Of a stretch of 64,000 nucleotides of DNA, positions 1 to 64,000 are shown one piece after another (position 1 is the stretch's first letter; each line of letters begins with the position of its first letter). Location of the stretch: NCBI GenBank assembly GCA_024679065.1, contig JAGIQG010000008.1, positions 95,728,001 to 95,792,000 on the forward strand, read 5' to 3'. Below the pieces are notes generated by a model. That model saw only the letters and a program-made list of their open reading frames with translations, was not told the DNA's origin and did not search any database. The position numbers and the translations under genes were made by a program. Source of the DNA: Sphyrna mokarran (taxonomy: Eukaryota).

Positions 1-189
1 TAAAGTGCCTTTCATTCAGTGCTTTTAGCATTTTTCCTTATTCTGACCTTATTTGCTGGTGTACTTTTGTGTTTATGCATGCTATGCTTTCCTGTCACAC
101 TCTGGTTTTCAATAACTGCATCTTTACCGTGCACTATGTCTTGTCCTCTCTTGTTAACTTTCCAAGTCTCCCTTCATCTAAATCTCCTC

Positions 190-890
190 CCCCATCTACA
201 GTTTGAAACCCTCTCTATAACTATATGATTCACCAGTGCTCTTGTTCCAACATAGTTCAAGTGAAGACTGTCCCAATGGTACAGATCCTATTTAGTCCAT
301 ATTGATGCCCATGAATTCAAATCCATTTCTTCCAAACCAATGTTTGAGCCACATATTCAACTCTCTGATTTCATATTACCCCTTACCAATTTGCTCGTGC
401 CTGTGCTGATAATGAGAGATTATTACCTCTGTGATTCTGCTATTTAATTTAGTTCCTCATTGTTCATACTCCCCCAGTAGAACCTCTTTCATAGTCTTAT
501 CTATGTTGTTGGGTCCTCTTCACTCCTCTGGTGATGTCCTGCATGGTGGCGTAGTGGTCAGCACTGCTGCCTCACAGGTTCAATTCCCTGCTTGAATCAC
601 CGTTTATGTGGAATCTACACGTTCTCCCTGTGTCTGCCTGAGTTTTCTCCAGGTGCTCCGATTTTCTCCCACAGTCTGAAAAACATGGTTAACTGCATTG
701 GCCATGCTAAGTTCTCCTTCAGAGTACCTGAACAGGCTCCACAGTCTGGTGACTAGGTGATTTTCATAGTAATTTCATTGCAGTGTTAATGTAAGCCTAC
801 TTGTGACTAACAAATAAACGTTAAACTTTTCATGCTCTTGGCTACAGAGAACAGTGACCATCCTCCTACGACTATGTTCCATTTTGCTCC
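190..890 (-). mobile_element. Degenerate CR1 LINE fragment (ORF1 esterase-like region), interrupted by a V-SINE
   Basis: Minus-strand reading around 400-520 gives NIDKTMKEVLLGEYEQ..TKLNSRITEVII, which resembles the SGNH/esterase part of CR1 ORF1. Similarity resumes after the SINE at ~830. Many stops and frameshifts. Confidence 0.55.
544..829 (+). mobile_element. V-SINE (HE1-related tRNA SINE), 'AATAAATAAAC' tail subfamily
   Basis: tRNA A-box head TGGTGGCGTAGTGGTCAGCACTGCTGCCTCACAG, B-box GGTTCAATTCC, V-domain GTTCTCCCTGTGTCTGCC..GGTGCTCCG..TCCCACAGTC, and tail TTCATTGCAGTGTTAATGTAAGCCTACTTGTGAC..AAATAAAC shared with four other copies here. Confidence 0.9.
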
Positions 891-1664
891 CCTTGACTAG
901 TTTCCTGCATCTGATGTAATATGATGATTATGTTCTACAATACTTCACTTTCTATCCAAAAAATAACTCCTTAAAATCCAAAGTAAGAATTTTCACAATT
1001 GCTGGACACCAGCTTGTTTATTGTGTGATTAGGGACTCACATCACTAATATTTATCTGGAATCAAAAACAATAACACAGATACTGTGGAGCCACTATGTC
1101 TCTTGTTTTCACCTGGTATGGGTTTGAACTTCCTGACAGGTCAGGATTTAGATGGCAAACTGTCCGGTCAAATTGTTAACCCAATAATATATTGTCTTCA
1201 TCATATTGTGGCGCAAATATCTGATGCTCTGAAGTGCCATACCTTGGCCTGTAGGACACCTATAATCTTCCCATGCAATGAACTCCCAGACTTGCAATTG
1301 CAGAAAACACTGGCCTTCTTTACAGGAAGGTAGGAGATAAAAATGTCTCCCTGTATCAAAATCAAGAGTTAAAACCAGGAGAAACATTATACCAAATCAT
1401 GTTGGGTTACTTTAACTACTTATTTGTTTACTTTCTGTTTAGAACGATGATGGCGATTCCAATTTCAGTTTAATGTTTCCCAGCTCTGTATTATTTTTTG
1501 GAAGCCAGTTTCCAGCTTTTTTCTACTCTCAGGGATATGACTATATGCAAAACTGTTGCGTTGCATTAAAGCAGGCAGCTAGACCTCCATAAATTCCTTT
1601 TGACAAAGCCAAAAACCTTTACCTTCCAAGCTGAGCTAATGAAGCTGGCCATAGTTTATTGATA

Positions 1665-1810
1665 TAGCATTTGTGGCGAATGGGATCAAAAGTTACAGGG
1701 AGAAAGTAGGATTAGGCTTTTGAGTTGGATGCTCAGCCATGATCAAGATGAATGGCGGAGCAGGCTCGAAGGGCCTTCTGCTCCTATCTTCTATGTTTTT
1801 ATGTTTCTAA
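1665..1810 (+). mobile_element. CR1 LINE 3' end fragment
   Basis: GATGCTCAGCCATGATCAAGATGAATGGCGGAGCAGGCTCGAAGGGCC..CTGCTCCTATCTTCTATGTT is the typical CR1 3' terminus. Confidence 0.8.
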
Positions 1811-2024
1811 GCTAAGCGAGAGGCCAAATACCATAGTGTGGGACATAAGCAAGATTGATAAGTATTAGAGGGGTGAGATGAATTAAGAAATAGAGGTAAT
1901 AGATAATACAGGAAAGATAAATCCAGAACATTACTGCAAGTCAAACTAGGGGAGGCAATCCCTGGCTTAATGATACAGAATCTCCTCAGTCACCGGCTAT
2001 TTATTACATGATTGTATTATAGTA

Positions 2025-2108
2025 TCAAATAAACCTGTTGGACTTTAACGTGGTGTTGTGAGACTTCTTACTGTGTTTACCCCGTCCACTGCCGGCATCC
2101 CCACATTA
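2025..2108 (+). mobile_element. Short interspersed repeat, probable Penelope-like (PLE) pseudo-LTR 3' fragment
   Basis: AAATAAACCTGTTGGACTTTAACGTGGTGTTGTGAGACTT..CCCC(A)GTCCA..GCC.GCATC..CACAT recurs almost identically at 59857-59942. The PLE assignment is from recall. Confidence 0.55.
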
Positions 2109-3548
2109 TATTACATGTTTGGCCAGGCTCAGGAACAGGTTCAGAAGGAAGTTGTCCTCCTCTCACGCCCCACCCCCCCCCGCCCCCCGCCCCCCCGCAC
2201 CAGTTGAATATTGCTACCAACAGTGCTGTAAAATTATTAAACTGACTCCATTGTCATTCATGGAGGGTATCAGCAAAATGGATGGTAAACTTCTTGATGT
2301 CTCAGTGTTAGTTTGATCCCACACGTTCCAAATGCAGAAAGTTAATTCTGACTTTACGCAGCACTGGAAGATGGTTAGATAGGGAAGTCTGTCTGTTTTA
2401 CATCTCAACTGATTTTTATTTCCACTGAGGTTGTTAATCACCTGCTTATTTTCATTGCATGGTATCTGATGATTTTTCTTGTGGCAAGGTCTGAGTAAGG
2501 AGACTGGGGATTAGACTGTAACTTTATCTGTGATGACACATTTTCAATCTGGCTTTTAATGAAATTTATTCCGGACTAAACCAGAATCTGAATTGAAGAG
2601 GGTTTCATTATGTTCAGAGCGAGAGTTTATGCCATCAGCCTCGACTATTTTGAATGTACAAAACTAACAAAATATGAAGCTGAATCTCAATGAGACTTGA
2701 CTTTAAAAAATAATCCTGAGGAGAAGGGAATAAAATCTACCTCAGAGTAGAGAGAAGGCATTTTGGTTTATTCCACAGACTACTGCCAATAAAGAGATAT
2801 TCTGTGCAGTTAAAAATTACAACTCCTCTTCATAGCATTCACGGAAAGCAGTTTGCAAAGTGTTATTTTTGCAGAGGTTATTTGATAGGAAATGTACATA
2901 TTTTGAAACCTGCAAAGGAAATGTACTACAGTACTTTGCTGTTAGATATTAGACAAAGAGCCAGCTGCTACCTCACAGCTTTGTTTGGCTAACATTTTGA
3001 GGGTTTTTCATTCCACATCTGACAATCTGCTAACTTAGTTAACTCATAAGTCAATGTATTGTCACTGTTTAAGATGTATAGCCAAATCTGAATTTGAGCG
3101 ATTCTTTCCATGTAAACATGCAAGTTTCAAGGTTGCTCTCAGTAACAACAGTGCTAGAACATTGGGCTTCCAACCAGAGACATGTTCCTTCCCTTAAATG
3201 GCTTTACTGATGCCTTCTGTGCAAATGTTAACTGCTTGAAAACAAGGTGTAAAATCCAAGTTTCCTTCTTCTCCTTTCTCGTGCCAGCAACAATATTTAA
3301 TTTTGTTGTGATGATAATGGCCATGCACACTCTGAGCACTTATTCTGGCGTACCATGTTGCCTGCACTGCAATTGCAAAATGGCCCTTGGAGGCACATTA
3401 AACAAAGTAATAGTGTATGTTCCAATTTCACTGTGTTACAATGTTACCAAACAATAATGGAACTGAATTGTCAGCGTTCAATTTTCAAACATTTTATAAA
3501 CATTTTTTTGATCCCTTGTTGTGCTCAACCAATAGTAGCTAAAGCATA

Positions 3549-3832
3549 TGGCACAGTGTTGCCTCACAGCGCCAGGGATCTGGATTTCCTTCCCAGTTTG
3601 GGTCACTGTCTGTGTGGAGTCTGCATGTTCTCCTTATGTCTGCCTGGGTTTCCTCCAGGTGCTCTCGTTTCTTCAAAAGAGTCAGAAAGATGTGCCAGTT
3701 AGGTGCATTGACCATGCTAAACTCTCCCTCAATATTTCCAAACAGGTACAGGAGTGTAGCGAGTAGGGGATTTTCACAGTAACTTCACTGCAGTGTTAAT
3801 GTAAGCCTGCTTGTAACAGTAATAAATAAGTT
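3549..3832 (+). mobile_element. V-SINE, 'AATAAATAAAC' tail subfamily
   Basis: GCCTCACAGCGCCAGGGA head, TGGGTCACTGTCTGTGTGGAGTCTGCATGTTCTCC core, tail GGGGATTTTCACAGTAACTTCACTGCAGTGTTAATGTAAGCC..AATAAATAA. Confidence 0.9.
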
Positions 3833-4104
3833 TTCAATCTTTTGCATGCAAAAAACCCAGTTTAGGGCATTGCTCCACTCGCATAAAGTATCACGTCAGC
3901 AGTAATCACTTTTCTGTGAAGACTTCACCCAGCCAGTAGAAGGACGATCAACACAGTTGGCCCTTCTACTGGGGAAATGGTGTTTATTCCAATCTTTGTC
4001 TCTTAATGCTATGGCATCATTCATCTTTTGCCAAGCATTAATTGGCTGTTCAGTGCAGCATTTTGCATCACTGGTTATAGCCATGAGCATTTTTCAAAGA
4101 AAAA

Positions 4105-4485
4105 TGAACAATATTTACATAGCATCTTATTACATCTCTCATAAGTATCTCAATGTATTTCTCATGCAATTAATTAATCACTTTGCAATCTATTGGCTGT
4201 TGTCAAGGAGGCATATGTGACAGCCATTGTGAATGTACTAACATTCTATTTATAACAATGAATGATTAACTGCATGGTTAATTATTTTTGGAAGCATTGA
4301 TCAAGGAAAGAATGTTGTTCAGGGCACTGGGACATCTTTGAAAACTTTGAATAGTACCATAGAATCTTGGATCAGTGGAAAGAATTGGTCAAAAACACCA
4401 CCCGAAGGATGGCATTTTCAATAATACAGTATTCCCTTAGCACAGCATTAGAATGTCCGCCTAGATTATATGCTGGAGCCCTGGT
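4105..4485 (-). mobile_element. Old Deu-domain SINE remnant (SacSINE1/AmnSINE-like)
   Basis: Degenerate ATTTACATAGCATCT tail plus TGAATAGTACCATAGAATCTT and CCGAAGGATGGCA..ACAGTATTCCCTTAGCACAGCATTAGAATGTC.GCCTAGATTAT blocks. Related remnants near 11230-11370 and 34860-35090. Confidence 0.55.
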
Positions 4486-4491
4486 CATATT

Positions 4492-4627
4492 GGTCAGAAT
4501 TCTCCAACCCCAACTGCAGCTGGGATTCTCTGCTCCTGCTGCTATGAATGGAGATCTGACTGTGAGCTAAATTCTCCATTTTCGCTGGCAGCAGTAGCAG
4601 GGTGAGGAAGACCAGAGAATTCCAGCC
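4492..4627. mobile_element. MITE with imperfect TIRs (PIF/Harbinger-like)
   Basis: Ends GGTCAGAATTCTC and GAGAATTCCAGCC (10/13 inverted), flanked by ATT on both sides (3-bp TSD). Confidence 0.65.
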
Positions 4628-6609
4628 ATTGTTTATAAGGCACAATATTCATAATCTTTATTTTGCCGCAGAGCAAGGCTGTAATTTGAAAAGAGTGGGC
4701 AGAAATTGGGTTCATTGAGAATTTACTTGCACTCTTGAAACACATCAAGCAAAAGTTAAATTATATGATCATAGATCTCAAGTTGAGTGCTGCTATAAAA
4801 AAAAACATGGAAGAAGTTACTTAAATTGCCCACCTATTTGAAAGAATTATAAAAACTATCCATCACTAATCAGAAGGGTAAGCACTTTGTTTCACTGCTC
4901 TATAAATATTTCATTGGGAAAAGATTTGACACTTCTGTGAAGACACTTTGTCAGATACAGGCTAAAGACCTTGCTATTGATTTGTGTTCTAAGATATGGA
5001 AAGGTATATGTAAGTCAATTACTCCACATCAGTAAATGTGAGGTTAAGATTGATCCAAATGAAAGTCTTTAGCAGAGTTTACTAAACCCCAATTATACTC
5101 AACTATGGAATCCAAAAAAATGTGGTGCTGCTGCAATAAAGGCAAGGGGAATCCATTTTATGAATGCATCAGAATAATGATATTCTGCAGAAACATATTG
5201 AAACGCTCCAGCTCTCTTCAAAGTGATCACTAGTAATTCTCTGCCATGGAAATATTTAGTGATACAAGTGGCCCAATTCTTCTCCTAACTCACATGTTCC
5301 TATGCCTGTATGTAAGTCTATGCAGTGGAACTCTTCCCAACCACCTGTGTCCCCGCAATGTAACCTTGAGCTCAAAGAAAATGATATTATATATGTATGA
5401 AATATTTTAGAAATATATGATAAAAGCTCGATCTGTTAACTTTTATGGGATACCACCACATATGGAAAGGTGCGGAATAAGTAAACCAGTTTGCTAACTT
5501 CACGTTTTGAGGCTATATATGGTTTGCCTAGAGCAGCCATCTCTTGGGGTCCCAATCATTTCCTGGTTCAAATACATCCTCTCCTTCTCCTCTCTTTTGT
5601 ATCAGTGCCCAGTTACTTCAAAGATGCCCTTGTAAAGATGTCTGAATTGCACCCGTTGATCTAATAGTTTTGTCTGGCATTGACGAGGAAATATAAACAT
5701 AAACTTCACAACAAGCACAACTGAGTGCATTGCTATGCTCTGTATATTTGTTTTCTATGGAAGGAATTTACTGCTTGAAGCAAACAAATGAGTGTAACTG
5801 CCATGAGCAATGGTGCTGTGAGTGATAAGACTATTAATAATGAAGGGAAAGTCAAAATAAGATACTGCAGGGTAGAATTTGTGCTTATCAAGATTAGGGT
5901 CTCAGTGCTACTATTGCAACACATTTCTATTTTTGGTACTCAATGCAGCCATTGAGCGCTCACATATTAGACACAAAGTTTACTTTATCCAAGTTATATA
6001 CCTTAATTCCAGCAACATATCTTCAGCATAACCTTAGGAAAGTGATCCTGATTGCATGAGTGTGATTTCCAAAAACAGCCTGAACCTAAGTGCAGATAAT
6101 TCTGTGCGGTAGTTGCATGCCCATTGGAAACTTTTCAAAAAGAATATTTACCATCCATGCAGAAAATAAACTTTCACTGGAATGGTCTAATACATATTGG
6201 ATTGGCCCTGGGTGTGGTCAGCCATATGTGTCTTGTGAGGTTTGTTTGATGACTTAAAAATGTACAGGACATCTTGACATTGAACATTCTGAGATGTAAG
6301 ATTTGAAGTAAATGAAGGAATGTCGTACAATCTAAGTTTTCTAATGGTCGATTATACCTGAGCACCTCCTAATAGTGGTTATCCATGGAACACCATTGTT
6401 GCCTCACTTTAAGTTTTTGTAAGCTTAATGTTATAACATTGGTTAGAACTATGATATGACCCTTCTGTGTACTAAGTGCTGATTCTCAACACATTTGTTT
6501 TGAGCCTGCATTCTGAGGATTGTGCTGATAACAACATTAATACTGAACTCAGGAGTGGGCTGATAATGGAAACAGAAGATCAAGGTGGAGCAACGCTTCA
6601 AGATGTACT

Positions 6610-6990
6610 CTATTCTAATTCTGTTTTTAATTTCTATTCCACTATCTCACTGTCACAGTCTGTTTTCTGCCTGTTTGAGTCTTACTCTCCGTCTGCCTCA
6701 TTATCTATTTTCCAGAATCTTTTTCTGTCTTGCACTCTATACCCCGCTGCCTGTATTGCTCTCTGTTTCTGTCTGTTTCTATGTCTTTGTCTTACTTCCA
6801 ATGTCTCCTTCCATCTTTCTGTGTCTTATGTTATCTACCTCACTATTTGCCCTATTCATTGTGACTTTTTTTTACTCAGCATGTTTTATTCTGTTTTATT
6901 CTGATCGTATCTTACTGCCCCTCTCACTGTTTGTATGCCTTCCTGTCTCTTAATTTCTGATTTTTCCCTCTATCTTTCAAAGCTTTCTCA
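6610..6990 (+). repeat. Pyrimidine-rich (T/C) low-complexity tract
   Basis: Long run of degenerate TCTG/TCTC/TTTC units. It explains the spurious ORFs 6476-6904 and 6585-6953. Confidence 0.7.
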
Positions 6991-8709
6991 TCTAGGATTT
7001 GCATGTTAGTTGTTATTTTTTGGGTAAACCTTGACTAATTATTACCCACTAACTGGAGACAGTACCTTGTGGAGTTCTAGAGATGCTACTTTAATGTCTT
7101 AATGAAAAAATACATGGCATGCAGAGGTTGCATTGCTGTGTACTCTGGCATGAAAAAGTAAATTAAACTTTAATAACTTGTGTTCTGTAGTCACATAGAA
7201 ATGTCTTATTATTTTATGGCTTCACAAATGGACTATGCGTCGTCATACCAAATTTGGAAGTTCGCTAACAGGTCACTAACATTAACTAATGATTTTAAGG
7301 CTCCCTTAGTAAAATATTAATTTTATATAAAAAGCTGATGCCCTGAATGCAGGGTTAACAGAGCCTTTCTTTTGGGGATTTCAGCAAACAAAAAAAGCAC
7401 ACACCAGCTACTGTACACCAGTCTAATTTAATTAATGTTCCAACACACAATTGCAGTTACCAATTATTCCAACAGTTACAAGCTCCAAAAAAAGAGAGTT
7501 ATTCCAGACAAATTCCATTTTTGGCCTGACTAATGACTGTCTAAGTGATATACACTCTACAGACCTTGAATTGTGCATTCTGAATTTATATTTGTGATTT
7601 CCTGTGCATGACGCTTTCCAAAAGCACAATAAAGCATTTTATTGTAATGGGGCTGATTTCACTGAGAAAGTATTTGTGGCAAAGCCAATGCCACAGAAGT
7701 TTAGAGGGGGGGATAAATGAGTCCCCACTCATCCCAGCAACTACTAAATACAATGCAACTCTGGGATTCAACACTTTTCCAATGACAAGGAATTAAACAA
7801 ACTTCACTCTTTTTTTTAATTCTCCAGCCGGTGCCTGCTGTTTTTGAAAAAAAAACTTGAAAGACAAGTTTTCAAATTTTCACTACAACTATGCCATTGG
7901 GAGATATTTCTCCCAAGTTCAGCTAGTATTTGGGATGAGGAGGGTTAGATAGCAGTCAGGACAACACAGGAGACATTTCGCTTACCTGTAATAGGGAAAA
8001 AAAATAACAGCACTTTGTCAGTAGGGTGGAATAAAAAGAAGTATTTGACATAGTTGACTTTTACTAATTTTTCAAATTGCTTTTATAGGCCAACATAGGG
8101 ATCCAATCAAATCTCATTAACACATATTACAGCAGTGCTTGACCCTAACCCTGCAGAATGAACCAGAGCTCTGTATGATGAGCACAACAAGTACTTTAAT
8201 CTATTTCTACTCATTAACTGGACAGCAGACACAGTCTTTGGAAGGTGGGAGTGGGGGTCATGGAGTCCTGTGTGTTACTTCCTCCAACATTATTGCATTA
8301 TGTTAGTGCCTGAGTTTGTGCTGCATTGTAATACAATATTTGTGACTTGTCTTCCTCATTTTCCATGCCAATTCCCGTTGAAACTATGAAGCACTCCCGC
8401 AGAACAGCCCTATTTTTATGGTCATATTGATTAGGTTAAAGCTGTTATTCATTAGGCAGGTACATGGGTTAGCAGGTTCAATGGCTGCGGAATTTATTTT
8501 TATGAATTCTCCCTTTTCTTCAAAGGCTGCTTCCCATTTTGTGGGTCAGAAAGGCACAAGTGATGGATTTCTCAGAGACCACCAACTGTCATTCTGTCAG
8601 AGCAAGCTGGATGATTGCAATCCTTTGTTCCATTCCCCAACACCGCCCCCATACCCCCACCACATGAAAAGACTCCAATGTTCACCAGAATAATCTCAAC
8701 TCAGCAGAT

Positions 8710-9810
8710 CTAAATGCCTCCCCTTGGTATTCAATGGCACCTCATCACCAAATCCCCCAACATCAATTTCCTGGCTCACCTCTGACCAGAAACTAGATTA
8801 GCTAAACGAATACTGTAGACATAAGGACAGGTCAAAAGCTGGGAATTTGGTGGCAAGCAACTCCTGACTTCAGAGTCTGTTCACACGCACAAGTCAAGAT
8901 TTTGATGGGATAATCTCCATTTTTCTGGATAAGTGGATCTCTAACAGTACTCAAAAAGCTCAACACCATCTGGATAAAGCAGCCCACTTCATTACATCCC
9001 AACCAACATTTTAATCGTCCACTCCCTCCATCACCAGTGCATTATGAAAACAGTGTGGGTCATCTACAAAATATGCTGCAGCAACTTGCCAAAGTTTCTT
9101 TGACAGCACTTCCCAAATCTGCAATCTCTACTATCTAGATGAACAATGTAGCGGGTACGCTGGAAGATGACCACTTCCAAGTTCCCCTATCTTTCTCAAT
9201 CTTCTCCGGCCCTGTTAGTGCATAAGTCAGACTTTTGTCTGTTTCCCTAGATGATTATTCCTGGAACAGGTCACTGGTCTGTCCCAAGGGGCTTATACTT
9301 TGAGGGGCATTATACCACATCAAGCAATCAAGCATAGCACACACATAGACACACACACACACACAGTCTAAGAGGTAATATAGGATGCACACACACTGTC
9401 TAAGGGGTAATGTAGGATGACCAATCCATCTAACCTGTATATCTTTGGACTGTGGGAAGAAACCAGAGAATCGGCAAAAATCCACGCAGACACAGGAAGA
9501 TTGCGCAAACTCCCCACAGACAGACACCCAGGTCAGAATTGAACCCACGTCTTTGGCACTGTGAGGCAGTAGTGCCACCCAGGTTCCCCTACAAGTTGTG
9601 CATAATCACAACTTGAAATTTTACTACTGCTCCTTCACAGTTAGTGCCTCAGATTCCTGGAACTCCTTCCCTCGCTGCAAGTGCACCTTCACCACACGGA
9701 TTGTAGTGGCCTAGAAGGTAGCTTATTATCAATTTCTCAAAGGAATGATCAATAAATGCTGACTTTGCCAATGGTGTTCACATCCCATGACAGAATAGAA
9801 AAATAAATCA
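8710..9810 (+). mobile_element. Degenerate CR1-clade LINE 3' part, split by a SINE insertion at 9190-9578
   Basis: Decayed ORF2 C-terminus (..AQV....WD.SP..W.S.S...LKKLNTI..KAA..) and 3' end CAATAAATGCTGACTTTGCCAATGGTGTTCACATCCCATGACAGAATAGAAAAATAAA. Confidence 0.7.
9190..9578 (-). mobile_element. V-SINE with atypical 3' extension and 13-bp TSD
   Basis: V-SINE head and core on the minus strand (9578-9405), then a GT-rich segment and a unique tail. Flanks CCAAGTTCCCCTA (9177-9189) and CCAGGTTCCCCTA (9579-9591). Confidence 0.8.
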
Positions 9811-12800
9811 TAATGATAGGAAATGTTGTTGCTGAAGCTTATGCCTATCCAATAGAAATGTGATTAAAGACCAAACCAAGGTAATTGGATTGAAGAGGAC
9901 AACTGAACACATTTCCTTTTTTAATGTTCTTCACTCCTCTTTTAGATGGTGACTGCTAGTACAATGTTTAACTAGATATGGTATCAAAGCCAAACCCAAT
10001 TTTATTCTCACCCAACGCAGGTAGTAATTTGAAACGTAAGTTGATTTTCTCCAACTTAGCATGAACTACTGAGACCCAATTATAGTCACTCTTCAATCCC
10101 TGCAGCTGACATCAGCTAACTCAGTAGAGACCAGACATTGATCCTGGTGCCTTTCTGTTTCTCATGGTCTGGTGTTGTAGCTTTCAATGCCCTCCCGGAG
10201 CCATTGGGCAGTGTTCTAATAATCCAAATATAAAAGTAGACTCTCTGCTTAAACTGTATTCCCCAAATTGGTCATAAGGCATTACTGGATGATAGAGTAT
10301 GTCCTAAAAACAATCGGTTCTTATCATCTGATGAGGAAAGAAAACAAAATGCTGGCCCCAAACTTGTTTTAAATACCACACTTGGTAGCTTTCTAGAGAT
10401 AGATTAAGAGATATGCACTGCATATTTACTGATGTGAAACAATGTCACATGTCCCACAGACACGCAGAAGCAAAATTATACATATCACAAATAAAAGCCT
10501 TGCCTGAGTCTCCAATTTGCCAGTCATTCACTGTAGCTGTGTAATCAAAGCAATTGTTCATATGACTGACTCCCACCCTCTAATCGGCATTTTTATTCCT
10601 GAGATATAGACATTATAAATAATATTAATGAAAAAAAGTGTGTAATGATCCTGAATAGACAATGTGATGAAATGTTATATTTAATTTAGTATCATAATCA
10701 ACTTTTACATTCCTCTTGGGGTGCCAGTTCCTCTAGTCTGAGTCACCAACAAGAACCTTTCCCATCAAAAAGAAACCTGGTGGAATGTGTCACATTAACG
10801 GCAAGAGAAAGCAATGTTTCACTTGGTTTTGCTGGATGCTAGTGGGTTTAATGATGTTTGTAAGCGCATCATTGTGGTATAGCATGCAATTTGGGAAAAT
10901 CAGGACATAATATGTGGTATTATTAAATACAGATATTAATAATCTTTGTATTAATGTCATAAGGCAGCACCAATGCTCTGTTGATTGCACGCTGGACAAA
11001 ACATCACAGTGAGCTTGTTGCAGACTTCCTTTGTAATCAATTCACAGGGAGATCAGCAGAACAGCTTAGGTGGTCCTCTTAAGTTCCAGTTAATAATGCC
11101 AAAGACCTAATAGTCTGCAGTAGCCTGCAAAATGCAGCAAAAAGCAAAACTGAGCTGACCTCAAAGAATCTAACAACTATATAAGCCAAGTGAACTTCAA
11201 TTCTCGGAAATGATCCTGTGAAACAGATTCTCTGTGAGAAGCCTCCTCAGTCATATTGTGCTATGGATTTTACAGCTACATGAAAGGTTGCAGACATGTC
11301 CAGTTGGTTTAAAGTCACTGCATTGCAATGCCTTCCCCAATGGTCCGTATGGACATGTGATCATAAAAATACAGGCCTAAAAATGGTAAGCGTAAGGCAT
11401 GCTTTGTTGGTTAGTGCAGCAGAGTAAAGAAAAATGTCCGCTTGCAGCTCCATTGTTGTTGAGAGATATTAGGGTCATTGGACACATTGGCAGAAATGCC
11501 TTTATTTTGAGCTCTGCAGCACCTGTAGATTTGTCACCAGCAAGAATCCGTTTAAATAAGTGCAGCCTTAAGTTACTCCTTTCTCAAAGTCGTCACCAAC
11601 TGCAACTAAAAAGCACCACAAAGCTCAATTCAGTAAACATGCTGATTCCTCAGGATTTCGCTCAAATGTATACAATTAAATGGAAATCATCTTCTCTCTC
11701 TCTGAAGAAAAAAATCCAGATCAGAACTCCATCACACTCCCAACCTTAGGTTAATCATGTACATTTCATTTCATGCCTGGAAAGTTCTAGCCGAAATCAG
11801 GGACTAACCCAGGACTGCCCCGCAAGTTGATCTTTGATGTCACAGCATAATGGCTCCTGAAAGAACAGCACTAATACTTAATGTAACATGAAACCAGGGC
11901 CGAGCAGAGGGGCTGTCTGATGTCAGGAACAAACTGCTTCTCTGCTGCTCTCTGGAGCTGACAAGTGCAAGGGCTGGCAGGGCAGCAGTGCTGTCACTAC
12001 TCCAGCAGCCAGCACTGTGATGAGTGCAAATGGTGTTTTTTTTTCTTCCCCCATCAATGTCATAAAAGTGCAGAAATGTTCAGCCTCACTGACTGATAGC
12101 CCTGGTCGCTACATAGTTGGGACAGTCAGCTCCTCTTAATCAAATGTTACCCATCCAAGGAAATAAAATCCATATATCTCAAAGCAACCCTACCATGAGG
12201 ACACGTGGATAATTTGCAGGGCTATGACAGAACAAGGGCTGGAGTTTAATAGGACATCTCTATCAAAGTGCCAGCACTTGTATGATTCTTTATGTGGTAT
12301 TGTCAGTAAATTCATATTAAGTGTAGGATGAATGATAATGACTATTGTTTGGGTTGGTGATAGGTTGATCCAGATGCTGCTGTGCTCTCTCCTCTGTCAG
12401 CTACCCGCATTCGCCTGTCCATTATCATGCTTCCAAATAGGCCTTATTATAGGCTGCTCCTACAACCTTAGTTTAGGACTGGACCTCCACTCTGCAGTGT
12501 ACTACAATACTTACCTCATTTTTTAGAGCTATTCAAGATCAGACGTCCCTCCTGATTAATTCCCCTCAACTCAGACTCAAGAACATGTAACTAGGTGCAC
12601 TGAGTCTAAATAGCTTCCACCCACAGGAAGGGAATCAGCCTAGATTATCCTGATAACTTGATTTTTAAATAGGTGCTTAGATAGTTTACGGTTTTGCTGG
12701 ATATTAAAAGAGTCCTTTTGAAACCTCTCCATAAATATTCCCCCACCATAATGGGACGGGGCTCGGGTTCAAGAGTCGCTGATGCAGAAGATTAAATGTG

Positions 12801-13460
12801 ACAATTTAAGTGCATACAAATTTCTTACATAAGAAAACATGCAACTTGGTCATTACGCGAAAAGCATAAATCGCAACACTAGAGAAATACCAAAAAGAAA
12901 TGAAACGATAACTAATTCTAATTTCAGTGAGAAATCAATCTTTAGCCTTTATTTGTTATGGATATAAGATTTTTAATAAGAAGTAGGGATATCCATCAAA
13001 TATTAAAGTAAGATAACCTTAATCCCTAAGGGTGTGACACTCATTAAGTTCTGAATGATCTGAAGCCAATCTAAAAAGTCTAACAAATTTGAAATTATTT
13101 GAGTTTAGGTTGAGATATTTATAATGAATTTTAGGGTTATTTAATTGATGGTTGCACAGAAGATGTTCATTTGATCAATAATAGACCATCCCTAATTAAT
13201 GTCACATATTTGGTGAAAAGACTGCCTATTTTAGTGAGAGGGCCCATTCAATTAGTAAGAAATTTTATTTGGAATTTATTCTTGAAAACTAGACCTTAGG
13301 TAACTGTTATATTAGTCAATTTACTTAGTCAAGGTGCAGGTTCCAGCAAGGTATTGGGACCTTAGGCCAAGTATTATTTTATAAGCTTATTGGTTTTATT
13401 ATCAGGAGTAGCATTATAGGCTAATATGCTGGCAAGTACCATGGATTACCATTTTCAATG

Positions 13461-13674
13461 GGCTGGATTCTCTGGTCTCCCCACACTATGATTCCCGTGG
13501 TGGGAGGTGGCCTGCTGTTGGCCAGCAATGGGATCTTTTGGTCTCATCAATGTTAATGGGATTTCCTATTGCCTCCACCCAACTTTGCCAGGAAAGTCAC
13601 AGCAGGGGTGCAGTCAGCCAGACCAAACTGGACCAGAAGATCTCGCTGGCATGAACAATGAGAAAGTTCCAGCC
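13461..13674. mobile_element. MITE (PIF/Harbinger-like TIRs)
   Basis: Starts GGCTGGATTCTC and ends GAAAGTTCCAGCC, the same TIR type as 4492-4627 and 23717-23833. Confidence 0.6.
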
Positions 13675-13918
13675 TAGGTATGTGTACTTCTTATCAGCGA
13701 ATTCACATTGTTGCGAAGGGAGTTAACTATGTTGTTTTGCAAGCTGGTTTTGACTCCTGTTAAAATGTATTTTATTGTGAATTTACTCAGAATAATTTTT
13801 AGCCCATGTTAATTCCATATTATTTGACACTTATTTCTTCAGAAAGTAAGTTTCTTCCCCATGAGAACCTATTCTCAATCATATAACACACATTATACTT
13901 GTAACAACCTCTTCATTA

Positions 13919-16028
13919 CCTTTGGGAAGGGTAATTATGATGCGATTAGGCAAGAATTAGGGAGCACAATATGGGAACAGAAACTGTCAGGGAAAGGCAC
14001 AAATGAAAAGTGGAGCTTGTTCGAGGAACAAATACTGTATGTCCTTGTGTGTCAGGCAGGGAGGAAATAGCTGAGTGAGGGAACCATGGCTCGCAAAAGA
14101 GGTTGAGTGTCCTGTCAAGAGGAAAAGGGAATCATATGTAAGGATGAGAAAACAAGGTTCAGTTGGGTCACTTGAAAGTAACAAGGAATGAGCTAAAGAA
14201 AAGAGCTCAGGAGAGCTAGGAGACGACATGAGAAATCCTTGCTGGGTCAAATCAAGGAAAACCCTAAAGCTTTTTATTTTTATCTGAGAAATAAAAGAAT
14301 ACCAGGGTGAGGTTAGGGCCTATCAAGGATAACTTGTGGAAACTTGTGCATGCAGTCAGAAGAGATAGGAGAGGTAATGAATGAATACTTTTCTTCAGTG
14401 TTTACCAAGGAGAGGGGCCATGTTTTTGAGGATGAAAATGTGATACAGGCTGATAGGCTGGAGGAGGTAGATGTTCTGAGGGAAGATGTATTAGCAATTT
14501 TGAAAAACCTGAGGGTCGATAAGTCCCTGGGCCAGATGGGATATATTCTAGGATTCTTTTGGGAGGCAAGGGATGAGAATGCCGAGCCTTTGGCTTTGAT
14601 CTTTGGTCCTCACTGTCCACAGAGGACTGGAGAGTGGTGAATGTTGTTCTTTGTTCAAGAAAGGAAATAGGAATGATCCTGGTAATTATAGACCTGTTAG
14701 TCTTACTTCGGTGGTAAGTGAGTTAATGGAAAAGGTCCCGAGAGTCAGGATTTATGAGCATTTGGAAAGATACAGCTTAACCTGGGATAGTCAGCATGGA
14801 TTTGTAAAGGATAAGTCTTGCATCACAAATTTGATTGAATTCTTTGAGGAGATAAATAAGTGTGTAGATGAAGATAGAGAATGATGTCGTGTACATGGAT
14901 TTTAGTAAGGTGTTTGATAAAATTCCCCATGGTAGGCTCATGGTGTGGGATAGAGGGAAATTTGGCCGATTGGATAAGTAACTGGCTACTTCATAGAAGA
15001 CACAGGGTGGTGGTGGATGGAAATTTTTCAGACTGGAGTCCAGTTATCAGCAGTGTACCACAGGGATCAGTGCTGGGTCCTCTGCTATTTGTGATTTTTA
15101 TCAATGATTTGGAGGAGGGGGCTGAAAGGTGGGTCAGTAAATTTGCTATGATACCAAGATTGGTGAACCAGTGGATTAGGTGGAGGGCTGCTGTAGGCTA
15201 CAATAAGACATTGATAGGATGCAGAGCTGGGCAGAAAAGTGGCAACTGGAGTTTAACCTTAATAAGTGCAAGGTCATTCATTTGGGTAGGACAAACTTGA
15301 ATGCGGATTACAGGGTCAACAGCATGGTTCTGAGGAATATGGAGGAACAGAGAGATCTGGGGGTTCATAGCCACAGAAGATTGCCACTCAAGTGGATAGA
15401 GGCACGAAGAAAGCCTATAGTACATTAGCGTTTATTAACAGAGGGTGTGAGTTAAGAGCTGTGGGGTTTTCTGCAACTGTACCGGATCTTGGTAAGACCA
15501 CATTTGGAATATTGTGTGCAATTCTGGTCACCTTACTATAAGAAGGATGTGGAAGCATTGGCGAGAGTGCAGAGGAAATTTACAAAGATGCTGCCTGGTT
15601 TGGAAGGTAGGTCTTATGAGGAAAGGTTAAGGGAGCTATGGCTTTTCTCTTTGGGGAAGAGGAGGATGAGAAGCGATTTTGTAGAGGTTTAATGAGGGAA
15701 TAGATAGAATAGATGTTGAGAGACTATTTCTTTGGGTGGATGTATTTGTTACTAGGTGGCATAACTATAAGGTTCATGGTGGGAGATATAGACGGGATGC
15801 CCGAGGTAGGTTCTTTACTCATAGAGTGGTTGGGATGTGGAATGGACTGCCTGCTGTGATAATGGAGTTGGACTGTTTAGGAACTTTCAAGCGGTTATTG
15901 GACAGGCACATGGAGCACACCAGAATGATAGGGAGTAGGATAGCTTGATCTTGGTTTCAGACAAAGCTTGGCACAACACTGAGGACTGAAGGGCCTGCAC
16001 TGTGCATTCTGTTCTATGTTCTATGTTC
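13919..16028 (+). mobile_element. 5'-truncated CR1 (HER1-like) LINE, decayed ORF2 reverse transcriptase
   Basis: Frameshifted ORF pieces with CR1 motifs: [136 protein letters not shown]. Ends in (TTCTATG)n. Possible short TSD TTCATTA (13912-13918 / 16026-16032). Confidence 0.95.
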
Positions 16029-17280
16029 ATTATACATTGAGTTAGTGCACATGGACCATTCCTTCTCAAATCTCCTAGCCGACACCCATCACCCGCAGCA
16101 TGTTCCGAAAATGTCCCAACCTTAACTCACATGCCTACATCTGGGCCCAGCTCTCAGCACTGCACAGATACGTCAACCAGACACTAGCCTCGTCCCTTTT
16201 CTTTTAACCACATCACTTTTTTTCACACATAACACATAAGTGCAAAAATTGCACTGCATGATAAACAGCTGACAAATTTGGTTAATGGAAAGACTTAGAT
16301 TAATAAAGGTCTTAAACCATTTAAGATAACCAGGTTAATGGCTCTGTCAAAATAGCAGACAAAGTAATTTCATACAAACGCACATCCTAATATCACACTG
16401 TGTCATTTGCAGGCCATAGAGAATAACAGATGGCTGGGAGTGTGTTACAGCTGTCAACACAATCATGGTGCGAGGTGGCAAAAGTGCAATTGGGAAACTG
16501 CTGCTGTTTATCCCATTACCTGACCCTCTTGAGTGTGCCTCGAACTCTCTGAGTTATGCCTTTACCAATTTTGAAAAATTTAATATGTAAGCGTCGATTT
16601 ACAACTTTTGCATTTTTACTGTTTGGGCTTCATTACATTTTCTGTTCATCCACCGAACAATTCCTGTGCTTAATTTTCCCACACAGTTTTACGACTGAGA
16701 AAGAGATTTTGTTTTTTATAAAACAGCATTGTAATGCCGGAGCAGTGCTTCTTGTTGAATGTAAAAACTGTGTTTTTACATGACACTGAGGACTATTAAA
16801 AAAATTGCCATGCATTTTTAGCATATTTTAACCGTCTCGTAAAGTAGAGATAGAACAATGTATGAACCATTACATTGTGCAAGAATTCACAGCACTATAT
16901 TAGCTGTCAGTTTTACTGTAAACTTTCAGGTCCAATATCACAGTTAGTCATAATACATGACTCTCAAGTCAATTACACCAGAACCCGATTGACAAGGACC
17001 CAACTTATATACATTTAAAACTACCTGGGAGTGAATTAAGTGGAGGGAGGGTGGGGCTCTGCTGCCATCAATTAATGGTCTATGTTTTGTGTTTCTGTTG
17101 TTATTATATCATCAGAAACCCTCAACTGTGGGATAATTCTATCATTCAATTCTACTATCTGTTCATTCTGTCATTGACTGTGCATATCTTCTGTGTGTAA
17201 AGGATTATTTCACTGTCTGTGAGGGTGATTGTTCGTTACAATAAGCTTTCAAGCGCTGATCGCCTTTGGTAAGTTATGGT

Positions 17281-18069
17281 CGGGGTTATCTGATCCCCCA
17301 CCCACAACAGGTAACCCACAGATAGGAAGGGAAATTTGGCAACCTGGCAAAATGCCCGTTGACTAGCAGCAGGAATTTCTCAACTTATGGGGGGATTTTC
17401 AAGTGATGCTCGCTGTGAGGGAAAATGGCTACGCCAGCAGCAAATCCCGTGAGACCATGGGAATGAGAATCCCACTGGGGAGATCTCATGCCTAGATTTT
17501 CCCCCGCCCCTCGCCAGTTCCATTCTGAATGATAACCTCCTTTAAATACATTTAAATAAATGTATATGATCTTCCTCTCCCACCCTCACCAGAGTAGGAA
17601 AGTACCCCCCCACGCCCCCTTGCTGACGTGATGGCACATTGCCGAGGTTGACAACATCTACAAAGCTTGAAGCTGTCAAGGAAAACTTGCCGGGGGCACA
17701 AAATGAAGCCTAGCCCCCAAGGGGAGATAGCCATTCCTGGGCACTGCCCTGGCACTGCCCCTTGCACTCCCCTCTTGTGGGATGCTCTGATACGTATGGT
17801 GTGGCAGGAAGGGAGGGTCATCTCATTATAGCTCCTCCATGTCTGTGGCAGGGAGGGGGAGTTATCTTTTAAAGCAAATCAGGGCTGCCCTTTAGAGATG
17901 GCGCCTTGCCCACTCTATCAAGCACTACCCCACTAGAGTGATGCCGCAAAACATGCCCCAGATTTTCTCTGCACAGAGTGCCAGAGAATGTGCAGAGAAA
18001 ACTGCGCAGCTGAAAAGCTGCACACAGTTTTCTCGCTGAAACTGACAAACTATGGGAAGACTCCGCCCA
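17281..18069. mobile_element. GC-rich non-autonomous DNA-transposon-like element (Harbinger-like)
   Basis: GC-rich block with GGCACTGCCC repeats and GGCGCC/TTTAAA motifs, ending GGGAAGACTCCGCCC. Related to 25668-25995. Confidence 0.5.
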
Positions 18070-18194
18070 ATAATTCAAAAATCCAGTTCCAGACCATATT
18101 CAGCAATCAATAGGAGCTCTCACTCACTTCATAAACAGAACATTAATGCAATAATTCTGCATTATGCAGAGTCTCCACCTCAGCAAAGTAGTTG

Positions 18195-18495
18195 CAGACC
18201 AGTTGGAAAAGCACTGCGCAGTGTGCTACTGAGCTGCTGGAGGTGCCAAGTTTAATATCTGATTTGTGCCCAGTGCACTGGGGTGACAGTAAGAGTGTTA
18301 CAATTGGCCTCAGCACAGATTAAGTGGGGCAGAAAAATGAGCCAAGGTTCCTGCTGCTAATTACTATCCGGTAACTACCATCACATAGGTGTGGCCATCT
18401 GGAGAGAGCAAGATTGGGGACAGGGCTAATGCTCTGCATTGCCAGATAACTTGCTGACAGTCACTACAGGGAAGCACATGTGAAGAATGGTGAGG
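18195..18495 (+). mobile_element. Old tRNA-SINE-like interspersed repeat
   Basis: TACAATTGGCCTCAG..AAAAATGAGCCAAGGTTCCTGCT..CTATCC.GT.AC..ACATGTGAAGAATGG. Diverged relatives at ~10030-10200 (-), 25310-25420 (-), 30690-30830, 36570-36720 and 39608-39725. Confidence 0.5.
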
Positions 18496-19297
18496 TATTT
18501 CATCTTATCAGAGTCACCCCTTTAAGAGAGCTGGGTGTGAGGAGAAAATTGGAGAGACAAATGGGACTGCATTACTTCACTCTGAGGATTCCCATACCTT
18601 TTGGTAACAAACCAGATTCTCATCAAAAGTCATCTTCAGTTAAAAGGCTCTTTCTGTTCTGAAACAACTGCCCCTTGATTCCTAATGTTTATGCATTGCC
18701 TGTACTGCTGTCTTATGTGTCATTGACTATAGTGCATACCTTGCTTCATGGATGCTGTTATAATGAGGGTGCACCAAGTACCTTTAAATGTACTAGAAAA
18801 TCTCAGATAGCAAAGTTTCTCCTCACTTGTGATCTTAATGGCCCTTACAGGGTAGCTTAACAGAATATTATTTTAATGGGAATTGTGAAAAGAACAATTG
18901 GAAAAAGTCCAAAGAGAGTGTTCTTTAAGAGGCATTCTCTACTAAACCATAATTTTGGATTGAAATCTAAACTCTTATACTGATTGGGCCGGTTTCTGAT
19001 GTGGCATCCCAATAATTCATTGCTCTGTCTGCATCACTTTTATCTACATTAAGTCCTCAAACAATGAATTTCCTTCCGTTAGGATGGTTGGCTCACAATT
19101 AGAGTACTCCTCCAATAGTGAAACTCTTCACACCGTTTCATTTCCATGGGAGCCTTGAATAAAACTGAACGGTCTTTTACCAATTCCTCATATATTTTAA
19201 AGAAGGGATTTGAAGGGCTTGAGAGTAATCTAAAATATGAAGTTGCACCTTCAGGACTAATTTAAAATCAATTTTAGGGAGAGCTTTGGATAGCTTC

Positions 19298-19424
19298 ATA
19301 GAATCATAGAATATCTATAGTGCAGAAGAAGGTCATTCAGGCTATCCAGCCTGTACCTGCCACAATCTCACCCAGGCCCTACTCCCATAACCCCACACTA
19401 TTCACCTTGCTAATCCCCCTGACA
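19298..19424 (-). mobile_element. HE1-type SINE 3' fragment (CR1/HER1-derived tail)
   Basis: CATAGAATCATAGAA..TAGTGCAGAAGAAGGTCATTCAGG..CCCAGGCCCTA..CTAATCCCCCTGACAC. Confidence 0.75.
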
Positions 19425-20898
19425 CATTTTGTTGAAACAAAAACAACAAATAAGTGATTTGAGGGTAATTTCCTCACAGTAAATACTATTGGCTTTGAGA
19501 AGTGTGCAATGTCATCAGCAATAATCACGGTACATCAATGTGAATCAGAATTTACACTGAGAAGACAAATTTCCTTACGACACAAATTTTAGCCAACACT
19601 CATTCATTGCTATAGTAATGATGGTAAAACTTGCAGCAATTTAAGTCACTACTCCCCTGAAACTTTGAGTCCACAGATGTGGAGAACCACCAGGAAATAC
19701 AGAAATGATTGTCACTGAATCAATCTCCCTCATAAGATGTGCTGTTCAGGCTTCCACAAACTGTAATCTCCACTAACATCAAGATTTGATGAAAACTTTG
19801 ATGCTGGTAGTTCTGACTGTAGGAATAATTTCTTCAAGAAATTACACCTTGTTGAATGAGGCATACCTGGGTTTTTGACCTTGTAATAACATCTGAATTA
19901 CCACTACACACACACTGTCCATGAAAAGTTAACTTTCTACTTGTGGACTATTATATTTCTGCACAAATGATTAGGTAGCCATGATTTTATTATCATCAGA
20001 GCTACCTGAAATTTTACATTAAAAGTGAAGGGATTTTTAACTTCCTGGTTTGCTGTGCGAGTGAACACTTTAATATGGTTGGGTCCTTACATGCTTGCTG
20101 ACATCACTGCTGCTGCACAATCAGACATCCCCCTGACTGGGGCACCAGATTTAAACAGCTGCCCAAGGGTGAAACTACATCAGTAGAGATCAGTAGATCT
20201 TTGTGGGCAACTTCCTTTGAGGTGAATGGTGAGAGCCCTTGTTTCACCACTGGCCAGTTCCCTAAAGTGGGGCTACCAAAAACACATCGTGCAACATCCA
20301 GAAAAGAAAGCACCCCCTACCCCAATCCTACTTTATCATCTAATATTGCATTGAGAAATTACAGCAAGCCTTCAAGCTTCTGTAAGTGCAGATGGAAGCA
20401 CACGCGTGCACACGCACTCCAACTAAAGGAAATTATTGGCAGTAACTTGACTGATAAAAAGGGAACCAAATTCCATTCTTATTGAACACAGAGTCAACGC
20501 TGATCTAAGGAGACCTATAATATTCAAGTCTAGTTTCATGCAACTTCCCCCCGCCTTCCCCCTTTTCAGTCCTGATCTATTGCGCATAAGAGGATTCCAC
20601 TGTGCCTGTAATTGCTTTCACTTGTAATTGTTCACCACAATGACAATGTGGCGCCTTGTTGATTACTGGAATATATCCCGCTCTGGATATAATTGAAAAC
20701 ATCAATGAGAATTCAAATTCACAGAACAACAAACTGCAGCTCACTGAATTATACGTGACACTAAATGATTTGAGCACAATCACTCTCCTGTGTCTGGTGA
20801 ACATATTCCCATCGGGGCTTTGGGCCGGACAGCCTAGTCCAGAATCCAAAAATACTAAAATGGAAACCAGGCACCAAAATCTTGATCATAGATTCTGG

Positions 20899-21070
20899 AT
20901 CATAGAATCCTACAGTGCAGGAGGAGGCCACTCAGCCCACCGAATCTGCACTGACAACAATCCTGTCCAGGCCCTATTCCTATAACTTCATGCATTTGCC
21001 CTAGATAGTCGCTCCTGACAGTAAAGGGCATTTCAGTGTGGTCAATCTACCTAACCCGCACATCTTTGGA
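20899..21070 (-). mobile_element. HE1-type SINE 3' fragment
   Basis: ATCATAGAATCCTACAGTGCAGGAGGAGGCCACTCAGCCCA..CCTAACCCGCACATCTTTGGA. Confidence 0.8.
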
Positions 21071-22503
21071 TTATTAAAATAAAAATTGGTTCTGTCCTAT
21101 CTCTCCTCCATTTTCTTGTCTTGCCATTCAGCTGTGAAGGTACAAGTTATTAAAACATCTTTGATTCTAAATGAATTTTAAGCAGACGAGCAAAACTCAA
21201 CGATCACACTCTTTCTCCCTTCTTTTGCATCCTGTCCAGCTTCTGACTTGGCAAGTCCATGATCCTTAATTTTAAGCACACCCAGAGGCAATGCAATCAG
21301 GTCTTGGATTAATCCAATCAGTCATATACTTGGGTGATTTGTTTTTGTGGGTGCTGGTCTAAAATCCACAATGTGCCAACTGTTACAAAAAGGGACTCTG
21401 CCCTTGCAACAGATTGGTAAAAGAGACTGACAGAGCAGCAAGACGTGTGCAAAAGGACAATACTTTCCTACTGACCGATTTCCAATCTGAGTGATGCCAT
21501 AATGTCAGCCAAACTTTCCTTATAACTTCCAAAACAGCAATTGCTATTAAAATGCTGCTTGTAGCCAAATGGAAAAACTCGATTAGCATGGCCATAGGCC
21601 TTGAAATGCCATATGGGATAGTCCTGCATGAGTGCTTTGTCCATTCTTGCAAAATTCCTACCCCCACCATTTGAGCAGAGGCATTCATTCATTTATTATA
21701 TATGGTTTAGTGCTTCTATTAAGATAGCAGAGAGGGACTTACATACAATCGAGTTAAGCGCTCCTACTGTGGTGTCCCACGCATAACTTCATGGCCAATG
21801 TTTTTAAACATTGAAATAGCAGAAGATTAAGATAGCACAGAGAAAAATGCAATATATCCAAACAGGGCGATCTGCTCATTGTGTACCTTCAGACTGAACA
21901 TTGGGCTAGGGCACTGTACAGGGACAAGCTGCAGTTCTAATGATTTCCTGTCAAACACTATTTTCTGAGTGGGGGTGGGATGTTAAGGAATGACCTGGGA
22001 TTTTGCCCATTGGATGTGTACAGACTGAAAAAGCAATATTTAACATAAAGCCAAAAAAAGAACTTCACTAAATCTGCCACATAATATAAATCCAATTGTA
22101 TTAAGCCTGGATAATTCTGGCTTTGAGCAGATTCTAGACATAAATCTTGCTGTTTTAATATCCTAATTTAGTAGCAATATTCTTTGCTTATTAAAACTTT
22201 TTCCATGAGATACAAGGATTGCATGAAAGGAAAAGGTTTCCATCTATTTGACCAGAGTGTGGTGCTTATTTAAAGTGGCCCAGCATATCTCCACTCTGGG
22301 TGTGTCTGACGTTGCATGGGACGGAATAAGTAACCTTTTGATAATTTTTATTTTTTAATTTTAAAATGACATCCAGTATTGCCATAACAAGGCAAGAATG
22401 GTTCCATTCATTTTGCATAAAGATAACTTAAAATCATGCATGAAAATTTCCTGTGGACAATATTTCCATAAAATAAAAGTATATTTCTAATTTCACTGAT
22501 CTC

Positions 22504-22908
22504 ATAAGAATATAAGAAATAGGAGCAGGAATAGACATATGGCCCCATTCAATACAACTTTAGCTGATATTCTGCCCTAACTCCACTCTCCTGGTCACTC
22601 TCCATAGCTTTTGAAATCCTAAGATATTAAAAATCCGTCTGTTGTTCTTAAATATATTCAACAATGAAGCAGCATAACCCTTCAGGGTTGACAATTCTAA
22701 AGGTTCACAACACCTCCCCCCTAAGTGAAGAAATTTCTTATCTTAGACCAATTCTCCTAAGTCTGTGCCCCTGTGTGTTAGATTCCAGAGGTAACAGCTT
22801 CTCAACATCTACCCTGTATTGCCCCTTAAAATATTGTATGGTCGACACAATGACCTCTTGTTCTTCTAAACTCCAGGCAGTATGGACACAAGTTGCTCAA
22901 ATTCTCAC
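22504..22908 (-). mobile_element. CR1 LINE 3' fragment, continuing at ~23630-23710 after an insertion
   Basis: ATAAGAATATAAGAAATAGGAGCAGGA tail (reverse complement) and AACCAAGTCTGCACGTAGTATTCCAG (LEYYVQTW) beyond the insert. Confidence 0.7.
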
Positions 22909-23716
22909 TGAGTGGAATCTTGTGTCCTTCTCTGTGATGACTCTGTTGACAAGGCCAGCATTTAATCAGTCAGGAAGATGATGAGTGCTGACCCCACCAT
23001 CTTCCAACCTCAATCTTGAGTAAGTCCATGGCAAGAAAGCCTGTGGATGGCTTTCCTACATGGTGACCAATTGAGGCCCATTGGTGGCCAATGTATGTCC
23101 ACAAAGGGGTCATTCTGCCACCACAGATATTAATAAAGAGATGGGCAGAATGACAAGCAAACCGTGAGTGGAATCTTGTGGACATGACAGGGGTTTTGGC
23201 TGCCAGCTTGGGAGCCCTGGACTGGCTCACCACAGAAGGTTGTGGGTACCTTTTTCCATTCAGGCATTTGATGGATGAACAGTCAGTCTCCCTTCCCACC
23301 ACCGCACCGTCCCCCACCCCCCACCCCCTCCACCCTGCCCAACTCTCCAGCTCTATTAAATGCCTGTGCAAGTGACTGCCGATGATGTGACACCCACTCT
23401 GATGCAGCTGGCATTCAATAGAGCCACTGTCCTTTGGCCAACAGCTCATGGTAGGCAGGACTTCAGCTCCTGGACTCTTGATCCCAGGAGAAGGCCTGTG
23501 GTTGGTTTGTCATAGCCTGACTGAAACAAGATGCAGCGGGCCATCCCAGAGAAAGTCGATGTGGTGCTCCCGCTGGTCCTGCAGCCTGTGTCTTGGAGTT
23601 TGTACTGATCCTCCACGACACAACACAATTCCTCCTTGAACATGACAACCAAGTCTGCACGTAGTATTCCAGCTACGGCCTCATCAAAGAACTATAGAAT
23701 TGCAGCAACACACGTA

Positions 23717-23833
23717 GGCCGGAATTTTACCGACATGTCAGCCCTGATTTCAGCAGCGGGCTCAGCTCAGAGAACGTTGGTGTCGAGCTGGATCTAATGA
23801 AACTTGGACAGATGTGCCAGTAAAATTCCACCC
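23717..23833. mobile_element. MITE (PIF/Harbinger-like TIRs)
   Basis: GGCCGGAATTTTAC ... GTAAAATTCCACCC (12/14 inverted), flanked by GTA and TTA. Confidence 0.65.
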
Positions 23834-24116
23834 TTAGTGTGGGATCATATGGACAAATTCCTCAGCGCTAGCCAACCAATCAATACTTAAGCGATAAATA
23901 TAAGATATATAAAATGCTAAAATTACACAAAAACAATTAATATTAAACCACAGATTGAGCTCTCCTTCAATAATGACTACAGTGCTGTTACTTCATGATG
24001 TGGGGATCCCAGTCCAACATCAGCATCTCCACATCATGACTACCATCAACACCACAAACTGCCGGCTCCAATTGGAGACTTCTTACACTGTTGCTTCATG
24101 TCGTAGCAAATCTCTT

Positions 24117-24117
<1 letters not shown>

Positions 24118-24155
<38 letters not shown>
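24118..24155 (+). repeat. (GT)n microsatellite
   Basis: About 19 perfect GT units. Confidence 0.97.
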
Positions 24156-24159
<4 letters not shown>

Positions 24160-26479
24160 GCAGACATGTGCACAACCCCATACTGTATATTTTAACCAAG
24201 TTAACATTTTTATTCAATTAGCAGACAAAGAAATTTTTGTATATCAAAAATTGCAAATAGGAATTTTGTAGCACTGGCGTTCAATGGGTTAATGTGCCTT
24301 TGGAAGAAGGAATTGGCAGTTGATGCAACTTGAGTTTGATTCCTAATGTGGCTTTATTAATGTTAACAAGAGCTGTGAATTGCCACCTATCTTACAACTA
24401 ACCCCACTTGCAAGACAGTACAATGTGCAGTGACAAATAAGATAGGTGCCTTGTCAAATCTGACCCGGAGGCAGATACAGCTGGATTGAGACAGAGTGCC
24501 AGCAGAACATGTTAGCAAAAAAAATGCTTATTTAAGAGGGGAAAGAAGCTAATTATTTTAAACACTCTCAGGAGGCACGAACACAAGTGTTTAAATGATT
24601 TTTTTTCTTTTATTATTATTCCTAGCCCCTGTTATTGAGTATGCCATTAATAATGTTTCCCCCATGAATTTGCATTGCTGTTAGTGAAGGGCAGCTCCAC
24701 ATCATTCAGCAATGTCTGCTATAAGTAACATGCAGATCCTTTCAGGCTGTTTTACCACAATATTAAGGGAAAGGGGCAAGAGTTAATTAAAACGTTGTGT
24801 AACAGCTGCACAGTAACTGCTAAATGGCCCCTCAGAGTATGGATATTTGTGGGAAGGATTATACCACATAATGTAAGTACATTACTGTTAAGCCTGGGCA
24901 ATTCTGGTTTTAAACCCAGTATTTTAAAACTTTTCCACTTAGTGGACATCCTATTGAGACTGACAACGCCTGTTCGTTCTTCTTCAAAGGATCCAATCAC
25001 GATAATTTCAAATGTGATAATAATATCAAAGTTACTAAAACCAGTGATTGCCGCCGGACTGCAATGCAGAGTGAAAGAGCTTGAAAAAAAGTGTGGCTGT
25101 AGCAGCTTAAGTACCTGCATATAACTCACAGAATCAAATTCTCTATATGATTCTATAAGCTTCAAAGCTTAGCAGTGAGGTGTCATTCTTCACCAGAAAG
25201 GATGTTGATAAGATCCTTTCAGTATTCAGCCAGTTCAGGCACTTGTTGGGCAAGATGCCTATGTCATTTCTTTTCTTCACTTTTCTCTCTTCCTTTCTTG
25301 AAGGCACTGACTTAAGCTGGGTAAAATTCCACAGGCAGTATTGAAAGTGGGGTCTTGTTGGCCTGCAGGGCTTGGCTTCACTTGGCCATTGTATTTAGCA
25401 AGAAGCAATTGATTAGTCGCACCAGGGCATTTTCACTCAATAAATGCTTTTAACTATGCGATGAGACTATTCACCTAAACAAGCAACAAAGGTTAGTGGT
25501 TTATAACATCCACTGTATTCTCTTGATCCTCATGGACCATCCATTCTTTAGTCCAGTTTTACCTGATTTGATTTGGAGAGATCTCCTTCTGCTGCTCCCA
25601 GAAACCGAACATTCAAGCATTCAGGCAAAACTCTGGCAAAATTGATTTTGGTAGACTGTGTACAGTGAGCGGAATTTTCCCTTTTATTTTGTGGAGTGTG
25701 GCAAGGGTGGTATTGAGGCTGTGGGGCCCAACGGCAGCTTTCTCTACCATATCGTTAGGAGCTCTGAGAAAAGAGGTCCAAGGGGCAAACCTGTGATGTC
25801 ATACTGAAGGGGCGGGGCCTGCAACCACCTTTGTAAAGACTGGGGTGCCATTTATAAAGGCCAGCCCAGTATACAAAAGTAAAAATAGAACATCCCTTCC
25901 CTCATGTACCTGGCACTACCTAGAAACTGCCCTGGCACTGCCCAAGCACTGGCTTTGGAGATAGTTCCCTGGCAATGCCAGGGGCAGTGCTTCAAACTCT
26001 AAAGAGTTTCTTCTGCAAACTTGTCTACTCTCCTCAGTAAGGTGTGCGAAGGTTCCACATGAAAAGCTATTTTTGAAGGTAAGGTTTTATTGTCACACTG
26101 CCTCTTTGAAACCATGAGGATATGGGATCAGGTTAACAAATTCTTTCTCTACCCATTCCCTCTCCCCCCGTCACTGACAATGCTGTTGCTCAAGGAATTT
26201 GAATGGGAACAACAACAGCGATAAATTCCCTTTAAGAGAAGCAAAACACTTACTAAATTTAGTTAAGGAAATCTGTATTCCTCTTGCACTCGGGCAGACA
26301 AGAAAGCAGTTCAGCTACAGATGCATAATAGTGCTGAGGATCTGACAGTATTTACCATTGCTAGTGCCAATATTAGACACAGTATTGTAAAAATGTTACT
26401 TGAATCATTCCATGTGAGAGATTTGGAATTATTTCAAAAAATTATATTTATAACACGTCCTTTCAAAGAATGATTTTTT

Positions 26480-26787
26480 AAAGTTTATTTATTAGTGTTG
26501 CAGGTAGGCTTACCTCAACACTGCAATGAAGTTACTGTGAAAATCCCTTGGTCGCCACACTCTGGCACTTGTTCCGGTACAGCAAGGGAGAATTTAGCAT
26601 GGCCAAAGCATCTAACCAGCACATCTTTTAGTCTATACAAGGAAACCGGAGCACCTGGAGGAAACCCACAGGGAAAAGACACAGGGAGAATGGGCAGACT
26701 CCGCACAACAGTGACCCAAACCAGGAATGGAACTGGGTCCCTGGTATTGTGAGATGGGAGTGTTAATCACTGTGCCACCACGCCACC
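26480..26787 (-). mobile_element. V-SINE, 'AATAAATAAAC' tail subfamily
   Basis: Reverse complement of the 544-829 and 60868-61180 family, from AAAGTTTATTTATTAG to CACTGTGCCACCACGCCACC. Confidence 0.9.
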
Positions 26788-27006
26788 AAGGAATTATCTC
26801 CTACGGGTTGCATTATGATGCAATTATTAGTACACACTTCAAACCTAGTCAGAATCAAAGTGTCCCCATTTTCTGTGAGAAGGTCTACACAGAAGAGTTA
26901 GTTGGTTATTTTTCCTGAATTTTGCACATGCAAGGATAGCAATATTGGGAAGTTAAAACACTTTGAGGCATCAATTACTACCTAGTTCAGATACAGATGA
27001 AAAATA

Positions 27007-27290
27007 AGTTAAAGTTTATTTATTAATCGTAAGTATGCTTACATTAACATTGCAATGAAGTTTCTATGAAAATCCCCTAGTCGCCAGATTCTGGCACCTT
27101 TTTGGGTACCCTAAGGGAGAATTTAGCATGGCAAATGCACTTAACCAACACGTCTTTTGGACTGTGGGAGGAAACCAGAGCACCCAAAGGAAACTAACAT
27201 AGACACAGGGAGAACGTGCAGACTCCACACAGATAATGACCCAAGCTGGGAATCAAATCCAGGTCCTTAACACTGTGCCACTGTGCCCTC
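27007..27290 (-). mobile_element. V-SINE, 'AATAAATAAAC' tail subfamily
   Basis: Second minus-strand copy ~220 bp from the previous one, with the same tail and core. Confidence 0.9.
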
Positions 27291-29364
27291 CCAGAATAAG
27301 CCACTGTATTATGTTGTATTCCTCTGCACACATCATTTAAGTCATTCTAGTCAGCAAAACATATTTACTATTTATTTACAATATTAGTTATTACAGGTAG
27401 GGCAATTCATACTAGCAACAATTTATATTTCTTCAAGCTCCTCATATTAAAATATTTCAGGAAAATGACAGGCAACAAGCAAGAGGAAAGAAAAGAAGGA
27501 ATATGGAAGTGAGGGAGGTGGATAACAATACAAACAAAAAGAAGAGGGTCCAGGTGATTTCAAAAGCTGGAAGGTAAGTGTCAAGGAGGTGAAATTAAAG
27601 GAAGAGATATGAAGGGGGGAATTGCCTGAAAAAATGAGTACTGTGGGTGGAGCAAATGGAGTGAGGAGCAAGAAGTAAATTCTACCTAAGGGTTGAGAAA
27701 GTACTGAGGGACAGTAGATCAAAAGATGAATGCAAAAATCCTGAAACTAACTTGCTAACACGTGGAACATACAGCCAGCAGTCATGACCACGCACTAAGG
27801 GAACTACACAGAGCAGTTCTTGCCACAGATTAAACTCCTCTTCTAATTATAACAGTGATTCAGTTGGGAATCACTTTGTTGAAACAAGAGACATTGCGCA
27901 ATGAATTTTTGTTAAGCACTTCGAAAACAATCACTTTGCAAGTTTTAAGTACAATTTGATGAGTGTACCACAGTGAATTCATTTTTAGTAATATGAGACA
28001 TGAACTGACTTTTAAAGAAAACTTAATGAAAATAAAGCACCTGGATAAAAACAGAAAACTGTATTTATATATTATGTATGTGGTGTTTTTATTTGTTTAT
28101 TTTTAAATCTTGCACAGTTAGTGCCCTTCAAATAGATGTAATTCATGTCACTAAATATAACATTTAAATCCTTTCTTCAAGAAGTAACCAAGAAGTGATT
28201 TCCTTCATCCAGTAAGTCTGACACAGACTGTTTATAATAGCAATGATATCAGACCATACACCAGTAACAGTAATTGGATAACACACCGGGTACTTTCTAA
28301 ATGGGGAGGGGGAAATTCAAGGGGAATAAATCAAGTGCAAAAGAAACAACTCTTTCAACACAAACAGAAAAGGGTCTCATTTTCATTTTAGCGAAAGGAA
28401 ATACAAACAAGCAGAATAAAAATAGTCAATGCACAAACCCACAATGAGAGGGTTGATAGAAAGAAATACTTTCAACTCGGAATGGTTTTGGATTGTAAGC
28501 AAGTCAGCCACAGAAGAGCGTGGATTGGCATTAATGTTTGTAGAAAATTATAAGTGTATTTGGAGAGAAAAGCAGCAGCATAACCGCCTGCACACTGCAC
28601 TCACTTTCAACAACACTCGGCCTCACTGCCAGTACAGACAGCCCAAACCACTGCATTTTAATTACTGTACTGCTGTGCACATGTGGTTGTTTGATATGCA
28701 AATGCGCTCCATCCCAAACAGTCCACTCACACAGCTGTAGGTACAGTAATCCTTATCTGCTTCATGAAAGATAAATCAGAATTGTGTCCTGACACCTGGT
28801 CACAAAATATGGAACCTTACTGAAATGTGGAAAGCGTTCTTACTTGTTGATGCTGCCAACTCATATCCAAACCTGTTGACTTTTGATGTCCGTGACTTGA
28901 ACAGGAATACACAAGTACTCTTTCTGTATTCTCTTTCAATAAACCAGGTGGTTTCACTGCTTTCTCTCTTTCCTCCAACAATTACTTTTGTTTTGGGTGG
29001 TCATTGATGAAGGTCTTTTTTTTATTTTGACATGCCTCTATAGAGTCCCTTTGTTCAGTTTCTGTGCTACCTCGGGGACCAATGTCTGCATCAATGAATG
29101 TACAACTGGTGCTGCAGACAGAGATCAATTTTAACCAGGTTTGGGAGCCAAACATTCTCAAATTCTATTTGGCAAACTATCTATTTTGCATGGTCACCTT
29201 CAGTGCTAATAAATAAAGCAATCAACAGTCATCATAGCTACCTCAAATGGAGCATCCCATTCAATAGCTGGGCATTAGCAGTAGCCACATCATTTAAGAC
29301 TGAAATTGGCAGCCTTGCAATAAACCTATATTGAAAAGGAATTACTAACATCAAACATACAGTA

Positions 29365-29632
29365 ATAGAATGCCTATAGAGTAGAAGAAAGCCATTCAGC
29401 GCATCATGCCTGCAATGACAATAATCCATCCCAAGACCTTTTCCTGTAACATATTCACCCTGCTAGAACCCCTGACTTGAAGGGGTAATTTAGGGCCAGT
29501 CAATTTAACTGCATATCTCTAGAATGTAGGAGGAAACTGCAACAGTTGGAGGAAATCACTCGAGGCAGGAATTGAACATGAGTCCTGTACACTGTGATGC
29601 AGTAGTGCTAACGACTGCGCCACCATGCTACC
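29365..29632 (-). mobile_element. Degenerate HE1-type SINE
   Basis: ATAGAATGCCTATAGAGTAGAAGAAAGCCATTCAG tail, core remnant AATGTAGGAGGAAACT, head remnant GTGCTAACGACTGCGCCACCATGCTACCC. Confidence 0.7.
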
Positions 29633-30394
29633 CAAGCAAGACACTAACTAGAATATCAAAACAAATGCATTTTTGTACCTACTGTCTACTTATGGATTCT
29701 ATGTGCACAACAGTATCCAGAAGCATCAAGTCTACCTTGCAATCCAAATGGGCAGATTTGCCAATGAGGTGCCTGGGTTATGACTTTGTCATAGGAATAC
29801 AAATACATGCTTTTGAAAGGTGGAGGAGCTATGTTAGTGAACTAAACACTCAAGAAGACCCTTGCAGCCTCTAACCTTGAAGCTCAGTCTGAAACCTATG
29901 TAGTCAGCAAGGAAAATCGGACTTGCAGCAAGCCATTAAACCAATTGTAGCACAAGTATTTCCAATGCATCTTTCGGATTATGTCCCATGCTGAGTGGAA
30001 CATTTTGCATATTAAAGGTTTCAATCATTCTGTGTCAGTGTCAGAATCTCCCAGGTAAGATATAACATAGGCAAATACAATGGGAAACTTCTTACACTCT
30101 GCCCCGCGTGCAGTCATGTTGTAAACAGTGATTTAAAACAATTAATTTACAACAGGTAGAAGTAGCAAAACAATGAGGTCATCATGTCAGCCATAAAGTT
30201 ATTGGGCCTTCTTTCAAGGCCACTTAAGGAAGTCATGTTCTGCATCTAACCCTAGGCAGTGGAAAAATTGCATAAGCTTAGATTGTTTGGTCTGAGTCTA
30301 TCTTGAAAGCTCAAATGTTGGTACACCGTTTGCTATGGTAACAATGAGAAATACCCCAGCTTTGATCCCTGCTACTCACAATTGGTCTCCAGAA

Positions 30395-30680
30395 CTATTT
30401 TTAATTTGTTGCTGGGAAACATTGATTGTCCATCACTAAGTTACCCTGAGGGGATCAAAAGTCAGCTGTGTAGTGTGGGACTGGAGTCATGTACAGACAA
30501 AACCAGGCAAGGTGTGGAGCTTCCCTTCCCTGAAGACATTTGCTGCCTCAGCAGCTTTCATTGTTCTGGCGCTGATACATAAATTAGCAGATTTACTGAA
30601 ATCAATTTCATAAATTGCCATGGTGAGATATGAATGAATAATATTAAAGCCAGTGCAGTAATAGGATGCCATACCCATCT
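30395..30680 (-). mobile_element. Degenerate tRNA-derived SINE
   Basis: GTGTGGGACTGGAGTCATGTACAGACAAAACCAGGCAAGG..TTCCCTTCCCTGAAGACATT and TTGCCATGGTGAGATATGAA blocks resemble a common shark SINE. Confidence 0.5.
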
Positions 30681-33600
30681 CCAAGGTAAAGATAAACCTG
30701 GAGGGATTTTCACTCTTGATAGCTATCTAGTGACTCCTGTTGGATAATGGGCTCCATGAATTTCAGTAAGTGATGGCATGGAATTCAAATATGAAAGTAT
30801 TATTGTCAAATAACCTGCTAACATTCACGGGAGGTCATTTTAAGTTTGTATTGGAGGAAGGGAGTGTATATGGAGAGTAAGGATGGACAACAGTGAAATG
30901 ATTGCCTGTCATAATCCTCACCCAATTTTAACTTCCATTTAAGATGAATCGACAGGCTATATAATGAGCGACTAGTTGACAATTACTTGTTCCCCATCCC
31001 CATGGAAAGTTAAAATAAGCCCACTCTGTAGCATCAGATGTGGACAAGAAACCAGAAGGTTTGGATCTGTACTCAAATGTGAGTTACTACTGTCGATAAA
31101 TGATGGAAGAAAATGAAAAATTTGGGTGAAGCTGTTTTGATTTCCATTCAGTTTTGGCTACAACAAAAGGTCTTTGTTTGTGTTTAGGTTCTCAGGGAAG
31201 TCAGCTGCACTCGCCTTGGAGGAGTTAACCCGAAATATATGCTCTTAATTATCTACTAGTCACTAAACCACCATACATCTTGGCTAAAAAAAAGAGAAAC
31301 TTCTCTTTTCAATTAAAATTTCCCATTTCACTTGAAGACCCAGTGGGCAAAATATTTGGCTTGGCACAACAACGCCAACACTGTTTGCGCCAACGCAGTT
31401 TGACCCGTTTGCTGACACAAGTGCAGATTCTGCACCAGCAGCTGTAGCAGAGGTATTTTCAACCCTTCCTGTCCAGACTAGGAAATTAATGTTGCAATTA
31501 TGTGTGGGTGGGAGAATGTCAAGCTGGTGTGGGATACTTGGCTTTTCTTTTGGTCACCTGATATTTTTTTCTTTTACCTCCAACTTTTTTTTTCCAGCTT
31601 TGTGTGTATTATCAGATCATGTCTGTCCACTTATCGTCGATAAAAGATAAAATAATTAAAATAAGAGAAATAAGATAATTATTGACATCTTGCCTTAGAT
31701 TAAATAGATTAAGGCCAAAAAAAATAGTAAAATGGTTTGAGATGGCATAGGGGAAAAGAAAGACTCTCAACTCATTCATGTGCACTGTTAAATGGGAAAT
31801 AAAATATATCAAGAACTCTCCTCCTGCACAAAATAATTATAAACCATGGCTAACACCGAGAGCAAAAATAGAACTTTGCTTCCCAGTGAGATCTTCTGCT
31901 CTTTTTTGCATTGGAACCAACATTACTATAAATTGAAGGTCAAAACTAAGCCCAGCTTTAGTTCCAGCCTAAATAGAATGAATTTAAAATAGACTTTACA
32001 CTGTCGGTGCTTAATATACATATTATGATGAGCTTAAAACAAAATCTATGTTTTGGAATTATGAAGTTACATGTATATTACATATACTGGGCTAAATATG
32101 AAGCAGTAAATATCATTGCAAATTATTGTAACATTTTAAAGATTCAAGCATTCAGCTGAAGACATGAAACTATAGAATTTGGTTTATCTGGTTTTTATTG
32201 GGGGGAAAAGCATTTTTGGATTATTTTGTAGCATTTGAACAGCAGTTGGAAAATAAATTATTTGAACGCGTGACAGGCTGGCATCAAAACCTGGTAACAC
32301 TGAAATGAAATCCAGGTAACAGCCCCATCTCAACCACTCAAATGTGCACATGAAAAAGGCATAATTTTCTTTTCCGGAGTGTCATGTTTAAATAGATCAG
32401 GATGTTTTAGCCACATTATTCCTCTCAGCTTTAAACCACCGCAGTAGGAATAATCTCCCAATACTGTATCTGTGCAATATCATCACTTGCGTCTGTCCTT
32501 GCCTGATTTGATGTTCTGAAATGTTAACTGCTATAATATATTTCCTCCATTATTCTCATTATAATGGTCAGAGACAACTGCCTCTTCACAGAAGTTTACA
32601 TAAGTGCTGACCCTGTGGACTTTTTTTTAACAAAACTATTTTTTTAAACCACAACGTTTAATAGATGATAGGGCTCACACACACGAGAAATATGTCAAAG
32701 TTTCTTTTTAAATTTACGAACAAAAACATGACTGAAATATTTAGGGAAAAAAAAGGACAACTTGAATACATCACTTTAAAATTAGCTTGGAAGATTACTT
32801 TTTGAAAAATCAGTAACTATTCAGTTGAACAAAATTAAACTCTTGCCATAACATGTTGCATTTTTACTTGAAAGGAATATTAGACTCTATGTGATGTTAG
32901 GGGGGCTGAGAACGGATCAAGAGTACTAACCGTAGTTAAGCTTTTAGAATGTAGGACTCTTGATACAGGGCTGCCAGCACAGCTACCCCTGTTATTGTAA
33001 TGAACTATCTGCTAATAGAATTATTTAACACTATGGTGGGTAGAATACCCATGAAGAAGGAGAATGCATTTTACACGATTAAAAAAATCTTATTGCTGAA
33101 GGAATTTATTAGCTTCTAGAGGCATACAAAGATATGTAGATTAGATACAGTATATCATATCATCACGTGGTGCAAAGCTCCAACAGGCACAATTATATTT
33201 TTAGATAGGATTTATGAGGAAAATGGGTCTGTTTTTATTATTTTAGCATTCGAGCTAGCTCTTACGGTAAATTTAATAAAGCAAATGGCATTCCAATGCC
33301 TGCAAAACACTGAATTCTACTGCTTTCAAAAGGCAGCAACAGGATAAAATACCATAGCAAGGCTTTGCCTTTTTAAGGTGCGAAGTATTGGTCTGCACAG
33401 TTTTTAACATTCCAGACCTAAACATTAAATTTTTAAAACTATGCAAACTGATACATAGCACAGTCAGCCACAGATAAACACATACCTGATGTGAGTAAAG
33501 AACACCAGGCTTCACTCTTAACACTAAAATGCAGCTAACAATGCCTTTGCATGTTAGCTGTATATTTGTCAAAACTCGGCTGCAATAACGATTACCTAAT

Positions 33601-34549
33601 GCCTTCCATGAATTCACAAAAAGTAAAAGAAGAAACAGTGTAAATAATAAAAGCACAAACGGTGTTTCTATTCATTGGGATTGTAGACTGAAAGCTAGGC
33701 CTTTACTGTGGTAAAGGGAAACATTTAAACTTTATTTAATTGCTGAATTGTATATAGATAAATTGAGCTCCCGTGATGCCAAAGAGGCATGGTCTGCCCC
33801 CATGGAACAGTACTAGTTTCAGAATATGTTCCTGTGAAATAAATCACTGACAAATTCAGTTGGTACTTAGAACAATGTCTGTGAGCCTTCACCCTCTGTT
33901 TACACTTGTGGTTGCACTCTAGGACAGTTTAGTATTGCTGTTTTTTTATGGTGTGGTTAAAGTTGACATGAAAATGCTCTCAAAACGAAAGACGAGACCA
34001 ATGAGCGCTGTGCTCCCTGCTTGGGCTCTCACTGCGCGGCTTACTTGGAGATTCAATAAAGAGATAACTTTGAATTTTATCCTGTCTCTAATGGCAGTTC
34101 TGGTGACGCACGGGTATTTGGTTCCCAGACTCTGCAAGAGGCATGCAGTTTACATTCTTTACATTGTCGGCAGTGACAAGAGTACAACCTGGATGCTGCC
34201 AGTGGCAAATTGTCCAGGCGACACCATACTGAGATCTGAACTGAAAACACTCTCCGAATGTTTACACAATTCTCTACTCCATTTCAGTACACATGTCACA
34301 TTGTCAAACTAGCACACAAATAGGACTTTTTTTTATCTTGTTCCAGTGTTGCACACTTGAAGACTTAATTTTCTATTTGATTTTATGTACAAATTTTTTT
34401 TTTTAATGGGTACCAATTTGAAACCAATACCTGAACTGAATAATGAGAGATCAATAGATGTGGGTTATACCACCAGTTTCATTTTGTTCTCTAATCAGAA
34501 CAAAAAATGAAAATAGCTCTTTGCATGTCTGAGTGTGCACAGAGGTTTA

Positions 34550-34752
34550 CTGATTCTTTCTGTTGCCATCAAACTTTTGAATGGATTGTTCATATAGTAA
34601 GCTGATCTTTCTCTTCACCCTATCTATAATTGCAACACTATATTTTACACCTTCCCCTTTCCTTTTCCCCTATATTCTCTATGAACGATATTGCAAGAAA
34701 CAATACTTTTCACTGTATCCCAACACAGGAGACAAAAGTAAACCAAATCAAA
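34550..34752 (+). mobile_element. Rex1/Babar-type LINE 3' end
   Basis: CTGTTGCCATCAAACTTTTGAATGGA..CAATACTTTTCACTGTATCCCAA..AAACCAAATCAAA matches the 3' end of 58025-58519. Confidence 0.75.
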
Positions 34753-36959
34753 ACAAACCTGCACCCAAAAACCAATAATATTTTAATATTAAAAAAAAGC
34801 CATTTGGAGACTCTGCTCTCCTGACACTGAAATGAATAGAATTAGAAAAAAAGCAAATTTCCGTTTTCTTAAAAAGTGCTTTTCAAGAGCTCAATACATC
34901 CCAAAGTGCTTTGCAGATGATTTAGTACGTTTTTGAAAGGTAGGCATTACTGGAGAAATCACAGTAGCCAATTTGCACACAGCAAGATCCCACAGACAGC
35001 AATGAGATAACCTCTACTTTCCTAATTAGTTGGAGATTAAGTATTGACCAGGAAGCCAGACAGAACTCATCTGTGATTTTCATATAAATATGCAAAAGGT
35101 TCACAGACTAACCTCTAACACCATAAGTTTCTGGTGTAAAGTTATATTTCAATACTTTACAATTTTCCAGACAATTTGGTCAGAGGTATTAAGCCTTTAG
35201 AAGTGCAAACCAGTGTTCACTTATGCACAATATTTTTTGCTCTCTTTGCACAGCTGAAGCCAGGAACTTGACGGCAAATATCTTCTAATGGACCCAATAA
35301 CCAGAGAGGTTATTTCTCTTTGAAAGAATAACCTAAAGTTGTTGACGGGACAAAATATTATAGCAGCCTAGGGCCTTGACTGCATAATAGCCTGAATATG
35401 TGTTGAAGTACTTATTGTCCCACAAGAAGTCACGGGATCCTGTCAGTACAATCGCATTATTCATAAATATTACTTCTGTCATTACAGGTAACAGAATTTT
35501 TAAATGGCACTGATTTTATGCTAATACTGGTCCAGGTATTTTCACAGAATAGATCTGTATCCAATTCATTTTAATGATATAGTTCAATGCACTCTAATGT
35601 TAAGGTGTCAAGTATTTATGTGGATGCACAAGATGTGACATTGTTTGGGCAGGATCACATAGGTACACATTAGCACACATGTTTAAGTAATGATAAGTAG
35701 CCTATTAGCAGGGCACTTATTACATGCTAACTTGCATGACAGGGGCAAGGCCTTAACCAAATCTTGTCAGCCATATCATAACAACTTTTTATGTGATTAT
35801 TACCTACAAGGCCCAGTCAGTCTGTTGGAGATCGATGGGAATTCCTTTCGAACACATCGGCTTATGTTAAGGCATTTATACTGCTGTGGGAATGGTTATA
35901 TTAAGTTCATTGGTTAATTAAAATTTGACAGACATCCAATAATTTCATTCTGTATAGATTGGAAAATGTGGTGCCAATTATTTCTCATGTGAATGCAACC
36001 TTTGTAACCGTAATTTGCCCCAGTGCTGCACTACTAATGGAGAAGAATATCCCAAAGTGTTTCAGAAGGGGGAGAAATTCAGAGGTAAATAGAGGTTGAG
36101 AGAAACGTTAGTGGAGCTGATTAATGGTGTGGTTAAAGAGACTTTTTTTATGGCAGTGGGAGAGATATAGCAAGGGAGGTGGGAGGATTCAGATAGTTAA
36201 AAGGAAAGTTACAATGTGCAGGCACAAGGTAGCTTATTAGCAAAGTTACTCTGACCAACTGCAAGGCATCCAACAGGACTCAAACAATGTTGTAATCTAT
36301 ATTGCAGCTTATAACCATATTAAGAACCCAGACTGTTTCTTTCAGATCATTCCTACATATCTGTTATTTTCACAACTTGCATAGACTGTTATGTATAATA
36401 ATATTCTCAATCAATCTGAGAGTTTTTAGCCATCAATCTCTCCATGGCATTAATGCATGATGATTCGCACTGAATGATTAATAATGTTGACATCATTATT
36501 GTAAGTTTATTAAAAAATAATTTCCAGTTTCCTAATGCCTCTGAGTAAATGGACTATTTACAACTATATTGGACTGGTATCCAAAGTTCAGTCCCAGGCC
36601 TGACTTTTCTGATCTTTAGTTGGAGCAGTCAGAGGATTCTACAATTACCAATGTGGCCTGCGGTAGGAAGGGGGAAAGGAGGAAAGAAAACTCTCATCCC
36701 TCTATTTTCCTTTCTAATAGGACATTCTGAAACATTTCAAGAAGGTCATTATGAAAAGTGCTGTAATATTCTGCATAGAGCATGCTGCATTTGGAGGTGC
36801 TTCAATATAACTGTGATACATGTGAGATTTCCTATACACATTCAATGTCAGATACAGCCTGAGGAACTCTTCACAGTTTCCAGCTCCTCATGACTGAAGA
36901 GCTTTAGACAGTTGCTTTTCCCAATTGTGCCTCTGTAATGGCTGCTCTTATCTTTAGTG

Positions 36960-39345
36960 TATTTCTTAGCATGTAGTCCAAGATCTTGGAATTTGACAGT
37001 CTGCAAAACATAACTGTGGGCAACTCTTTACAATGGAAGACCAACACGTTTCGGATAAACCAAAGAGTCTCTTACTCCAAGTTGATTATCCTCTAGCATA
37101 TTTCTCTCATTGTGTGTCCCTGGGGACAGACCAGAGTCCTGCACCATGAAATGGTACTTGAATGAACTTCGGCAAAAACCACTGCATCTCTATCCAGACC
37201 TTCTTTGCAAAACCGCGTTCCAGAAGGAGGTACAGGACAGTCTTTTGCCCACCACAGCCATACTGAGAGCAGCATGCAGTGGTGCAGAGACTTCAGGGGG
37301 AAATGTCCCAATTTCAGCAAAATCTGCTCCTGCTGCGGTCAATGGAATTTGCTGTCAAGAAGGACTTCCAGAGATCACCAGGGTCATCTTCTGGTCCAGA
37401 ATCGATTACATGGAGCCAGGTGACATGTGTTCACATTTCTTCTTCCAAAAGGTACACAAAGAGATAGCTGTAATCTGAAGAAGGAAGAGAGCTTGGTAAA
37501 GTCGTTGCAGTCTGACATATTGAGGTTCAGCAAATCCTTTTATGCTGAATTGTTTGTAAAGCCCATAGACGGCATGATCTCCCAGCTATACCTGTCTTCT
37601 ATTGTAGAAGTCTTAGGTGACAGTGAGGAGAAGAGCTTTGACGAAGCTTTAACTCTAGATGAGTTGCCAAAGGCCGTCAAGTAAAACTCCCAGAAATGAC
37701 AGCTTACCGGCTGACCTCTGTTTGACTCTTTGGACTGGATTAACCCAGACCTACTGGAAGTGTATGAGAGTCTGCATCAAGCCAGCAGCAGGTCAGAATC
37801 CATGAGGATAGGCCTCTTCTACAAACAGAAGGGGGTAAGGGAGGAAATTAGAAATCAGCGCACCATTTCATTGTCAAAAATCAAAATTCTGTCCAATCAG
37901 ACAATGTCCGTTTGCTCTGGAGTTGATAATCCACTTTAATGCAACCTGTTCTGTACCTGCAGACAGATCTCTGATAGCCTTACACTTGCTGCTCAGGATA
38001 CAATTGCCTAAGTGTGGGGCAGAGGGTGTGCACTTGCCTCATCAGCCTGGACCAGGGAAAAGTGTCTGATAGAATATCACAGACTTACATGATGTATGCG
38101 CTCCCCAGACTGGGGTTTGGGGAAAAACTCCACATTCGGATCCAACTGCTCTACAGAAATATCAATGGTGCAGTTAGAAACAATGGGTAAGAATTAGAAA
38201 GCTTTCCAATTGAATTTGAAATTTGAACAGGGCTGCCATCTCCCTCTGTCCTCTTTATGTGCTGCATAGCACCTTTTTCTGGGTCCATCAGGAAGGATTC
38301 AGACATAAGAAGAATGATGGCAGATTCCCTCATGGCAGATTGAAGCATTTCTGGGGGTCCTATATTAAACCATGAGTAACTTGTGTTACTCAGAAGCAAA
38401 ACATTCTTTTGCTATCCAAATATTTCCCAATTTTCTTTTCAGTGTTTTGATCAGTCGAGGAGAGGTTGAATGACTCTCATCTCCCAGCATGGAGGTGAAA
38501 GCTTCCCTGTGCATGAAGTCTTCTGTTCAGATCTGCTGTCGGTGTGCAGACTGATGAGTGTATGTAACCAGTTCAAACTGGCTTCAGAAGCCAAGGAAAA
38601 TTGTGACAAGAATAAAGCCGTGTTCTTTGGAAACTGGACTGACCAATCCTTTGTTCCTGCGCTGTCAGACCAGACTGCCTGAATGATCTGTGGATAAGAC
38701 TTGGAGAGGGCAGGATATGCACCAAAACTGGGAGGAACATCTAGCCAAGGTAAGGCAAAAACTGGGCATGTTGGGATGATGCCCCCCCTCCATTGTGGAT
38801 AGGAACCTGGTCATCAGGCTTGGTGCAGGTGTGGCCTATATCCTGATCCTGTGTCACAGTGGCCGCCCTAATCATTTTCTACTTTATTTGAACATTCATT
38901 ATGTATTATGTCTGCAAGGTCACCAGGAATAAGGCTCTGGATAGAGGAGGAAGAAATGTATCCACCTTTATCCTGATGGCCAATTTTGTATGTAGCTGCA
39001 TCAAGCTGTGTGTGGGCCCTCAAAAGACAACCATCAAATGTCACACACGTGCTGAGTTTTCACCTGTCCCCTGTGTTGTGAAGGATGGGTCTGGCCATGT
39101 TACCACGGAACACTCTAGATAGTTGAACATTGCCAAACCATATGTCCCTCATGGAAAAGTTTGTGTTGACTTTGACCACAAGCCTATCAGGCTCCATGGA
39201 AAAAGCTTACAGTGGATCCTGGTGGATGGTTCCCTACTGTCAAAATCAGTTGGCAGAATGCCTCATTACCAGAACTTTCAAGCAAGCACCAAGACATAGT
39301 TTGGTTGTTGGTGAGGAGGGCACTCCCCTTTAGATCCTTCATATA
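36960..39345 (+). mobile_element. Heavily decayed Tx1/L1-clade non-LTR retrotransposon ORF2
   Basis: Remnant motifs SRIDYMEPGDMCSHFFFQKVH, FSKSFYAELF, LTLDELPKAVK, DWINPDLLEVY, KQKGVREEIRNQRTISL, ISLDQGK..DRISQ, QGC..S, NQFKLASEAKEN and WLLVRRALP are typical of Tx1-like RT domains. Confidence 0.8.
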
Positions 39346-39360
39346 CTCTCATTTCTCACT

Positions 39361-39592
39361 TAATTTTAAATTTTTAATTTAATTTTCAAAAATTCTTACT
39401 CCATTTTTAAAGTTACAGACCCAGTGCTTTGGGCCGAGTGGACCAGGCAGATCTGAGTCTTTCTCTTTGCTTGCTCCATAAACCAAATTCACATTGAATC
39501 TAATTCATGGTCCACACAAGGGAGATAAATAAGATCCAAGCTGACAAGAAATGACATTGCATTTGCTCTTGGGTTTAATCTTAGCCAAAAGG
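39361..39592 (-). mobile_element. U2 snRNA-headed short retroposon (copy A), 15-bp TSD
   Basis: Perfect direct repeat CTCTCATTTCTCACT at 39346-39360 and 39593-39607. 5' end GCCTTTTGGCTAAGAT (39593-39578) equals U2 nt 12-27. A-rich 3' tail at 39361-39392. Confidence 0.8.
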
Positions 39593-42500
39593 CTCTCATT
39601 TCTCACTGCTGGTACCTACCCAGTGACCCCTGCTGGACAATTTACATCTGGACACTGAATGAAAAGAGGATCAGGTTCAGTGATACTTCTTATGATCAAA
39701 CAGCCTACCATTATTCACGTATTCAGTGAAATAATTGAGATTGACTAGTTTCTAAAAAATTAAACTTCTTCTCGAGTTATTTATGGAAGTGGAAAGGAGT
39801 TGTCATTCAATTGTCATCTAGTAGAACCAGAACATGAGAATGTTCTCTTGGGCGTAATTTGTGTCACACTCACGGTAGTTACCATAACTCACTCATGACT
39901 CTGTTTCTTAATGAGTTATCAGATTTACCATCTGTAAGATACATTCACCATCCTTGGATGTCATATTGCACTAGACTTCCTGAGAAATATTTTTCCAATG
40001 ACCAGGAATTTGTAAGGCATGAAATGCATCTGGTTTATAAGATCATTTGTGTTGTCACCTGCTTACTTGATACCAATATGCAAAAAGCAAAATCCGGTTG
40101 AACCAAAATAATCCAATGTTGCACCAATATGCTTTTTGTCTGATATACTTAACTGATCATCTGAAATTACTCCAATCTCCAAGAACTGACCTATATCCAT
40201 TAGTATTGTACCCTGGAGCTAAAGAGCCCCATCCGTTTCTTTCCAAATGCTAGAAGAGCAAAATTTATAATTACAGTACCACCGAGGATTTCGCAATTCA
40301 AATGAAAATCCTGTGGAAAATCCTCTGCAACTATCATTATGCTTTGCTAAAATCCCAATGACAGCAATGATCACTATATTTCATTCTGCTAGATTCTCGG
40401 ATCAAAAAGCTAATCAGGACAGTGAAAGACTTATTCCCTGTCAGGAAAAAAATGGTTTTCACCACTGTCTCTTAACACCAACAGATAATATTTGGCAGGG
40501 ATGAATTCTATGAGCAACAAAAAAAACCAGAGGCTACTCGTTGCTATAAATCACTGGTTGGAGTCTTTACCAGTTTAAAAAATCCCCAACTCAAAATAAA
40601 CATTCAGTCCAGTTAATAGTGACCACAACTTTCAGTCTGTAAACTATATCTTTGGTCCCTATGTTATGGAATTGACCTCAGGTGTGCAATAATACCCACC
40701 GACCAGCCTGCAAATCAAGGTATTATATAACACACTCCGAATCATTCTGCAACCACTAGCTGCAGAACCCACTTGGCAGTGAGAACCCTCAAATGTAGTC
40801 AATAGCTGGGTAATACATATCGTGCCCTTCGATGAACTCAATATATTCTATTGGATTACAGATTAAATAAGGCATAAGTGTTAAATGCTACCTAAACACG
40901 GCAGGTTTTTTTTAAGTGCAGCTGTATCACTGTGTGCACAAGGTGCAGCCTTGGGATCTGTCTGTTAATTACTATTGAACTCTCTGAGGATTATGGAAGC
41001 ATATTTGCATCATGTCAAGAATACACACACATATAGAAAATCATCTTCAGAAATGGGCACTCTCTCCCTAGAGTGCAAATAATTAAACATTATTCCGTTT
41101 GTGCACCTAATGTTTTTGCTTATGATTAGTCTTCTGTTACAAACTTGAGCATTGCATGTTTAATAAGAAATATGATTTGTCAGCAAATAATTACTTCCAC
41201 ATGCTAATGAAGTCAAGGTTGCTCTAACTGTATTTCAACTGTTTAACAAAAATGTCAAACCATTAAGTAGAATAGAAGCAACTTGAGTTACATATAACTG
41301 ATGATTGCTTTTGATTACAGTCTAGCAATAAGTCTTGTAGGTTTGATCGTATCGTTAGGCGTCAGAGCGTTTTCACATTAAGAGAAAAAATCTTTACAAA
41401 AAAAGGCAAGTAACTGATGCTGTTCCTAAAATACAATATTAATATTATGAACTTTGATACGTCTTTAAATACGAGTCACAAAATACATATGTTTTTAGCC
41501 GAATCTTCTGGCAAAAGTGAATCAAATTATTTGTTATCAACTCCTAAGATATTTGCATCTTTGATGGGGTCGGTTTGAATTCGGTCTAGGTGCACTTTTC
41601 CAAACTTATGACCCGGTACTAGGGAAGGCAACAGGGGAGAGCCGCTTTGACTATTTCCCTACCACACACAGGGGAGTGTTTTCAACAGCTCTGCTGCCTG
41701 CTACTTCTCCCAGACTTGCTGCTTCTGATGCTTCGCAGAATGAACGGATCGGTGGCGTGGAGTAAAACTGAATCTTGGCACAACAAAAATCACACCCTTC
41801 TCCTCAGCATTCAGCAAGTCCAGAAGGAATGGGAAATCGCCGAAGATTCACCAACTCTCCCTTAATAAAGATCGCACCAGCATTAGATAAGAGTGCAGGG
41901 TTTTTTTGTGTTTTTATTCTTTTTTTAAAAAAAAATCAAGTAATAGTGTATTCGTGTATTTTTCTAAGGGGGCGGGGGACAAATGCAACTTTGTATTCCA
42001 ACAATATTTTTGCATGCACGGTGATGGAACTTGGGTTGGCCCAGCTTTGTATTTGGGTCTCGGACGATGCGAGGCTAAATTGCAGTGAACGGCACGAGGT
42101 TTGAAATTGAACAACCCCGGCACCACACTCTCCTTTCAGACCCACTCTCTCCGCTGCTTTGACTTGTAGCCGCTGTGATAGGAAGTGTGAGCTTCTGTCA
42201 GCCAGCCCCAACTCTAACCTCCCCCAGCCCCACAGCCCATTCTTGCTGTCAATTCCCCTTTGATCAGAATACATTTCCATTACAATTGAACAACATTTCC
42301 CAGAAAGGGAATCATGTTTCTCCGTGGTACATTTAATGATTTTATCTATTTTCTATTTTTATTAAATTAATCTTTTTTTTATTATTTTCGTGTCCTCGGG
42401 TTATCTTTTTTCCCCTGTTTTTTGATGTCCATCAAGATGCTGAATACTCCCATTATCCTTTTTGTTTCAACTTTTTTTTCTCCCTTTTATCTTTGCCCTC

Positions 42501-45500
42501 GTTCTCCCCCTTATCCCTTAACTGATGAGATTACAAAAGTCGCCGTGCCTATTACCCTCACCTCTGTCCAGGTATAACGCAAGGGAGAGGAGTGAGTCTA
42601 AGGGTGAGCAGTTGCAGATGGTTCAAGATGCACAGAGGTGGGACCCACCTATTCCCGTCAAAGGGGATTATTAACTAGCTGCGCCATACCTGTGATTCTT
42701 AAAGTAGCCTGTGATCCGAGTAGGCTCGGATATTTTCCAAATTGACGGCGGTGGGGGCTGGGGGGTGGGGTGGTGTCCATTCAGGCTATGGGTGGAATTT
42801 GGGAGGAGGTGCAGGAGGAGAACTGTGGACCCCGATTGTATAGCTTGGGTGAAATATTTCAAACTATGAAAATATTTGAAAAGTAAACACCGCAAAGAGC
42901 AACTCGCAGAACTACCCGTCTGACCTGAATTAACTGGAGTAAAATGAACCCACAATGGCTTGGATTATGTCGGGTCCCGGCTTTATTTTCTGGCGGTGCA
43001 GAAAAGTAATTAACCCTAGGAATGCCGGTGGACATTAAGGGGGACATGGACTGTTCAACTCAGTGGTGACATTGAATTTTAAATTCACACCTGGGTGAAG
43101 CTTTCTTAAATTCTGAACAAGTTACCCTCACCCGCATCTGCCCTCTATAAAATTAAGTATAATTTGCTTATTTTAATTTATAAATTTACTAGGCCCAGTC
43201 AATTGACATTAATTATTTGAAAATGTTATTGAAATATTTTAACCAAATCCAGCTCTCGCCGTGTGATTGTTAGTAAAAGTACTCACCTTCAATCTTAATA
43301 AATAAACAAATAGTTGGAGCGGTACGCTCATTTGTGAATCGCAGTTTTTTTTAACTAAATGCGACTTTATAACCCAATTAATCCACGATCTCTGCCCTGA
43401 TCCAGAAGCTATAGACATTAGCAAATGATTAGGTCGACATATTTACAGAAATCAAAAAACAAAGGGGACTTTGGTTTGTGTCCTGCTAGTTAATAATGAA
43501 TATCTTCAGCAGATTTCTTCTAACTTTCCAACTTCAAAAGGTTACTGTCCTTTTAATTCCCATCACCTTTAAATTATTCATCATTTCATGTAAAATATGA
43601 CGAGGATATTAAACTACGCCTTGCTGATGCTCCCCGCCCCCCCCCCTCTCCACTTTTGCCTTTGATTCATATTCTCATTAAGTTCAATTTGTGCTTTAAA
43701 TTAGACACGTTCCTGGGACAAAACAGTAATAATGTTGTTGCAGTTCACCTCATTCAAAATGGGTGCACTGTGTTCCCTTTTCTTTTAAACAATATTTATC
43801 CACCGCTGTTTGGCCTAGGGTCGCTATGTAAGAGATTTTGAAATCCAGCTTGAGTTGCAAATGATCACAGTTCAAGTAACAAAATCTATAGGAACCCCGG
43901 TTAAAATGATATGCGAAACCCAGGTTATTACCTGAAAAAAGACCTTGATTGAACAGGACGGTAGTCAGGCAGTAATCAATACAACTCAAGCGTCCATTGG
44001 GAGAATTAAAATCATTTTGAAATTGTTCACTGTGTATTTTAGTTTTGTAGCTATTTTTTGCTATTAATGTCTAACTTTGCTGGCACTTTCTTTTATTAGT
44101 TATTCTAATATCCAGCAGGTATTCTTTCTGTCACACAATAAAACTTCAAATTGTAAAACAAAATTAATAGAACTTCACCAGAAGAAGTATGGCATATTCA
44201 TTCTTCTTTGGCAAAGCATATGTAAATTCTAAATATATGATCCTGCAATTCAAAGTTGCAATCCCCATTACAATACCATAAACTAAACCAACGCCATATC
44301 ATAGTGACATAATCTATGTCAGTCAACAACTTAAATATCACACTCCTGCTACAAACTTTAGTCTCCGTAGCTCCTCCGTAGGTGTTTATTATATGAAATA
44401 TATACTGTCTTAATCAACTGCCCTTCCTGTTCACAGCGTTTGACCATAGATGTTGAAGAATGTGAAAAGAGAATAACCCAAGACTGAGTGGAGTCTCTTT
44501 TTAAGACGCCTCTATTGAGATCCTAGACATTGCAGTTTAGCCTTGTAGTATGGGTACAATCTGCTGAATTTGCAATCTAATTATAAATGTGCCATTTGGA
44601 CCTCCTTTCAGCTTCAGTGCCACCATACCTTATGAGGGAAGTTACTTTAACAGCAAGCAACAAGTCAGACAGCTGTTCAAAACAAAATACCATTACCAGA
44701 TCAACTTTTCCCTAACACTGGGACTAGCGAGGGTATTGTTTTACAAACAGCCTTACAGACTTACTTGTATTATGCACAACGAAGAATGGTTATTAAGTAT
44801 GCCTCAACAATTTAGGGAAACGGTTCATAAAATCAATTCTCTTAATTGATTGCTAAACAAAGAAATCATGTGAAAACAATCATGACTAAATATGTTTTTT
44901 TAGAGATGTTTTAATAGAAGGATTGTTTAGTAAATGCGCCATGTAAATATTTTCTGTGAGGTTTATAATGCAAGTGGTTACTTATTCGGAATACATTTTC
45001 AATCATTTCAGCAGATACTTGTAGATATATATGTGTGTGTATATATATGTATTTATAATATGTGATGAATTTTTAACATGTTCAATGTGTTTAACAATTT
45101 ACTAGGCTAATTTCAACACCATGTTCATCTAATAACTTCCATTTATGAATCACAAGTGCATTTCACAAAGAGAAAAACATTCATTTACGCTATGTATTGA
45201 AAGGTATAGTTCTATTACTATAGGCGTTTTGATTATTATGCAAAATCACTCGAAGAAGACAATTCTTAAGCACATTAGCTTAAATTCTGAAAGCGGCGTG
45301 TGCGTTATGTTATACAAATGGGAGAGATGTTATATTACAGATCACTTATAAAACCTTACAATAAACAGATGTGGTGTGGTTAAACACGCTGCTTATCTCC
45401 GCTCAACACCCGCGAGTTCTCTTTTTTTTATTTCTGGCGAAAGTTTTGACTCAATATTTTGGGAAACACCCCAGACCTAGGAGTCAGAAAGAGCTAATCT

Positions 45501-46859
45501 CTTTTCCCCAGACAGCTTTCACATTCACTCTCTTTTTCTACTACTGCCTCCCCCCCCCCCCCCACATTCATCCCCCCAACACCACCCCGTCACTAAGACA
45601 GGCACAACACTAATTGTCATTTTAAATGTCCCTTTCGTCCCCTTTCCCCCAGCCCTGAAAGAGTGTGAAGAAAGGAAGGTCAGTTATCAGATCGATAACA
45701 TCAGAGCTTCTGACTGTTAAACAGGCAATGTCCCATTCCGAGATACTAGTTAACGCTTTCCCCTCTCCTGCCACTTAATGCGCGGAGCAGACAGTCTTTC
45801 GGGTGGCACTATCCCTTCTTAAATATTTCAGAGAAAAGGGAACTTGAATCGCATCACAAACAACAACGTCAGTTGGCGGGACCCCCCACACAGAAAAGGA
45901 GAATCCAAAATGATTAAAATTGAAAAGTGGAAAGTTTGAAAGAAGATACATATGTATGCCCGTGCATGCAATATTAAAATAAAATAAGCTGAGATATGAT
46001 GCAAGGCGAACACAATCTAAATAAATCCAATATTAAAAAAGTAATTAGTGTTTAAACCCGTGAAAGTACAGAAAACTTTCTGAACAATATAGCTTTTTGT
46101 CATCTAATCGCTGTCCACACAGTTTGAAAAAAAGAAATCGTGATGTCCTGCACTGCGTCTATCATCCGAATTTTTTTTAATATATCAGTGTTGGTTCAAA
46201 GTAAATTTTACCACTCACGTTTGGCCTTTTTAGTTGACAGAAGTGGATGATCGCGCCAAGGAAGCGGGCTATATAGAAAGGTTGGGTATTGTCTCCTTAT
46301 GGGTCGGTCACTGGATGCCTGCTTTATTTTCATTTACGTGCTTGTGCATTCTTCCCTGATCAATTTGCATGACCCTCCCCAGATAGAAGCGGCTAAAAAT
46401 GAGATTATCTCGCACGTCGGCGAGAGTGGGTGCAAAACCGCAAGACTGGCGACTTTACGAACTTTATTCTTTCTAACCCAAAAGAATAAAACAGTGCTTT
46501 GATCATGAATATATGAACATGAGACAGCGTTTTAAAGTCCAGATTGCAACTTTCTAATTCTGCACTCAACCACATGCGCTGCTTAACATCTAGTACCACT
46601 GTGTGGACAGAGTCGAAATTGCCGCCCCTGTTTATAACCAGGGAACTGTTGCTAATATGTTTAAAGACAGATAGCCGGTTCAGCGTCAACTTAAACTTTA
46701 TGTTATTAATTTAAGATGATATCGCACATTATTGTTACTTTAAAAAACACAAAGCAGTTTATCCAAAAATCGTATTTCTGAACTTGTGTCTAGAAATGAG
46801 TGTGCGGATTTCACCGTCTATCCTACCCCAGAATGCAGAATAAACTTGTGATTCCCAGT

Positions 46860-48800
46860 GAAAGGGGGGGGGAGGGGGTTGAGAATGGGGGGCGAGGAGG
46901 AGGGAGATCGCCTTTTGTAACGTGCAGATTGGCATTAAAGAGGGGCGGATGGAAAGAATAGGAGTGGGGTGGCGGGGGGGGAGGGGGGCGGGGGGTTGTA
47001 CAGAGGGGAGGGAGGATGGTGATGGGGTGAGGAGGGAGAGAGAGAGAGACAGAGACTTCTTCCGTGCATGTGTGTTTAAGAGAAATCTGTAATAACTCGC
47101 ACGGCTCTTTTTACATTGTAAATGGTTAAATGAGGGGAGGGGAAGGAGGGGGGAGGGTGGTTACAGGACAACCTCACGGCACTCTGTCCCTTCCGGACAA
47201 GACTGACCCTAACCACAACGTAACAACACCGGGGGGGAGGGGGGGGGGAGGGGAGGGGGGAGACAACAGCCAGCTTCCAGCCACAGTGCAGCCCTTAAGT
47301 AGAAACCCGTAGAAATGTACACGAGAAAGGGGACACTAGACACAACAAGCAACACACACACACACACACATACACACATACACATATACACCAACGAAAA
47401 CACAAGGGGTTTTTTTTTGCCCGGTTACCTTAGTAGCCAGTCTGGCGAGACCGCAGCTCCTTGCTATCCCGTGTCCTTAGACGTGTCTAATCTTATGTTT
47501 TACAGTTTGAAACCAATTTTTATATATTAAAAAAAAACAAAAGAACTGACACGAAGAGCTGAAAGTCAGCTGGAGCTTCCCCAGGCCATTGAGAGAGAGG
47601 GGGGGGGGTGGTGTTGGATGGGTTGGGGGGGGAGGTGGTAGTGGGGAGGGGGGGCGGATCGCTGGCAGAAGTTGCTGATGGGGTTTGCCGGCAAACAAAA
47701 TCTTGCTTATTCTCTGTGAAACAAGTGAAGGCGATGGTTAGTGCTGTCAATCTTGACGATCAATTCCAGCGGCCATGTCGCAAGTATTCAAAGCATTTCC
47801 CGTCGTGCAACATCAGAAAGTGAATGGCCAGGGCACTGATGTTACTACTCCCCCCACTCTCTCGCAATCAGCCTTGATGTCTGCTGCTCCCAGGACCGGC
47901 ACATACACATACACACACACACACACATACACACACAGAGACATACACATACAGAACATACACGCACACACAGAGATCAGGGATTGAGGCGAAAGGGTAA
48001 AAAAGCGGCCAGACACTGCACCCACACGACACATTCACACACAACAACACAGCCAGCTACTAACAGCTTGACCAGAGCGATTGCTGAACTTCGCACAGGG
48101 GAACTCGTGCACACACACACAAAAAAAAGGCACTGGAAGGCAACTCAACTTCCCCTCTCTCTCTAATCGGCTCTCTCTACCCTCCCCTTTCCCCTCCCGA
48201 AACATCGCATTCAATTTACAAATTCCGTCCAAGTCCGGAACTTTGGAGACAACTAGCTCTTATTTATTATTATTATATATATATTTTAAAAAAACACACA
48301 TTATTAACGCGCCGGGTAGGAAACGTTTGCTTTCCAGATACTCATCCTGGAGAAGGTTGGAGATAGACGGAGGGGCAATAAAAGGCGGGGGGGAGGGGGG
48401 GAACAAGGGGGAGAGTAGGGAAGGAGGTGGATAGATGCCCGCGGCTGGGAGAGGACAGCGCTGACAATCGGTTCAACTTATCCGGGAGGGGAGACGGCGT
48501 TCCCCGGAGCTGCGATTGACAAGGCGGTGGGGAAGGAGCCGGGGGGGGGGGGGGGGGGACGTCGGTGCGGAGTGTGAGCCCTCTGAGAGAGCTAACGCTG
48601 AGGAATCCTCAATCTGCTGCTGAACATTTTCTATAACTGCTGTCGAGCACTGGGAAACCTGATAGAGTTACACATTAACCCTCTATCCGCCACCTTTAGG
48701 GGGAACCTTCAGCGGTAGTCATTGCACTTTTCCGCTGAAACTAATATTAATTACATTTTAAGGGACCCCCCCCCACACACACACACACCCACTCGTGCCA
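46860..48800 (-). promoter_or_regulatory. CpG/GC-rich promoter and candidate non-coding first exon (~48450 to 47429) of an unidentified minus-strand gene
   Basis: High CpG density, G-runs and CA/GA microsatellites, strong donor AAG|GTAACC at 47429/47428, and no long meaningful ORF. The TSS position is inferred only. Confidence 0.6.
48541..48558 (+). repeat. Poly-G homopolymer
   Basis: 18 consecutive G. Confidence 0.95.
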
Positions 48801-51800
48801 GCCTTTCAGGGTATTAGCTCTACACAAACCATTCTCAGGTAGACACACTCAATTCAACCGGCATCAACCAGCGCACCACGTCTAAAACCTTGATTTGAAA
48901 AAAAAATCTGAAACTTCAGAGCCCTTTTCTGGTTATGTAACTGGAGTTAACCCCCTCGCTGTCAGCCAGAGTCAGGATCACCGAAGCAGCGATTGCATCA
49001 ATGAGGCTGACAGCTAACTAGTAATAGATCCGGATTACATTTCAGCGCAGCAACGACCATGAGGGTGCCGAGCGGTTACACATACACCGATTTCCCCCAG
49101 AGTAGCAACTGCACTGATTTCAAACAGATAAGGCAAAAATGGAATTTGTAAATCGGAATGAAACCCGGCTCTAACACCTCTTCCCCCACCTCACCCCTAC
49201 TATTATTCATACAGATAAACTCCCTTATTTATCTGTCAAACGCAAAACCTCCATTCCATTCTGTTCTTTGTGCTGAAGTAGCATTTTATTTTTTAAAAAT
49301 AAGCAGATTATAGAATGGAAGGGCAAGGCAACGCGTAACAGGTACGGGCACATAACTAGTGCGTGGATCAGTAACCTCTTAACTCCCAATTTAAGAATGA
49401 CTCTGTCTCCGCACCTTTCCACCCAGATTACTGTATCTTACACATTAACGTGTATTCATGTCAGATTGGTAGATATATATATATAAATGTTACACTGCGC
49501 GAATCGCTTAGCAGCTTTTGCCTATATCAAAGATAACTATTTAACATTTTGATCGCAATCTTAACCCGGCATAGAGGCATGCAGGCTGCTGGGATTCAGT
49601 ATGATCACTAAATGCTGAGAAAAAGGCTTGATCTCACAGCAAAGTTTAATGTTGTCTCGACAACATTGAAGGGATTCGAGTACAGCAACATTCCCCCCTC
49701 CCCATTCTGCGACTGTCATTAAAAACTTTAAAACTATAAAATAAATGTCTTTTTCCCCTAGACATTTCACTTTCGGTGAGCGATGTTATTGAATTAATAT
49801 TTATTTAGCTCCTTCAATCCAACTTGCAATGAAATATTAAGAGGGACCCAAGATAGTTCGAGAGGCAAGTCTGTCTCTCAGTTTCTATTTATATAATTAT
49901 GCAATTTCAGTGCAAACTCCTCAATCAAATTAACACTGAGACCTGGACATTCTGCCCGCATCGCCTGCAATCCAACTTCCCCCCACATTAACAGGACATG
50001 TGTAAACTGCTCCCAAAAACACTCCACCCAAGTTCAGATGTGGGGGGGGGCGGTGCTGGTGGAGGATTTATTCAATTTCTGATAAAAAAGATATCTCTGT
50101 TTAATATCACAGCCCTCTCGAATAGCTCGAAGTATGTGCGGGTTACTTTACTTTTTGATGGGCATTGTAAAAGTTGGAATTTCTTCTAAGGAGGAAAAAT
50201 GCAACCGATCAGGGACCATTCTGATTACACATGAAGAGATTGTACTCATCTGGTTAAATATATTAGACCAGCCATGAAATGGTGCAAGGATTTCCCGGCG
50301 TTGGTCAGTAGGAGTTAGAGGAATCTGATTTAGTTTATCGGGGGATGGAAATGTAAACAACACGGTTTTACCGCGCACAATCGATCCTTGTGAAAAATAC
50401 GGGTTGGAAATAGTTCAAACTATAGCCAGGTATTCGGGCTGTTGTACCTCCTGTCACCTGGGCTCATCCGATAGCCCTGTCCGGGGGTGAGGTAAAGACG
50501 GGTTTCGGGAGAGTTGTTGAGAGTGTGTTGAGTTGAGTGTTCGAGGGATCTCTCTTTCAATTAGTGTTTAATAACATCACTTTTCTTTCCCTGGTTAAAA
50601 TAAAGCAAGCAGCCACTGTCTGAGAAAGGGGCTAAAATGAGATGAAGTCCGCGGCGGTGTTTGATCTTGAGCGTCTCTAGGACACTACAGGATGACACTT
50701 AGGCTGATACTGTCGTGGGGTAGGTGAGACAGAAATCAGACACGAATCAGAGTCAGCGTAGCACTCAATCGGTGCCCTCACGTTATTATTGGATGATTAT
50801 TGGCCGGGTCAGAAGTCAGTGACTTCCACCCTCTTCCTTAGTAAAAGTACGGGTTGAGTTTGGTTAAAGCGAAATTTCCTGAATTTCCACTGCGAGCTCA
50901 GTACAAGGACCAATCGCGAACACACACTCTGATGCTTAATTCACGCTGGAGGCAGTTTGAGGAGCCTCTGGGTGTGTTTTGTTTTTTGTGTCTGTGCAGA
51001 AACTTTTGGTGCGCGGCATTCCTCTTGAACCTGGCAGTTAATTTGATTCAATCCAGGGACAGCAACAATGCCTCCCCTCTCTGGCATTTCATTTGCAGGT
51101 ACGCGTGCGGTGCGCCGGTGTCTGTGTGTATGTGAGCATTAAAAGGTCGGTGTTTGCAGCTCGGAGCTGGGGAGCGCAAGAGAATGAGCTGCCGCTGGGT
51201 TTGACATCCAGCTTCTATCAAAATGACAAGCGCGCCTTTGAGAAACTGACTGTTGTAACAGGTCCCCCATCAGATACATTTACATTGTCAATTGGATGCA
51301 ACTTCGGCGCTTAGCGTGCGGATACTTATTTTCTATATACCTTGCGCAAAGGTAAGACAGACCCAGAACAAATCAATTTCTCTCCTATTATTCTATTCAT
51401 ACGACCGAGAGTGAGAGAAAAACAATCCTATCCTAATCTGTAGAGATGATATTGTGCAGTTTTTTTTAACTCGATCGCAGTATTGTTTGTAAAACATGCC
51501 CAACTTTTTTTATCAAGCCGCCACTGATAATCGACCTGTCCTGCACACACAACTAGTATATGAACATCTGACCTCCCAACCCATCACATCAATTAAAACA
51601 ATTAAATATATATATGTAAATCCGCAGTTAGGACGACAATATTAGGTTGCTTGTCACAATTGGAGTGTGCAAAGCTGTGAAGTCTTCGCCAGAAGATGGG
51701 AAGTGTGAAGGAATGTGGTAACAGGATAATTAAGGGAAAGTTAACCAGGATAGTTCTTGGTTGATCTATTTTTTAAAAAAAACTGGACTAAGAAAATTAA

Positions 51801-52335
51801 ATGAAGTATAATTAAGAAACAATGTATATTTAAGTGGAAGGAACTTACCTAGAAATGTTTGGTATATGTGTTCGGCCTCTGATGTATTTGCTAGGTGAGA
51901 GTTGAGGTTAACAGTTTAAACAGCGGGTTCCCCTTTATTAATCATTGTTCACCTTCTTACTTATTTTTGCAACTTGACAACCCCAGTTTGCAAGAGTGAC
52001 GGGAACAAAATTTCCTGTGTTTCAGCCAGATAGAGCCCCCACACAAAAAAAACCAAAGTGCTAAAATGATGTTCAGACAGTTCAAAATACAACTATTCCT
52101 GGAAGCAACTGACCGCAAGCTCAATGCAAAAAAATTTAAAAAATATATAGAAACACCAAGCAATTAAATCAAATTAACAGTGTGCAGTAGCTCTCCCTAG
52201 GAGTGCGAATGTTTCCATTCCATAGAACAGGCTTAGAAAGAATTGAGTTTAAATATAGCAACAAGGTTCAAGAAGTGAAAATAAAAGTTGCACCAATGCT
52301 TCTTTGGTGCTGATGTGGGCACAATGGCACCAGAC

Positions 52336-52337
<2 letters not shown>

Positions 52338-52368
<31 letters not shown>
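52338..52368 (+). repeat. (CA)n microsatellite
   Basis: About 15 perfect CA units. Confidence 0.95.
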
Positions 52369-52370
<2 letters not shown>

Positions 52371-52709
52371 ACTCACTGTAAATAACATTGGCATGCTAAT
52401 AATAGGATGGCTGTACTTACAAGGAATGAGGGCTGGATGCTGTTGGAAAAGCAGTTTGTGCTAATGGCAGAGTCATCCAGGCCGGTGTGAGAGGAGTGGC
52501 ACTGACAGGCTGGAGGTTTACCTTTACCAGCTGATTCCTTAGCGTCAGCTCCCCCCTCTCCACCCCCACCCCCCCTACACACACACACCCCAGCCTCTGC
52601 CTTTCATTTTCACATTCCCTTTGTTCTATAACACACGCGTCACCATCCTGCACCAAAAAAATGAATAATTAAATCAAACTATGCATTGGCTCCACGGCAT
52701 TGCACTTAC

Positions 52710-52738
52710 CAGCCAAGTCCAAGACAATACTATTCCTT
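52710..52738 (-). other. Candidate 29-nt micro-exon
   Basis: Minus strand: TTGACTCAT..TTTTTTCCTTTCTGCAG|AAGGAATAGTATTGTCTTGGACTTGGCTG|GTAAGTG, with branch-like motif, polypyrimidine tract, AG acceptor and consensus donor. Confidence 0.65.
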
Positions 52739-55700
52739 CTGCAGAAAGGAAAAAACTGATAGGAAATGAGTCAATTTTTTTAAAAAAATCGGCTATTGAA
52801 AAAAGGAGGGCTGTCACTTTCACTGAACTAATTGTGCTGAAATAGGAGTTGTGCAGAATGGATTCTGAAGGTGGAAGATAAGTGATGTCAGTCCGGATTC
52901 ATGTTCACTGCCAGAATTGAAATTCGCAACAATAACAAGAATAAACAAGTCCCTAACTTAAGAAAGATCTCTGACACACACGTGTCCGTGAAATAAATAA
53001 AGCAGGAATTGCTAAATCAAAAACCCTCCCAGCAAACACCCGATAAAGTCGTTTCAGTTACTGCTAAAATACATTTTTTTTTAAAAAAAACGGCGTTTCA
53101 AGAAAAGCGAGTTGCCAGTCTCACCCCGAGTGATCATATGGAATATCTGTCACATTCCCAACTAGTTTTGAATGCAGGAAATGGGAATTAAACCCAATTT
53201 ACTTAATGGCAACATACAGGATAGGGACAATACAGAGACATCATCATGTGAACACCCGGCCTGATTTTACAGAATTATCATTAAATCTTCCACGAAAGGC
53301 ATGAATGAGAAAGTCGCTACACTCGTTGGATCATAGCATCAAATTCAGAAATGTGGCACTGCATCAGGATCTCTCAGTGTTTCTGACAAATGATGCTCCT
53401 CAAATGGGAGAGTACGGATAATAAGTTTATTCCATTCTGCAAAAATATGGTTAATTTTGAATATTTAAGGACCTGTGCTTGCTCTATTGCGCAGACAGAT
53501 GTTCCGGTTGCTCGGGCTTGCCAAGCAACTGATCCACAGAGTGGGGACACTTTGTTCCAACTTCTGGTTTCGGAAGTGATCGGTGATCTTTAACTATTAG
53601 GCAATCTTTGCAAGTGAACAGTGCGCAAGAAGTAATTGTCGCCGCGTTAAGAAAGCCCGAACTGCCTTTGCGGGTCTCCTCTGAAGACGTGCTTAATAAC
53701 AAAAAAAAAGTGATTTAGCTCTTGTGCAGAAATATTTACAGACGATGCGAAGAATTGCAAGACTCGCCGCAATTAATGTGCACCAGAATTCCAGAAGGTC
53801 AAAATGCATGTTGTTGCTAAAAAAAAAACCCAAAATGGCACATCTGCACATCCGCGGAGTTTGAATTAACTTTCAAATGTGCACTGTCGTGTGCTGGTGT
53901 GTTGCTGAGGCAGTAATTGTTGTAAACGTGTGACTGAAACGTGTAACAGGTCAGTGAGACGCTGGGCTATATTCCATCGGCACACGCGCTGAAAGCAAAG
54001 CTGTTCAGGTATCACTAAGCGTAACAGCCGTTTTACATTAAATCAGATACTGTGGCGTGTCTACAGGGCCTGGAAACGATTGTGTCCGCGGTCCTGACAA
54101 ACATTTCAAGTATTAAATGTAACACAGTTCTTGGGAGTCGGCCATTGCCCCGGTAAAGTTTAAGCCAACATGGATCAGTGCAGGGGGAGAGAAATCGCAC
54201 ACCGTTTAAATTAGCCCAGGCGTCCACAAATTTCGAGTGAAATTAACATGACGTGTCCCCACCGCAAACAAAACATTTCATTTTCCATTTTCGATCAACT
54301 TATATGCGTACTTTTTTTTAAAAAAAGTTGCTCTTAGGAATAGAAAGCACCTTTTCCTAGGAGCTAAATAATTCATAGATTATACAACGCGGAAAATAAC
54401 AGATTTTCTCCTTTAATTCGTACCGGCTCCTGCCGTGGAGCCTGCAGGCATCCACTTTTACCTGCTCTGAACAACTCCCACAGATTTGCGGAAAACTTTG
54501 CCGAATGAAATCTCCCGAAGTTGCCTTTGTTCGAAACTGGCAATGGAACATGCTTAGCTTCACGCCAGAGCTTATTGCTGATTTTCTTGTGTCCAATATA
54601 GTGAGTGTGGTAAGATAAAAATTGTCACCGTTTTAATAACTTCAAATAAGGTAGGGTTTTTTTATCTCAATGACTTTGTAAATCCCTCCCACACCCCACA
54701 TTCTTAGAACTTACAGGATATTTAGACAACAAGCTAAGATGTGTTTGCAGGATGATTTTACCTGGATGCATTTTAAATCCAAATCTTCTAAAACTATAGG
54801 GAGTTGGACAGGTAGGTTGAACAGATTTTGAACTCCGAAGTCGGGTCTATGTGCCTCAGACGCCACCAAATGTTCATATCAGATATTGCAGCCTATCCAC
54901 TGGCTTCCCTGACATCGTTTTTCTCAGTGAAATAAGTGACGACTAAAAATCAAAGGGATTTGTTTAGGACAGCATCTTTGTTTTGTCATACGGCGACCTT
55001 CGCGTTTGCAAAATACAAAAATATTACATGTACAATAATATTTGCTGCTGGAAATGTGCGTATTAATAACCCAGAAATAGAGTCACAACGCTTCTATGGG
55101 ATCAAAAAATGAACACAGAGCACTCTGTTCATTTGTGAGCTTACTCACTGCTGCCAGAGGAAAGGAGATAAATGGACAACACATTGTGTCAACTTAAAAA
55201 GGCATTTTAGCCTCTCAATAATACTACCTATTCCTTTCCTCACCAAAAACCCTCTGATTATTTGAAAAATGCATTTCTTTCGAGCCGAGTTTTCTAATCA
55301 ATGCCCGAAGCCTACGTTACAATTAGTTGTGAATTCCATTAACTCCCAAAACGTTTATTTCCCGAGACATCAACCCCCTGAAACCAAACTTATGAAAAGA
55401 AACAAGAGCATGTTGCATTCCTCAATTGCAGTCCTGTGAAAGAGTGTTTTACTTTGTGTTCCTTGTCTGTGCATCTTTGATTTCTCTGCATTTCAAGGTT
55501 TGTGATAAACGTGCTTTATTTTCTTTTGATCTTAAAGGGCTTCGTGCACTTACAGTGGTGTCAATTTATACTGAGAACCAGTCCCCCCACCCCAATTTAC
55601 TACCATTGCCGTTTAAAAGAAGCGCCTTCGAAACAACCTCTGAGACTCCCATTCCATCAAATTCTGTCCAAATATTAGACCCAGCACAGACATATATGTG

Positions 55701-58024
55701 AATCCCGCCTTCCGATAGTCTTAACTTCATATCAAATAACGTCCCGCCACCTTTCCCCTCCCAGCCCCCTACTTATTACAATGGGATTGTCTCACAGCGT
55801 CTATACAAATTGAACGTCCAGTGCTGAAATCCGCTGCTGTGGAGATCTGTGGCGCTCACTTGCACAGTAGTTACATCTGTCCTGGCCCGGCTCAGCTGCA
55901 ATAGAAATGCTTTCACGGTCCACGGTATATTTTTATTGTATGTTCAACCTCCTTTACTGCCCCACTGACGCCACCTGCGAAATAACCTCTAATTATAGCC
56001 GTCACATATTGCGTTTTTTCTGTTTATTCTTCCTATATGTTTCTTTCTATTCTGTAATGAAACGCACCAGAAAGTTGGAACCGTCAGTACAAACCGCGAA
56101 GTCGAACCTGTCGAGTTATAGGTGAACTGTGTGTTTACGTGGAGTTGTAAGTCATTTAAAAAAAAACCAGAGCTGAAGAGGTTGCTAATTAACCTTAGTA
56201 GTCGTGTGGCCGGGGAGGTGTTTCCCCTCCTGGATTCAAAATGGTAATATTCTTCCTAGGACTTCTCATTACTGATGAAAGTGTTACAATTCGAAATGCA
56301 ACCGTAGAAAGATCGAATAAAAACGATTACTTCCATTCTGCACTTGCGGTAATGTGAAGCAACCTATGCGTGTGCATAGTTGCCGTTTGCAAGCTATGGA
56401 TTTGGTTGAATCGTGATTATAAAGTAGACAGGCCATTTATTTGATGGGAACTCAAGATTTCATTTATTTTTTAAAAAAAGTGCACTCGCCAGTTTAATAC
56501 TTGGGGCTGGGGAAGAGTGACCAGTCATTCTCGCGTTCTGATCAGCGTTGTTCCTTTGGCCAAAAATATATATTAATTGGCCATTCATTTTATTTTATAA
56601 TGGGATGTCACTATGCATAAAATGGATGCCTTTTTTTCTACATAATATCAGTCATTGTACTTCTAAGCACTTTTTTTATACTTTGAGAGGTTGCTATGAT
56701 AAGACATTATATAAATTAAATCCTTTTACTTCTTTGATAAGCACGATGGAGTCAGTGAATCTTCAGAAGGAGTGATACAGAGGTTAAATCATATATCAAT
56801 AATTATATAGCATCAATAAACCACCTTAATATTTGCTGTTATTGGACTACATCTACTGGAGGTGAGCTGTTGAGCAATACATTTAACATTAGCTTTAGTA
56901 TGAACAGTACATTGCCCAGACTTACATAAAAAGTGCTTTTCTTCAGGCTTATTTTTGCTGCCGATCTTGAGAAGGGAATTTTGGCCAGGCCATTGGGCAA
57001 TCTCATTTGACTAATTATCAAACTAGAAAAGTGTTTCTTTTTATTTGATTGTTGCACACATTCACATTTCTGTTTATAAAGTCACTCCCAAACTCTGTAG
57101 TTAAACACATAAATACCAAATGTTGAGTTCAGTTCTGCAAGGGACAAAATGAATCTTCAATGACTGAACAAGTGTTTGTAGTTAAGGCCAAACACACAAT
57201 AGAGTCAACTCCTGAACAACAAAGGAAGAACAAAGTGAATGTCAGAATTATTTCTTAACACAAAATAACCTATCCACAGTAACAAGACTGCAATATGGAG
57301 ATTAGTGATTTAAGAGAAAAAATGGTTTACTTACTCAAGTCATAGTAAATTATGCTTCGCTTTCAAACTGTGGTTTGATTTTGATGACAGCCTTGAAAAA
57401 TGTCAAACTTCAATGAATAGCATCCAGTATCTGTGATATATGTAACCTAAGGTATATAACATGGGCATACTATTTGTACTATGTACCCTGGGTTACATAT
57501 ATTCCAGGTACTGGGAGCTACTCATTGAACAATGACAGTAGATGCAAGGTGCCACAGAAAGTCAATGAATAGCTTGGAAATCGTGGTAAATTATAAATGC
57601 CTAACATATTGATTTCCAAAATGATCAATATGGCTTTAGCCCTTATGGGCCTGATTTGAATACATTGTTTGCTATTATTCAGAATATTGAAAAGAATGTT
57701 AAATTAATCTTTGATAGAAAAGAACCAAGATGACGAAGCTCAAAACAAAAGGAATGCATAAAGATACTTCTGTATCATCTCTAGTCAAGTACAGGCCATC
57801 TATATTTTACCCTCTTGAATATTATTCAGCCACAACTTGGATAAAGAAGATGAAATAGAGTTCAAAGAATCAGGCAGCTCAAAACAAGACTATCATTAAA
57901 GCCAATATTGCTTCAATGTGCCAGGGAATTTTCTGGGTTGTCACCAGAGATACAATGAGAAAGCAGGTAGAAAGAAATGATTTGCATTTATATAGTGCTT
58001 TTCATAATCTCAGGAAGTTTTATT

Positions 58025-58519
58025 GATACTTTTACAGATGCACCATAAAAAGCATCCTTTCTGGATGTATCACAGATTAGTATAACTCTTGCACTGACCA
58101 AGACCATAATAAACTACAAAGAGGTGTGAACCTAGCCCTGTCCATCATGTAAACCAGCTTCCCATCCATTGACTATGTCTATACTTGCTGCTGCTTGGAA
58201 AAGCAACCACCATAATCAAGGACTCTACACACCCCAGATATATTCTCTTCCACCATTTTCCATCGAGAAAAAGATACATAATCTGAGGTTACTTACCACT
58301 GATTCAAGAACAATTCTTCGCTGCTGCCATCAGACTTTTGAATGGACCTACCTTATATTAAGTTGATCTTTCTTTATATCCTAGCTCTGACTGTAACATT
58401 ACATTCTCCACTCTCTCCTTTTCTCCTCCCATGAATCGTATGCTTTGTCTGCATAGTGCACAAGCAAAAATACTTTCCACTGTATACCAATACATATGCC
58501 TATAATAAATCAAATCAAA
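58025..58519 (+). mobile_element. Rex1/Babar-type LINE 3' fragment inserted in an old Deu-type SINE tail
   Basis: FYRCTIKSILSGCIT.. motif and (AAATC)n terminus. Flanked by TTGCATTTATATAGTGCTTTTCA (57982) and GAAGTGTTTTTAAAG..GCCACTGTT. Confidence 0.8.
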
Positions 58520-58918
58520 GAAGTGTTTTTAAAGAGCAGCCACTGTTAACTTATGTCCCAGGCATACTGTACTCACTTTGGGCAATGTACTTGGAACAGA
58601 ATGTCAAGGGGATGGAGCCCACATAACTTTAATCTGGGATCTGAACTTGTCGAAAATACTAACAGTGGAACACAGACAAAGATTTATGTTGAAGAAAATC
58701 CAGTTTTTTAAAAAATCAAAGAAAGGTGGTGAGATGAGCCTAGCAATCTAGTTTGTCCTCAGAAACAAAGAAGTTTTTAGAAATGATAATTTGGAACATA
58801 GTTAATAGTTACTTGGGCTAATGCAGATAAGTTAAGGAAATCCGACACGGATTTGTTAAGGCAAGTGTGTGTTTAATGAACTTGCTTGAGTTTTTAGATG
58901 AGGTGGCAGAGAAGGCAG

Positions 58919-60127
58919 AACAAAGAACAAAGAAAATTACAACACAAGAACAGGCCCTTTGGCCCTTCAAGTCTGCACTGACCATGCTGCCCAACTTAAG
59001 TAAAACTCCTACCCTTCTGGGGACTATACACAATCTGTAATTACCTGGAAGAATCTAGCTACCCTTCTTAGACAAAAGAATAACATTGACTATTCTCTAT
59101 TCCCATCCTACTCATATACTTGTCAAGATGCCCCTTAAAAGTCATTACCGCATTCACTTCCACTACCTCCCCTGAAAACATGTTCCAGGCACCCACTACT
59201 CTCCATATAAAAAAATCTGTCTCATATATCTCCTTTAAACTTTGCCCCTCCTTTAAATCTATGTCCCCTAGTAATTGACTCTTCCATTCTGGGAAAAAGC
59301 TTCTGACTATCTACTCTGTCCATGCCTCTCATAATCTTGTAGACTTCTATCAGCTCTATTCTCAACCTCCGTCGCTCCAGGAGAACAAACCAAGTTTCTC
59401 CAACCTCTCCTCATAGCTAATGCGCTCCATACCAGGCAATATTCTGTTAAATCTTTTCTGTACCCTCTCCAAAGCCTTCACATCCTTCTGGTAGTGTGGT
59501 GACCAGAATTGAACACTATATTCCATGTGCGGCCTAACTAAGATTTTATAAAGCTACAACATGACTTGCCAATTTTTAAACTCAACAACCCTGGTCAATG
59601 AAGGCAAGCATACCATGCCTTCTTGACTACCTTCTCCACCTGCATTGCCACTTTCAGTGACATGTGTACCTATAGACCCAGATCCCTTTGCCTATCAATA
59701 ATCTTAAGGGTGCTGCAATTTACTGTATATTTCCTATCTGTATTAGATCTACCAAAATGCATTATGTCACATTCATCCAAATTAAACTCCATCTTCCATT
59801 TCTCTACCCAAGTCTCCAACTGATCTACATCCTGCTGTAGCTAGTGGTGTTTGCTCCCAAATAAACCTGTTAGACTTTAACGTGATGTTGTGAGACTTTT
59901 TACTGTGTTTACCCCAGTCCAATGCCAGCATCTCCACATCATGACCTCCCATGTAGCCAGTGAGGACACAAAAATTTCTCTCAAGGTCCCAGCAATTTCC
60001 TCCCTTGCATCTCTCAGTGCTCTGGCGTATACCCTATTAAGCCCTGGAGACTTGTCTACCTTAATGTTTCTGAAGAACCTCAATACCTCCTCCTTTATGA
60101 TCTCAACATGACTCAAACTATCTACAA
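58919..60127 (-). mobile_element. Younger CR1 LINE nested in opposite orientation, with internal deletion
   Basis: Tail AGAACAAAGAACAAAG, LVRPHMEYSVQFWSPHYQKDVKALERVQKRF (59540-59450) and IKVDKSPGL (ORF 59877-60185). Confidence 0.85.
59839..59942 (+). mobile_element. Probable Penelope-like pseudo-LTR fragment
   Basis: AGCTAGTGGTGTTTGCTCCCAAATAAACCTGTTAGACTTTAACGTGATGTTGTGAGAC..CCCCAGTCCAATGCCAGCATCTCCACATCAT, the same repeat as 2025-2108. Confidence 0.55.
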
Positions 60128-60867
60128 TAGTTAAATGTATGCATGGAATTCCAAAGGAGACTTGATCAAATCTCACACAGTACACTTTTGAGCAAAGTTA
60201 TGGTTCATAGAATCAAAGGAACAGGAGCAACATGAGTAAAAAAATTGGCTGAGTGACTGGAAATAGTGAGTAAGGATAAACAGTGATTTATTTTTGGATT
60301 GCAGGAACATCTTATAGAAAAATTCACCAAAAGCCAGTGTTAGGAACCTTGCTCTTTCTGATATGTATTATTGAGCTTTGATGTAAAAATCCAAGATTTT
60401 ACAGGTAACAGAAAACTTGCAAGTATTGTGAACTGTAAGGGGATAATGGTGATCAATTATTTTACACAGCAGGTGTTTAGGATCTTGAATGCATTCGTGA
60501 GATTGTGATGGAGGCAGAGCTTTTAAAAGAGAATTGGATCATAATCTTAACAGGAAAAATTTGCAAGGCCACAGAGAAAAGGCAAGAAAGTGGCAGTAAA
60601 TGAGTTTCTCTTGCAAAGAGCTGGTACAGAAAGGACAGACTGAATGGTCTCCTTCTGTGCTGTAACCATTCTGTGATTCTAGAATTGGATGAAATGTTAC
60701 ACGTTACAAAAAATAAACCACACTTGATGGATTGTGAACAATTAACAATTAGATCTGTGTAGGAATAGTTTGAATTATATTTTTTGGCTGGAAGGATAAA
60801 CTGAGCAGGTTTGTCATTATGTTACATTGCAGAGCTATCTCAGAGATAAAAATCTATCAGAAAAGAT

Positions 60868-61180
60868 GTGGTACCATGCACAGTGATTAGCACTGCTGTC
60901 TCACAGTGCCAGAGGTCTGAGTTTGGTTCCCAGCTTGAGTCACTATCTGTACGAAGTCTGCACATTCTCCCAGTGTCTCCGTGGATTTCCTCCTGGTGCT
61001 CTGGTTTCCTCCCACAGTCCAAAAGATGTGCATTTGTTAGGTGCATTGACCATGCTAAATTCTCCCTCAGTGTACCCGAACAAGTGCCAGAGTATGGTGA
61101 CTTGGAGATTTTCACAGTCATTTCATTGCAGGGTTAATGTAACCCTACTTGTGACACTAATAAATAAACTTTAAACTTTA
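60868..61180 (+). mobile_element. V-SINE, 'AATAAATAAAC' tail subfamily
   Basis: Full head-core-tail, ending ACTAATAAATAAACTTTAAACTTTAAA. Confidence 0.92.
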
Positions 61181-61621
61181 AAAGGGTGTTTAGAAGTAAA
61201 GTGTATTTGAGTAGTGTCAATCCAATTTCTATTGGGTAGCAGATCTAAGTATAAGTCTGGTACAACAATTTATATTTACATTAATTAGTACATTTCATAA
61301 TATAAGACTGCTGTCACCAAAAGAAGTAGGATAGGGTTGTGATGAAAGGAATTTCCTCTCTTCAATAGTTTCCATTTTGCTAGGAATATCTGCTAACACA
61401 AAAATGATCTTCTGTTTATGGATATTCATGCAGGACTGAACATAACATGTTTGCTTGTTAAGCATGTTCATTCTTTATTTCATTCTGGGTTTCTGAATCA
61501 TTCTGAAAATTGGATATAATAAAAAGACCATATCAAATATGCAAAGATCTACTAGTCTGCCACTAAATCTGAGTTTGAGTTTAAAGCCACCTGAAGGGTA
61601 ATTAATGCCATCCTATCCCAT

Positions 61622-62722
61622 TAGAGTCATAGAGTCACAAAGGTTTACAGAATGGAAACAGGCTCTTCGGCCCTGTTTGTTTATGCCACCCTTTCTTTAA
61701 AAAAAACCCCAAAGGTAGTCCCAGTTGCCCGCATTTGGCCTATATCCATCTTACCCACGTAACTATCTAAACACTTTTTAAGAGACAAAATTGTACCCGC
61801 TTCTACTACTACTTGTATCTCTGGTAGCTTGTTCCAGACACTCACCACCGTGTATATGAAAAAATTACCCCTCTGGACACTTTCGTATTTCTCTCCTTAA
61901 ACCTATGCCCTCTAATTTTAGACACCTCTACCTTTGGGAAAAGATATCAATTACCTATGCTCCCCATTATTTTATAGACTTCTATAACATTGCCCCTCAG
62001 ACTTCTATGTCCAGAGAAAGAAATCCCAGTCTATCCAGCCTCTCCTTATAATTCAAACCATCAAGTACAGCTAACATCCTAATGAATCTCTTCTGCACTC
62101 TTTCTAGTTTAATAATATTCTTTCTATAACAGGGTGACCAGAATTGTACACATTATTCCAAGTGTAACCTTCTAATGTCTTGTACAATTTCATCAAGATG
62201 TCCCAACTCCTTTATTCAATGTTCTGACCAATGAAACCAAACATGCTGAATGTCTTCTTCACCATTCTGTCCACTTGTGACTCCACTTTCAAGGAGATAT
62301 GAACATGAACCTCCAGTTCTGTAATTCTTCCCAATGCCCTACCATTTTTAACTTTTTTTAAATATGTTATACTTTATTCCAATTCAATCCAATCAAGTCA
62401 AATCCAATTCAGAATCCCAACAAGTTGGGACATTCCTGATCCAAGACAGGGCTCTCACCTCCTGTCTTGGGCTTGATCTGCATGATCCAAGCTGATTGGA
62501 GTAGGTAAAGCTCCTCCTCCAAGGTTTGTTCTCATTTGCATCTTAGCCAAAAGGCCAAGATGCCGCTTTAAAAAATTGCTTCAAATGAAGCTAAAATGTA
62601 ACCTAATGACTTCAACCAAGTACAGCATGTTGACATTTCACTTGATCCTAGTCAAATGCCGTATCATTAACTAAGTAAGTCCTGCCCTGGTTCAATTCAC
62701 CAAAATGCATCACCTTGCATTT
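61622..62722 (-). mobile_element. CR1 LINE 3' fragment, interrupted by U2-headed retroposon copy B
   Basis: Tail AGAGTCATAGAGTCA, LE.CVQFWSPCYRK motif (62160-62120), and CR1 sequence resuming at AACTAAGTAAGTCCTGCCCTGG..CCAAAATGCATCACCTTGCATTT. Confidence 0.85.
62347..62654 (-). mobile_element. U2 snRNA-headed short retroposon (copy B), ~14-bp TSD
   Basis: Flanks AATGCCCTACCATT (62333-62346) and AATGCCGTATCATT (62655-62668). U2-like motifs at 62654-62639 and 62563-62540. AATAAA followed by an A-rich tail. Confidence 0.8.
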
Positions 62723-63324
62723 ATTTGTTGGGATGTATCCTAGAATTATATATTCAAGTGAACTGACTGTCCTGTAAGCTGCAGAAAATCATTGACACTG
62801 CAAAGGACAAGTAGAAGGGATAGTTATTAATATCTATCCCTTGCAGTTTCACAGCAATGTTTCCCAATTGCAGTCTTATGAAGCATGCGTTACCATCATT
62901 ATTTTGGTAAGCTACTCTGGTGTGTACAGATTTGGAATTCAATCAGTGGCTAACCTTAGAAGCATCTTTCAGCACTGAATGTTTGTGTGCATTATATATT
63001 TACTACTTGTTAAATTTATACTTTGTATTGCTATTTATTTGTAAAAAGAGAATTAGTTGTTTCAGTCTCAGAACCTCTGGCTTGTGTGTCTATTTCAAAG
63101 AGAATTTCATATAATGACATGAGATGATATTCAATCCTGTAAGCAGGTCCTGAAAAGTACAGTTATATGAAATGCTCGATATGCAAGTTTGTGATAACAA
63201 AATAAGGAAAAAGTGCAGTTTTCAGATTCTAGATAACAGACTTTGTTTCATAGAACACTGATAGGACATCAAGAGAGAAGATGATAGCAACCAAAACTGT
63301 ACAAGAGCTGCAAAAATAAAAGCT

Positions 63325-63730
63325 TTTATTTACGTGTCTTTACCATAATAAAATGTCCCAAGGCACTTAACTGGTCGTTGCAATACAAAACCAAGGACAT
63401 TAGGGCAATGACAGAAAGTCTGGCCAATGACATTGGTTTTAAGGAATGTCTTAAAGAGGAAATTGAGAGACAGAATCAATGACTTTGGGTGGGACTTCCA
63501 GATCCAAGCCGCTGAAGACACAGCCAGGGGATAGTGACTAAAATCAGGGTAGCTTGACAGGCTGGAACTCGATGGATGCAGATTTCCTGGAGGTTTCCAG
63601 AACAGCAGGACACCACAGCAATAGAGAGGATCAAGATCATGGAGTAATTCGATAAAAAGGATGGAAATTTGGAAATTTTAAAATCAAGCTTTGGCTCAAC
63701 CCAGAGCCAATGTAGATCAATGAATGCAGA
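63325..63730 (-). mobile_element. Old L2/CR1-group LINE 3' fragment
   Basis: TTTATTTACGTGTCTTTACCATAATAAAATGTCCCAAGGCACTT..GGTTTTAAGGAATGTCTTAAAGAGGA..TTCCAGA is a typical reverse-complemented L2-like 3' end. Confidence 0.6.
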
Positions 63731-64000
63731 TTGATGGGCATTAAGGTTTGGTGTGGGGCATTAAAAGAACGTGAAATACCTAAATTAGAAGTGTTCTTTG
63801 GTAAATCTTCCTAAACCTGGAACACTTCCTTTGGTTCGGTTATTTTAAGCTTGACAAATAACAGTTTGACATCTCCAAGACAAAACCAATGAATAAACAA
63901 GGAGTAAAGCACCCCATTTCTTTCTAGAAGGACAGAAGGCAAGTTTTTTTATTCCATTAACAAAATAATTTGAATACACGGTTTTGAAACATAACGACAA

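Follow-up and report, generated by a model that had tools for sequence, protein, structure and literature searches.

A probable multimeric U2 snRNA-derived retroposon of SINEU type within a CR1-like LINE of Sphyrna mokarran

The window, a 64,000-nt stretch of Sphyrna mokarran DNA, contains an insert (B, Table 1) that is probably a multimeric, non-autonomous member of a SINEU-type retroposon family derived wholly from U2 snRNA. At the level of the sequence we demonstrate its marks of retroposition, a modular anatomy drawn from U2, and kinship between its second module and a sister copy (A). The preliminary description had proposed a composite snRNA-derived retroposon, which the retroposition marks and the U2 modules bear out. 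Beyond the two U2 motifs noted there, nearly the whole element appears to descend from U2. All comparisons with U2 were made by eye against printed human U2 (supplement of PMC4640811; bioRxiv 10.1101/2021.08.01.454689), not against the U2 of the host.

Table 1 Features of insert B, its host LINE, copy A and the adjoining LINE, in window positions
Feature	Position	Strand	Remarks
Insert B	62347-62654	minus	308 nt; contained in the 62333..62668 first described
5' TSD copy of B	62655..62668	minus	CR1-like ORF sequence; 12/14 vs 3' copy
3' TSD copy of B	62333..62346	minus	12/14 vs 5' copy
Host LINE, downstream part	61620..62332	minus	decayed CR1-like ORF2 C-terminus and 3' end, 8-nt tandem
Host LINE, upstream part	62669..62740	minus	in frame with downstream part
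Module B1	62607..62654	minus	U2 nt 18-33 (14/16), on to nt 41 (18/24)
Linker	62564..62606	minus	43 nt; small hairpin; T6 run 62575-62570
Module B2, head	62529..62563	minus	U2 nt 4-27 (22/24, exact 11-27), then to nt 33 and one extra base
Module B2, body	62484..62528	minus	U2 nt 28-31, one C, decayed U2 nt 21-61
Module B3	62402..62479	minus	U2 nt 24-31 (8/8), one C, decayed nt 21-48, then nt 57-96
Pentamer array	62378..62408	minus	6.2 copies, 76% matches
AATAAA and decayed A-rich tail	62347..62378	minus	AATAAA at 62378-62373
Sister copy A	39361..39592	minus	232 nt; U2 head, decayed U2 body, A-rich tail
TSD of copy A	39593-39607 and 39346-39360		perfect 15 bp; top score among 33 candidates
Decayed L1-group ORF2, 5' inversion	36902..39350		C-terminal part minus 37292-36907; preceding part inverted 37290-39350

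Insertion and modular anatomy of B

The duplication flanking B is by itself not above background, its score of 8 being the lowest among 33 TSD-plus-A-tail candidates in the window. If a 2-nt slip in an A run is allowed it reaches 18 nt, and the target-site duplication may be 18 rather than 14 nt. The insertion is nevertheless real, because the host LINE is continuous in frame and in alignment once the insert is removed. With B excised in silico, the flanks stay in a single frame through the site and, compared with two further CR1-like copies, give alignments that are uninterrupted there (identities 415/690 and 317/525); a 9-nt gap in this host alignment lies about 10 nt downstream of the junction, not at it. 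The in-frame, colinear flanks thus confirm the earlier account of a 308-bp insert that splits a CR1 with a 12/14 TSD. We take the host LINE to be a CR1 on account of its ORF2 end and its terminal repeat of 8 nt. P0033 matches 62137-61896 in the downstream part, and RVT_1 is present in another copy of this LINE type. At the 5' edge of B, the last 7 nt of the TSD copy match human U2 nt 10-16 at 6/7 positions by eye, a possible junction microhomology. Directly upstream of the host LINE lies a 28-nt near-palindromic stretch, found as a self-match at 62815-62869.

Module B1, with CTTGG at the position of U2 nt 53-57, folds into a single 48-nt hairpin (z -2.86; 1/200 shuffles). The linker shows no convincing homology to U2. 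Its T6 run (62570-62577) falls near the place expected of an Sm site if B1 were colinear (40 nt past nt 57, against 41-42), and the bases between B1 and this run do not match U2. The head of B2 forms a perfected 11-bp stem-loop I (fold z -4.70), the last part of the head (62539-62529) is missing in copy A, and the B2 body agrees by eye with human U2 nt 21-55 at 20/35 positions. In B3 the nt 21-48 part forms a 10-bp stem, nt 49-56 are missing, and a stem IIb-like hairpin is kept via two double changes. The pentamer array overlaps the segment matching U2 nt 90-96, out of which it apparently grew. The pentamer-like repeats, AATAAA and A-tail first described at the end of B are all present, and the U2 3' domain is missing.

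The longest open frame in B is 62 aa; a protein search with this antisense frame returned nothing at near lengths and one unscored candidate at longer lengths. tRNA prediction on B gave no hit, there is no tRNA-type head, and no internal promoter was found in the insert, whose single loose B-box-like match is its U2 nt 25-31 piece. The insert carries one T6 and two T4 runs.

Probable descent from U2 and the sister copy

Recounted by eye against human U2, the outer motif of B (62654-62639, minus strand) matches nt 18-33 at 14/16 positions and the inner motif (62563-62540, minus strand) matches nt 4-27 at 22/24, with a spacing of 75 nt; these figures are identical to those first reported. The inner motif is far beyond chance: analytically, about 2e-4 such matches are expected per window when every U2 register is counted. 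The best Rfam match of B covers U2 nt 7-26 only (E 0.091) and, with 18.8 bits against a gathering score of 46, B does not qualify as a U2 snRNA gene (RF00004). The exact block of the inner motif is nt 11-27. Nucleotides 4-10 perfectly complement the 3' arm, so that perfecting of the palindrome explains them as well as descent does; because the deviations from U2 all perfect the hairpin, nt 11-27 alone count as independent evidence.

The outer motif is weak taken alone. It is missing from the Rfam matches of B, and 14/16 is reached anywhere in the insert by 526/20000 random draws. Together with the non-significant alignment of A to B1 (466/2000 shuffles), these figures would fit a chance resemblance within an unrelated hairpin joined to the 5' side of an element that has one head. 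We judge this distinctly unlikely, as the motif sits exactly at the 5' end (12/20000) and continues to U2 nt 41 (18/24), sharing with the decayed unit of A three non-U2 states (nt 36, 38 and 41). It would therefore not simply be an independent capture. The earlier proposal that the U2 5' end was captured twice stands insofar as both motifs are present, and falls short in that five segments of B overlap U2 nt 21-33 and nearly the whole element appears to come from U2.

The inner-motif 15-mer occurs at two sites in the window, against an expected 0.00016, and the second site starts copy A. By eye against human U2, the head of A matches nt 13-31 (18/20 if the last TSD base is counted as nt 12). 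After one C the match restarts at nt 21 and runs ungapped to nt 55 (25/35, 7/10 of the mismatches being transitions); over nt 21-96 it amounts to 48/75 with one missing base. For this score the analytic value over all registers is 1.5e-4, and among 12000 non-overlapping random window pairs (mean 36.3, sd 1.8) six reached it, all at repeated-element or microsatellite coordinates. After a 12-nt insert, A matches human U2 nt 96-107 at 10/11 and nt 136-166 at 19/31 by eye, with 8/8 at 136-143 and the register within 3 nt of that expected (1.4e-3, register fixed). Around the 12-nt insert, the segments matching nt 85-96 and 96-106 form a 16-bp hairpin at 39476-39510 (z -3.32).

Aligned without any U2 reference, A and B2 agree ungapped at 27/45 positions (4/20000 random draws). 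The likeness of A to B3 is modest (47/2000 shuffles), and the modules of B aligned to one another are not above chance. Taken alone, the B segments have expectations over all registers of 9.5 (B2, 20/35), 9300 (B3, 19/38) and 0.08 (B1, 18/24); they are not significant by themselves, and their U2 reading consequently rests on the register set by A. The Rfam U2 model, at E up to 10, found none of the decayed segments of A or B. A reading of the A/B2 stem as a non-U2 body was dropped once the stem aligned to U2 nt 22-48. A model built from A and B detected no third copy in the window (best other match E 0.52), and BLAST of B against the window returned short matches to A and no full-length second copy.

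A junction of nt 31, one C and nt 21 is found in A (39574-39572), B2 (62525-62523) and B3 (62472-62470), with 13/15 agreement between A and B3 across it; because all three carry it, the junction is presumably inherited. A and B2 further have non-U2 states in common at nt 27, 34, 53, 56 and 57 and the loss of nt 58, and A and B3 at nt 22, 48, 88, 89, 94 and 97, with 10/11 agreement over nt 87-97. Could A and B instead be unrelated one-off chimeras of U2 with other RNAs, alike beyond their heads through chance or by-eye over-alignment? Human U2 retrocopies are many, 57/58 of those characterised being 3'-truncated according to PMC4476161, Rfam is blind to the decayed parts, and several B alignments are weak alone. 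However, the similarity of A and B2 does not depend on a U2 reference, a single junction is common to three modules, and two such inserts occur in 64 kb against the 15-mer expectation given above, which makes separate origins highly doubtful.

The preliminary description named two routes to the U2 heads. Template switching onto U2 RNA is supported as the likely one, although the switch itself is our reconstruction. The other, insertion into a U2 gene followed by read-through, would require that an element like Keno or Utopia twice came to be transcribed from the promoter of U2. Vertebrates do have Keno, whose target is U2, and such an origin would solve the promoter problem. It is disfavoured by the insertion point of Keno and Utopia, U2 nt 38/39 (PMC4640811, PMC6136364): in A and B the fresh heads extend no further than nt 31-33, none starts at +1, and next comes decayed U2 restarting at nt 21 with no foreign LINE body behind. 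The 20-bp duplication of Utopia in reptiles likewise misfits the nt 21-31 overlap, and we find this route barely credible.

Folding, neighbouring elements and possible mobiliser

A 6-bp stem corresponding to U2 nt 22-27/43-48 is paired in 12/12 cells in A and B2, with three double changes, and was also predicted independently by RNAalifold. A stem as good arose in 18/20000 column shuffles and 548/200000 neutral-mutation trials; a pair-shuffle control, whose floor with two sequences is about 1 in 8, gave 52-59/500. Its pairing probability in full-length A is about 0.14, with a competing register, and U2 itself can form 5/6 of the pairs. In these two sequences the stem appears to have been kept by compensatory changes. 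We take it to be the base of the branch-point-interacting stem-loop, competing with stem-loop I. It is absent from the U2 conformations printed in bioRxiv 10.1101/2021.08.01.454689.

Folding is stronger on the presumed sense strand for both B (z -5.9 vs -3.9) and A (z -3.6 vs -1.0), and 1/50 background segments folds below B; two background segments, 3841-4148 and 33281-33588, have fold z values of -6.9 and -5.7. Comparison by eye with human U2 shows changes in both the branch-point recognition sequence (nt 33-38) and the Sm site (nt 99-105), so the RNA would not be a working U2. An HDV-like or hammerhead ribozyme was rejected, the required pairings being absent by eye and no Rfam ribozyme match being found.

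A bolder interpretation, which we think rather unlikely, is that a lineage of snRNA-derived retroposons arose independently in cartilaginous fishes and that selection acts on its RNA as a structural mimic of U2. With a fresh stem-loop I placed before the restart at nt 21, each unit could form both stem-loop I and the nt 22-27/43-48 stem, which in real U2 compete for the same bases, and the branch-point sequence would have been erased. The source might be a U2-variant gene, or a copy recruiting cap or snRNP factors, and new heads would be acquired when homology guides a jump onto U2 RNA, which is abundant.

The kept stems could also reflect selection on a host RNA, if A and B had been retrocopied from host genes for diverged U2 variants, one or a few in number and with their own upstream snRNA promoter, and did not re-transpose. 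Such master genes would suit the colinearity of A and U2 (nt 21 to about 166), the double changes by which stems are preserved and the lack of a detected internal promoter in B, and transcription of SINEU is stated as an open question in PMC4494074. Against them, A and B have unequal numbers of modules and unlike 3' ends, so that several sources would be needed; branch-point and Sm sequences are altered; neither copy begins at U2 +1; and Rfam finds no U2 gene in the 64,000-nt window. Master genes therefore seem to us an unlikely source, and we return to a propagating U2-derived family as the preferred reading.

Copy A adjoins a decayed L1-group ORF2 that is presumably of Tx1 type. This ORF2 was mapped with 35 protein relatives, of which 3/8 scanned contain zf-RVT; its inversion junction lies near 37292, and the preceding ~2 kb are inverted. 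Inversions at the 5' end are best known from mammalian L1. The layout here is the same as in the twin priming described in PMC2912911. The TSD of A starts within about 1 base of the end of the inverted ORF2, an arrangement resembled by the tandem SINEU/Tx1 insertions described in PMC4494074. Remapping of the ORF2 with its inversion ruled out that A lies antisense inside the ORF. A third TSD candidate at 36691-36705 (minus strand; 11/15) comes after an A-rich run, some 200 nt downstream of the Tx1-like stop codon; this match, reached by 584/5000 random segments, is not significant, and the site is possibly an older TSD copy. B itself sits inside the CR1-like LINE. Taken together, Tx1- or L1-type mobilisation of the family is plausible.

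It is a different matter whether the element is itself a LINE fragment, namely an internally deleted Tx1 derivative with U2 heads in its 5' UTR and a LINE 3' end as the tail of B. U2-headed Tx1 families are described in crocodilians (PMC4494074), the long TSD, AATAAA and A tail would suit such a derivative, and A adjoins a Tx1-like copy. Yet U2 homology extends almost to the tail and leaves scant room for LINE sequence, and A and B have no tail in common with the Tx1-like 3' region (182/500 and 160/500 shuffles), a comparison covering the 3' region of a 5'-truncated copy. We regard this derivation as very unlikely. Translations of A and B were sought in the 35 Tx1-like proteins and found in none (best E 0.25). 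The last 120 nt of the element match neither the four LINE tails nor the SINE of the window; compared with these four tails, B gave no sign of being simply a LINE 3' UTR, the outcome that would have refuted the earlier view. One of 24 comparisons reached 11/500 shuffles, mid-element, between the bases before the inner motif and CR1; a CR1 origin of these bases was rejected and the match treated as chance.

An Rfam scan of the whole window gave two chance-level matches and no U2 gene. Pfam on 202/202 open frames of at least 66 aa revealed no host exon, the only matches being two to RVT_1 in the LINE at 14.6-15.3 kb. Two further decayed CR1-like copies occupy 14600-16200 (plus strand) and 58900-60100 (minus strand); an 85-nt element, of which a second copy at 91% identity lies at 2026-2109, breaks the latter near 59858-59942. 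A SINE of 250-300 nt, which we assume to be of HE1/V-SINE type, is present in six copies of 71-82% identity (578-835, 3554-3849, 9400-9575, 26477-26775, 27000-27277 and 60878-61179). The features of this SINE and the LINE types would point to a shark or ray as host. The segment 46000-50000, with G+C up to 0.46, many open frames and no Pfam match, is possibly a promoter region.

Proposed origin and relation to known elements

We postulate that a near-full-length U2 copy gained a poly(A) signal and an A tail, became a substrate of an L1-group reverse transcriptase, and drifted to about 60-65% identity with U2 while several stems were kept. The reverse transcriptase would then have jumped from nt 21 of the decayed RNA onto nt 31 of real U2 RNA, providing a fresh head, and the junction, evident at the sequence level, would have been inherited afterwards. 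Further jumps onto U2 or sister transcripts may have stacked B2 and B1 before B3, and with the loss of the U2 3' domain the B lineage would have come to end in the pentamer array, close to the Sm-site region. As its insertion marks indicate, a 5'-truncated copy entered the older CR1-like LINE by target-primed reverse transcription with a 14-18-bp duplication. The mobiliser may be a Tx1/L1-type LINE. Since B has no tRNA-type head but T4-T6 runs and AATAAA with an A tail, the template would be a Pol II transcript from an upstream promoter outside the element.

The closest known systems are the SINEU elements described in PMC4494074, where recurrent 5' addition, partial duplication and dimers are reported for SINEU-1, so that stacked heads are known, and where SINEU-2 and SINEU-3 have U2-derived bodies and mobilisation is assigned to Tx1-Mar. 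B has their U2-derived head, length below 500 bp without coding capacity, TSD and poly(A), along with snRNA segments repeatedly added at the 5' end or duplicated (partly by eye), oligo-T and no Pol III promoter. SINEU-1 resembles B as a short, non-coding element with a U2-derived head, recurrent 5' additions, partial duplications, dimers, a poly(A) tail, internal oligo-T and no Pol III promoter (PMC4494074). In contrast to B, whose body is decayed U2, the 3' half of SINEU-1 is of non-snRNA, unknown origin, and its U1 and U2 heads are mixed, whereas no U1 was seen in B. SINEU-2 (U1 head and U2) and SINEU-3 (U2 5' 32 bp and 83 bp) share with B a U2-derived body, heads that were exchanged or lengthened through jumps to genuine snRNA, and a first U2 block ending near nt 32; they differ in their internal deletions or U1 fusions and in being 85-99% identical to their consensus (PMC4494074). 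B, unlike both, has a U2-on-U2 overlap at nt 21-31, a body about 60-65% identical to U2, compensatory stems and three modules, and no Mariner-N4 target was seen.

Keno (Tx1 clade) and Utopia likewise link a retroelement with the U2 5' end, but are described as autonomous, inserted at nt 38/39 and followed by U2 from nt 39 downstream (PMC4640811, PMC6136364), whereas B has CR1-like flanks, heads ending at nt 31-33 and a longest frame of 62 aa. L1-made snRNA retrocopies and chimeras resemble B in template switching onto snRNA, 14-16-bp TSDs and junction microhomology, and are depicted as one-offs close to the gene (PMC4476161, PMC2912911). Unlike these, the apparently inherited junction and the derived states common to A and B point to a propagating lineage.

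The survey of PMC4494074 detected SINEU in no group other than crocodilians, and our literature search returned SINEU-type reports from crocodilians only, none from sharks or other fishes. As far as their text bears on the subject, PMC5381603, PMC5786205, PMC4758252, PMC7245038, PMC8143547 and PMC5753468 refer to SINEU only via the 2015 paper, and one sentence of PMC8010984 mentions SINEU and SINE28 together for the genomes of birds, crocodilians and mammals. A whale-shark repeat table has 10.85% unclassified repeats and no class of snRNA-derived SINEs among its entries. The Rfam U2 model misses copies such as A and B, and they will be left with the unclassified repeats; Repbase or Dfam may already list the family. 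According to PMC4494074, snRNA-headed SINEs are on record for a single vertebrate group, and their transcription without an internal promoter is stated as open. If there is a second, all-U2 lineage, the snRNA-headed SINE route recurs, and diagnostic positions become available for finding source loci, transcription starts and the partner LINE. Stacked heads are not new; an all-U2 element, its inherited junction, its conserved stems and its occurrence outside crocodilians would interest specialists. Compared by their descriptions, B works like SINEU, an independent origin is more likely than membership of the crocodilian family, and B probably represents a second origin of a SINEU-type element, in sharks or rays.
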